A DNA stretch of 64,000 nt from positions 62,001 to 126,000 of the forward strand of contig RSEE01000063.1 in assembly GCA_003971905.1 (NCBI GenBank), given 5' to 3'. Under the pieces are notes generated by a model that was not told the DNA's origin, searched no databases, and was given only the letters and a program-made list of their open reading frames with translations. Below are positions 1 to 64,000 of this stretch, piece after piece. The position numbers and the translations under genes were made by a program. Position 1 is the stretch's first letter. Every line of letters begins with the position of its first letter. This stretch comes from Moniliella sp. 'wahieum'. Lineage: Eukaryota.

Positions 1-2013
1 GGAACTGTGTCCTGTTTATTGTCAAGTGTCTCGAGGCTTTCTATCCCGAGTCTTGGCGTATTTACCTTTACGCTGCTCCCTGGATCTTCTCGGGGATCTG
101 GAAAGTCCTCTCGCCGTTGCTGGACCCGGTGGTGCGGTCCAAGATTGTATTTGTCAAGACGGCGCGTGACTTTGCAGACCGCATCCCCCCGAACGCCTGA
201 TCGAAGAAGTAGGCGGTAAAGCAGTGGATTCGTTCACCTTCCTTGAGCCCGTTGGGGGGAGAACGATGCGCAGCTGGACACGGCCGAACGCGACCGGCTT
301 GTCGCAGCGTACATGGAGCTGGCCGATCAGTTTGAAGCGGCGACGCTTCGCTGGATCGAAACCAAGGGGAAAGACCCGGAGGTGGTGAAAGAACGCGCGC
401 TGCTCAAGCGCAAGTTGCGTGTAGCAGCGTTTGACAAGATGCCCTATGTACGCGGCAAGACGATCTACCACCGTCAAGGCACCCTCGATGGCTTGGGCCG
501 AGTCACCTGGGTGTACAAGACCAAGGACGGCCAGTTTGCTGCGCCACGTGATTGGACGACGGGATCACTATGCCACGTTGCTCCGGGAAATCAATGAGTT
601 GGAAGCTGGCGCGTCCGTGGCCGAGGTGGAGCGTAAGACGGAATCGGCCATTGCCCAACGTGACTGGTTGACGCTCTATGGCGACGCGTATGCCGCTCAT
701 GAATTGAAGGTGTGCCTTTGGACCGCGCCGCGGCCAAGCCCAGCAGCATTCGGCTCCGGCCGCTGCGTCTGCGCATAAACGTCATCGCGCGGGCAAGCAC
801 CACCACCACTCCCATCCTGCCGGGCAGAATGGCGGGGTGTGCTGCGGCAGCGGCAGGTGCTGCGGTAGGTGCAGCAGGTGGGTACGCAGCTGCGTCCTCT
901 CCCTATGCCGGACAGGGACGTTCCGAGACAAGTCCTGTGCGGGAAGACTGGACGAACGACATGGAAGCGCGATCGGGATCGTTGTCGTTGGCGCATCGAA
1001 ACTCGTCGGGTACAGCGCCCACGGATCCAGCTTGGACCGACCGGTCCACCCCGCCGCCGAAGCAGCCTGACGTGCAGAAAACGCGCTCGATGCCCGTGAT
1101 CCAAGCCAAGCCAGCTGTGCCGGCGGCCGGCGGGTTGGGCTGGTTTGGTACGCACGAATCGGAAGACGGATACACTTCGTCGGAAGATATGTTTTTCGAT
1201 ACGACGGAAGCGCACATGGACGATTTGGCGCGTGCGCGCGCCTATGTGCCTCCCGGACACGCCAATGCCGCATCAGGCCGCACACGGTTAAACGCAGCAC
1301 CACCGCGACCGTCGCAGCCGTCATTCCTCCACCGGGGACCAGGCACGTTTGCCGATGACTTGGCTTCCTCCCAGCTTGGGACACGGACCCCTCGCGCTCT
1401 GGCTTCGTTGCCCGCATGCCGTCGGCCAGCGACCGCTCGGGCGATGACGGTCGTTCAGCGCGCGCTCGGGCGGCGCCAGGTCGGGACGTCGGTCCATGGG
1501 CGGCCGTTCGGGCGGCGGCCGTTCGGCAGGCGGTCGGTCCGACATGGGCCGGTCGGATGCTGGAGGTCGGACGCGGGGCGGTCGGATGCAGGTCGTTCTG
1601 TGGGCGGACGGTCGGATGCGGGACGTTCCTTCGGCGGAGTCGGAAGACTGCGTGGTCCGAGCGAGTTTGGTCGTCGTTCGTACCGTTCCCATCATGGTGG
1701 ATACAATGAGTACGGTGCACCGTCTCGCTACTCGTCCTACTCTGGCCCGATGCGCGTGACGGCGGGTCGGCCGGCTTGGCCGCCTCGCCTGGGTCGGCGG
1801 TGCAGCTGTACGGCGGCTCGTACCACTACGCCCCGGGTTCGTACGATCGGCATGCCAGTACGCTCGACACGGACGATTTGGCGTTACTCTATCCTGCTAA
1901 TGGGACGCACCAGTCTCGGGGCAAACGGCGCGGCGCTGCGTGCAAGGCGCGTCCGTCTTGTTTTCTCCTACTTCCCGCGCAGCCAGTTCCACCCCGGCCT
2001 TGGGGTTGCGTGA
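1..2013 (+). CDS. CRAL-TRIO/Sec14-family lipid transfer protein (CSR1/SFH2-like), 5' part outside window, with a long low-complexity C-terminal tail; frameshifted
   Basis: Frame from base 3 reads NCVLFIVKCLEAFYPES..IYLYAAPWIFSGIWKVLSPLLDPVVRSKIVF (CRAL-TRIO C-terminal signature). It continues via frameshifts into ORF 313-597 (PYVRGKTIYHRQG) and ORF 712-2013. The stop position is uncertain. Confidence 0.85.
1498..1640 (+). repeat. Degenerate 15-bp coding tandem repeat (GRS-D/V-A/G pentapeptide)
   Basis: Recurring ggncggtcggangc units translating to GGRSGGGRSAGGRS...RSDAGRSDAGRSVGGRSDAGRSF. Confidence 0.8.
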
Positions 2014-3379
2014 AGGTGAGGGTGAGGGCAGGCTATCCCGGCCAATTCACCCCGTCCCTCCGCGAAGGCCGCAAGAAGAACCCTCGCTGCGTGCCGTGTC
2101 TCGGGCGTGCTGCGCGCTTAGGCTCAGGCGCTAGCTAGATCTCCCGGACAAGCTGCAAATAAGCTGCAACTGCAACTAAAAAACTCCTCCGCCTCTCCCG
2201 GTCCGGTCCTGGTCTGGTCTGGTCTGGTCGGTGGCCTGTCCGGCCTGGTCCGGGCTACCGTCTCAACAAATGATCGTCTCGTCCCTTGCTCTTTTAACCT
2301 TACCCTACCTTCCTTTCCCTTACTACCTCTTGCAGCGGGCTTATTATGGGTTCCCGTTTGCCGTTGGGTAGTAAAGGGAAGGGCTACCGGTTGGGTCCGT
2401 CTCTCGCTACCTTTATTATCTCCAATTGTTCAATTTCCCTCTTCCCTACCTCCACCTAAACCCCCTCCGGTCGTCTCGCTCCACCTCTCCCTCGTATCGT
2501 CCCCTGTTCTCCCCACGCTCTCCCCATCATGTGCGTATATGCGTGCTAATGCTCTTCGTCCCTATTCCGTTTCCGTTTTTCGTATTCCGTAATCCTGGTT
2601 CTTTTTTCTTCGTTCCTGTAGTACGACTTGTTCCTTGTTGCGTGTTCGGGTATGTCGTGTCTGTGTCTGTCCATGCATGTCGCTCGCAACCCGGGACCCA
2701 GCCCCTCGGCAACCCCCCCACAGCGCCCGACCAGGTCCCGCACCGCTGGGGGTACGAAGACCATGGCGGGCCTTCGGGAACCCCCCCCCTCCTCTTCGCC
2801 CTCTCCCCCGCTGGCGGTTATGGTGACGGTTACTATGTTTGCGTCTCGGTGGTTGACAATAGGTCTGAGACCCCTCTGTATACAAATTGAATATGGCTGG
2901 CTCCTTGTTCGATTATGCATGATGCATGATGGGCGCTCGGCGATCCTATTGAACTCAGAACTCAACTCAGTACTCACTCAGAACTCAATGTCCTCAGTCC
3001 TGGTTGAGGATCACTCGCACGCACTTGTCACAACTACTAAAGACTCGGAGAGGAGAACAGAGAAGAATCCATGCGACCAACTAACTTTGGCTGCCAGTAG
3101 ACATCAGATTCAGACCTAAGACCTACAGCACTTGTCTTCACCCAGCAAGCACTTCGTACTCCGCCCTCACCAAGTCACTATAGTAGACACTGCGAGTGCA
3201 TCTTAATTCGGGATCGGTATATGGGACTGACACCTCTACCTCTACCTCTGCCCACCTCCTACACGCAGTCCAATACGCAGCACGCAGAAGGTGCTGAATG
3301 GGCATACTCGGTCATCGATCATCCTCTTAGCTCGAATCGAGAATCGAGCCGGACACACAAGGCGCACAACAGCAAGCAC

Positions 3380-3510
3380 TGAGACCCAAGGCCAAGACCC
3401 AAGACCAAGACCAAAAGTCAAGACCAAAAGTCAAGACCAGTAAGTCAAGTCCCAAGGTCAGGTCAAGACCCAAAAGTCAAGACGCAAGGTGAAGATGCAA
3501 GGTCAAGACG
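3380..3510. repeat. Compound microsatellite (CCAAGA)n/(GTCAAGA)n
   Basis: Visible tandem ccaagaccaagaccaaaagtcaagaccaaaagtcaagacc run downstream of CMC1. Confidence 0.85.
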
Positions 3511-3550
3511 CCATGCGCTCACGCGTTTCGCGGTTGAGTGTGGGAACCGG

Positions 3551-4095
3551 TTACTCGGATGAGATGCCCTGTTCCCGAGCAATGATCGCTTTGCGGATCT
3601 TTTCGCGCGTCTCGTCGTTGTTGCTGGAGCAGGCCGGGGCAGGCAAAAGCAAGGGCGAAAAGGGAAACAGGCAAGGCAAAGTGGGAGAAGAGGGAAGGAG
3701 GGGAGAAAGGAGAGAAGAGGGAAAGAAGGAAAGAAGGGAGAGAAGGAGAAGGAGGAGAGACAGGGGGGTCAGCACACTTGCCATACCACTTGTGCACTCT
3801 CCACAATGGAGGGAACAAAGCACACATGACGACGGCAACAGGGAAGAGCAGGGTGGGGGGAGGAGAAGAGAAGGAGCAGGACAACGAGGTCCGATGACAC
3901 GTACTACATCGCAACGCATTCCTTTACTGCTTTCCACTGCTTGGAGCAGGCCCAGGACGAGGTGACAGTGCGACCTTGGGAGCACTGGGCAAACTCACGC
4001 ACCACAGGATCGCACACGCGCAACGCAGCTTCCCGCACGGCCTTGAGCAAGTCTTCCTCCTCCAGGTTGCTCAGCACGTTTTCGCGCTTTGGCAT
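3551..4095 (-). CDS. CMC1: Twin CX9C cytochrome c oxidase assembly protein Cmc1; 2 exons (4095-3905, 3623-3551)
   Basis: MPKRENVLSNLEEEDLLK..RVCDPVVREFAQCSQGRTVTSSWACSKQWKAVKEC (two CX9C motifs). A GTACGT..CAG intron at 3904-3624 joins in frame to YNNDETREKIRKAIIAREQGISSE*. Confidence 0.9.
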
Positions 4096-4996
4096 GGTCA
4101 GATTGGCGACGCAGAAAGTGAAGGAGAGCGAGAGCGGAGAGCGGAGAGCGGAGAGCGAGAGAGAGAGAGAGCGGAGAGCGGAGAGCAGAGAGCGAAAGGT
4201 AAAGGGGGAGCAGACGATGGGCAGCACGCGGCTTGGTCCAAGCTCCAACGCCCTCGTCGGCCCAGGGTGGGGCAAGACGAAGCAACCACTAGCGAAGCCC
4301 AGCACAAGGGCGGAAGAGGATTAAAGTGGGCGGAACGCCAGTATCGGCCCACCTGAGGGTTGGACTTACCCATTTCAAAATGCACGCTTATTAGTAACCG
4401 CTTCGTTGCACGTTTTTGCCCAATCGACATGTGACACGATCATTAATCACGTTGTAATCACACTTTCCTCTCTCTTTGTGCATGCGTCGCTGGGTTTGGT
4501 ACCTTGTCTCTGCTCTGCACCCCATGCACTAAGCTCCAAGTGCCAACCCATCCACACCTTCCCTTTTTTCGGGGAGGGGAATGTGCGATGGATAGGGCTC
4601 TACTCACGCCGAGCCAGCGGACCGGGCGTTTGAGTATTTTGCTACCTACATACTAAGGACGAGCCTGAAGATGGACCAGACACGTGGTTGCACTGGGTTG
4701 AGATCTGAGAAGTGGCTAGTGGTAAGGGAGGGTGTATCGAGTATCGGAAAGGGAAGCGTTTGGAAATTGGACGGGGCATGGGGAATGGAGAAACAATGCA
4801 ATGTACACGGAAGAGACGGTAGGTCAGCGCCCAGCCTAAGGGGCTCAGGGCTTAGGAGCAGGTACATACGTCCTGGTGTGTCTCCTGGTACTACGTCCCC
4901 GCGGCGCCGATCCTATTTAGGCTGCGACTCGCCCGGAGGCCTGAGGCGCAGGTCTCAGACTCTTGTGAGAGGGCCAGGGAGCTCCGAGGAGAGGTG

Positions 4997-5028
4997 AAAG
5001 CTTGAAGCTTGAAGCTTGAAGCTTGAAG
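4997..5028. repeat. (GAAGCTT)n 7-bp tandem repeat
   Basis: aagcttgaagcttgaagcttgaagcttgaag; the same unit recurs at ~33507-33533. Confidence 0.9.
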
Positions 5029-6093
5029 TGCGGCTGGCGAGACTGAGGAGTCGGCGGTTTGATTTGGCTTTGGCTTCTGGTGGTCGCTTTTGGTGTTGGA
5101 CGTTAGGCCTTAGGTTGCATGGCGGGGGGAGGCAAGGGCGGGGTACCGACGACAGAGTGGGCTGTGTGACAGAGTGTGGTTGTCGTAACACACCAACGGA
5201 GGCGCCAGGAGGCACGCCGGCGGGTGCGGGCGATGTGGATGGAACAGGTACTGGCATATGTACTGACATGTGACAGCAAAGCCAAGTAAGAGTTACGCGG
5301 TAGGGACTGGGTGGATAGATGGACTGAACAATGGAATTGGAAAGCACGATTGGTTTATGATGGGGCACTGGATCTGAGCGGGAATGATGTGATCGGCTTG
5401 GCACACCCTGCTCCACCAGGGCACCACGTCTGCACCGGCCTTATCATGCACATGCACTCTGCTTGTGTCCGCCGGGAGCCACTGCCGCCGGGGTTGAGTG
5501 GGCGGCCCGCGGCCAGGGAGCGTGGCGCAGCACTGGTGCAGCGCTGGTGCCTGCCAGTGCCCGCCAGTGCCTGCCAGTGCCTGCCCCTCCGATAGACAGT
5601 GGTACGCGAGTGTGGCTGCACTGGCCGGCACAGCGCAGCAGACCGCATTGCTCTAGGGATCGGCGCTCAGCCTGAGCGATCAGGTGCCGAGGACGTGAGG
5701 AGCACTCTGTACGTACGCCGTGCTATAGCGCTCAACGTACTCGGGTCCTCGGCATGCACGACCCAGGACCAGCACCACACCACTCGGCCCCTGCAGCACA
5801 TGCCCGACGCAAGGGGCACACTCACCCCGTGCGTGCCTTGCTTGCACCCTCGCCATGCCGTCGGACCAAACATACATGTATTGCTTGCTGCATGTAACAG
5901 CATTCAGCATCCAGCTCCAAGCTCCAACCTGTTTGCCACTGCCCCATCCGCCCCGCCCCGTCCCGTTTCCTCTCCGTCCCCATCCCCATCCCCATCGCCA
6001 CCTCCTCGCTCCCATCTGCTCTCCTCTCCACGTCCGGGCGTTTCCCCTCCTCCTTCCCACCCCTCTCCATCTACGCCGTGGCGCCCTCTCGCA

Positions 6094-7510
6094 ATGCGTC
6101 CCTCCGTCCTGCGACCCCTAGCAGCCGTCCTTGCCCTCGGCACGCTGGCCGCCACCGCGTCCCCTGCTCATACCTCACCCCACACTCACTTGGCCGCCGC
6201 GATGCATCCACCGTCATGTCGGGCGGCACTAGTAACGAGGGCGAAGATCACAACCCCGTGTCTGTCCCCGCCGGATCCGTTCTCACCTCCCTTCCCGTTG
6301 GCACGTCCGGCGACCAAATTGCCGTCTTTTGGTCTACGCGCTCCTCCAACCAGCTTGCCCAGCAGGCCTTTGTCATGATCCACGGCCGCATTCGCAATGG
6401 CAACCAGTACTGGCAGACAATGGAGAATGCGCTGGTGAGCGCGATCAATGCCAGTTACCCTGGCGCGAGCCCCCACTCGATCGTCACTGCGCCTCAGTAC
6501 TACTCTACCATATTCAATTCCGGTGAGTATGCCAAGAATGAGCTTGCCTGGGCCGACGTCAACGCGTGGCAAGCTGGAGAAATCGCTACGCACCCACAGG
6601 GAACCGCGCGTCGTCGGCCTTCGATGTACTGGATGCGTTTGTCGCTGAATTCAGCAACAAGACCAAGTACCCTGCGATGAAAAATGTCACGCTGGTAGGC
6701 CATGGTGGTGGCGGCCAGTTGATGCAGCGCTACGCTGTCGTGGGTAACGACCCGCCTTCGGACGTTCATGTCAGGTACATTTATGGAGATCCTTCTTCCA
6801 GTTTGTACTTTACCCAAGACCGTCCGGCCGTCGACCCTTCGATCGCCAACAAGACCAGTTGCCCTTGGTTTGATTATTGGCGCTACGGCTTTACCAACTT
6901 GACGGACGTGATGCCCCGGGGCAGCAAGACACCGATTGAGTACTTTGCCCAGTACACCCGCCGCGATGTGGTCTCCATGATTGGGTACCAGGATGTGGAT
7001 GCGTCAGGAGACCAGTACTGCATGGCCAAACTGCAAGGCGGAAATAAACGTCGGGATCGTAACTTGGCCTATTGGAAGTACATCAATACTCTGGCCCGGA
7101 CCGACTTTGACATGACCGGTTTCAATGCTACGTACCCGCCTTGCCTGATTGGAGCAACGTCACGCACCATACCATTGCACATCGGTTGATTGTCATTGAA
7201 CAGGCGGATCACGATCCTAACTTGGTCTTTGGCTCCGACGAAGGTCGCGCCGCCCTCTTCTCCTCTTCCACGCTCCCTACTGGATGGCGTCCCGTAGGAT
7301 GGAGCTCATCCCCCAACACCACCAGTTCCAGCTCGCCTGTTTCCCCCCAGCCGGCAGGAGGGACGACCCAGACCAATCCTTCTCCTCCTCCTCCCCCTCG
7401 GACCCAACCCAACTTCATTCCAGTGGGCAGCCACCTCACCCCCTCTATTGCTCTCCCTACTTCTCACCATCTTGGTCTTGGCCGCTACCGCAACGGCAGG
7501 GCTCTTCTAG
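6094..7510 (+). CDS. Secreted, probably GPI-anchored alpha/beta-hydrolase-fold protein; frameshifted
   Basis: Signal peptide MRPSVLRPLAAVLALGTLAATASP; motifs IHGRIRNG..YW, TAPQY, WQAGE, SAFDVLD, VGHGGGGQLMQRYA, GDPSSSLYF, WRYG, CMAKLQGG..RRDR, HD; Ser/Thr-rich linker; hydrophobic tail LTILVLAATATAGLF* ending at 7510. Confidence 0.8.
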
Positions 7511-8644
7511 TCTGCTGCACTGCCTGCGTATGACATGATCCGTATGATGGGTCGGCTAAGTTGGTTCACCTCTATATGTGTCTCCTGTACTGTCCCCCAC
7601 TCTTTCTTTTTTCTTGTTTCGCCCCTCAATTGTACTCTTGCCACGGATCTTTCCTTTTCTTGCTTTTCATTTGTTGCTCGGATCGCACATGTGTCCCTGG
7701 GCTTACTATAGGATGGTTCCCACCTTGGTATGCTAATGCTATGTTCTTCGCCCTGCAAGTGGAGTCCCGGTTCCGGCGAGGCCTCCTGCGGGCTGAGCGA
7801 GGGAGAGCCTCGCCTGTCGTAGAATTAAAGTGGAAAGAGACCCCTCCTGCTGGCCCTGGAGCAAGTGACCCAAAAGCATACGGCGTATTCGATCAGACGC
7901 CAGCGCTTCACAATGTTCCTCCCGCCACTCCATCTGCTTCCAATTGACACGTGAGTGATAGCCGCGATGAGAGAGGGTATATACGGAGGAGCGGGTGGTA
8001 GACGACATATGCGAGCTATATGTGAGCTACATATGACCTGCGAGGTGTGAGCTGTGAACGTACTGAACGCTCAGCAGAACTGTGAGCCTGTGAGCTGTGT
8101 GCGATGAACATGAACCCCCTGGACCCACTCCAACTCGCCTCTTCTGAGGCGGTGTGCTGAGGCTCAGATTGGTGACCTTGGCGCTGCCCGCTGCGACACC
8201 TGTTCCAATCCAGCGCCCGAGGGCATATCGATTCCCCACACATGATATTCGCCACCGCCTCGTGACTAAATCGAATATCGATGGCGGGGTTAATCGTTAA
8301 TCGATAATCGGGGCATCCGGTTGGCCAGGGCACGTGACTAGGGGCGGACACGAATGTTGGCCACGTGACCCCGTGCGGAGCGCACACGAGTTGCTGTTGG
8401 CGTTTTGTTCCAGCGTCGGCCGGCCGAGTCAAACAGCAGTGAAGCTTGAAGCTGGCGGCCGCTCGGCGTCTCCACCGTCTACTTGGAGCTTGACCCTTCC
8501 CCTGCCCACGCACGGCCCAAGCGACCCTCACTCGTGCTTCCCTTCGCTTCGCTTTCCTCCTTCCTCCCCATCGCACCATCCACCACCCGCGCCACCGTAC
8601 TCCCCACCGTACTCCCCGCCGTGCTGCCTGCCGTGCTGCCTGCC

Positions 8645-11019
8645 ATGTCCGTCCCGACCTTCTACCCACCTTTCCCCGCCGAGCGCACGCCTACCGCCCC
8701 ATCGTCTGCGCCTGCGCCAGCCCAGCAAGCCACCGCGGTAGCACGCCTAGTCACCGCCGCTGCTGCCCACGCGCTCTATGCCAAGTCCCAGCTCGGTGCG
8801 CCGGTACATGCTTTGCGCCGCGCACAAGCACGCGCCACTCGCTCCTCTCCCCCTCGTCCCAATCCCAATCCCAATCCCACCCTCCGCCCCGACCCCGACC
8901 CGGCGTCCCTCCCGGTTTCTGTCCCGGTGTCTGTCGCCCGCCCCCTGGCCCGCCCGGGCACACGAGCAGCCAAGGGCAAACATGTGTTGCGCAAGGAGGT
9001 ACGTTGGATTTTGTCCCTTCCCCCTTTTTTGGATCGAAAGCGACCCCCCCCCCCTTTCTCTTCCTATGTTCCTTTTCCTTTTCCTCTTCCTCATCCTCCG
9101 TGCTGACTGACTGTACGCAACGTGCCGTTTGGTTTGGTTTGGTTTGGTTTGGTTGCAGCTTCTGGAAACGTTAGATTTGCTCGAATCCACCTTGGCGACG
9201 GCGTTTGAGGCCGGACTGCGCGCCTGCCCCGACGAGCAACAAGTCGACATTGCGTTTCTGTTTGGACCGGGACTGCTGTTCCCCAAACAACTGTTTGGCA
9301 TCACCATTGTGCTTCCGACTTTGGCCTCGGCCCGCTCGGCGTCTACCAAGTCCAAGTCCAAGTCCAAGTCCAGCGGCTTGGGGTCGGGCTTGGGGTCCGG
9401 ATTGGCCGTCAAGCCCAAGCCACCCCTGCAGGCCAAAGGCGAGAGCTGGACCAAGACCGACTCAAACTGATCGAGCGCCGCTTTTTGGCTTTTTTAGTTG
9501 AACACGATACGGGCATGGAAGAGGAGGAGGAGGATGTGTCGATGGGTACAGGTGCGGGTACGGGTACGGGGAGGTCCCAGGTGGACTCGGTACCCCCCCC
9601 AACCCTGTCTTTCTCTCCCACCCTTCTTGCGACAGGATCAAAAAGCGCGCAATGAAGTGCCATGTGACGTTGGGCGCTAGTCCTGCTTTTGTCCATGCGG
9701 CCCTGGCCGCTCAAGCGGAACAGCAACCTACCCCCACCAGCCCACCAACGTGGGTGTTCAAGCCGGCGTTTCATCCCCGTGGCTTGGATCACCTTTTTGT
9801 CCCTCCTACCCTGCCCCTAGGCCTTCCCTAGGCCTTCCCCTAGGCCTACCTCCACCCCTGCGCCTTCTTCTCCCCCCGTCCCTCGACCTCTCGCCCTCCC
9901 CACCCTCCATCCGCCCCACCCCTCCCCCACCACTCGAGCCCACTCCGCCCCCCCCTTGCCCCAGCTAGGCCCAGACTTGGACTTTCCCATACCCCTACCC
10001 CCACCCCTACATGCACATGCACATGCACATGCACATGCACATGCACATACTCTTCCTCCAGAACCAGCACCAGCATCTGCACTGACCCCCATCCGTTGCA
10101 CCTCGCCTTCATCCGTACCTTCCAGCCCTCATGTGCGCGGTTCCCCTTCCCCTTCTCGGTCTGGGTCTGGGTCTGGGTCTGGGTCTGGGTCTAGGTCCCG
10201 TTCCCGCTCGGGTTCTGGCTCTGGCTGGATCATGCACCACGGCGCCCCCCAGTGACCTGCCTGTACCCAACGTACCTGCCCAGCTCGCACGGACTTCGCC
10301 TTCCCCCTCGCGCTCGTCTAGCTCCATCTCTTGGTCAGGCGTGGTAGTTGGTGCCCGCTCGACTTCTACCTTTACCTCTGCCTCTGGTTCTGGTTCTGGT
10401 TCTGCTTTGGCCTCTACCCTCGCCCACCCACGCCTGCCTCCACATCCACCTACACCACCACCACCAACCTACTCCTCCACCCCTCGCTCCACCCCGCTGC
10501 GCCGCGCCCCCACCGCATGTCCACAAACGTACCATGGCAGTCCAAGTGGCGTCCCACTGGGCTCGTCCCCGCCTCCCTCCGAACCGGGCTCCACTTCCAT
10601 GTCAACCTCCATGTCCGCCTCCGTGTCTACTTCGGTTTCAGCGTCGGTTTCGGCCCATACACGTGTGCATGCTCATCGTTCTTCTGTCGCCCCCAAGCGA
10701 CGCGGTGGGTTGCGCAAATCCCGAGGTCCTCTCTGTGGCCGCATGCGCGTCGATTTGCGCCCCGATCGCGGTCTCGGGCCGGTCGCGGTCCCGGCCCGGT
10801 CCCCCTTCGTCTCCCATCTACCGCGACGCCGGTTGCGAGGGCGAGGGCGATTGTGGTGAAGGTTGTGGTGATGGTTGTGGTGCCGGTCCTCCTCTTGCTT
10901 CAGACGTGGCGCCCCCTCGCGCGTGGGCCATGTTCCTCCCCCCCTCGTCGGCGGGGGAGTGGGGCTGTAGTACGCGCGCCAAGCCAAGTGAGGAAGGGGT
11001 GCGGGGATGGTTAGCCTAA
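8645..11019 (+). CDS. Probable p31comet/MAD2L1BP-like HORMA-domain protein with large low-complexity inserts; intron 8999-9158; frameshifted
   Basis: Ordered motifs resemble p31comet: ARLVTAAAAHALYAKSQLGAP; LLETLDLLESTLATAF; IAFLFGPGLLFPKQLFGI; WVFKPAF; C-terminal GVRGW*. The GTACGT..GCTGAC..CAG intron is in frame. Confidence 0.55.
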
Positions 11020-11346
11020 TGGATAGGATCGATAAGAACATCGTTTCGTACTGAGTACCATGGCGCACACGTACGCAGCCATCTATATACAGGGACAAGG
11101 GAATGGGATGCCGGTCTCCGTAGCTACCACTTGTCCTCTCCGATCTCCATCTCCGCTTGATCAGCTGCAGGGATTGGTCGTAGCCCCACCGCATCACGTG
11201 ACCAGCCCAGCGGCACATGAACGGTTCAATTCCCCCGGCGGAAGTGCACCGCGGCCATTCCGCCCCGTGCCGAAGATTTTTGCCCAGGACGCGGAGCAGC
11301 AGCCGGCCAAGGCCACCGCCCATCGGTCGTCCGCTGGTCGCCCACC

Positions 11347-12410
11347 ATGTCGCTTGCCTCTGCTGCGCCCCACCCTCCAGCTCGCCACGCCCTCCGACTC
11401 CACCGGCCTGTCGGGCCGCACGCCTGTGCGCGCGTGTGCATCCCGCCGCGCTCTTCACCATCCTCGACCACCACCTCCGCCGCCCCGACCCGACCGACGA
11501 CGAGGACGAGCCCGTGCCCGACTCGGTGATTGGTACCCTGCTCGGCACCGCGCCGACGGCGAGGTCGATGTCCTCTCTGCCTTTGCTGTCCCGCACGCCG
11601 TCTCGCCCGACCAGGTCTCGGTCGAGGTCGAGTACCATCGCCAAATGCTCGACTTGCACTTACGTGCCCACCCGGCAGAGCAGGTCGTTGGCTGGTACGC
11701 TACCGGCAGCGGCGCCACCCTTACCTCCCACTCTGCCCTGATCCATGACTTTTACAATCGCGAGACGGCCCCTTTTGATGCGGTCCATATCACCCTCGAC
11801 ACGGATCTCAAGGACGCCAACTTGGGCGTCAAAGCCTGGGTCTCGTATGTATCCCCCCCCCCGCCGTCCTTTGTTTTTTTTTGTACCTGGCGGCGTGGCC
11901 ATGTCTGGTTCCTTGCGTACTGACTCTTTTTTTTTTTTTTCTTCCCCCTTTCCCCTTAGCTCGCCTCTCTTTGGATTGACCTACAAGGCCTCCTCAGCCG
12001 CATTTAGCTCGATTCCCTTGACGCTCTCGTACGCCGCTTCGGAGCGGCCGGCATTCACCTTGTTGGCCAACCGACCGGGTCGCCCGTGTCGGACCTGGAC
12101 GCGCTCGCTGCCTCCCTCACCGAGGTACAGGTGCAACTGCGTCGTGTGCTGAGCTACGTGCACGCGGTGGGGGGGAGAACAAGAGGGGGACCCGGTGGTA
12201 GGTCGGTTCATCCTTGACTCAATTGCCAAGGTGCCCGTTGGTTCGGCTGGCGGTGCCGCCGCCACTGGCGACGAGGCCCAACCAACCTCCACGACGCAGT
12301 TGGAACAACTGTTCAACTCGCACTTGCAAGACGTACTGATGGTCTCTTACTTGGCCAACTTGGTCCGTGGCCAGGCAGAGGTCTCGTCGCGTCTCACTCT
12401 GTTGGCGTAG
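11347..12410 (+). CDS. EIF3F: Eukaryotic translation initiation factor 3 subunit F (MPN/JAB domain); intron 11845-11959
   Basis: VHPAALFTILDHHLRR, VIGTLLG, AFAVPH, VEYHRQMLDLHLRAHPAEQVVGWYAT, LFNSHLQDVLMVSYLANLVRGQ. Confidence 0.93.
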
Positions 12411-13385
12411 AAGGATGGTGCTACCTTCATCTTGCCCATCACGGACCTCCCCTGACCGCCTGCTTCCTTTGGGATGCGTTGGCCTCCCTCCCCTCCCCCT
12501 GCTCCTCCCCCCTGTCCCTACCTTTGCGATGGGAACGTAAAATGTACTTGTCTTTGCGGCATGCGAGTTGGGGCGAGGCTGGCACGAGGCCGGGGGAAAG
12601 CGAGGGTTCAGCGCAGAAGTGTACAACCGACAAGCAACGTGAACCATTGGCAGGAGGATGAGAAGGGGTTTGACAAGAGGTTTCTCCGTCTCTAGAGCCC
12701 ACCGCCGTACTGCTACATGTGGTGCTGCGCGTTAGCTCTGTGGTCGTCTGGGCTGCTCAACCGGGACACTCGCTAGTACCTTGGTGCCGACCCACCTGCC
12801 TGCCTACTTAGGACACTCCCAACCAGCACCCCGCATGGCATCAATGCACCGAAAAAAATATATAGGAAAGGATGGTGTAGAGGGGAATGGAGAATGCGGA
12901 AATCGATCACGAGTGGCATCGCACTGGCGCTATATTCATCGAGTTATCGAAATGCTGGCATGGCTGGGAGAAAAGGGGGTGTGTAAGAGCCACTCCATTA
13001 CACAGGAAAAGGTGTGGACTGGGGCTACTGGGGCCCATCACGCCCCCCACCCGCGTGTTACTGTACGGTCGCCAGGAAAGACAATTTTTGGCATACTTGG
13101 GGACTTTGCGAGCCGATCGGTAACAAGGACAAAGGCCACACGGCGGTACACAAGTAGAAGATGATGGTGTGTTGAGGAGCAGAAACCCGGCGCGGGTGTA
13201 ACATGTAACCCAGTACCACACCTACTCGTCGCACCGCCCTCCTCCCTTGTGCGATGGACAAAAGGTCGATGGGCGTGCGGTGCGAGGCGAACTATACAAT
13301 CACAACTGAGGATACGAACAAACGGAGGATGGCGACCATGGTCCCTCTCCCCCCGATCCCCGCTTCGCTCTCCTTGACCAAAAAG

Positions 13386-13911
13386 TATAGTCCGGGGGGG
13401 GGGGGGCTCGTTTTCCCTCCGAGAAAGACCTGTACCCTTGTGCTCACGCGTGCTTAGGGTATGCCCAGGTGCCAGCTGTGGACGAGACAGCCTGCCCTCT
13501 GGTGCCTACCTCAGATCTCAGAGAGAGAACTGGACCCTTGTGCTCACGCCTTGTTATTCAATGTATTTATCAGAGCCGCCCTGACATGTGACACTTGGCG
13601 CAGTGGCCTATAGTCCCGCCAGAGCCGAGCAAGACTGCAACCTAGTTTCTCCCAGAGAAAGAACTGGGCATGTGTGCTCCCGCGTAGTTAGTCATTCTGT
13701 AGTTGAGCAGGAGGCTAGCACGTGGTCCCAAACCTCAAGTTATTGCCTTGTCGAACTAGGAGTGGACTCTAGTTCGCGGGCCGCCTAGTCAGTCAGACTG
13801 AAGTCGAGCCGCACTGTCGCCTGGTGCGCTCGTTCAGACAGACAACTGGGCCATAGTTCGCCCGCCTATAGTAGTCAGTCCGACTAAACCAACGCGTTAG
13901 TGTGCGGCACA
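13386..13911. mobile_element. Probable solo-LTR plus related LTR fragment(s)
   Basis: 13587-13911 begins TGTGAC and ends GGCACA (TG..CA, imperfect terminal inverted repeat). A 29-bp motif gagaaagaNctg.acccttgtgctcacgc occurs at 13421, 13521 and 13655. No target-site duplication found. Confidence 0.45.
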
Positions 13912-14235
13912 CTGGCTTTCCCGCACGGACCTCTACTTGGGCGTTGGGCTCCGCGCTACGCAAGGGCACGAACCGAAAGCAGTTAAATGGACTAGGGAAG
14001 CAAAAATCGGCAATGGCGCTCTGGTCGATGGGCTGAGATGGTCCGTGAGATCAACGAGGAATAGAGTGGATGACATAGATGGGATGAATGAGATGGATAG
14101 GATGGAGGGAATAAATGGGATTCATAGAATGGATGCGATGGGAGGGTCCATGGGATCCATGAGACCGACGAGATGAATGGCAGGAGTGGGATGGGTGGCA
14201 TGTGGACATCGCGGGTGGCATGGGTGGTATGAGTG

Positions 14236-17078
14236 TCATCGCGCCCCCCCCGGTGGGGAGGTGAGCTGCTGGAGCAAAGCGAGCAGAGTGCGTGCGCGCG
14301 CTTGTAGGTCCACTACCTCCTCACACTCGACCAGTAACGCAGTTCCCTCTCCAGCCCAAACAGCTGCAACGTCCGCGCCGCGTCCCTTGCCATCGTCCGT
14401 TCCTCTGCCGCATCCGCACGCAGCAGGTTCAGCGCACACACCACCCCTGCGTCGCGCAGGCTCGCATACGAGTCGCTGAGCAGCGTCACCACCCCATCTA
14501 GTAAGTTGGGCCGGGCGAGGAGCGCCTGTCGTACTGCAACCCCTCCCGCCGCTAGGTTGGCTAGCGTCCATGCCGCCTGATCAATCCCCGTTGGCAACAC
14601 CATCTCGTGCACATAGTCTTGTAGCACTGCCTCGAGCAGGCCATAGATCCTTCCCCCCCCTGACCCAGTACCAGCGCCGTGTCTTCCTCCGTGGGCGCGA
14701 CTAAGTTGCGTACCATGCCCAATGCCTGTTCCTGTTCCCACCCGCCCACCTGCGCCGTGACGTACAGCTGTTCCCATCCGTACACGTCCATCACGCTCGC
14801 TTTGATTTGTGGATCGGTATTGTAGAGCAAGTTCTTGAGTACCCACAATGCGTTCACACGTACCTCCTCCACACTGTGCGCCGCCGCTGCCACCACTTGC
14901 GCCACGCACCCGTCTGGCCCGACCAACCGCGGCTTCATGGGGCTAAAGCTCAGTACCAGGTCGGCCAGAACGCCCAACGCCTCCACCAGCAAAATATCCT
15001 CGTCCTCTTCCCTTTTTGCTTCGCTCGACAGCGACGAGGACGGGGAGGAGGACAAGCAAAGAGGCGGACGGGGACGGGGACGAGGCAAAAGGGGAACAAT
15101 GGCCTCGGCGATACCTGCATCCAGTAGAGAGGTACGGAGGATCGTGACGCTGCGTGCTAATGAGCGCAAGAGTCGTACGCCAGCCACCTTGATCCCCAAG
15201 GGTGTATCGTGCGTCTTGAGACTGCGCACCACACGGGGCAAGATGGCTGGGGACGTATCAATGAGCAGGGTACGGATCATATCGGAGTCGTACGCCAGTG
15301 CGGCCAATGCGGACAGAGCCGCTTCGGCCAGCTGGGCCATGGCCTGTAGATGAGCCAGAATGGGCATAACGCCTTCCTCCTTAGCTCCGAGGAGGAAAGT
15401 ATGAGCGTGATCCCACACCCGCGCTAGTCGGGACACTGCATCCATCTCACGTGCCGCGCGTAACTGCAGATCCCCATCGTCTGCCACGAGGCGTGCAATC
15501 GCCCGAGCAGCCAACGTCTGGATGGCTTCGTCTCCCTCGTCCAGCAGGCCAACTAGGAGGAAGAGCACGTGGGCACTGGTGCGCGAGGTAAACGAGCGGG
15601 ATTTGATCAGGTACGCAAAACATGTCAGGGTTGCCACGCGTAGGCGGACGTTAGGGTGGGTGTGTAGGTCGAGCAAAAGCGAGGTGGGCAGAGCACAAGA
15701 AGGTGAGTTGCAGTGTAATAGTTGTCCACATACTTTTGGTTTGCCCCGAGCAATTTCCGCTAACATCCACGCAGCACTTTCTTGTACTCGCTCCGTGCCT
15801 TCTTCCAGTAACGCCACCAGCTGCGACAGCACGCTCCCATCTTCGTCTCGTCGCGGTGCGGCGCGAGTTATCCAGAAGAACGCGGGGGAAATGGCGAGCT
15901 CGGGCGGATCGACGGTAAGTCCAGGGAGCGGAGGAGGCGGGTCGAGGAAAGAGCCAAAAGCGAGTCGGAAATGCGAAAGGCAAGTATGGCGTCTTTGCGT
16001 TGGTCCGTCTCGGACAAGGGGTCGTACGGCTCGGCCTCGCTCGACGCCGAGGGAGGTGTGGAAATAAGTGAAGGGACCGCCAACGTGGCCGAGAACAAGT
16101 TACACATCCAGCGCTGCGCTCGCCACACGGTCCCGGTCTTCCCCAAACACTAGCATTGGCGAGAACAAGTTGGGAAGAAAGAGGATGGAGCACAAGAGCT
16201 GCACTTGGTCCGGTTCGTAGAGGTAGTGGATCGCGCGGCGGAGCTGAGCACGAACGTGGTCGTCAGTGGGGGTGGCGCTGGTCCCCTCCTCTGTCGGGGG
16301 AGGTAGTAAGTCAGGAATCTGCGGGGGACGGACGAGGGCTGGTGTGGTGGACCAGAGGATCGTGGATGGGGAGGGAAGGAGAGTGACTTGCGCGCGGCGA
16401 AGGAACGCCAACGACCAGGAGAAGGACGCGATAGCGTACTCTCCGCCATGGAGAAGTACGCACGGCCGTAGCCCATGCCGGTCCGGGAGGGAGCCGTAGC
16501 CAGCGGGGCGAGCAGAGTGAAGAGGGAGGCAAGTGTGCGCGTCAGCGCGTGGAGGGTCCGGATCAGCTCGGTGAGCATAGCGGCCCCTGGGGAATCCTCA
16601 TCGATCGGGGCGGACAGCCAGCGTCGGCGGCGCGATGCAGCTCGGTACAGGTCGCGTGGAGGGCGGTGAGCAGGACGTGGGGGATGCCGGCAGATAGGAG
16701 AGCTGCGCGGAGAGCACGGGAGGATGCGGCGCTCTGGGCGAGCAGGCCGAGCAGGGCAGCAGTCTGCGTGCGCACCTGGGCGGCGGGGAGAGAGCGAACG
16801 GGCCGGGTAACGAGCCCGACACACGTCGACAGCGAGCCGGGCTGAGTGGCCCAGGCGACCTTGCGTGAGTGGTGGCCCACGATGGCATCGCGTATGCGGC
16901 GCAGCTGGTCCAGCTGGAGAAGGATGGGGGCGTCGTCGTCGTCGGCTGCGGCATGGGCATCGGGAGCGGCGTCGAGTCCAGCACGGCCAGCAGGCGTGGG
17001 ACTGGGACTGGCGTGCGGCGGCGACACGGACACCGTCGCCGACGCCGGCACGGGCACCGGGAGCGGCATGGGCACCAT
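14236..17078 (-). CDS. ARMC8: Armadillo-repeat protein ARMC8/Vid28 (Gid5) of the GID/CTLH E3 ligase; frameshifted
   Basis: LRRIRDAIVGHHSRK N-terminal motif; LLRSLARSVTILRTSLLDAGIA; LADLVLSFSPMK; VRVNALWVLKNLLY; QEQALGMVRNL; WTLANLAAG. Confidence 0.85.
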
Positions 17079-17270
17079 CCTGTGTGTGCGTGGGCGTTGT
17101 GGGTTCGAGGCTCGTAGCGGCTGGGCGACGATAAAGCCGGCGCCGTGCACGGGCTGCTGCTGACATAAGCCCACGTTGCACCGACTTTGCTTGCCCCGTC
17201 GCACTGGCATACATCCCGTCGCCCACCCCCCCCCCACCACCACCACCACCACCCACCCCCCCCCGCCGCC

Positions 17271-20200
17271 ATGCCCACCCCCCCCCGACGTCCCCCTACT
17301 CGGCCACGTGGCTCGAGACGCAGATGCCCCGCCACCCCATCTTCACTCTCCCTGCCGGCGCCGGCGCCGTCCCCCTTCTGCCTGGCCGTGCCAGTCTGCT
17401 GGCCGTCCGCGGCACCGACCTGCTCCTCGCCGTCAACCTCCCGCCCGCCACGCCCGCCGCTGCGCCCCAGTGCGAGCTGCGCATCGCATCCCTCCTGCCC
17501 CCGCCCCCTGGCACACAGCCCAGTTACCGCCCCCTCGCACCGCGTGTCCCCTTCTTCGTCCAGGCCATCGTGCCCAGCCCCACGGGCAAGGTCCTCGCCG
17601 TTGTCGGCGACTCGCAGCTGTGCGTCGTTATTCTCCCTCGCCACGGCTGGGCCACCCACGTGCCTGTCGCATCCGACATATCTGCTTCCCTTGGCGCTTC
17701 TACCGCCCCTGTTGGCCCCGAACTCTCCGCCAGCATCGTTCCCATTGGCAGCTTTTATCACACGAAGGGCTCCCCGCGCATCGCCAAGGCCTCCTGGCAT
17801 CCTTGGGGCAACGCAGCCTCCTCACTCCTCGTCCTCACTGCCGATGCGATTTTCCGCGAATACGACATCTCTACCGACCCTACCGAGCCGGCACAGACTG
17901 TCTCCTTCCTCCCCAGCGTCGCCGATGGCCTTGACACCGCCACCCGCCCGCCCGACCATCTTGGCCGCTCTGTCTCCCGTGCCCGTTCCGCCACGCCTAA
18001 TGCTTCTTTTGTTGACCGCATGGGCCGCCTGGGCTTGGACGATGATCAAGATGCCACAACCGCCGTTAGCTTTTCGCTGAGTCCCGCACTGGAGCCTCCG
18101 CCGCCGTCGATCGGAGAGCAAGATGTCCGTCCGCCCATTGGCTGGCGTGGGGGGGCCCACTGGAGGTATTGCACTGATGAAGAATGGAGACGTTTGGAAG
18201 CTGTGCCCATTATGCCTCGAAAGCGTACGTGATTCCCTTTGTTCTGTTCCGTTTGTTTCTGCCTCGGGTTCGACCTAACCTATACGATTGTATGTTAGAC
18301 TATCCCTCCATCCTACGTCCGCCACTAGCTACTTTGTCAAGCTTCAAAGTCAAACCTCTCTGGGCGACAGACGGACTTGGCGTGCGGTATGCCCGAGGCC
18401 TGACCCAGCAAGCGCACGATGCGCTTCTGGGACTCGACACGGCCAACACCTCTTGGGCAAAATCAACCTCAACGACAACACGCACGTCCGGGGGGAACGT
18501 TGGAATTGCCTCCCGGTTTGGGTGCGGACGACGAGCCTGTTCTTCTCCACCCCCCGCATCTGCCCCTGGACCCGAAACCGGCGCCCCGCGGACCCTTCCT
18601 GTATCGGCCTGCGCCAATCGAACTAAGCGAGGTACGGGAGCCCGGTGCGACCGACCTGCTCGCCACGCGTCTCACGGCAGGCGAGGCGGCATTGGACTTG
18701 CTGGTGATCACGATGGACGATGGGCGAGTGGATGTGTGTGTGGTGGACGACTCGGTGGGCGCACGTTGGCGCACCAAGCCCCCCAAGGCGGCCCATTGGC
18801 TTCCTCGCAGCTTCGATCCCAGAGAAAGCGGCCCGGAAGAATCGCGCTGTCGGACTCGGAGTCCGAGAGTGGAGACGAGGCCGGTGTGCAGAGTCGTTGG
18901 GATGGCACGCTGACCCAGACATCAGTCAAGGTGGAGGTAGAAGAAGGTGGACGAGACCCTGAACCTGTGCTGTCAGTGTACGAATCGGTCGATCTAGGCA
19001 TCGCTAAACAAGTTGAACAAACTGGCTACCGTCCTGTCAGTGTGGTGCGCGACCCAATGTACCCGGATCAGGTGTACATTACCACCCGGCCGGTGTGCAT
19101 GCTCTCTCGTTCCACCCATGGGGGGAAAACTGGTTCGTTTCTGGAACCAAGCGCACGGACCTGACTTTACGGAGCTCCATGCGTTCCTGCACCAACAGCT
19201 ATCCTCTACGATCGGCTGGCTCGTTGCCACCTCGGGCTCAACCGAGCTGACAGAGTCGTCCCAGCCGGGCCAGCCGGTGGTTGGGTTCACCGTCTTGGCC
19301 GACGTGTATCTTTCCTACACGATGCTGGCAGTGACAGCCGACTTGCAACTGGTCGGGCGGGAATTTCAGTTCCGCACCGACGGTCTCGAGGCGGCGCAGG
19401 ATGTGACCCAGGATGCGGCGGCGACTCAACTTGACCAGCCGGCGTACACGTATCATTCGCTTCTTGATCAGGAAGGGCCGTTCCGTGTGCCAGAACCGTT
19501 GGCCAGCTCGGGTCTACCTTCTCGCCCGCGCTTGACGGCGGCGCGGAATTCGGTAAGGAACTAACTGTGACGCCTGACTCGCTGCGCTTCCTGGGCAAGG
19601 TGGCTCAGAGTTTGCGTGCGGAAATTCGCACGATTGCCTCGGCATCAGTCAAGGTGCAAGGTCGATTGCTGTTGCAGGACAAGGAGCTGACGCGGCAAGT
19701 AGACAAGGTCAAAACGATGGCGACCAGGACAGGGAGATGGAGGAAGATCGGACGCGTCTCAACGACCGTCTTACGCGGCTGGAACAGTCCCAGTCGGCCC
19801 TGGTCGCACGCTTGGACCGCACCCTGCAGCGTCTGCATACCGCGCACCAACCCGAGGTGAGCGTGTACGAGCGAGCATGGTTCACTGAGCTGGAGCGGCT
19901 CGCGCGACTGGTCGGGGTAGACCCAGACCCAGCGCCGGCATCCGCGCTGCGCACGGCGTCGGGCGCATTTGCCCGTGCGCCCTCGGCGGCACTGGGACGG
20001 ACCGAGGCAGCGCAAACGCTCAACGCAAGATTGACCAATTGGAAGCGCAGCTGGACCTCATCCGCCCGGAACTGGAGGCTCAGCAACTGACTCGCCACGT
20101 GCAGGCAGCCACGTCGACGCGGGACCGGCTCGGGGCGAGTCAGCTGGACAAGATCAAGCGCGCGCTGGTGGAGCAGTATGTACACGATCCGGGGGGGGGG

Positions 20201-20392
20201 AGGGGAAGTGGGGGGGGGATGCTGACGGCTGTGGAACGCAGGACGGCGGTGGTGGCGGAGGCGCGGGAGCGGACGCAGGATCTGCTGGCGGCGTGGCGCC
20301 GCGGGGCTCAGCTCGGCGTAGGCGATGGGCTGCGTGGGCGCGTGGACGAGTGTACAGACGCCGCAATCGATACGAGTATGCAGTACATATAA
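17271..20392 (+). CDS. NUP82: Nucleoporin Nup82/Nup88 (beta-propeller plus C-terminal coiled coil); introns near 18225-18298 and 20176-20241
   Basis: HPIF, LLAVRGTDLLLAV, PSPTGKVLAVVG, IAKASWHPWG..SSLLVLTADAIFREYDI, DPMYPDQVY, TPDSLRFLGKV, PEVSVYERAWFTEL. Start (17271 or 17324) and stop are approximate. Confidence 0.85.
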
Positions 20393-20594
20393 TAACTATA
20401 CTTGGAATATGCGGTTGGGAGTTGGCGTGTGCTCCGCAGCGGAATGGGCCCTTCCGCCCTGCTTCCCCACACCGCTGCGTTTGGCCCCCCTGGGAGCGCC
20501 CGGCTGAAACGTTCATCTGCGCCGATCTTCTCACCTTCTCAATGTAACCACCGCCTCGCGACTGCGCTCGCTGGACTGCCACTCTCAGCCCCCC

Positions 20595-21954
20595 ATGTGC
20601 TGTGCGTCTGCGCGTCTGCGCGCCCCACCGTCCTGCGCGTGCGCCCCAACATCCGCCCCCCCAACACAATCCCCGCCGCCGCCTCTCTCCACCGCCCCCC
20701 CGCCACGCGTCATCTTCTCCGGCATCCAGCCCACCGGCATCCCGCACCTGGGCAACTACCTCGGCGCCCTCCGCAACTGGGTCCAGCTCCAGCAGAACGC
20801 CCGCCCCGACGACACGCTCCTCTTTCCTCTGTCGCCCTCCATGCCCTCACCATGCCCACAGCCCCGCCGTGCTCCAGAACGAGCGGCGCGAGATGCTCGC
20901 GACGCTGCTGGCCATCGGCCTCGACCCCACCCGCTCCATCATCTTCCAACAGGAGGATGTGGCGGAACACGCGCTGCTCAGCTGGATCCTTAGTTGCCAA
21001 GCCTCCTTCGGTCGTCTGCGGCGCATCACCACGTGGAAATCTAAGATTGCCATTGCGTCCGGGACTGGGACTGGGGCCACTGGCACGGACTCGTCCCACC
21101 CCCCTTCTCCTTCCTCTGCCGCCGAAGCGGAGCAGGACGAGCAAGCGGACGATGCAGAGGGTAACCTCAACCTCGGCCTCTTCTCGTACCCTGTCCTCCA
21201 GGCCGCTGATATCCTCCTGTACCGCGCTAACCCATGTCCCCGTGGGAGAGGACCAGATCCAGCACCTCGAGCTCTCCCGCGCCCTGGCCAAACGGTTCAA
21301 CCAGGTGTAACAAGACGCGTCTCTTCCACCTCCCACTCACTTGATTAGTACGCCCCCCCCCTATCCCCACCTCCCTTGTCTTGCTTTTACCCGTGCCTGT
21401 CTTTGGCTGTCTTTGCCTTTGGCTATACTTTGCCTCTCGCGCGTATAGGCTACCCGGATAACGAATGCCCACTAATGCCCCAATCCATCCTCCTGCAGCT
21501 CCTACCGCCGCCTCTCTTCGCTGCCGACCCATCGCAGAAAATGTCCAAGTCAGCGCCGGATGCCAACTCGCGCATCATGCTCACCGACCCACCCGATACC
21601 GTCGCGCGCAAAATCAAGAAAGCCGTGACGGACTCGGAGCGGGTATTATCGTACGACCCTGACTCTCGGCCGGGGGTAGCAACGTTACTGGAGATCATCT
21701 CGAGTCTACAGGGCGATACTACACCTGCTGCCGTGGCTACAGAGCTGAATGCGCGTCGGGCGGACTGGTCACATTGAAAGAACGTGCGACCGAAGTGGTC
21801 AACGAGACTTTACGTCCGATCCAAGAGGAACTCACTAGGGTTCATCGTGACCCGGCCTTCTTGGATCAAGTCGCGGCTGAGGGTAAGCAAAGGCCCAGGC
21901 TCGTGCGCAGGATACCATGCGCCAGGTCAAGGCCGCGCCGTTGGTATCCTGTAG
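20595..21954 (+). CDS. MSW1: Mitochondrial tryptophanyl-tRNA synthetase; intron ~21348-21498; frameshifted
   Basis: [22 protein letters not shown] (HIGH), [44 protein letters not shown]. Confidence 0.95.
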
Positions 21955-22589
21955 CACGGTGGTTTGGTTTTGACCGCATCCCGATCCCTATCCCATGCGA
22001 GACAGCAATCAAGCTCAAGAACTGGAGATCAACATTTAATAGGCAATAGCGATGGAATAATGATTGCTGGGGAGCGATAGTAGAGATGAACGGGGAGGGA
22101 GGAGGAGGGAGTGAGGAATGGAAGATTAAGAGCTACGACGGCCGAGGTTTCGAGAAGAAGGCCTGAGGCGCGCCGGACAACCACGCTTCCCCCCCCCGAA
22201 CGCAACCAGCGGCGCTAGCTGCTGGATGCAAGTGGCTGGGAGCGCCAGAGTCCGGCTAGGCCCTTTGCACACTGCACTGCACTAGTGTCATAGTGTCCCA
22301 CCACACGTCCGGGAGATCTGATCGGGTCAGGTCCAACGTTCAACGTTCACGTGTTTGCCGTTCACCGTTCACCCGGGCGTCAATCGGGACTGGGGAACCC
22401 AAGATGGGGCCATGAGCAGATGGGCAATCGAACCTATGCGACCGCATCCGCATGGAGGCAACGCAATGCAACGCAATGCAAGTTCCCGGCGCAGAGGCGA
22501 GCAAGCGATCACGCCTGAGCACAGGTTGGTGCGGCCGTACTCCTCCCCTCACTTGGCCGCCAAACCCATTACCCATTGCGCCATTAGCA

Positions 22590-25500
22590 TTAGAACCCCA
22601 GTCCGCCTTTGGTCACCTTGACGGTAGCCGAGAGGTTCGGTGATACCTTCCTGGCGACCGAGGCCTGTACCATGCTGCCAACCCCAGGCCAACAACCGAT
22701 ACCCAGTATTTTCCGAACCAATCTTATCGGCACCGAATCCGACCTGCATTCCATCGCGGTTACGCGGAGCCGATGCAGCGCCCTTGAGTCCGCCAAACCC
22801 AGCTCCAGGTCGCTTGGTCATTGGACCTTTGGCCGCTCCTGAGCCCTTGCGATCCGCACGTAACGCTTTATCCAGCCCGCGCCACGGTTTTCTCGTCCAC
22901 CCGAGGCGCTTTGGGGTTCGGTCCTACCGCTGAAAAGGGAGTGTAACTACGCTGTGGCCGTAACTCGCCTTGGCCCTGACTCGCTCGCCATGCCATACGC
23001 ATTCGCCAACTGGTGCAGCAGCGCACGCAACCCTTTCGCCATAGGGGGGAAACGTAATGTGATCCGCAGGGTCCCGGTGGGTCTTGGTCTTGGCTTGCGC
23101 TGCAAACTGGTCAGCCACATCGGATGCGCTGCCCGAAAGCGGACCGCGGGGGGGGGAAATTTCGTCCATTGGCGTTCTTGTTCTTGCCCTTGCCTTTGCT
23201 CTTGCGTACGTTGGCATGGAACGCAGCCAGATCTGGTTCGCCTTGAGGAGCTGGCTGTGCAGGCTGTGCGCCCCCCCCTGTGCTGCAAGTGACCTGCTAG
23301 AGGGGATCCCACCCGTCTCAGCTGCTTGGAGTACGTCGGCGTACATTGCAGCGCGACGTTGTTGCTTGGCAAGTCGTTTGCGCTGCGCTTTAGGCACGTT
23401 CTTGAGCCCGCGTGCTTCGGCAGCTGACTTGGCTGGCGCATGGATCAGTGCGGCCCGTCGCGCCTTTTTCGCAGCTTTGTGGGCCTTGTTGTTAGCCCAT
23501 TGCGCTTGGAGAGCTTGGATCCATTCGTCCGGCTCCTCTTCCGACCCAAAGTAGATATCTTCCTCGTAGTACCGCCGCATCAAACGCTGTCGTCATATCA
23601 AAGTCCGAACCCATCGTCTCGTCCACATCAGACAGGGATGGATCGGCTAGCAACGCAAGAAAAGTGTTAGTCAAGCAGGATCCTCATCATGCGCCTCGGA
23701 AGAGGGAAAGCGTCCGACCAACGCGAAAAAGCAAAAAAAAAAAACAGGATAGATCCACCACATACCTTGTCGAGAATGTTTCTTGGACTTGGACTTGGAC
23801 TTGGAATTGTGCCGCGGGCCCAACTCCCCATTGGCTATGGTACGGAACTTGAGTTCATCCGCCTGCCGAGCCAGATGGGCTGGATCCATAGCAGCGCCAT
23901 TGACCCAGGCGTTGCGTCCTTGAAACATACCCTTGTCAACAAGGATTCGTCGAGGTCCAGGTCCAAGTCCAAGTCCTCGTTCACTCTCCTCCTCCATTGC
24001 AAGTACATCCAAATCCGAACCGTCCGAATCGTCCGAGTCGTCCGAATCGTATGAGCCATCCAAACCACTCAAGTCGTCGGAATCTTCAGGTGAGTCCGAA
24101 TCGTCCAGCTCCTGTGACACATCCCGACTGTCCACCTGCTCCGACCCAAACGATCGATCGGTGTCCGACTCGGTGTCCGACTCGGTCTGGAGGACAAGGC
24201 GGCTAGAGCGGGTTGCGAACGGGGGGGTACCACCACACCCTCCACTCCGAGCGAGGCTCCATGGCCAAATGACCTTGAGGACCCATACCACGTAGGAAGC
24301 CATCATGCGAGCTAAGTGCCCGTATCTTGTGTGGTAGCCGTGGTGGTAGCCGTGGTGGTAGTCGAACGATCGGGGTCTTGCTGCGTCCTAGTGGACTCTT
24401 CCGCCTCGTCCGCCTCCCCTCGACTCCTCCCCCTCGCTCAGGCCACTTGCGTCCCCTGCGGAATCAACGTCCATCGTCTGCGCAAGCGCAAGCAACGATG
24501 TATCTTGCTCTTTCTGCGCTGCACGCAACGCCTGCTGACGACGACGAGATTGCGACCGCCCTCGGGTCCTGCGATGGGGTTACACGGTCCCGCTTGGAGG
24601 GACGGTGAGCTGGTCAATTCGCTTTCGCTTCCGATATCCATCTCGTTTGGCCTACACATGGGCCCCGTCCAGGCTGAGATCTTGTATCGGCACCGTCACC
24701 GTAGTTGCCCACACGTCCGCCCAAACCGGCTCGTCAATCACCCTGAGATGACCAACACCCTGTGTCACGCCGCGTCGGAAGCCGGAGACAGAGAAGCAGG
24801 CACAGACAGAAGAGGAGCACCAGCGCGGTTCGATCCAAGCGACCTTCGTGCATCCAAAAATCGACGCTAGCCCATACGCATGTCCGTGCCATGTCCTGTC
24901 CATGTCCGTGTCCATGTCCATGGACGAAGGAGGGAACTCTTCATCGCGGTGTGCAAGGTCCACCGTTCGTGTCAATCACGAAAAGTTGCTCATCCCCTAA
25001 CGTATCGGATAGAGCCGGATCCGGATCCGGATCCTGTATTGGGCTCGTTGGGATCGGTGGGCTTGCACGCTCGGAGAGCACAGGATCAGGCACAGAGGTA
25101 CTGGTGCAAACGACCTTTGAGGCCGTCGCGGCCTCCCCTGCGCCACTAGAACTCAGAAGAGGGACCCGAGGTGCACCCAGGGTGGGAACCGTAACCGGGG
25201 GAAGAGGGTGAGCGATGGGCAGAGAACGGAGGAAGAAGCAGTAGCAGTCACAGGCGCAGGCGCAGGCGAGGCAGCCACAGCAGCTGGGGTAAGTGTAGGT
25301 GAGGGAGGCTTGGACGTCCCAGACAAAGTGAACAAATCTTGCATGAGATGGAAGTGTCGGCCGGGGTAGGTTGGAACATAACGTTCTCCTCTCCTACCTC
25401 GCCATGATGATTGTCCAAAAACGGTGCAGGCACCAGGACCCAACACTAGCTGTTCCGTTCCGGCCACAGGCTCTTGCCCTGGAAACAGGAAGTACCCCCC

Positions 25501-26319
25501 GTTCTTCCATTCGCCACGCGCTTTGACAAATAATGGCGCAGGACCCTGCTCTTTGGTTGCGGTACCGCCCGTCGCGCTCCCAGGCCCGCATGCGCTGCAG
25601 CCGCACACACCCAGTCCCGATCCTAATCGGGATCCCGATGCCGATCCTGATCCCGATCCGGTGGACGTGGATGGCGGATCGCGTTGGGCACGCGAAGGCG
25701 GAGGAAGACGAGCGGCAAGAGGACGGTAGGTACGTGGCAGCTACCACCGGTGGTAAGGTACCTCCTTCTCTCCCTCTCCTCTTCATCTTGCCCACCGACC
25801 GTCGTATCTCATCGGGGCGAATAGATTGAGATTCCGACGACAGCCTGTTGTTGATCGTAGTCTAGTCCAACTGGTACGCCCAGGCGCCATTCACATACGT
25901 CCGGCCCTGCAGTCTTTCCTCTGACGTGCCGGGCGCGAGGCGCGGGGCGAGAGGACGTAGTCGCTGATAAAGTAGAGTGGCACGACGGGAATCAGAGCGA
26001 AACGTGCGGGTGCGGGTAGGGGGGGGGTGTCACCGCCACCAGTCCCAAACCCAGTCCCAGACCCAGACCTAGTCCTGACGGCCTCATGCGAAACGACGAA
26101 ACTCCAACAAGTTGGTCCAAAACGTCTGCAATCAGTAGAAACAGTGCGTCGCCCTCCCCATCGAGGTAGTTGGCCGCGGCTGAGGCGGAAGGGAACTTGC
26201 CCCGACCGGGACCTGAGGTGCCACGCCGCCCCACCGCGTCCCGCACGTCCGCCACGACCGCCACGCCCTCCGCCACGTCCCCCGCGTCCGCGAGATGCTC
26301 CGCGATGGTTCTTTGCCAT
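22590..26319 (-). CDS. SQS1: SQS1/Pfa1-like R3H and G-patch domain protein; frameshifted, at least one intron near 26125-25905
   Basis: RGG-rich N-terminus MAKNHRGASRGRGGRGG; PLFVKA; acidic middle; R3H-like FPP...LRALLHQLANAYGM.S.S.G; C-terminal G-patch VGFGADKIGSENTGYRLLA..GW..GTGLG..EGITEP..ATVKVTKGGLGF*. Confidence 0.85.
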
Positions 26320-27337
26320 TGCGGTGAGATGGCAGGTGGGGGGTTGGTGGGTCGTTGAGAGTAAAGGTTGAGGGTGGAGAGCGGAGAAGCTGAAAGTGGA
26401 GAGTAGCAGGATACAGTCGAGAGGTGGGGGTGGAGCTCGCTGTGAGGGCGGGGGGTGGTGGTGAGGGGAGGGGGGAGGAGGGTGGCGAGTCGGGGTCAAA
26501 TTCAAAGGTTGAGAGGTAAACTTACCATGAATGCATTAGGAGCGCAGAATCTGCCAGGGTTAGCGCTTAAAGGCTTACAATGTTGAAATCGAAGCGCACG
26601 AGGGTGGCTGGCTGAGTCATACCGTCTCCTCGTCATCGTCGCAGTAGATCTGAGACGCAGACTCATCCATCATGCATGATGCACCATGTCTGATTCTGTC
26701 TTGAAGCTTCACTTTAAGCTGAAGCCCCAGCCGCAGGTTTATGTTTTCGTCGTACACTCCTCCTGCTTGGCTGCGTACGCACTACGACCTACCACCACTG
26801 CCCCTACGAGACAAGAGAGACAACCCATGCGTTGCCCGTACCGAAACAGAGGTGACGCACCCCCCTGATGCAGGTTTAGTCTGGATGGCATATGGGGTAC
26901 GAAAGAGACAGGCGAGGTGACGCGGTGACAGCTCAGGTGAGGTTTGAAGCTTGTTGCAGGCCTAAAGTCAGGTCTCGGAGACAAAAAAAAACATAGAATA
27001 GGTACCCACGCGCGCGATCGTGCCTACGGCGTCTGGAAGCCGCACCGAGCAGGGGGGGCATCGCTTTCCTACAACGTAAAACTAAGAACCGTGAAACGTA
27101 CAGGACAAGCAGCACGGGGGTGGAGGCGAAGCAGACAGGTTGGGACATGTTGACATGTTGGAAGTGAGCACAAGACTTGGGGGCGACAGAGACCACAATA
27201 GGGCCATGCGAAGCAGAATTGGAGACGTAGTAGGTGGGCAGACAGCCGGGGGGAAAGCGGGGGGGGGGGGGGAGTAATAGGGAATGGAAACGAGGGGACG
27301 AGGGGGGGACAAGACCTCTTAACCGGATCGTTCTCAG

Positions 27338-28170
27338 TTAATGACGACCAAAATTGATGATCAAGTCGAGGCAGAGCAAGTCGAGGTCAGTCTGCGACAG
27401 CCCCGTCAGGTGCACGTGAACTTGGGCGGTCCACGCGGGAGCTGAACCGTATGCTCAATTTCATAGTACCCGGCTCCAACGGGCACTGCAACTGCGCATC
27501 ATTCTCCGTGCAATCTCGCACAGATCAAATCGTTTCGACAAGAGCCGGATCAAACCCAACTTGACCACCACGTCCACTACCGATCCGTCCTGGCGCACAC
27601 AGTCCAAGGGTCAAGAGTCAGCTTCGATCCACGTTCGATGTTCGACGGCGCGCGTCACCGCCCGCTCTCCATACCACAGCGCCAAGCAAAACATAAAGCA
27701 GAAGGAAGAAAAGAAGAAAGAAAACAGAGAAAGAAGAAGGGAAAGGAAAATGAGGAAAGAGAAAGAGATAGTAGTACACGTACGTCCACATCCGCCTTGA
27801 CTTGTCCGGCTGCTTGACCGTCATGTTCTGTCCCGACTGCGGCGGGTCCGGCACCACATCCACCCGGTCCACCCGCACCACATCCGCATCTAGGCCACAC
27901 GACTGCCACACCCACCCGCTCCCGGGTTCAGCCACGTGCACGTCCGACGTTAGCGCTCCATCCGCCGCCGCACCGCCGCCGCCGCAGCAGCAGCAGCTGC
28001 TGCAGCCTCAGCCGTGTCGGCTAGCTTGGTGATCTTGAGCGAGAGAGAGTCGGGGGGCAACAGATCGAGGGTGTGGTCTGGGGAGGCATGCGTCGCCCAG
28101 GACAAGCTGGGATGGGAGGGCGGTGCAGGCGCTGGCGAGAGAGAGAGAGAGAAGCGCAAGGGAGTTTCAT
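27338..28170 (-). CDS. NPC2: ML-domain phosphatidylglycerol/phosphatidylinositol transfer protein (NPC2); intron ~27783-27590; frameshifted
   Basis: Signal-like N-terminus; WQSCGLDADVVRVDRVDVVPDPPQSGQNMTV; DGSVVDVVVKLGLIRLLSKRFDLCE; QCPLEPG; LLCLDLIINFGRH*. Confidence 0.9.
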
Positions 28171-28923
28171 GGTGGGGGGGTGGGAGGAGGAGGAGAAGGA
28201 GGAGGAGGGTGGAGGGAGGGCTGGGACTGGCTATATCTATCTCGCCGTGGGCCAGCGGCAGGGCGGGATGGGACGGGAATGAACGGGATGGGATGGGTTG
28301 GGTTGGGTTGGCTGCCCCGTGCCTTGGGTGGCGGCGGCCGGGGGGATTACGTCACACTTTGGCCTGGGCCTGGCGTGGCCTGGCGTACACTGCCGCCGTG
28401 CGGACCAGGCCATGGCGTTGTCCCGCACTACGATCTGCTAACCCTAAGCCGTGGCTCTGACGGCGGCAATCGATAAGAGTGATCGATCGGGACTCAAGTA
28501 CTCAATATCAATATTCAGTCAGCTTCAGCCCCTCCTGCTCGTTCCGCCCATTCCGCCGGCGATTGTAACCCCCTCATTAACGTAACCAGAGCCCTCGGCC
28601 CATCCCATGCCCCATCCCAATCCCAATCCCAACCGAGCCATCGCAGCCTCCAGCGCCCCCATGCCATCCAACGCCAGCCTCCACCCCCATCTGCTCATGC
28701 TCCACGGTCCTAGTATGTTGTTTTGCATCCATCCAGTCCAGTCGAGCACAGCGCCACAGCGGTGCCCAACAAAAAGAAATAATAGCACAAGAAAACTCCA
28801 CCCGCACACTTGAGCGCAGCTTGAGCACGGCTCTGCCCTGAGCCTCAGCCTTAGGCCTCAGGCCGCATCGGCATGCGATCCGGATTACTCCTCCCCCTTG
28901 GGATCAATGTTGACGCGTGCGGC

Positions 28924-31022
28924 TCAAACGTTGTTGCGGCGACAGGTGAAGGGGTCGTTGTGTGCGGAGGCATTGTAATCGTCAATGATCTGTTGAATCG
29001 AGGTGTAGAGACCAGGGCCAAGGAGGAACAATCCACAGGGGATAAGAGCCGCGTTGAACAACGTCTCTACCCGACGCAACCATCCTTGACCTTTCCATAG
29101 CCGGCCACGGTACAGCTCAAAGTAGGCCAATGCCCAGAAAATGTACCCCATGCTCGAGTCACAGAGCGCCGAGGTAAAGGATACTAAAAGGTGCGAGGTG
29201 GAGTGCGTTGAGGTGCGGTGGTAGGATAGGATGGGTAGTAGGGTAGGAAGTAGAGTAGCTGTGTTAGTTCTCACGATCGGACTGGGTGCGTATAGGGACA
29301 TAGACAGACAGAGAGAGATACGAGGGAGATGGCAAGGAAGGAGGAAAGAGGAAAGAGGTAAGCCAACGTACCAATATCACCAAACGAAGGGATAGCATTG
29401 CCCAAGATCCAGGCAACCACCCAAATCGCCACAATGATCGCGGTCCAGACCAGCCAGGACAATTTGGTGTGGTGGTGTGTAGTGGTGGGTGCCATGAAAA
29501 AAGACGGCAAAGATAGAGCGGGCACTAGGCTAGCATAGATGAGCCAATCAAGATAGTGGCGGGAAGAAGCGAATGCAAAACGCGATCTTTTGCGTGTTTC
29601 ATCCCGAATGATAGCCACCGCTGGCTGGGACGAGTACTGGCCTGAAAACGCATAGATAAACACGCCTACCCGGCAAACATGAGAAACTCGGCAACCGTCA
29701 ACGCCGCTAACGCTTTAGGGAATTCCCGTGGATCTTCATCTCGGCAATAAACGACGGGTAGATCACTTGCCCACCCACAAAAATACAATGTTGATCGCCG
29801 CATTTGTGCCGTGCACAAAGCTCGTCCCTTTGGGCGCAACCGCCGTCAAAGTCACCTTCTCCCCGTGCGGTTTGGCTGCCGGTTGTTGGTGCTGGATCCC
29901 AACAAAGATCATCGTCAGGAGCATACACAGGCCCATGCAAGCTTCCGTCCCCTTATTGTCAGTCGTTCATCATCCCAGCGACGCAATGCGAAACGGAAGG
30001 GCAAAACCAAACAAAAAAGAGAAGAATGGAGTGGAGTGGAATGGAATGGAGGGGGGGAGGGGGAGGGGAAAGGGAAACCCAATCGCTCGTCCCCATAGGG
30101 AGACAACACACAAAAGTACAAGCAGAGATGACGCCCATGGTGGCAATGTGACCGAATCGTCGTGGCAACGTGCCGAGAATGCAGGCGATCATGACAAACA
30201 CACTGATCGCCACTGTGCACCAGCCACCACCAGGATGGAACGAAAGGGTGTTGATGATCTCACTCCCCGTGAGCGTGTGGAAACCTGAAGAGAACGAAGA
30301 GAAGAAGAAGAAGAAAAGAAGAAAGAAGAAGAAGAAGAAGAAGAAGAAGAAGAAAAAGTAACCAGTCAGCATCCCACAATGCACCATAATAGCAATGTGC
30401 CGTGCTGGGCCCGTTTGGAGGGTGGCCTGCCACGTCATCTGAGATCGGACGGCGCAAGCAGCGGGGCGAGTGGGGAGTGGGGAGTGGAGAGTGGAGAGTG
30501 GAGGGTGTAGATAAGACAAAGGGACCTACCCATAATAAAGATATTGTTGATGGTCAGAATGCTGAATCCGAGCCACCATCCGAAGCGGCTGTAGCCGCGT
30601 CCAAACGAAAAGATATGCGCGCCAATATCCGCAATGTTAAGTTGATCTGGATGGGCTAAACAGTATCGCCACAAAACAATGCTCGTGTAGAGGTTGACCA
30701 CGCCGACCAAAAACACAATCAACAGTCCGCCCCACAAACCCCGTGCTAGCAAACGACGCTGGCACAGATAAGATGGCCAAGGGTACCATCTCCCCAAACA
30801 ACAAGCCAGTCACTTGCAGTACACTTAGCCCCTTGGTATCAATGTACCCAGCCTCGAGGGATCGTGCGAGCCCACCGCTTTTCATCCACAAGCACCTCAC
30901 CTTGCTCGGACGCACTGAGCGCATCCTGCTGTTTCTAAACTCGCCGAGAGCTTGGTGGGCGCAGCGGCGGACGCGGCAGATACGGCATCCACGTCGGGGG
31001 GGAGGGGGAAGGAGGGGGCATG
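28924..31022 (-). CDS. Aa_trans-family neutral amino acid permease (Mtr-like), multi-exon, frameshifted
   Basis: GEMVPLAILSVPASFASTG.VGGLLIV; YTSIVLWRYC..HP; NNIFIMGFHTLTG; CILGTLPR; FVGGQVIYPSFIAEM; IWVVAWILGNAIPSFGD; FLLGPGLYTSIQQI. Start is approximate. Confidence 0.9.
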
Positions 31023-32699
31023 GTGGTGCGGGAGAAGTGCGAGAAAGGCGAGAAGAAGGAGGGGTGGCGGAAAAAGGCAGATAGGGGGAGGGGGTATATG
31101 AGGAGGATGGGGCAAAATTCGGTTGGCGTGCAGGCTGAGACAGGTGGCGCGTGACGCCAGAGGCCAGAGGGCTGGCAAGAGGAAGGGGATGGATTAGGAA
31201 TGGTTACTGGCGGGTGCCTCGGTGCGCGCTGGGCGCTCAGGCTGGGCACTACCGTGTACACAGTACACGCCCAGTACACACCAGCGGGCGAGGGTCGAAG
31301 CGGACGAAAGGCAGGGCGGGATGGGAGACACGGGGGGCACGGGGGCGGTATGGGACGCGCGTTGCGTGCTGGGCTGGGCGGGGCGGTGTTGCCGTTGCTG
31401 GACAAACAGGCGGAGGGCGGATGCATGACTAGTGACTGGTCACGCGCACGCTCCCTGTCACGGTGACGAGACCCAGCACACGGCCTACTGCGCTCCCGAG
31501 CGCCACGGACGACTCCCCCATCCCAGCCCTCTTGCACGCCGTGGGCGGGGAGGGGGCGGCCCAGCACAACGCTCGCAGCGCGCAGCAGAGGATGGCCATC
31601 GCAGTACCTTGGGCCTACCACTGGAAGCCTGCTCATGAATGGACGCGTGACGCCGAACCATTAATCATGCATCATGCATCTGGCCGCCCTCCGCACAGGG
31701 TACGTACTTGCTCGCCAGTCCATCACTCTACGGCCGACGGGCCCCGACGGCCTCCCGCTTGCCTCTCACCAGCTCCCTCGTTCCCGAGTGCCTCCGCCCG
31801 TCCTGTGTCCTGAGCCTCACCCGCCCCCATCACTGCATCACCCACGAGACGCTCGCCCGACCACCTACACTACTAGGGTTGCAGGACAGACGACAGCACG
31901 CCATCGCTTCCGCGTCGTTGAGCATGCGATCTGGCTAGTGGCTGCGCCCATCCCACGCCGTACCTGACTAGTGACTAGCTAGCTGACTGCTATATCCCCT
32001 ACCGCAACGCAGGCATCCCATCGCAGCCATGGCCCAACCGGGGCGTCGGCGTCATCGTCATCCGCGTCATCGGTTCCTCTCTCGTCGAGTGGGGCTTTTG
32101 ACCTGCTGTTTTGCGGTGGGCCTTCTGCTCGCCACTAGCCACTGCCCGCCCCACGCCACCCGTCACACGTCACGCGTCACCGCGTCGCGTCACCTACTGC
32201 CCTCGTCAGCACCTCGGCCCGCATCACGTCGATGACGCCAACGGGCGCAGAATGGTTAATGAGTAAGGAATACGTTACGCGTTACGTTTAATGACCTTAA
32301 TTACCACCCTGAGCGCCTGAGCCATGGCCAGTTGGCTCCGGCATCCTCCGCGGCAGCAGGGAAGCGCGTTCGATACCTTCGTCATTCACGCCTCAGGGCC
32401 TCAGCCCAGGGGCGACACGTTCTGCGGGGACATGGGCACACCCCGACGGACCAGGTCTGGCCCTGCGCTCAGTATACAGTGGGCTGTCTACCAAAAATCC
32501 AATTGAGGATCGGTGATGCATGGTGCATGATAGCCGTCATCGATCAGATCGATCATCCACACCCAGTTTCAGCCAGTCAAAAAATTTACTGCAATACTCT
32601 CAGTATACGCCGTCTGAAGAGTAGAGTCGGTGGAGTGGCGAGCATAGCGTCCTCTTCCTACCCTTTTTTCAATGACGCGTGACGGCCGAACGACGCCAA

Positions 32700-33730
32700 A
32701 GAGCACGAGCCTTGGAGTCACTAGTCACTAGTCACTAGTCACTAGTCGCTGCGCCCATTCTCTATGCACTCTCTCATGTCTCATCGCTCATTATCGATTG
32801 ATCGATTATCGCCCATCCCACCTCTCCCATCTCATGAACTCATTCTTCAGGCCCAGGCCAACAAGAAGGACGAACGCCAAGACTACGCTACTACGAACTC
32901 AGTGCAGTAAGAAAGACGCTGAGTACTGACTCTAGCGCACCACGGAAAGTCGGTATACTTTTCTCGCCGTCGTTATACGTCCATCCACATGTGCGCCTTG
33001 GACCATAGAGCACCATCGACATCAATATATCTCATCCTCCCGCCCGATGGCTTTTTCACATCCCACATCACCCCCACGTTTCATCCTTCACGTCTGGTGT
33101 CCACTTATAGGTGCTCTTTTCGTGCACTTCCCATGTCAGTATACTGGTGGAGGAGTACTCACTCAGGACTCAGACTCAGGACTCAGTCTGAGTACGCAGT
33201 GTTGAACGTTGAGTACTGAGTAATATTGAGTACTGAGTACTGAGTACTTGATGTACTCGACGGACTTTCATGATACGTACTGATGCATGGGTACTACGGA
33301 AATAATGCTTGTGGGGGCCAGTACCAGTACGGTCCGTACGGTCCGTACCAGTGCCATCACAGAGCCTGCCACAACTACTGCCTTAGATCCACCGCTTCCT
33401 AAAAGCACGCCACCGTTACATGTTACAAGCCGTCACCGGTGGCGTCTTGTCCAAAGGGGTTATCCTGAGCCTCAGGTCTCAGTATCTCACGTCTACTCAG
33501 CCTGCAGGCTTCAAGCTTCAAGCTTGAAGCTTCAGGCCCTTCAGGGGGCTCGTTTACTAGTTACTAGTTACGAAGTAGTCTTACTCCGTTACTCCGTTAC
33601 GCGTTACTGGCTTTTGTGCCGACATGGTTCGTTACATGTTACATTCAGTCTGAGATCTGAGATCTGCGATCTGAGCCTCAGGCCTCACAGTTACAGTTAC
33701 TCCGTATACTCAGGTACTCGCTAGTACCTA
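32700..33730. repeat. Intergenic zone dense in short tandem repeats built on palindromic cores
   Basis: (agtcact)n 32716-32746, (actcagg/a)n 33161-33186, (gagtact)n 33210-33250, (ggtccgtac)2, (aagcttc/g)n, (gttacta/gttactcc)n, (gagatct)n. Confidence 0.8.
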
Positions 33731-34812
33731 GCCATCATATTGCACCAGCCACTGGCTGATGAACGGGGCCTCGGTGCACACGTTCAGAATAAGGGCGAGG
33801 CAAGGGTGTGCGTGGTACCCCTGGTGTACCTGAAGCCTAACCTTCCAGTGGCGTAAGCTGGCCTACTATAACCTGCACAGGGACATCCTGGACGAAAGTT
33901 ATGCATCGCATGCATAAACGGTGTTGGTAAACAATACTAATACTAGTACTACTAGTTGTGGTACTGTAGCACCACAGGAGGTTGAAACACACCTCCCATC
34001 TTCTGCGGGCCACAGCACACTGTATACAGGACCGAACGTAGTAATCAGTCGAGAGTACTCGAAGTACGTGCCCCGTGCGTCTTCCACGGGACAACCTTGG
34101 TGGGGTAGCTCACATGGCGCTCACATGGGTCACAGGCCAGCCAGCGACTGAAGCTAATTCCGGAGGCCCTATAGTCTGGGGTCCGTCCAAGTGCAGCGTC
34201 TTCATGTCCTGAGGCTGCCCGAAGGCTTCATGTCGATGAACAGGTACGATGTTTTCCCTCACTTCCAACTCATGCTGCTTACTATATGTTGATGTTGAGG
34301 CGTAGTTAGCGCTCCTCTCAGCATCAACGTCTTACCACTCGATATCCCTTCTCTCCATACTCCGTGTCCGTCTTTCTAAGCTCGCTGGGAGCACATGTTG
34401 GGACCCGTGGTCCCGTACTTAGGCCAAGGTGCCTCATCACCCTTCACCCCTGATTTGTCCTCCCAAGCCTCCACGTGTATACTCAGGCTTGTTTGAACCC
34501 CTGTCTCTAGGTGTGGCACAAGGCTTAGACCTGAACCACCACCATCGCGATTGCATTGCTCTACATCTCCAGAGGTTCTTCACCCAATCCCTTGGGTTCC
34601 TCCGGTCTTACAGCACAGTAGCCTACCATCCCACGCGCGCTTATATCTCCCGGCTACTACAGAGTACACAGACCGGAGTCCTGATTGAGTGGGGTAGATA
34701 TGGTAAGAATTGGTACGACAGTGATCCTACGAAATGCAAAGGGGGGAGAACCAGGCAAGTGGTGCAGAACGATCGATCAGGCTAGCGAAGCGTACTGAGT
34801 ACTGAGCTTCCG

Positions 34813-37800
34813 TCACGCCTTTTTGGCCGCTTCCAGAGAGGCAATGGCCGACACGGACCGACGACGTCTCCGTTTGGGAGCCGCAGAGGTTGACGCAGGG
34901 GTAGCCTCGGAAGCCGCATCCGAATCCGAATCCCAAGCCGGCTCGGCCGCCGAGTCGGCAGAAGCAGACTCATCCACCTCATCCACCCCCTCCATCGCCG
35001 CACCAAAGTCAAACTTGCCCAACACAGGCTCCTCCGACGCATCAAACTCGATCGGAGGCTCATCGTTGCCCCACTCAGCTTCTTCCGCTTCTTCCGTGCC
35101 AGGCTCCAGACCTTGCTCATGGTACTTCTTTTCCTCGGCTGCCAAGCGTTGGGCCGCGGCGGACCGAGCGCGTTTACGCGACTCGCCTTCCAACTCAGCC
35201 TCGAGCTCTTCTTTCGCACGACGACGCGCTTCCAAGTGCGCTGCAATCGCCGCTTTGTCCGCATCTTCTTCGCTCATCTCCTCGGTCTCCCAGGACGTCT
35301 CGTCTCCCAGTCGTCCATGTCGTACACCCGGTCGGAATCGGAATCTTCACCTTCCCCATCGAGAGAGTCAAAGAGCGCCGATTCAGCTGGTGTCGGTGTC
35401 GGTTTCGGCTTCCGCTTCGGCGCAGCAGGTTTGCTCGCCTCCGCCTCAGAAACGCTATTGGGATCGGCCAGCGGGAAGACCTTGGGCTTGACTTGCAGCG
35501 TAGATAGGATCCCACCAAATCGTAGCTCCTCCGTTGAAATCACAGTGGGATCATTCGGGGCTGGGTTGTACAGCCGTTGGTCTTCGGTCCAGCCTTGTGC
35601 ACTGGCTGGTACACACGCATGATGGTGAACACTTGCGCGCCCGGTCGACCAAAGGCAACAGGGGACGGGCCATCGAGACCTTCGCTGTCCAAGTCGCCAC
35701 TTGCCTTTGCTTCTTCTTTCGCTTTCTCTCCGCCTCGCGCGCGGCAGGGTGTACCTCGGAACTGTGCGCAGTACGCAACCGCGCAGCACGACCAGCGAGA
35801 TGCGTATAGTTGGGCGCGGACTTGACTGCGTCCACCGTAAGAATAAACACTTGGCTCAGATCGGGAATGTGGATCCCACGCGCCTGATCGGCAGTCAGGA
35901 CATACACCCGACTCTTCTTGTTCTTCTTAGACAAGGTCCAGCTTCCAACGGAGACTGCGTCGCCTTCGCCACCCGCTCCCCCGATGCGTCCGCCGGCATC
36001 CACGGCAGGTACGCTGCGCAGGCACACCCAGCGATTGCAAGTGCTGGATCACCTTGGGCTGCGACCAGCCTCCCGGGATGAGCACTGCCGCGTGCCCGAG
36101 GCCACTGACGCATGCACAAACGCTGCTGCCTCGACCAAGTCGTAGTCCATTGCAGGTTCGGGAGCGCGGTAGGCCAGAACCGCTTTGGGCGTCGATGCCT
36201 CCCGGATCGATGACGGCACGTCCTCCTCCACCCCTTTGGTCCGCGTAGGCAAACGTTGCTTCTCCTCCATAAACTCGTCCGTAGGCGGCGCTTTCCATTC
36301 GTCGATCGACTCAAACTGGTCATGGGACTGACGGTCCTTATTGAACAGATGGGGACGGAGGTACATATTCCTCAACCCGGGCAACGGCGTCTGGTTGGGC
36401 TCGGTCGATACTGTATTGGCCGTTTGGCCATTCCGAACCTCGTCCACGACCAAACAGTAGTGGTCAATTTCCTTGGGCATCGATCCCACCTCCAACGCAA
36501 TCCGAACCGACGGTTCCAGCTTGCCCAGACCTCGACTCAAGTCGGTCCGGTTACCAGCATCCAGACGCAAGCGTGACTGGCCGGTCAAGTCGACCCATTG
36601 GCCTGTGAAACGTCCTCGTTCCAACTGTCCGATTCGCAACCAGCCCGTTCGACCACCGAAAAAGTGCCGCAACACCGAGTTGGCCGTCGCGCTAATCGCA
36701 ATCAGTTGCAGAGGCGGGATAAACACACCCTTTTGGTCCACCACACTGCGTGGTAACGGCGTAGCATACAAGTGCTTGCTCAGAGCACGACGCGTACCTT
36801 GGTGCACTTTGCCACGTACCTCCACCGGAACCGCACGAGACTCATTGTCATACCGATTCATCTTTTCCAGCCCGGCGCCGGACCAGCCCGCTCCACCCGA
36901 CATGGTCGGACGCAGGCGCATAATATCGTTCATCACCGAAAGACCGACAGGCGGATGCTGTTCCATCTGCCACACTTGTTTCTGGTCGGTCGGGTAGCCA
37001 GGCAACTGGAACAGCGCGTCCACCTCGTCCAACACGAGCGTACGCATAGTCCGCAGTCCTAACAGGCTACGGCCCCCACCACCAGGAAGGTGCGGGTCAT
37101 CTAGGATTTCCCGTAGCCGACCGGGCGTGGCGACCAGCACGTGCGGCGGGGTGTTGCGCAGCGCTTCAAGTTGCTCTCGTCGGTACGCGCCGGATCCTTG
37201 CGCACCAATACTTGCAAGATCGGGTCCAGCGCTTTGAAGGAACTTTCGGGATCGGGAAGCACGTGCCGGGCCCAATCGCGGTACTGGAACGCAAGGTCGT
37301 TGCTTGGTACAATGATCAGTGCCGACACGGCCGGTTTGGTCAGCACCGACGGGTCGGACGCCTCGGCTTTCCCTACCGTACCATCCGATTTCCGTTTAGC
37401 TCCTTCCATCCGAGCCACGTGAGCCGCCGCCCGAGTGGCTCGTACGCCATCCATGCCACGACGCGCTTGTGACCGGTCCCAGGACTTGTCCAGCCGCTGT
37501 TCCAATGGCCGGCCTCCTAGTGTCGTCTTGAGCTTCAGCCGCGGTTGCGACAAGAGCGCCAGTAGCACGCCAAACGATTTCCCATTCCCCGTTTGCGCGC
37601 GCAAGATCAGGTCCGACCGAGGCCGGGACATCATGGACGGAATCAAGACTGCCTGGGTAGGCGTGGGGGCACGAATGGAAGGGAATCGCTGCGTCAGCAC
37701 TCCGGCCAAATTGGCATTCACTCCAATCTTGGCAAAGCTAGCGGCCGAAGGGATGATTTTCATTCGTCCCGTCGGCGTCTCGACTTGGATCTTGCGTTGC

Positions 37801-38219
37801 TTGATAGTTTTGGCACGGGCAAATCCCTCGGGCGTCGGATCACCACGCATCTCTGCTTCAAATTCTGCTTGTGCACGGCGCGTACGCTCTTTCTCTTTTC
37901 GCTTCGCTTCGCGCTCCTTGAAGATACGGTAGGAACGGTCGTTCATCGGATCAAACTCTTCCTTGAGCGATTTGGCTTTGCGCTCCGGATCCCAGCTACG
38001 GCCTTTGCGGTGCTCCCGCTCTGGCGGCTTCAACGATTCGGCCGTCGCGCCAGAGGGGGTGCGGGGAGGCGCACGCGTCCGCGCACCACGCACCAACATC
38101 GGTCCCGCCACCGCGAGCGGCAGCGGAGGAAGCGGCCGGCGCAGCAGCGCGGGGAGGCCCATGTGCACCCGCAGGGCACGCGCAGCCGTCGTCGCGTGCG
38201 GACGAGTCAAGGGCAGCAT
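34813..38219 (-). CDS. Mitochondrial-type DEAD-box RNA helicase (DEVD) with acidic C-terminal tail; frameshifted
   Basis: Arg-rich, acid-free N-terminus (MLPLTRPHATTAARALRV..); Q motif PTPTQ; I AQTGNGKS; Ia VPSNDLAFQ; Ib TPGRL; II DEVD; III SAT; V ARGIHIP; VI HLAGRAAR. Confidence 0.88.
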
Positions 38220-38767
38220 GTACGGTGCTGCGTTGGTTACGGGTGGTGGGAGAGCAGGTCGGGGCGGGCGAGGCGGCGAGGCGTGCGACTTGCTTCGGTG
38301 CTTCGGTGCTTCGTTCTGGGCTTCTTTCTGTGCTTCGGTGCTTGGCGCTGCCTGGGCGCCCAGTCTTCCTGCTGCTTCCGCTCAGGCCAAAAAAATTAAG
38401 TACCCGTTCGGTGCAACTGCCCTGTCGGTGGCAATCTATGGCATGCTGCAACTTTCAATTTCAACATTCAACTTTCCTGCGCTGCTAACCAAGGGCGGGA
38501 GAAGCTGTTCCATATTACCTACCTTCCTACCTACCTCTAACCCTCCCACACTACCCCCCTCCAGCGAGAGCAGCACCACGAGAAACAGAAATGCGGTGCA
38601 GGAAGATTCGAATACAAGAGAAGGAAGACAAAGCGTATGTTTTTGGTGCGGGTTGTCGCGCGCCAGGCCGAGGCCGGTTGGACAAGAGAAAGTGAGGTTT
38701 TGATTTAGGAAGCGTTTGGCCAAGAGCAACAGAAGCATGGGCAGGGTTGTGCAGCACGCATGCGCCA

Positions 38768-40669
38768 TCAGACGCGACGCTGGTAAAAGAGAATGTAGGC
38801 AGATGGGTCGGACGTGTTGAGCGTATAGTCCGATACGTACTCGTCGTCCAACCGGGCCCAGCGGGTCCGATTCCTCGCCTGCCGCACCGACGCCACATAG
38901 TGCCCCGTCTTGACACCGTGTCCAAAATGGTGCACAATGCCGTACAGCTCGTACGTCCCGCCCTGGCCTGACGACATGTACGGACTCAGGTCCAACGTTG
39001 TTGGGAACTTGATTGGACGCGTCACCTTCTTCCCGGTCCAGTCGAACCGTTTGAGTTGGATCGTGAGCACCCCCTCAGGTGCCTCATGCACCGTGAACCG
39101 TTTCACTGCATCGCTCCGCTTCTTGCACCCATCGCACAGGTACTTGTTCCCGCCCGTCAGACGATCAGCTTAGAACGCCGCCAGCGCATCCGCAAGCGTC
39201 GTGATACGCGGAGAAGCAATGTCGACACTCACATCGGCAAACTCGTCAAACGTATCCGAGTGAGCGTGGCAAGAACCACAGGTGACCCGCGACCGGAACC
39301 GACCACCAAAGATCCGTTGGATCGCTGTCCGGCACACGTCCTTCTTCGGACCACCAGACGGCTTGGCAGGCGAAAGGCTGGTGCTCATCCCCTCCAAAAG
39401 AAGTCGAAGGAACTCATGTGCATCCTCTTGCCTCCCTTTCCTCAACGGTTTGGGCAAGTGCTCATAAAACGCCCGCGGCCACGCTGCCCCGGCACCGCCC
39501 GCACCCGCGCCCGCACCCGCAAAGAGCGCGGATCGCGCCAAGCCTCCCAGCGCTTGAACGGGATCGAACCCTTTGAGCGGGCGGGAGCGCGTCGCAGCGT
39601 CCAAACACGTCGTGACTAGCGGTGCAGTGTGCAGTAAGGTCTGCAGAACCGAGTTGAGGTAACACGTGTTGCCATAGTTACGAAGACCCTTGCGCGACGT
39701 GGTACCGGGAGGCATTGTCATGCTCAGACTCGCCACATGGGCCTCCGCTTTGACCTTCGTACCCGCCCCGCCCCCGTACCCGGGTTGGAGGGACTGGCCT
39801 TCTTACTCTTCTTTTCCGGTGGGGCCACCACGAGCGCGGGAGGGATCGTACTCGTACTAGGCCCCGAAGAAGCGGACGACCCGGCTGGCGCGACCAAGGT
39901 CGGGGTCCGTACAGCAGGTTGCGTACCTACCAAGTTGGTCGTTTCCTGCGCAAGCACCTTCGGTTCCCCAGCGGCCACAGAATCGCGCGTACCGTTCGGG
40001 TCCAGTGGCAATGGACTTTTATGCTTCTTGTGCTTCTTGTGCTTGTCTTGCGCCGGGTCCGATGGACGCGGGAGCTGCTGCTCTGCCTGTGCCAGGGAAG
40101 CAGGTGCAGAAGCAGACACAGAAGCAGATACGGAAGCAGGCAAGGACGCGTCGCGTTTCCGCTTTCTAGGGGACGAAGGAGCGGAGGCGGAGGCGGAGGC
40201 GGCGACGACAGAAGCCGAAGTCGAAGCCGAAGTCAAAGTAGGAGGAGTAGGAGTAGGAGTAGGAGCAGGAGCGGGGGGAGGGTAGTCAACGCTACGCGTC
40301 GGGCCTTGGGGGGCGGCTTGGGCAGCGAAGCCAGGGCATCGGGATGGGTGGGTGCAGGCGAGCCGGATACTGGCGAGGCAGAGGTGGCCGAGGAGACGGA
40401 AGACGCTGAAGAAGCCGAAGAAGCCGAAGAGGCAGAGGAAGAAGCGCCGAGGCGGGCGCGTTTCCTCCGCTTGGCTAGCTTGGCGGCTTGGACGGTTTGG
40501 ATGGCTTGGACGGCTTGGATAGCTTGGAGAGGGAGGTGTGGGAGCGCGAATGGCGCTCGAGCCGCTGGAGCAGGAGGCGGTGCCGGACGCGCTGCTCGAG
40601 CACGCGCGTGCCGGGGCCCAGCTTGGCGCGGGGCGCTGCCGCGGCGTGGGGGACGAGCAGGGTGGACAT
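38768..40669 (-). CDS. Ubiquitin carboxyl-terminal hydrolase, USP36/USP42-like (peptidase C19)
   Basis: Cys box GLRNYGNTCYLNSVLQ; GRQEDAHEFLR; IFGGRFRSRVTC..C; LTIQLKRF; His box YELYGIVHHFG....GHYVA; AYILFY. Confidence 0.93.
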
Positions 40670-41377
40670 GGTGGACACGCGGCAGAACGCACGCACAGGC
40701 ACAGGTACAGCAGTACGTGGACGAACGAGGCGGGCACGGACAAGCGTCAGGGCAAGGAGCGGAGCGAGGGACACTGTGGCGGGAACGGGAAGAGAGCGGG
40801 CGACGGCGGGGGCGCGACGCAACGACTGAGGGCGACGCAGGCTCAATATTCAATCTGAATCGGAAAAAAAAAAAAAAAACGCACAATCCGATTCAATCGG
40901 CTGGGCACCGTGCTTTGCTGGCTAGATTGCCGGCGGCCGTAGGGTTGTGAAAAAAAAAAAGCCCACGCGGTTCTGCCTGACGTAATCGATAATCGCCCAT
41001 GTGCCTCCGCAGCTCCTCAGGTCTCCCTAGTCACTTACGTACGCAGCCGACCAACCCTCTCTGATCGATGATCGATGATCCAAGTCCGCCCACGGCACCG
41101 GCCACGTGACATGTGCGCGGCAAGGCTGGCTTGGCCTACGCCCAGTCGTCGCGGCCACTCCCATCCAGCCTCAAGTGCCCACACCTTCGCTCCTCTGTCT
41201 GTCTCTATCTTCCACTCGGTCCACGTGCGGGTGAAAAGATGCATGCGCACACGGGGGGGAACAGTAGTGACATGCGGCTCATATGCTCAAATCCATGGGA
41301 CACACACACACAACAGACGCCAAAGCGGGTTCGGTTCCACAGTGGCCGTCGTAGACGACGCGTTCGAGCCAGAGCGC

Positions 41378-43216
41378 TTACCTCGTCCGGATGATGCCGG
41401 CCGCAATCAGTTTCTGGATCTTGGACCGGATCGCAGGGTTCTTCATGTGGTCCTGCAGTGCCCCCGGGCTCGACTGGGCCTGCTGCAAAATCGACTGCAT
41501 CACCGGGTCCGACATGATCTGCGCCACCTCCGATCCTTCATCGCCCGCTCCAGTGTCTGCTCGTCCGTCTCGTTCGCCCGCTGCGAGTACATCTCATTGG
41601 CCACCTTGGCGTGCTGGCCCTGGATCTCTCGCCGGTGCTTGTTCTTCTCCTCGCCCTCGGCCGCCTCGTCAATGTCCTCCGCCTGCTGGATCGCCTCGAG
41701 CGCTTGTGTAAACTCCTTCATCGCCGTCAGCACCACCGACTTGCGAATGTACGCCTTGACTTCTTAGGGTCCACCTTGATGGCCTCATTGCAGTCCTTGA
41801 GCGCCTCGGGAAGCGCCGCGAGCTTAATGTACGCCATTGCGCGGTTCGTGTAGCCCCGCGCATCCGAAGGGTTGCGCTTGATCGACTCAGAGTACGCCGC
41901 CACCGAGCCGGCAAAGTCGCCAGCCTTGTAGAGCTCGTTGCCCTTCGTCCGCTCTTCTTCCGCCCGGGCAGGGTCAATGTACGCCTGCCGCGCAGCCTCC
42001 TTCTTTGCCTTCTCGCTCTGGCGCAGCTTGGTGAGAATGTCGGGCGTACGGTGCTCGGTGAGCGACTTTTGGAAGTACTTGATCGCCTCGTCCACGTCGC
42101 CCTTTTGACTGTAGGCAGACCCAATGCGACCCAGCGCCTTGGCAATCAACTTAAAGTCCGCCCGCACCTCGCGGCCTTCTTCCACAGCCGTCTCGCACGT
42201 CTGGATGCACTCGTCGTACTTGCCCTGTTCATAGTACACCGCCGCAAGGTTGTTCAAGTAAGTAATGTCCTTGTGCAACTCCCAAGCCTTCTTGTAGTGC
42301 ACAATGGCAGGCTCAAACTGGCGCTTCTTGTACAGCGCATTGCCCTCCGCCTTCTCCTTGTCAGCGGCAACCTTCGCCTCGTCCTCCGCCGAAGCTTCGG
42401 CCATCTTCGTGTCCTTAACCTCGGGTTCGGTTGCGGGCGCGGCGACGGGCTGGGACGAGCCCGTTTGACGCTCAATCTCATCCCGGTTCTTCTCCAGCTC
42501 AGGAGGCAAGTCCGAGCTGCCTTGCGGGCGCTCAAACGCTGTCAAATCAATGCCCATCAGGACACCCATGACCTGGAAGAACGTGGGTCCGAGGACATCA
42601 TCTGACCCGCCAAAGACGGGTTCTGTTGCACCATCTGCAGCTGTTGCCGGAAGGATGGGTCGGCGACCAGTGCAGCGTCTTGGGGTTGGCGGCCAGCTTG
42701 CCAAACAAGTTGGGGTCAGCAAACATCTTCCCCAAGCTGTCGGCGCCAGACGCAGCAGCCTCGTTCTCCTCGGCCCGCTGCACATCCGCCAAACCCTTCT
42801 TCAGACCAGCATCGGTCGGGGCAATTTTCAGGCCCTCCTCAAACGCGGCAATGGCAGCGGGGTAGTTGTGCTCGCCATGGAGAGCAGAACCTTTGCGGCT
42901 GTAGCCCTTGGCGAAGCTCGGGTTGATTTCAATGCACTGCCAATGAATGACATGTCAGTCACAGAGCTGGCTACGGCCACAAGTACACGTGGTGTCCGCG
43001 GCAGAGGGGAGAGTACGCACCTTGTTAGCATCCTCCAGTGCCTGGGGCCACTCCTTCAAACCGGCATAGCACGCAGAACGGTTCGAGTAGAGCACATGGA
43101 CAGCGTCGGCCGGTGTGGCGACCTCGATGGCCTTGGTGTACTCTTGGATGGCCTCAGCGTAGTTCTTGGCAACAAAGGCAGCGTTTGCCCTTGGCTTTGA
43201 GCTCGGCAGCAGACAT
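41378..43216 (-). CDS. STI1: Hsp70/Hsp90 organising protein Sti1/Hop; intron 43020-42937
   Basis: MSAAELKAKGNAAF; EKAEGNALYKKRQFE; YFQKSLTEHRTPDIL; AYIDPARAEEERTKGN; DP domains; LIAAGIIRTR*. Confidence 0.97.
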
Positions 43217-43915
43217 GGCGGGGATGGGGATTGGGATGGGGATGGAGATGCGACGGGGATGGGGTGGGGATGGAGAGCGGGAGGAGCGCGCGAATGGGGG
43301 GCTCACAGGAGGTGGTAGAAGAGAGAACTTGGCGGCCAGCAGGCCGTGCGCGGGATTAAATCGATTAAATCCCCCGGGCCTGATCCGACGTCGAACATGA
43401 CCGAAATCGCAGTGCGGGCACGGCGCCAGCCTTGGTTCGTGCGGGGGGCTTCCGCCTGCTTCTACCGGAGCCACTTTTGCCAGCACCCCCACCCGCCCCG
43501 AAGCCCGCGTGGAACGCTTCGCTGCGCTCATCCAGCTCATCCAGCTCGTCCAGCTCATCTAGCAGCTTCCCCCGCCCTCGTCTTCGGTCTCGTTCCTTGT
43601 CCACAGCACAGTGGCTTGACTAAGCGGTGTTGGCTGCGCAGCTGGCCCCTGCACTATGAAGTCTGGTAAGGGTAGGCGGGCGGAGAGCGCGAGCTTCAGC
43701 AAGAGTGGGAATGAGAAATCCTCCTCTCGCCTTCAACAAACACGACCAAAGGGTACTTCCTACTAGTAGGCACGAACCAGGGCACTCAGCTGGAGGCCGC
43801 CTATAGTAACCTTTCTTTCTTCTACGTAGGCACATCCCATCCTGGCCAACTCACCGTTTCACCATCCACATCAATTGTCGTGAGTTTTTTTTTGAATCCC
43901 AACCACAAGGCAATC

Positions 43916-45931
43916 CTACGCCTCGTCCGGGAGGGGCGGTGCATCTTCCGGCGGCGGGGGGAGGCGCTTCGTCCGGCATGGGGGTGCCTCCTCTGGAGGA
44001 GGCGGCGGTGGCGATGGTGGAAGTGGTGGTGCTTCCTCCGGTGCGGGAGCGGATCCCGTGTCAGCCCCGCCCGTTCCCTCCTGCCGAGGTCCCGAGGCCA
44101 TACGGGACGATTCCTCAGCCGTTTCGCCCCCGTCCTCAGTCATGGGCCACTCACTCTCAGCCAAAAAGGCGGCAATCACCACTCTGCCCTCGAATTGTCG
44201 GCCAGCAATCGCTTGAGCGCCATTGCACATTCTTCCGTTGTGGAAAACTTGACATACACCCGACCCACCCCGGGACGTTCTTCCGCGCCGGGCGGGCAAG
44301 TGACTTGTGCTGCCCATCCACGCGAATCGGCTGCCGGGCGCGGAATGCGCACGTCCTGCACCGTTCCGTACTTGGCACATTCGTCCCGCACATCTTCCAC
44401 AATGTCTGCGTACTCCTCGTCGTCCTTCAACTCGTCTGGCGTGACCATGTTGAGCATCTGCAGGCACGTTGTCGGTTCACCAGCGCTCGTCATGTCGGCC
44501 CCAGGCAGCGTGGGCGCACTAGGAGGCAACACAGGCCGAGAGGGCAGCATACGTGCTGCCGCCCAGCACTGGCACGCTGTACCACCAACGTCCGATCACC
44601 CAGGGGGAAATCGTTCAACGTGCTCACCGCCGTTTGCGTGCTGGCCGGGTCAACGTATTCGGCAAAGGCGAATCCCTTGCTAGGACCATTGGCTTGTTTC
44701 GCGCACCAGATTGAACGCGCGCAGCTCCCCTAAACTCTGCAGGAGCGTGATCACGTCCTCCTCGTTCAGCTCGAGCGGCAGTCCCCCAATATACAACTTG
44801 TTGGGTCCGTCGGGAACAGTGGTACTGATCATACCGGGTACATGGATGGCCGCGGGGGTACTTTGGGCAGGAGCAACAACATAATCTTTCGGACGCCGCA
44901 CCTTGAGCGGCTGGTTCTGGTACACAATCCCATCAAACGCCAGCGCATTGCTCGCTTCTTCCGGCGACCGAAACTCGACAAACGCATACCCCTTGTCGGG
45001 GTTGAGCTGGGCAGTGAGAGTGGGTGTAGGAGAGTCGACATACAACCCCTTTCTTGCTAAAGTCGGGATTCGAGGGGTCGGAGGGACCAACAGGTTGAGC
45101 TCGGTGAGCTTGTCAGTAAACAATTGCGCCAACGAAGCCGACTCGGCCTCATGGTAATCCCACCCACATAGAGACGGCGGGATTGCCAGTTTTGCTGAGG
45201 CGTCAACCCATTTTCTTGCACGCCCCAGACCCGGCGCGGCCGTCAAGGCCTGGGACGCCGTGCTGCCGCTGGGCCAGCGCGCAACTCGAGCGTGTCATCC
45301 AAGCCTCCCACACAGGGAGAGGAGCGGTGCTCACATGCCATATCGGTTGTCCCCGCATGCCCAAACTGGCCCGAGCCTTGGCAGCGAACGCAGAGACACG
45401 CTCCCACCCGGGTGCCGCCCGGTCCCACATCGAGTTGGGCCGCGCATGCACCGAAATCGGACGCGTTCCCGGCGGAGGCGTCGCCACTGCCAACGAGGCC
45501 GAACCCGCCCGATCATCATGGTACGCGCTGTCCCCGGCCACGGCGACCCCAACTGCCATCACGATCACGATCACGATCCCCGCGTCGGTCCCAGTCTCGG
45601 TCGTACCGCTCCTCGCGATCGTACTCGAGGGCGGTACCGGTCCTCGCGGTAGCGTCCACCATAGCGCTCGGCGCGGTCGCGACGTTCCCATCCCCCAGCA
45701 CGGCGTGCGGGGGGCTCGTACCGCTCCCGCTCGTCACGGCGGTACCGATCGTGGTCGCGGTCGCGGTCGCCGGCATGGCGTCTGCGGGGGGGGGGCGGGT
45801 CAGCGGGTCGGCACAAGAGGAGAAAAACAGGCGCAAAGGCAAAGGGAAGGGAAGACATACTTGCGCCGCGCATCTTCGTATGCGTCCTCGGTGCGCTTGC
45901 GTGGAGCCCGTGGGGGCGTGGGGTCCCGCAT
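43916..45931 (-). CDS. U2AF2: Splicing factor U2AF large subunit (RS-like region, ULM, RRM1, RRM2, UHM)
   Basis: RD/RE-rich N-terminus; SMWDRAAPGWERVSAFAAKA; YAFVEFRSPEEASNALAFDGI; KVRRPKDY; PDGPNKLYIGGLP; LNMVTPDELKDDEEYADIVEDVRDECAKYG; GVGRVYVKF. Confidence 0.95.
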
Positions 45932-46223
45932 GGTCGTCGTCGTCGCGGCGAGGGGGAGGTGGGAGGGGCAGAAGTTGCCGCTGGGCGTCGCCCACTGGCG
46001 AGCCAACACCAAACCAAAACCCAATTCCGCCCCGGCCGCATCCGCCATTCCGCCCGTGCGAGCTTGCCACTTTCAATTTGCCTGGCCGGCGCCATTTCTA
46101 AGCCGGCTCGGCAGCGCACGGCGCCAGTGGCGCTGGTTGGGCAGCCGCCGGCCGGCAGGCAGCAGCGCTTGGCTGCCCTTGGGCGTCGCCCGCACGCTCC
46201 TCTCCTCGCTCTCCACCGCCGCC

Positions 46224-46726
46224 ATGCTCTCGGGTGTCCTTCGCACCGCCGTTGTTGCGCGCACTGCCACGCGCGCTGCCCTCCCAGTCGCCCGCCACGC
46301 CCCCACTGCCCGTGCGTCCCCCTCCCCCCCCCCCACCTTCCCCTGCGCGTGCGTCCCGCTGACCCCCTCTCGCCCGCCCCAGTCTGGGTCCGCAACTACT
46401 CGGCCCACCACGAGGAGGAGACCTACGAAGAGTTCACCGCCCGCTACGTCAAGTTCTTCAGCGAAGCCGAGGACCTGTTCGAGGTCCAGCGCGGATTCAA
46501 CAACTCTTCTCCTCACGACCTCGTCCTTCCCCCGAGGTTGCCGAGGCCATCATCCGCGCCGCCCGCAGGGTCAATGACTACCCCACTGCGGTCCGTGTTT
46601 GAAGCACTCAAGGCCAAGGTCGAGAACAAGGAACAGTACCAACAGTACCTTGATGTTCTTGAACCTGTCCGCAAGGAGCTGGGTGTCACCCTGAAGGAGG
46701 AGCTTTACCCCGGCTTGGCCAAGTAA
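46224..46726 (+). CDS. COX6: Cytochrome c oxidase subunit Va/VI; intron 46312-46382
   Basis: Presequence MLSGVLRTAVVART; EETYEEFTARYVKFF..AEDLFEVQRG.NN; AARRVNDYPTAVRVFEALKAKVEN; ELGVTLKEELYP. Confidence 0.96.
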
Positions 46727-48535
46727 GTTTGCTCGGTCTCGTGGGCGAACCGAACTGGTGCCAATTGTGGAGCTGTGCGAGCTGTGCGAACTGCCAACGG
46801 TGTCTTACCCAAACAATTGCATAACTCCCCCCCCCCGCCCACTTTTTCCGTGGTGTAAGCGTATGCTCATGATTGGAGATACTCGCGAGTCAAATTCACC
46901 CACCCGCAGCAACAGCTACCAAGCATAACGTAACTGGTTGTTCCCAGTCCTGGAATGCCAGATTACTTGTCTGTGAGAGATGGCTCGGTTAGCGGCACGT
47001 TCCTCGCGATAGGACCTGGCAGAAGCCAAAGCACCCTATCTTTCACCGTTGCGCCCTACCTTTCTATAGGACGCAGGTGCCTTGGCTGTTCTATATCTCT
47101 GGCTGGGTTCAGATGGATGAACGCGCACGGATGCAGTTGGCCCGCGCTAGCCAGATGGTCCTGCGCGCAGTACACAATGTGAGATTAGGCTACTAGGCTC
47201 CTGAGAATTCCGCCTGACCGGTGAGCCGCCCAGGGCGCCCCTAACTTGCATCTTCTCTCCGACCTGGCCGCGTCTCTCCATTGGGGGCAGGGCGGGACAG
47301 AGGGCGGTCATGCCCACGAGAGAAAACTCAATATAGCAGACGAGCTTGGTCTACTGACCACACGCTTCCCATATCAATGAGGCGTCCACGTGTCTTGAAG
47401 CATGAGGCCTGAGGCTTGATCGCCCGTCCGGATTGGAGAGCGTTAGCTCATGCTGATTGTGCGCGGGAGGGGGGTGCATGTGACATGCGAAGCTTCAAGT
47501 ATGAAGACGAGGGCGGCAACGCCCGTCCATCTGCATACCGAACTGGGTTCCCGGTTACCATTTACCCCTTACTCTCGACGGGAACGGAACACACCGGGCG
47601 CCCATCCCCGGCACGTCGCCCGTCTGCCAGTGCCAGCGGGGGCACTTGATCATCGTATCCGCCATGGGTAACTGAGCAACTCACTGTGTACATAAGTGGC
47701 GTTTACTGCGACGTGTACTTTGCCCAGCTGGAACAACGGGGGGGGGGGGGGGGGGGGGCAGGGACTCAGGGACGCGGATGCTCGTTCCCCAGGGCACGTT
47801 GCCAGGCAACCCAATCCCCAGACTACGAATTGAAGAACAGCAGAAGTATTATTGTGCTCTGTCCAGGACACCCCGTCTTGCGCCCGGAAGCCGGAGGCCT
47901 GGTCGATAATGCTGATCGAAATTGCTCAGAAGTCTGGGCCTGAGGCGCGTGAGGCGTGAGGGAGGGCTGAGGCGCTGAGGGCGCTAGCGGGGACTGAAGG
48001 AGAGCTAGGTGGGTGCACAACGCAGCCCACGGTTAGGCCGGAGGTGCCTCCCCCGTACCTGAGGCCGGCGTGAGCAACTGAAGCATGCAAGATGACAAGA
48101 TGGATGCAGGATACGATTGAATACTGATGGCCCAAACGGGTGGTGCGATTGCGGCCGCAAATCAAACCAGACGTGGTTTGGCTGAGTGCGTCGCCTGGTG
48201 ACATGTGACATGTCGCAGCACCACACGCCACGCTCGGCACGTGTGCTGAGCTAAGCCACGCGCCCACTGCAGCGCTGCTGGGCGTTCCAGCGCAGTCGAT
48301 GGCTGATGTCACCGCTCGTGCGTCCGATTCGCAGTGCTCGGATCAACATCCAGTCAGCCGTGCATTTAATCACTCTGGCGCCCATTCCATATTCCCAGCG
48401 CCGTTCGAGAGCAGTAAGCACCGCGTTTTAACCTCTGTTCTCTTCTCTCTTCCTCTTCGCCTCTTCGCCTCTTCGCCTCCTCCTCTCCTCCTCTCCTCTC
48501 CTCCTCCTCCTCCCTCCCCCCCCAAGAGCCTCCCC

Positions 48536-50553
48536 ATGGCTGCCCCCTCTACAGTACGTCGCCCCCCCGCGTCTTCCCCTCCCACACTGACCCCCCTCTC
48601 CCAGCCACGGCGTCGGGCCATCTGTTCCATGCCGGCCAGATCCTCATCGCCACCGTCGGCTTGCCCGCGCGCGGCAAGACCCATCTGAGCCATGCCCTGG
48701 AACGCTACCTGCTCTGGCTCGGCGTCAAAGCCAAGGTCTTTTCCCTCGGCGACTACCGCCGCAAGCGCCTCGGCAAGCCCAACGACCTCCCCGACGACTA
48801 CTTCTCCGTCGGTGGCGGCAAGCCTGCTACCGAGCAGCTCCGCGCCCAGATCGTCGACGAGTTCGACAAGCAGGTCTTCGAATACTTCCAGGCCGGCAAC
48901 CAGGTCGTCATCTACGACGCCAACAATGGCAAGCAAGCCACCGCGCTGCCTTGCTCGCCAAGTTTGCGCCCCTCCATGTCTCCGTCATGTTTCTCGAGAC
49001 CATCTGCGACGACCCCAGGGTTATTGAGCACAATGTACGAGCAGTCAAACTCAACAGTCCCGACTACCAAGGATGGAAGAAGGACAAGGCCGTGGCTGAT
49101 TTTTATCGCCGCATCCACACTCGCCAGATGGAGTACGAAACCATCACCAATCCCGACCTGTCGTACGTCAAGATTATCAATGTGGGCCAACGCGTGATTA
49201 TCAACAACGTCCGCGGCTACCTCCAGTCCCGAATCTGCTTCTTTCTCATGAATGTCCACAACCGCGACCGTACCATCTATCTCGCCGTGCCGGCGAGGCC
49301 CTGGTTGACCACTGTACAAAGCCGATGCCGACCTGTCCTCCTTGGGCTGGCAATATGCCGAGGAACTGACCGAGTTTATGGACAAACTCCGTCGCGAACG
49401 ATCCGATCTTTCGACCACTTCCTCGCCGACACCCATGTCACCCAAACTTTTGGCCGTCGGCGGGCGCCTTACCGGTATCCACGACGACCACACCCACCCG
49501 TCTTCCCTTTCTTTCTCCCCGTCTGCCCACCCCAAGCATCACGTCTGTAGTCCGCTCGCAAGCAGCCCTCCGTCCACCGACGACAAAGAGATCCCCAAGT
49601 CGGGCGAGCCTGTACTCCTGCCGGCCCGCGCCTTCGCTCTCAAACAGCAAGTTCGACAGTGTCCGAGTCCCCTGCGCCACGGCGTCTGGAAGTGTGGACG
49701 TCCAATCGGCGGCGTGCGGCTCACACGTGCTCCTTTTTCCCGCAACAGGGCGATAAGTTGGAGAAATCCCAATTGTGTGAACTCAACCCCGGCATGGTCG
49801 ATGGCATGACCGAGGCGGAGATCAAGGAAATGTACCCGGTCGAGTACGACCGGTTGCAAAAGGAGCCCTATGGAGCGCGTTACCCACGCGCCGAGTCGTA
49901 TCACGATCTCTGTGTGCGCATCGAGCCAGTGATCATGGAACTGGAACGCACCGCGTCGGATATCCTGATTGTGGCACAGGCCAGTGTGCTGCGCGTCCTC
50001 CTTGGTTACCTCCAAGGCCAATCTCCGCAACAGATTCCGCACATTGACGTGCCCGAAGGCGACGTGCTGGAGATCACCCCGCAAGCGTACGGGATGCAGA
50101 CCAAATCACATCACTTTTGGGACCCGATCCTGCGCCGGCGACAGCGGGACCAAGCGTGGATCAGAGAACAACGCGCCGCTTCCGCGTCCCGCGCCATTCC
50201 CGCGCCCCCTCTCGCGCCCGCAGCACCACCGCCTCTCCCTTCTCGGCCCTCGCAGCTCCCGAAGCAGCATGGGAACGCTCCCGAGTCCCCGAATGGGCGG
50301 TCATCTGCTTGCCCTCACCCCGGCTCACAGTCATACCTCGGACAAGTCTCATGCTCATGTCCCCGGTCACGCAATCCCCCCGCTTCACCTGCCTCTGCAA
50401 AGTGATACAATGAGCCTGTCGGAAGACGAGGAGGCCGAACTGCGCAGAGAGCGGAGGGAACGCGAACGGGCTGCTGCGCTGGATCAGTTGGCTGACGAGT
50501 TGGGCGAAACGTCCATCTTGGACGACACGAGTCATGAAGTTGCGGTCCTCTAA
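48536..50553 (+). CDS. 6-phosphofructo-2-kinase/fructose-2,6-bisphosphatase-like protein (YLR345W-type); intron 48554-48604
   Basis: SGHLFHAGQILIATVGLPARGKTHLS; SLGDYRR; VVIYDANN; SPDY; KIINVG; ELNPG; RYPRAESYHDLCVRIEPVIMELER; SVLRVLLGYL. Confidence 0.92.
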
Positions 50554-51784
50554 CGTTTCCATCGTCTTTTCGAATTATGACTTTTTGGGAGCGGGTCATT
50601 TCTCTGCATTTCCTACCTGAACACCCCTTCCCCTTCCCCTCCCCCCCCCCCCCCCTCCCCTCCGTGGCTCTCTCTCTCTCTCTCTCTCTTCCATCCTCAT
50701 CGACCGCATCCGCATCCGTCATTGGCCACGTCAGCCGTGCCTCATACACCCTACATCCGCTGCTTCGCTCTCGTTCTGCACATGTTTCCACCACCACTCT
50801 GGCATCCGCTGCTCAATCAGCTCAAGTCTCTTCCTTTTCCGTCGTACCCATACTCTGATCGTGCCATCCAACAGGGACAGGCGCTCTGCTTTTCTCCTCA
50901 TCTGGGGTCGTTTTTTTTTCCTGGCTGGTCGTCTCTATACAACGCGGTACACTACTACGACACTACTAATCATGTACACTTTATCTTACACATTTTCTCC
51001 TCGCGCTCGTGTCTTCCACGTTCGTGTTCATGGACCAAGCGACGTCCGGAACATGTCCAAGCTCGGCTCGAAGTATGACGTGGCATGCTTGTAGTGGTGG
51101 ATGTCTTACTACAGTAATAGCTACTAGTTGTTTTGATGGGTCAGGGATGCATTTTCCAGGCGGGGGCCGAACCTGATCGAGGATGTGGTAAATGGATACT
51201 ACTAGAAGCAAGGTGTATAGGCTATCGAAGGATGGCCACCCTAGCCAACCGACACCTACCTCTTGGACTACCCAAAGCCTCCTCTGGCGATGTACCTTCC
51301 TTGTGGCCTCTTGTTCCATCCTCACCACGCCAAATTTGGAGTACGCCACCTGTCTTCCAGACAAAAGCTTGGAGGTACAAGTAAATTTCGGTCGTAAAAG
51401 TGCCTCGTTTCATCTCTCTCTCATCTCTCACCTCTCTCACCCAGGAGATCAGTCTCATGATCTCATCGACCTCATTGATCCCAGCGACGAAAGAAGATCG
51501 AACTGGTCACATTCTCGCAGGCTCCGCCTCTCCATGCTCCTCGATCAACGCATGCCTCTGCTTCAGCAGCTACTGCCTCGCCCAACCACATTTCGGTCAA
51601 CTAGACTTGAGTGCGCAGAACTCAAGGTGTCAGCACACGCATGTTTGGACTCTCAACGAAACGAGAGAAAATATGATTGGGCTGTACAAGGGAAGCAGGC
51701 CGTTGCCCGCACGTAAGAACCTCTGTGCACAGGGGAAAATGCGAAAACGCAGAGGATACACGATGCGGGAGGCACGACCAAACT

Positions 51785-52335
51785 CTAGTTCGACGAAGAG
51801 CCTTGGTGAGCCTGCTGGGCCTGCATTCGACGAGCCATAACAATCGGCGCGATCCTGCCTGCCGTCGCCCACTGTGCCTCCGCCCCAGCAGGAAGCCCCG
51901 ATTCGTTCCGAATCACACTTCCAATCGACATGAAAAACCTGCCGAGCCACACGACACTGTCAGCTTCCAGGTACTCATCCACTTTGACCTTGCTCCCACC
52001 CCCCCCTTGCTCCCCCCCCTTGCTCACCCCCTTGCGCACGAACGAGACACGTACCCAAATGTAGCCGCCGACGTTCCCATGAACTGAGTGGCGTAGCCAT
52101 CGCCCCGCGTGGGCCCAGGGCCAGCACTGCCCAGTAAAGTCAGCTCTGCGCCATCTACGCCACAAGCAGGACAGAAGAAAAGGGGAGGGGGACGTACCGC
52201 ATGATCTGAAGGAACCCACCAATGAACCCAATCGTCACCCGACCCCGCCACCCATCATAGCGCCCATCCCGAGCTTCTGCCAGAAGGTGGGCTGGAGCGG
52301 CTGTTGCTGACGTGCACTTGCTGGACGTTGGACAT
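51785..52335 (-). CDS. MGR2: Mgr2/Romo1 (TIM23 gatekeeper), 3 exons; introns 52197-52127 and 52054-51939
   Basis: Spliced reconstruction, allowing for indels: ..QPTFWQKLGMGAMMGGGVG.TIGFIGGSFQIMR|..GP.PRG...TQFMGTSAATFG|FFMSIGSVIRNESG..; both introns are GTACGT..GCTGAC..CAG. Confidence 0.92.
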
Positions 52336-53609
52336 GAGGCCGATGGTTAAAACCACCTCGCCCCAAGTCGCACGCCCCCCATCCGCCCCAAAAACTCAAA
52401 GCGAAGCATCCGGGCGGAATTTATGGCGGAACGCGGATTTGGTTTGCCCCACATTCTGACTCCGCTGCGTATTAGTAAAACTCGGTATTAGAAGACAGAG
52501 ACGCGCTGTTCCTATTTAATAGTAGATAGTAGATTCGCCTACCAGATTCGCCCACCCGCACCTGCACTTGCTCGCAACGTGTGCCCGTCCATGGATCAGG
52601 ATAACTAGTGTCGCCACCAGGTCGGGTCTCTCTGGCAATTATTACGGATACAGATGGGCATGGTGTGGACATATGTGAACGATGAACGATGATAGACGAT
52701 GGACCGAACTGATGAAGAGAGAAGCCCCTTCTTCAAAACAGACTTCTCAGTACTACCGTTCACTGTCCACAAGGTCCAAAGCGATACATTAAAAGTCTTG
52801 GTGGCATAATACCCTAGCATCATAATCATAACCAGTACCAGAAGGTGTCACCGATAGCGGGCGGCGGGCCCGGCTGAACCTACGCTCTCTTCGTCTTCCT
52901 CACCCCGACTCCAGGTGAGTCGAATGGCCGCAACGGCAATGGCGTCTCCCCTTTTTAGGATGGGAAAGAGGAAAATGTGCCCAGTAAGGGGTGAGGGGCC
53001 AGATCTGGTCAGTGATCTGACCCGAGCTAAGTGTAACGGCTTGTTGGCTTCCCAGCGGAGACCTTTTCCCTATACCCATCGAGACAGGACTCACGGAGAG
53101 GACGGAACGCATTTCAGATCCAGAGTCCAAGGAACACTGGCGTGAACGTAGGAGGTCGCGAACAGTGATTTACTGTTCGTCGGGCAGAGCCAGGCAGCGT
53201 CCACAGAGGTTGCACGTTAGGGGCCGGACAGAAAGCGGGGAGCTTCGATTGGCGAGGGAGGGCAAGTGAGCTGATCAAAGGTGGCTCTTATCGAGTGGAA
53301 TTCTCCTAGAAGAAAGTGAGAGGAAAGAGGGTGGTGTGGCGCTTGGGCCATCACAATTGGATCTAAGAACAGCAGGTTTTTGTAGAGACTAAAGAAAACA
53401 AAGGAAAGACCAACAAGTCTAATACAGCGTAAAGGGAAACGAGTCAAGGGGGAGAGTGAGGACCAAGCACGAGGCATGAGTGAGGATGAGGGCGGGGGAC
53501 AAGGGCAAAGCGGACCCGAGACAGAAACGATGCGAGAAACCAATCAAACCATGTGTAGTTTTTGGAATCCAAATCCCACAGTCAAGCCCTGGCTAGCTCT
53601 GCAGTGTCC

Positions 53610-53865
53610 TTCCTCCCCTGCCCTTCCCCCCTACTAAACCCTGCGGCTTCAGACACGCGGTAGGCTTCAGATAGGTTCCTACTGCCCAAGCCGGTCCACT
53701 GCAGAGCCGCCTCTGCTACACGGTGAGAAGCCCTCCTTGTCCCCAGCTCCACTCGGACACAATCAGCCCAAGCAGGTAAATTCCGTGAATCTACCTTCGG
53801 ACCTCCAGGGGATTGAACCCCTAGGCCCTCCTGCGGGCCGACCCCTGGCGGCGCCCACCTGTGGC
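53610..53865. repeat. Dispersed repeat, copy 1 (diverged direct copy at ~57545-57800)
   Basis: Shared ordered blocks ggcttcagac, agccgcctctgcta, ctccttgtcccYagctcc, gcccaagc, ccgtgaRtc, gggattgWacccc, ggcgccc. Confidence 0.75.
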
Positions 53866-55013
53866 GCAAGCGACCACCACCGTTCGTTGTATAGGTGCCA
53901 TCCTTTCTTCAACACAACCTCACTAGAACACTCGACTAAGAACACCCTACTAGTCAGGGAGGGATGAATGAGATAACCAGCTCTGCGCCTCTGTTGCCTA
54001 TATTCGTCTTGGTCTTCTTGTTTATAGGAGACTGGGGTGCAGGCCCCTTCCCGGTCTGTGGACGGGCAAGTCTGTTTGGCCTCCGTTACAGAAGAATGAA
54101 AGGGCGACCTACTAGGGCCTTTCCGCGAGCTGGTGGAGGTACTTGTGGATACGAAGGGCTATCACAACATCATGAACTGCTCTTAGTAAGGTGTGCCAAC
54201 TTGACTTAAAATTGTATGGGGATATAACCGTGGGATGGTGAATGGAGGAAATCACAAAGAGGACATGAAATAGTCATGGAGACAGTATAATAGGCAACAG
54301 GCAACAACAGGCCGGTCACAGGGTCAGATCAAATACACAGTCGAATGGCCCCAGAATGACAGTGGTCACCCCGAGACAGAAGATCAAGTCAGGATCTGGA
54401 TTAAGATGTGAATTGGCCGTCAGAACCCCGGGGGTCAATAGCCACACGGTCTCCCGGGCTCTCCGTGGGGGTTTTTACGGTAACCAATTACTCGGTGGGT
54501 TGAAGGTAAACTCATGATGGTAATTTCGTGCATGTACCTGCAGTGGTGGTGAGAGGGGTTAGGACAAGTTGAGGCCTCTTTCGTGGTATAATAGAGCGTC
54601 TGATTATGTGTGGCCAGGCCGCGACCGACACGACAGGTTGGGGGGCCTGGCCCTACGCGCACTTCGACAAGTTCTGCTCCCAGGTCTCTCCGTATATGAG
54701 ATCTTTGTCGCCCATCTACCCCGAGTGCAGGTCCCATGATTTCATGTGGGTCAGCCGGCCCAATGACGATATGCATTATCCTCCCTCATGGGGGAGTAGA
54801 GACGAGGAAGCTGTCCATTGAATAAAACGTGAAGACACCACCTTGTGAAGGGGAGCGTGATGACGGTCCTCCGTGGATCTGATACGATATAAGGCCCCGT
54901 GCTTTCTCCGACCATCTTATCAAACAGAGTTCGCTCCCAACCACAACGAAGTCACTATCGTGGAAAGCTCGTAAAGACTATCGACCCTGCGCGTTGTGGC
55001 GACAACGGTCACC

Positions 55014-56537
55014 CCTATAGCCTGTTTTAAATTTGTACGGTTCATATACCTGTTGGCACGTTTCATCGATCTTTCATCCCGGGGGTATTTTTCTGGCGCC
55101 AAAAACGCTCAGAGAGGAGTAGTACAGAGGATGGGGTGTACGCCATCTGGGCTTACGCCGCGCGGGGCCCTACGAGTATCGCCCCCTCCCGCGCCATCCG
55201 TAGGGGTGGCGCGGTGGGAAGGGGCGCTCGCATGCCTTGAACCGCACAACGCAAGAGCCAGGACGAAAAGAGGGCGGTGAACGTGCGGTAGGAACCGGCG
55301 TTCGCCTCCCCCTTCCAGTGCGCCAAAGCAGCCTTGGCCTCACCGTGGGCGTAGCCGCCTGCGGTAAAGACCAAGGGCACAAAAGCACCCGTAGTAATCG
55401 CGTCGTACTTGCGGTGCTTGTCCTTGACGGCCGTCTCGACAAACACATCCATCTCCTTCCTGCGCAGCTCGGGCGCCGGCGTCGTGGCGGCGAGTTGCTG
55501 GCGGACGCGGCGCATGTCGGCGTCGCGCGTCTTGTTCCCAAAAGACCAAAACGTCAGGTCGTAGCTTGTCGAGGTGCCCTTCGAGGCACCGGTTCCTGTC
55601 AGCTTGATGTCGGTGCGGAGCGCGGTGAGGTCGTAGCGCCCGGGGCGCTGCGGCTGGGTGAAGGGCTCGGTCTCCACCTCGGTGGCCGGGATGTGCCGGA
55701 CCATGTTGACGATGCAGCGTCGGAGCGTCTCGTGGCGGTAGTTGCCAATCGAGCGCCACCGGTTGCAGGACTGCAGTGCCCCATCGGGGCAGGGTCTGTT
55801 GCAGTCCGGCAGACGGCGGCGTGCCGGCAGAGGGTGCGGAGGTGCAGTCCAGCCATGACCTCGTGGTCAGTAAGCGATAAAGCTGAGTCGAGGGCACCAC
55901 CGACATCCACGTCCGGTTGAGCGCTTCGGCGTTCTCTAGCAGCCGGTGGCCCAACTCGGGCGGCAGCTCGGTCAGTAGCTTCGTCTGTTGGTCGGCAAAC
56001 ATGGCGGTCGTCCGTTCCCGCTGCGACTGTCGGGTGGCCGCTGGCGCGTCTCTCTCTCTCTCTCTCTCTCGGTCGCCGCCAGCAAGCACCTTTTCCACCC
56101 ACACATCCGCCTCCTCGCATGAGGCCGCCCGCGCGTGGGGAGCAACGTCGAGGTGGGAGAAGAAGCCAAGCCCGCCGCTCCGGGCGGGGTTGTCCCTCCA
56201 CATCGTTCGGGTCGGCGCCCCGAATGGCCTTGACCTCCTGCCACAGCTGCACGTCAATCTCGCGCAGCTCATCCACGAGATCGTCCGTCCGCATGCAGCG
56301 CAGCAAATGGCGGAGGTTGTGCTGCAGGCACGACCGCAAGAGCAGCAGCCGATCCTGCAGCAGGAGACCATGCAGGGCGGGGTAGCGAGAGGCTTGGTCC
56401 GCAATCTTGTCCCGCAGAAAGGCAGGCGGGCGTCCCGGGGCCCAATGCACGAGCCGAGGACCTTGGCACCCTGGGCCTGCATCTCTCCTATAGCCTGTTT
56501 TAAATTTGTACGGTTCATATACCTGGCACGTTTCATC
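55014..56537 (-). mobile_element. 5'-truncated CRE-clade (Cnl1/MoTeR/SLACS-like) non-LTR retrotransposon: RT C-terminus, CCHC finger, REL endonuclease; ORF remnant 56486-55153
   Basis: GAKVLGSCIG; LLLLRSCLQHNLRHLLRC; PAR.GGLG; W..VVP; CxxC..H..C; YRHE; RTDI..YDLT; K..KY; FVPLVFTAGG. Flanked by near-identical direct repeats at 55014-55067 and 56487-56537. Confidence 0.88.
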
Positions 56538-56599
56538 CCTGTGGTGGGTATTATACGGAGCGCAGCAGGTCCGTTGTTTCCTTCTTTGTTCCCCGCCCA

Positions 56600-57241
56600 G
56601 AAACTGTCTCTCCTTGTAGCGACTGCTCCCCTGTTCCTTGTATCTCTCCCCATTTCTCCCCCGTTTTCCCTCTACTGTGTTGTTTCCCTTTAGCCCCCCT
56701 GCTTTTTATGCAACGATGGTTCATGAGTTTCACTGTCACGGGCCAAGGCGGGATGGCAAGCCCGGCGGCGCGTACGTGCGCCCTTCGCCATATCCTAACC
56801 CCGTCCCAGTTGGTCATGGTTCGGATCCGACCTGATCCGATCTGCAAGCTGAGGCCTGTCTGCTCTATCTGGTCAAAGAGCCCGCTCCCAAGTCTTATTC
56901 CAAGTCCACCTCGTTTGGCGCAAACGCCAGCGCGATATCAAGTCTACGTACTCAGCGACCAATAGTCGCCTTCCGCCTCAGTGAATTGAGAACCTCTCAG
57001 TTTCGTCGCTCCCCGCCCCCCGTTGTGTTTCTTGCGACGCTAGTCGCCCGTGCTTCTTGATCTTACTTCTTCTCTGCTCTGATAGTAACCCCGAGCGACG
57101 CTAGTCGCCCCATGCCTGTTTCCCTTACCTTTCTATAACGTCTCCCTGTCTCCCCTGTTCCCCATTCTCCCTCTGTTGCCTTGTTTCCCTTTTAGTCCCC
57201 CTGCCTGTTAGCAATGGTTCGTGGCTTTCCCCCACGGTCCA
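56600..57241. repeat. Diverged tandem duplication of a pyrimidine-rich unit (56600-56745 vs 57125-57241) with internal GCGAC-N4/6-GTCGC palindromes
   Basis: Shared ctcccctgttcc, ttgtttccctt(t)tagYccccctgc, gcaa..atggttcRtg, cacggKcca; gcgacgctagtcgccc at ~57034 and ~57095, gcgaccaatagtcgcc at ~56955. Confidence 0.7.
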
Positions 57242-57544
57242 TCTTGTCCCCTTGTCCCCTTCGCCACCCTTGACTCCTCGCCTGTTCACCCCTTCACCCC
57301 CTGCCCGTTTCTCGCCAATTGATTCAGTACAGGCAACTCCTCCCGCTCTTAGTCGACGTTCTACTCCGGCGCAGATCGCCAACCCTCGTCCTCGTCCTCA
57401 GCACTCAGTACTCAGCACCCAGTTCCCCTTGTCCGCGTGAGCCCTCCTTGTGCCACGCCTCGGTCCAGCCCAGTTAAGCCGCGGTGATACTGTCCTTTGC
57501 CACGCCGCTCCCCGTCTCAGTCCAACCCCAGTCCAGCAGCATGG

Positions 57545-57800
57545 GTTCTCCGCTGCCTTCCCCTTCCCTGAGCCCGAAGGCTTCAGACGCGCTACTGCCC
57601 TCCCAAGCTGGTGCTACGCAGCCTTGCCACACTTGCAGCCGCCTCTGCTATACGCCGAGAGGCCTCTCCTTGTCCCTAGCTCCGCAGCGGACCCACCAAC
57701 GTGCCCAAGCGCGTAACTACCGTGAGTCGTCCTTAGGACCCCAAGGGATTGTACCCCAAAAGCCCCGGGGCGGCCCCCCTGTTGGCGCCCGCCCCCTGAC
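57545..57800. repeat. Dispersed repeat, copy 2 (see 53610-53865)
   Basis: Same ordered blocks as 53610-53865. Confidence 0.75.
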
Positions 57801-58199
57801 ATTCACATACAAAATGCATTCAATGACGTCTTCAGACCAAAGGCATTTCTACCTGGGTCAACGGCAACTCCTCCTTTAGTTGCCTACTCTGATTTGGGCC
57901 ATTTCGCATCTCAGTTTTCCATCTCTCAATTCCATATTGTTATCAACCACTCTACCGGCTCGCTATTTCCCGACCCGGTGCTTCCGCAGCCTTGCCATAC
58001 GATTACATTACGACGATTGGTCGCTTCCTCCCGGCCCCAAAACTGGACCAAACTACCACGCCATGTCATGATGGGATGTATTATGCGGAGGCCACGACAA
58101 ATGATTTGCATTCTTTGTTATCGATGACCCTGAGGAATCGTGCCAACCATCAGGCAAATGCATGTGTCGGGATTACTGTTCATCGCGTGGACGCATCAA

Positions 58200-58800
58200 G
58201 GATCAAACTGGTGGACCGCGTACGCCCGCTCGGCAGGTCAGCAAGACACAGTGTTTTCTTTTCCCACAGTACTGCTGCATCGTACTGATTTGGTGGGGAA
58301 TAAGTGAAAAATGGTCTCTCATCGCGTCTTGCAGTGGAACTGTACCGACTCGTATGGTTCAGCTGGGCACCCGTCTTTCTCCCTGAGACCCGAAGTAGGG
58401 AATGACGTCCGTCGTGAGCACAGTCATCCCACTACTTCATGATCAACTTCGACAACAGTAGGCCCACCCTCGACGTGTGATGAGGAGGTGGTTCTGCGCT
58501 CTGATGCGGCCAAGAACGTAGTACGGAAGTAATGCCATAGGGCGATGCGCATGAGTAACCTGAACATTGCCGTTGCCACCGTGGGTGCTTGTCGCACGCT
58601 TTCGGCTTCTAATAGCCGATAATATCTGCACGCAGATCGTGCGGGGTCTACTTTCAGCCATGCGGCCTCGCAACAGACCACACAGCGTGCCCGTTTGTCT
58701 ATTGCATAGCTCACGGGCCTTTTCGTCTGTCTATATAACGCCCCCGGGCGCGGTAAGAATGCATGGGAGGCACAAGCGACCAATGGGCTTATCTTACGTC
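58200..58800 (-). mobile_element. Highly degenerate Ty1/copia reverse transcriptase relic
   Basis: KRARCVVC (KARLVA-like), ESVRQAPTVATAMFRLLMRIA (ETxAP...R.L..IA-like), TTFLAA (TAFLNA-like); many stops and frameshifts. Confidence 0.4.
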
Positions 58801-59123
58801 CTCCCTCAACACCGGCCTCGCTAAGGCTGAGCGAAGGAAGGCTACCGCTACTAAGGAAGGCAGAGGGACGCTGACTCTTTATTCGGTGCGAAGCTCGCGC
58901 TTCGGGCCTATACCTCTGGTCGGGCCCTTGCCCGATGAGTCAGAGGGCTGGCTCCCCCCTTGAACCTCCGTCAGGCAAGGCAGTCTTCGGCTGGGATGCC
59001 ACTACGCTGTTACAGTTCTGCACAGCGGATCACGAAAAGACATCATTTATGTTTATGATATAAAATACCTTCAAAAATGTCAGAGGAGTAATTTGCCGCG
59101 GGTGAGGCAATTCTGTCAGCGCG

Positions 59124-59255
59124 CTGCAGGTCAGTGACGTCGTCGATGTCACCACTCTGAACATCAGATATGTCCTCGATGTCATCCCCCTGCAGGTCAG
59201 TTATGTCGCCGACGTCACCCCCTTGAACGTCAGAAACGTCGTTAACGTGCCCGTG
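59124..59255 (-). repeat. 4 x 33-bp tandem repeat encoding an acidic 11-aa unit
   Basis: Units start at 59124, 59157, 59190 and 59223; the minus frame reads VNDVSDVQGG DVGDITDLQGD DIEDISDVQSG DIDDVTDLQ. Confidence 0.85.
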
Positions 59256-60699
59256 GACGACGTATCTGACGAATCTGATCCTCCTATGCTCGCTCTTCAT
59301 GGGTTACTATTGGTATTACATTTTATATTACTACTCATTCTAGCACCATCGTATGCTGTGCAATCGTCTTCGAGGGTACTTTTTTGCATTGTGATGGGTC
59401 AATATGGACTTGGGGCTCGTCATTGAGAGGTCTTTGGAATGTTAGGCGCCAAATCAACACTCTTCAGTCTCAGAGTCGTCTGTACGGTCGTTGTCCTCGC
59501 CATCTGTGCCCTCTGCGTCAAAGAGGTTGACTGCAGTGCCTTCGTTGTCTCTCGTCTGTTATTTTTGCCGGGGTTACTGCGATGTGACGGAGGTGGGTGA
59601 GGTGTGCACGGGTCGCACGCCACATGCGGTACAAATTTCAGGGTTACCTTACGGAAGATGCGTGTCCGCAATGACCTCGTAATTCTCCCATGCACTCGGC
59701 CGACCCAGTAGATAGCTTGCGGGGCGATGAGTGAAAAAGAGTCAGATGACCTGCTGGACGACAACGGGGTAGCGACGTACTTATGATCGGACAAGAGACA
59801 GTGATGGCACTGAAAATGTCACTGCAGCGGTTGCTGTTGTTCAGACTCCGGTTGAGCAAGACGGTGCATAGGGCAGATGGGTCAGGGAAACTGTGATGTT
59901 GTAAGACACGTACCATTTCCCTCTTTCGAAGTCAATGTCGTTCGGTGCGTATGATGAGAACGGGTGAAGTAAGTTATCGTGGCCATATTGCGAGGAGAGC
60001 AAAACGCGTGAAGAGGCGAGGCCAGTACGTACCACTGCTATATGTTAAGCGGCCTCTTCTTGACCCTATACCCCACTCAGATTCACCAAAATGCTTTTAA
60101 CGCTAAACCTTTCCGACCTCTCCTCCAGATTAAATCCCTTGAAAACCGCCAGGTGGACTACCACAGTCTGGGGGCCACAGCCCACCAGTCATAGAGCGAA
60201 TCGTCCTTCACTGGCGCTAATTGCATCTACTCTATTGGAGGTGAAAATAGGAGCTGTGAGAGTGACTAGATAGTGACTAGATGGGGGGACACTAGCTACC
60301 ATCGTAGCATATTTACGTGCAATGCGATACCAATGTAGTGTCTTTTCAGTCTCTCCAGAATACATACACCCCGACTATGCGTCACGCACGCGAAGCAAGT
60401 CAAGCAACACATGCGGGTTAACATAGTTGCTACCCAAATCCCAGCACAAATAATGACTCTGGTCGCTCTCGTTTATTATTACTTTGTTTCACTCACGCAC
60501 AAATAAGTGCTACAATGAACATAAACTGCAACCAGCATATGATCGTCTTCCTGCTTAAAACGATTATGATATCTCTGTGGGGTTATTGCCATACAGAGCT
60601 GCAGACACTACACCAGTTGCACCAAAAGAATCCCTTGCAACAAACAATCTCATTGACTTATTAGGTCTTGAGCTTTTAGAGATACAAACAATTAGGAAT

Positions 60700-63572
60700 T
60701 TGACTGGGACTTGTATCACGGAGCAGTGCTAGTGTTCACTTGCGCTTGTCGCAATGGTTCCGTGAACCCTCGCTTGCGCTCCTGATTGCGCCAGTGCCTC
60801 AACCCCCTTGCTTCCTTTGCATCGCTTCCCTTACTCTTTGTTTCTTTTCCTTGAGTTCGCTTGAAGGACTTATCGGGGTGAACCAGCTCCATTGAGAGTC
60901 CCATGTCAAATCCGTCTGCTGCACAATTATCATGCCGGCTGTCTTGATACCGTAGTATCTTCGCGTCGTTAAAAGTAAGGCGAAAATGGATCGTAAATAA
61001 TCCAGGTGTATTGCTTGCATTTTTTTGCGACAGGCGCTATGTCATCCGTGTCACGCTCATTAACTTACCTTTCATCGTAGACAATCTTACGAGGCATCGT
61101 GCTTTGGGACAACAACATGTGGCCAGTATTTTTTTTTTTCAATCCGGACAGTTTCTTGAATCACGAGGTTTCTATCAATGACAGAAAATTGATACTAGAA
61201 CATTATTGTTAATGCAGCTCCAAAGTCAAACAGGCGGTCAATTACCCCCATATCGTCAGGACCAAGAGCCAGAGTATGCTCGGGAGACATAATTGTCTCT
61301 ATTCCGCAGTAGCACGCTGTGCGTTAGTGGATGGCGATAAGCCTATTGAAGACCAGTGTTTCTCGTGATTATCATTGGGAACCAAAATACTAATGTACCT
61401 AAGAACATGTAGCCACAACGACTGCTTCACAAGGAAATTCGTTTGTTGGACAACGACGTGTGACAGGACGGGGTAACCCAAAGACCTTCCTGTTAAGCCG
61501 GCGACGAATTATAGCAAAGTGTACCATCTCCATTGATGCTGTAGCTGGTGTTCATGGTGTGGTTTCTATCCGCCAAGTGTTATCCCCAATATTGGGGGTC
61601 ATTTGGCGAGCATTCTTATCAAGGGCCGTGTCGAGGTCGTGGTTCCCCCCGTTGAGCCTCCTTACCATTGTTCTGTCTTTGGCAACAGCAACCAGTGTAT
61701 GGCTCGTTCCCATTGCCACCGCTACCTTTTGTTGTTGTTGTTTTGTTATTACGCCTGTGAAGGCTTGGCGCAGTCACAATCATGGCTGCATGCGAAAGTA
61801 TCGCCCTTGCCATGAAAATCACTCCATATAGGTTCTATCAAGCGACCGTGGGACTTAACGGTCAAACCTGCCGCATTCAGCCTTGTTCGTCCAAGTGTGG
61901 ATTCTACCCTATATGTAATGGCCCACCAGAAGGACCCTGGGGGCGCTTAAGGGTTACAATCCATTGGGGGTCCAAAGGGGACCCACACCATACATTTACT
62001 TGTTTGGGCTGGTTGGTGGATCCGAGTAGAGCTATTGAGGAATGCGGCCACATTTGGCTTATTGTATAGTAAGCTAGAGGTGTGTCTCTGCGGTTCTTGC
62101 TGGCTGTGTCGTGCCTCAGCGAGAGCATACCACGTTCGGGATGAGATATGGAAGGTGTGCCTTTGTCAGTGGGAAATTGGGCAAGCTGTGTATGCGTCTG
62201 CCAGTTGGTCTGCAATGGGTCAGGCCAGGTGGCTAAGTTGAAGAAGGCTCGGTGTGGGTTGTTCTTTTCTGCGCAAGCCTGGTACAAAACCTTGGCGGCA
62301 GCGCTGCACACGCTGGCCTCTATTCATGCCACGCTTGCCGCTGAGTGCCTCTACATCAAGGACGGTCCGGAGCCAGTGTACCTGTTGTGCTGGGTTGACG
62401 ACACTTTGCTGCTGCCGTTAAGGGTGAAAACGCGCGTTGCATCGTGTTCATTGTGCGCGGTCTAATTTCTTTTGTCGGCCTCGCTACTACCACAGAATGT
62501 GAGCACTGAACGTCGTCTTGGACTAAGGAGCTTCTGCGACTTACTCGTCCAGAAGACTGGTGCGAGCTCGGAAGGAATGAAACGTGACTCAGGGTCGGCG
62601 CGGTCCTATGGGACGGATGTCAAATCTTTGTGTGTTGGTTGAGGAACTCGGCCCGTTTGAGCAAATTGCGGGACTCGATGTTAAATAAGATCGTGTTGCT
62701 GATCGGGACCAATATGCCAGTGTGGCTCCGCTCCTTGTGGAGAAGGGCATGGCTGGGGCTTCCGCGTTTTCTGCCTGTGACCAAATTGGGGGCCAGTGTA
62801 TTGCGTGCGCAGCGGACCGAGGAGCAGGAGGAAAGGACCAATCCCAAGCGCTCTGTGGTGGAGTACCAGTCACTGGTGGGTTCGAGATCCACAATGCGGC
62901 CCAAGGAACACACCGTTTGCTGCTGGATTTGTGGGGCAGTCTAATGACAAAAAGGCCAAGCAGTCATGGGAAGTCGTGAACGGGATTATTCGTTACCTGG
63001 TCGGTCACCAACTCAAGCTAGGGTACACCCACCAACCGATCGAGTTGATCCAAAGACGGAAGGACACTGAGACCTCGCTGAAGAGTTGGATCGGAAGTGC
63101 ATCGGAGGCTGCGTATTCAAGGTGTCTGATGCTGCTGTGTCATGGACAAATTGTGAACAGACCAACCTGACCCTGTCTATTATCGAGGCAGTGAGCTCAA
63201 TGCTGCCTTAGAAGGATTTCGTGAGGCAAAATGCATCTGCTCAGGATCGCAAAGTACTTTGGAATGAGTCAAAAAAGAGCATAACCATTGAAGTGGACGA
63301 TCAGCCTGCTTTGGCTTACTTGGCGGCAACTGAGAAGCATGATTGCAGTGAGCACTGAGGCGTCGAGCTCAAGGCAATACGCGAATGGGTGCAGGCCGGA
63401 ACAATTCAGTAAGAGGATTGTCCCACCCAGTCCATGGTGGCCGACTTCCTTGCGGAGGCCGTTCCTGGTCCTGCGCATGTCAACACTACGGACCACATTT
63501 TGATATCAGTGATTCCAGGGTGTCCGACGACGTCCCTCCCCGCGACCCCTCCCTCGGGAACCAGAGGGGACC
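60700..63572 (+). mobile_element. Degenerate Ty1/copia LTR retrotransposon internal region (weak integrase/SH3 remnant, RT, RNase H, PPT)
   Basis: KAKMDRK*SRC (~60975); KLKKARCGL...AQAWYKTL and CLYIK...LLCWVDD (62230-62402); EYQSLVG; IIRYLVG; SIIEA; VDDQPA; VPTQSMVADFL; purine tract AGAGGGGA at 63563-63570 followed by TG. Confidence 0.8.
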
Positions 63573-64000
63573 TGGGGTATCACAGCGATATCAGCATGTT
63601 CGACGATATCCAGACTGCCCGAGAGGTTCCCAGGCATTTCAGCGAAATCCTGCACGGCTGCGGGGTTTGTATGGGATAAAACCACGTTCCCGGAACAAAA
63701 ATGGTTTAACGGCCATAAGCTGTAGTGGGTTTGGCCATTATCCAAATCTCGCTATAATAGAAGTACTTAGTTAGCTTAACCTCACGTTTGCGCCAAGGTT
63801 ATATATCCAAGCAATTCGCACTTGTTTAATCCTAGTAAGTTCGATCAAATGCATTTTTTGGGTGGGTTAGGGTGTCCATTCTGTCCTGCGGCCACATCAA
63901 CTTTCGCCATCGCGGCCTTAAATTGCGCTTCAACTCTTGATGCCCCTTCAGCACCAAGGACCACACATCCACTCTCTCTCCTGTGGCCACCTTCTCCTCC
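63573..64000 (+). mobile_element. Putative 3' LTR of the copia element (end not defined)
   Basis: TG just after the PPT that follows the RNase H remnant; non-coding, with TATA-like tataat/tatata. No matching 5' LTR recognised. Confidence 0.4.

Follow-up and report, generated by a model that had tools for sequence, protein, structure and literature searches.

A 5′-truncated retrotransposon remnant with a restriction-like endonuclease, bracketed by a 51-bp direct repeat that is most likely an unusually long insertion scar

The 64-kb stretch of DNA analysed here (the window) carries on its minus strand, at 55068-56486, a 1,419-bp fragment of a non-LTR retrotransposon with a restriction-like endonuclease (RLE), and this fragment lies between the two copies of a direct repeat. 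Most probably the repeat is an ordinary, though unusually long, insertion scar; there is no evidence of a new specific landing site. We consider it probable, if well short of certain, that a single target-primed insertion of the 5′-truncated element duplicated at least 51 bp of its target. The copy stands out by its notably long duplication, and a modestly interesting resemblance between the tail of the element and the target is newly observed.

The repeat copy on the 3′ side of the element (55014-55067) is 54 nt long with 39% GC, and the copy on the 5′ side (56487-56537) has 51 nt and directly adjoins the truncated reverse transcriptase (RT) sequence; neither is assigned a strand. An extra TTG in the longer copy, at about 55053-55055, is the sole difference between them, with no substitutions. 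A 39-mer common to both copies occurs exactly twice in the window, and two or more matches to it were found in none of 100 dinucleotide shuffles. Besides the query itself, BLASTN of 54900-56700 against the window returned the match between the two repeat copies (E = 1.7e-17, 94.4% over 54 columns) and a single weak match in CT-rich sequence, and the window holds no further copy of the 51-mer beyond the pair. A first-pass annotation of this DNA had described a direct repeat of about 51 bp, with a 3-nt indel, around an element that starts abruptly right after the copy at 56487-56537. Both descriptions hold, the 51- and 54-nt copies being the only such pair in the window.

Read in the orientation of the element, the upstream flank (56538-56552, minus strand; ...AATACCCACCACAGG) leads into the first repeat copy (GATGAAAC...CTATAGG), followed by the truncated element (AGAGATG... 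...AGAAAAATACCCCCGGGATGAAAGATC), the second repeat copy and the downstream flank (GGTGACC...). This upstream flank, extended by the repeat's first 7 nt, resembles the tail of the element. The heptamer CACCCCT (55010-55016, plus strand) straddles the outer edge of the 54-nt copy. At the 3′ junction, 55057-55085 on the plus strand reads TTTCATC-GATC-TTTCATC, a near-tandem duplication of 11 nt with the palindrome ATCGAT at its centre; an 11-nt segment, GATGAAAGATC, is also located inside 54.9-56.7 kb.

The element retains an open frame of 237 amino acids (55153-55866, minus strand; stop codon at 55153-55155), which contains a degenerate CCHC motif and an RLE domain with the motifs RHE, EP, RTD, YDLT and K..KY. 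On the same strand, 55773-56486 encodes in shifting frames the last part of the RT domain, the thumb/linker and the opening of the CCHC region. There are four frame changes, some of which may be assembly indel errors, and 56486 is the 5′ truncation point. A (TC)11 microsatellite without assigned strand (56049-56070) lies within the coding remnant, where the sense strand encodes an (RE)n run. The 3′ untranslated tail (55068-55152, minus strand) comprises 85 nt with a small hairpin, then AGAAAAA (A-run at 55088-55092), then TACCCCCGGGATGAAAGATC.

Among 1.84 billion representative proteins, 59 relatives of the 237-residue ORF were found at E ≤ 1e-3. The best of them (E = 3.9e-17) is only 36% identical, so no close relative is on record. 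All eight long relatives that were scanned (815-1301 residues) have an RVT_1 match upstream of the matched C-terminal region, above the Pfam cut-off in seven. An HMM built from these eight proteins (1011 positions) matches the window from profile position 602 to 1008 in five collinear pieces, running from 56494 down to 55234; the pieces occupy three frames with four frame changes, and tblastn gives the same picture. As read from these alignments, the copy begins at the very end of the RT domain, extends to the natural C-terminus, and is 5′-truncated and non-functional. Homologues and HMM agree in this with the RT C-terminus remnant that had been annotated on the minus strand. At 55153-55250 (minus strand), the ORF runs about 30 residues beyond the point, after an LLRAR motif, at which 16 of 18 aligned relatives end; the original stop may have been lost, or the family may have a C-terminal extension. 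Other searches were less productive. Pfam found no family in the three minus-strand frames, only a chance-level MgtE_N match (E = 0.16); a homologue search with the ORF restricted to longer proteins scored none of 2601 candidates; a metagenome scan with the ORF gave 88 pattern matches and no confirmed relative; and a protein-atlas query with one relative (P0010) returned only RVT_1 clusters without names.

In an alignment of the window ORF with 18 relatives (A1), RHE, EP, RTD, YDLT and K..KY occupy columns that are invariant or nearly so. The CCHC motif has degenerated to C-x3-C-x7-C, with a Leu in the conserved His column, and part of it spans a frame change according to the HMM; such a state is in keeping with decay of the copy and does not speak against the family. 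Of the motifs originally listed, RHE, RTD, DLT and K..KY stand on conserved columns of A1, whereas the CCHC finger survives in degenerate form only. The spacing in the window ORF is C-x3-C-x7-C, RHE, x20-E, x16-RTD, x16-D. The REL pattern given for SLACS/CRE and MoTeR1 in PMC12857005 is C..C..H..C-x9-10-RH(D/N)-x19-33-E-x9-21-R/K-P-D-x12-14-D/E, from which the window ORF departs in its RHE, its RTD and its x16, as opposed to x12-14, before the last acidic residue. Membership in the CRE/Cnl1/MoTeR group is plausible. The motif layout fits the CRE/MoTeR pattern.

An AlphaFold2 model of the 237-residue ORF, computed on A1, has a mean pLDDT of 76.8 and a pTM of 0.71, and in a Foldseek search of the PDB with this predicted fold the best six matches are R2 retrotransposon proteins (E = 7.9e-4 to 2.5e-2). 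Just one match reaches E ≤ 0.001, and PD-(D/E)XK nucleases rank after the R2 proteins. The A1 sequence profile likewise placed R2Bm first, at an E of only 0.73, over residues 938-996, which extend from the CCHC motif past RHN as far as the PD motif. The HMM, the RVT_1 domains of the relatives and the fold search together indicate a single protein in which an RT is followed by a CCHC motif and a PD-(D/E)XK endonuclease. The original identification as a non-LTR element with a restriction-like endonuclease is supported by homologues, HMM and R2 fold match, and the assignment of the remnant to the RLE-bearing elements of the R2/CRE supergroup is sound. Filobasidium floriforme, a basidiomycete yeast, is the sole organism name reached among the relatives; its protein, a relative of P0010, aligns to the window ORF over 191 alignment columns with 23% identity (E = 5e-8).

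The insertion lies downstream of housekeeping genes, namely COX5A at about 46.4-46.7 kb and a gene for 6-phosphofructo-2-kinase/fructose-2,6-bisphosphatase at 48.4-50.4 kb. The latter (6-phosphofructo-2-kinase/histidine phosphatase; 48418-50405, plus strand) is spread over three consecutive frames (48418-49197, 48591-49550 and 49551-50405), which reflect either introns or assembly indel errors. Between 51 and 64 kb the DNA bears repeats and is poor in genes; the nine long frames scanned there, the element's own ORF excluded, contain no Pfam family. In 53500-58000, Rfam gave four matches, none of which reaches the gathering score or lies at a junction. Neither a tRNA nor a telomere-repeat dimer, even with up to one mismatch allowed, occurs in the window. 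These results place the insertion in anonymous, gene-poor DNA without a recognizable multicopy target. It has no visible effect on any gene, and is otherwise ordinary transposon debris.

A specific repeated target, such as a spliced-leader gene or a telomere repeat, was not found in the window, where the 51-mer is seen as this pair only, and the 27-nt core of the repeat had no match in the metagenome scan. Neither TAACCC nor CCCTAA occurs at either candidate 3′ end; the only telomere-like words are TACCCCC after the A-run on the sense strand and, on the opposite strand, the CACCCCT noted above. An RNA gene at the 51-mer was considered, as the word ACCTGGCA recalls the 5′ end of U1, and was rejected because no Rfam match lies there. 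The idea of a minute element in the middle of a three-copy target array was also rejected, because the window has just two 51-mers. The earlier proposal of a new site-specific element and target finds no support in the window, the 51-mer and its flanks having no Rfam family at the junctions, no tRNA and no telomere repeat. The same applies to the proposal that one site was targeted repeatedly, since a target-site duplication (TSD) records one insertion.

Other features populate the surroundings. A diverged direct repeat of about 230-260 bp (53600-53860 and 57535-57795; 74% over a 160-column BLAST core) has one copy on each side of the insertion, 3.93 kb apart; an old pair of LTRs, a dispersed repeat and a duplication of local origin are all possible readings. 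Its left copy includes a tRNA-like (mascRNA) Rfam match at 53801-53852 that is far below threshold. A tandem repeat at 59139-59242 (33-bp unit, 3.2 copies, 73% matches) lies in the gene-poor stretch. Weak tblastn matches to RLE/RT relatives occur at 59864-59983 (plus strand, E = 0.036), 60877-60984 (minus strand, E = 1.3e-4) and 61344-61478 (minus strand, E = 0.003), in AT-richer sequence (46-50% GC) where the HMM of full-length relatives gave no confirmation and DNA similarity to the copy at 55068-56486 is absent. They may belong to a much older, decayed element of the same kind. The match at 60877-60984 was rejected as a second family copy, having neither HMM confirmation nor DNA similarity to the tail.

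The 5′ truncation at 56486 and the 51/54-nt direct repeat are hallmarks of target-primed insertion, and insertion by CRE-clade elements creates a TSD, which a repeat of this kind would represent. The geometry argues for this reading, because the copies border the element on one side at the 5′ truncation and on the other just past the 3′ untranslated region, and a 3-nt indel is all that separates them. In addition, the repeat (39% GC) is unlike both the coding remnant (66%) and the 3′ untranslated region (54%), and the 51-mer shows no RNA-fold signal (z = 0.56) of the kind expected of a structured element terminus. Composition is nevertheless of little help in deciding where the repeat came from, because the 51-mer is also AT-richer than the flanks (51.5% GC) and its composition provides no tie to the host. 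A TSD would further accord with a published rule: every known CRE and R4 element duplicates its target site, since its second nick falls downstream of the first (PMC3636483), and the size of CRE TSDs varies (PMC12278014). Against a TSD counts that the window offers just one copy of the element and no empty site, which leaves the 51-mer as putative host DNA.

The nick positions and the order of events would follow by analogy with R2 and CRE. The endonuclease would nick the bottom strand at the repeat's left boundary (in element orientation ...CACAGG^GATGAAAC...), and the freed 3′-OH would prime cDNA synthesis from the RNA's 3′ terminus. Reverse transcription would then stop within the end of the RT-coding region. 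With the top strand cut at least 51 nt downstream (...CTATAGG^GGTGAC...), fill-in would leave the segment between these cuts in two copies.

The element's terminal 30 nt are similar to the junction upstream (AATACCC-CC---GGGATGAAA versus AATACCCACCACAGGGATGAAA), the part of the tail concerned being AATACCCCCGGGATGAAA at 55072-55089 on the minus strand. The score of this match was reached by 2 of 5000 random 42-mers from the window. An exhaustive scan of both strands in 21,320 windows turned up 12 with at least this score, of which eight overlap the tail and four the junction, and the best score at any other place is 20 versus 24 for the tail and junction. The upstream junction is the best non-self match to the tail in the 64-kb window. 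Two further tests were not significant: the score of an alignment anchored at the repeat edge was reached by 99 of 1000 random windows, and the local score of the parts outside the repeat by 280 of 300 shuffles. The tail signal therefore depends on the 11-nt gap and on the first 7 nt of the repeat. Identity falls sharply at the repeat boundary, from 51 of 51 bases to a gapped and imperfect resemblance in which the outer 26 or so bases are about 69% alike.

Such a pattern could arise in two ways from a TSD. The duplication may be 51 nt long, with an RNA tail that resembles the target across the nick, in which case the site was perhaps chosen for its likeness to the element's own 3′ tail; homology-assisted site choice of this kind has already been proposed for MoTeR (PMC3636483). 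A more general version, which we hold to be doubtful, is that the RNA of the element terminates in a sequence imperfectly matching the DNA across its first-strand nick site (AATACCC..GGGATGAAA against AATACCCACCACAGG^GATGAAAC) and that fungal CRE-like elements choose sites partly by RNA-DNA resemblance. Were it true, each insertion would rebuild the target at its own 3′ side, which would explain head-to-tail stacking. Alternatively, the TSD may be about 70 nt long, with its start some 17 nt farther upstream at (AA)TACCC. In that case the small hairpin and AGAAAAA would form the end of the element, and three or four indels, but no substitution, would separate the repeat copies. The first nick would lie in a telomere-like, C-rich word whose strand sense matches that in which FoTeR 3′ ends meet TAACCC. 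The resemblance is a testable hint on site choice, a matter stated as an open question for Cnl1 (PMC12810828).

The same resemblance runs past the 51-mer into the upstream flank, and it could equally belong to a longer fragment of the tail, which counts against a TSD. The whole block, that is the 51-mer or perhaps about 70 nt from AATACCC, would then be the element's own 3′ end, and the upstream copy would be a second tail fragment from another RNA or DNA copy, arranged head-to-tail. An earlier, extremely truncated insertion could have been re-targeted at the same nick, or the arrangement could stem from a single event in which the RT, on reaching one template's 5′ end, switched to the 3′ end of a second RNA. 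The R2 reverse transcriptase is known for template jumping of this sort. We judge a head-to-tail origin unlikely, while granting it a real share of the probability: the similarity of block and tail extends beyond the 51-mer to what is the best tail match in the window, some 66 aligned bases are free of substitutions if only indels are counted, and both Cnl1 arrays formed by self-insertion (PMC12810828) and head-to-tail stacks of MoTeR and FoTeR (PMC7367193) are reported. On the other hand, neither between the copies nor after the 3′ end is there a telomere repeat, even a partial one, in the expected C-strand orientation, unlike in the MoTeR/FoTeR stacks. The contrast between 51 perfect inner bases and gapped outer ones also misfits the uniform divergence of one older copy, and is what a duplication beside a pre-existing similarity would produce; moreover, the AT-rich, unstructured 51-mer is unlike the rest of the element. 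The first-pass annotation had offered a long TSD and a head-to-tail 3′ end as alternatives, and both still stand, with the TSD now favoured.

The lack of significance of the extended similarity in two tests (99/1000 and 280/300) and the short TSDs of off-target Cnl1 insertions, just 0-13 bp, also weigh against a TSD. A duplication with another cause, such as mis-assembly, capture of cDNA during repair of a staggered break, or subsequent recombination or local duplication, seems to us improbable. The repeat-bearing, gene-poor character of the 51-64-kb region would suit it, but the copies bracket the element exactly, at the 5′ truncation and just after the 3′ untranslated region, an arrangement not expected from mis-assembly or random duplication, and the indel between them shows that they are not one collapsed sequence.

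If the repeat is indeed a TSD, this would be a clean off-target insertion of a fungal CRE-like element, with both nick positions readable from the junctions. The stagger would be at least 51 nt, far wider than in Cnl1 and near the TSD of SLACS (49 bp), which would suggest that a wide stagger is old in the clade.

Cnl1 of Cryptococcus neoformans shares with the present element a single type of RT-plus-RLE protein and a basidiomycete host. According to PMC12810828, Cnl1 is telomere-associated, is often 5′-truncated via target-primed reverse transcription, and leaves TSDs where it lands off the telomere. These off-target TSDs in Cryptococcus measure 0-13 bp, in contrast to at least 51 bp here, and the word CACCCCT is reported inside them. 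The same word at the repeat edge here may be a shared feature or a chance match. The accessible portion of the Cnl1 preprint (10.1101/2021.08.11.455996) contains no passage on TSDs.

MoTeR1 and MoTeR2 of Pyricularia oryzae and FoTeR of Fusarium oxysporum have an REL layout, C..C..H..C - RH(D/N) - E - R(A/P)D - D/E, that is matched here. Internal truncated relics of these elements are known (PMC7367193). MoTeR relics are described as always keeping at least part of a telomere repeat where their 3′ end meets the flank (PMC7367193, PMC12857005), and in FoTeR the sequence after the 3′ end is TAACCC (PMC12857005). These elements sit in telomere repeats, where a TSD cannot be defined, whereas here the 64 kb contain no telomere repeat and the direct repeat is long and clear.

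The founders of the CRE clade in trypanosomatids, SLACS, CZAR, CRE1 and CRE2, are RLE elements like the one described here, whose repeat is a probable TSD. According to PMC3636483 and PMC12278014, they always make TSDs, which are variable in size and sometimes large. They occupy one fixed position in the spliced-leader gene and usually end in poly(A), whereas the present insertion lies in anonymous DNA and its A-run has at most 5 bases. R2 of insects and birds (9dou, 8gh6, 8ibw-8ibz, 9nl2, 9nl3) provides the six best PDB fold matches to the ORF, at about 14% sequence identity. R2 targets 28S rDNA and, in the account of PMC3636483, mostly produces small deletions or no change and no long duplications; the remnant described here, in contrast, sits within a long direct repeat.
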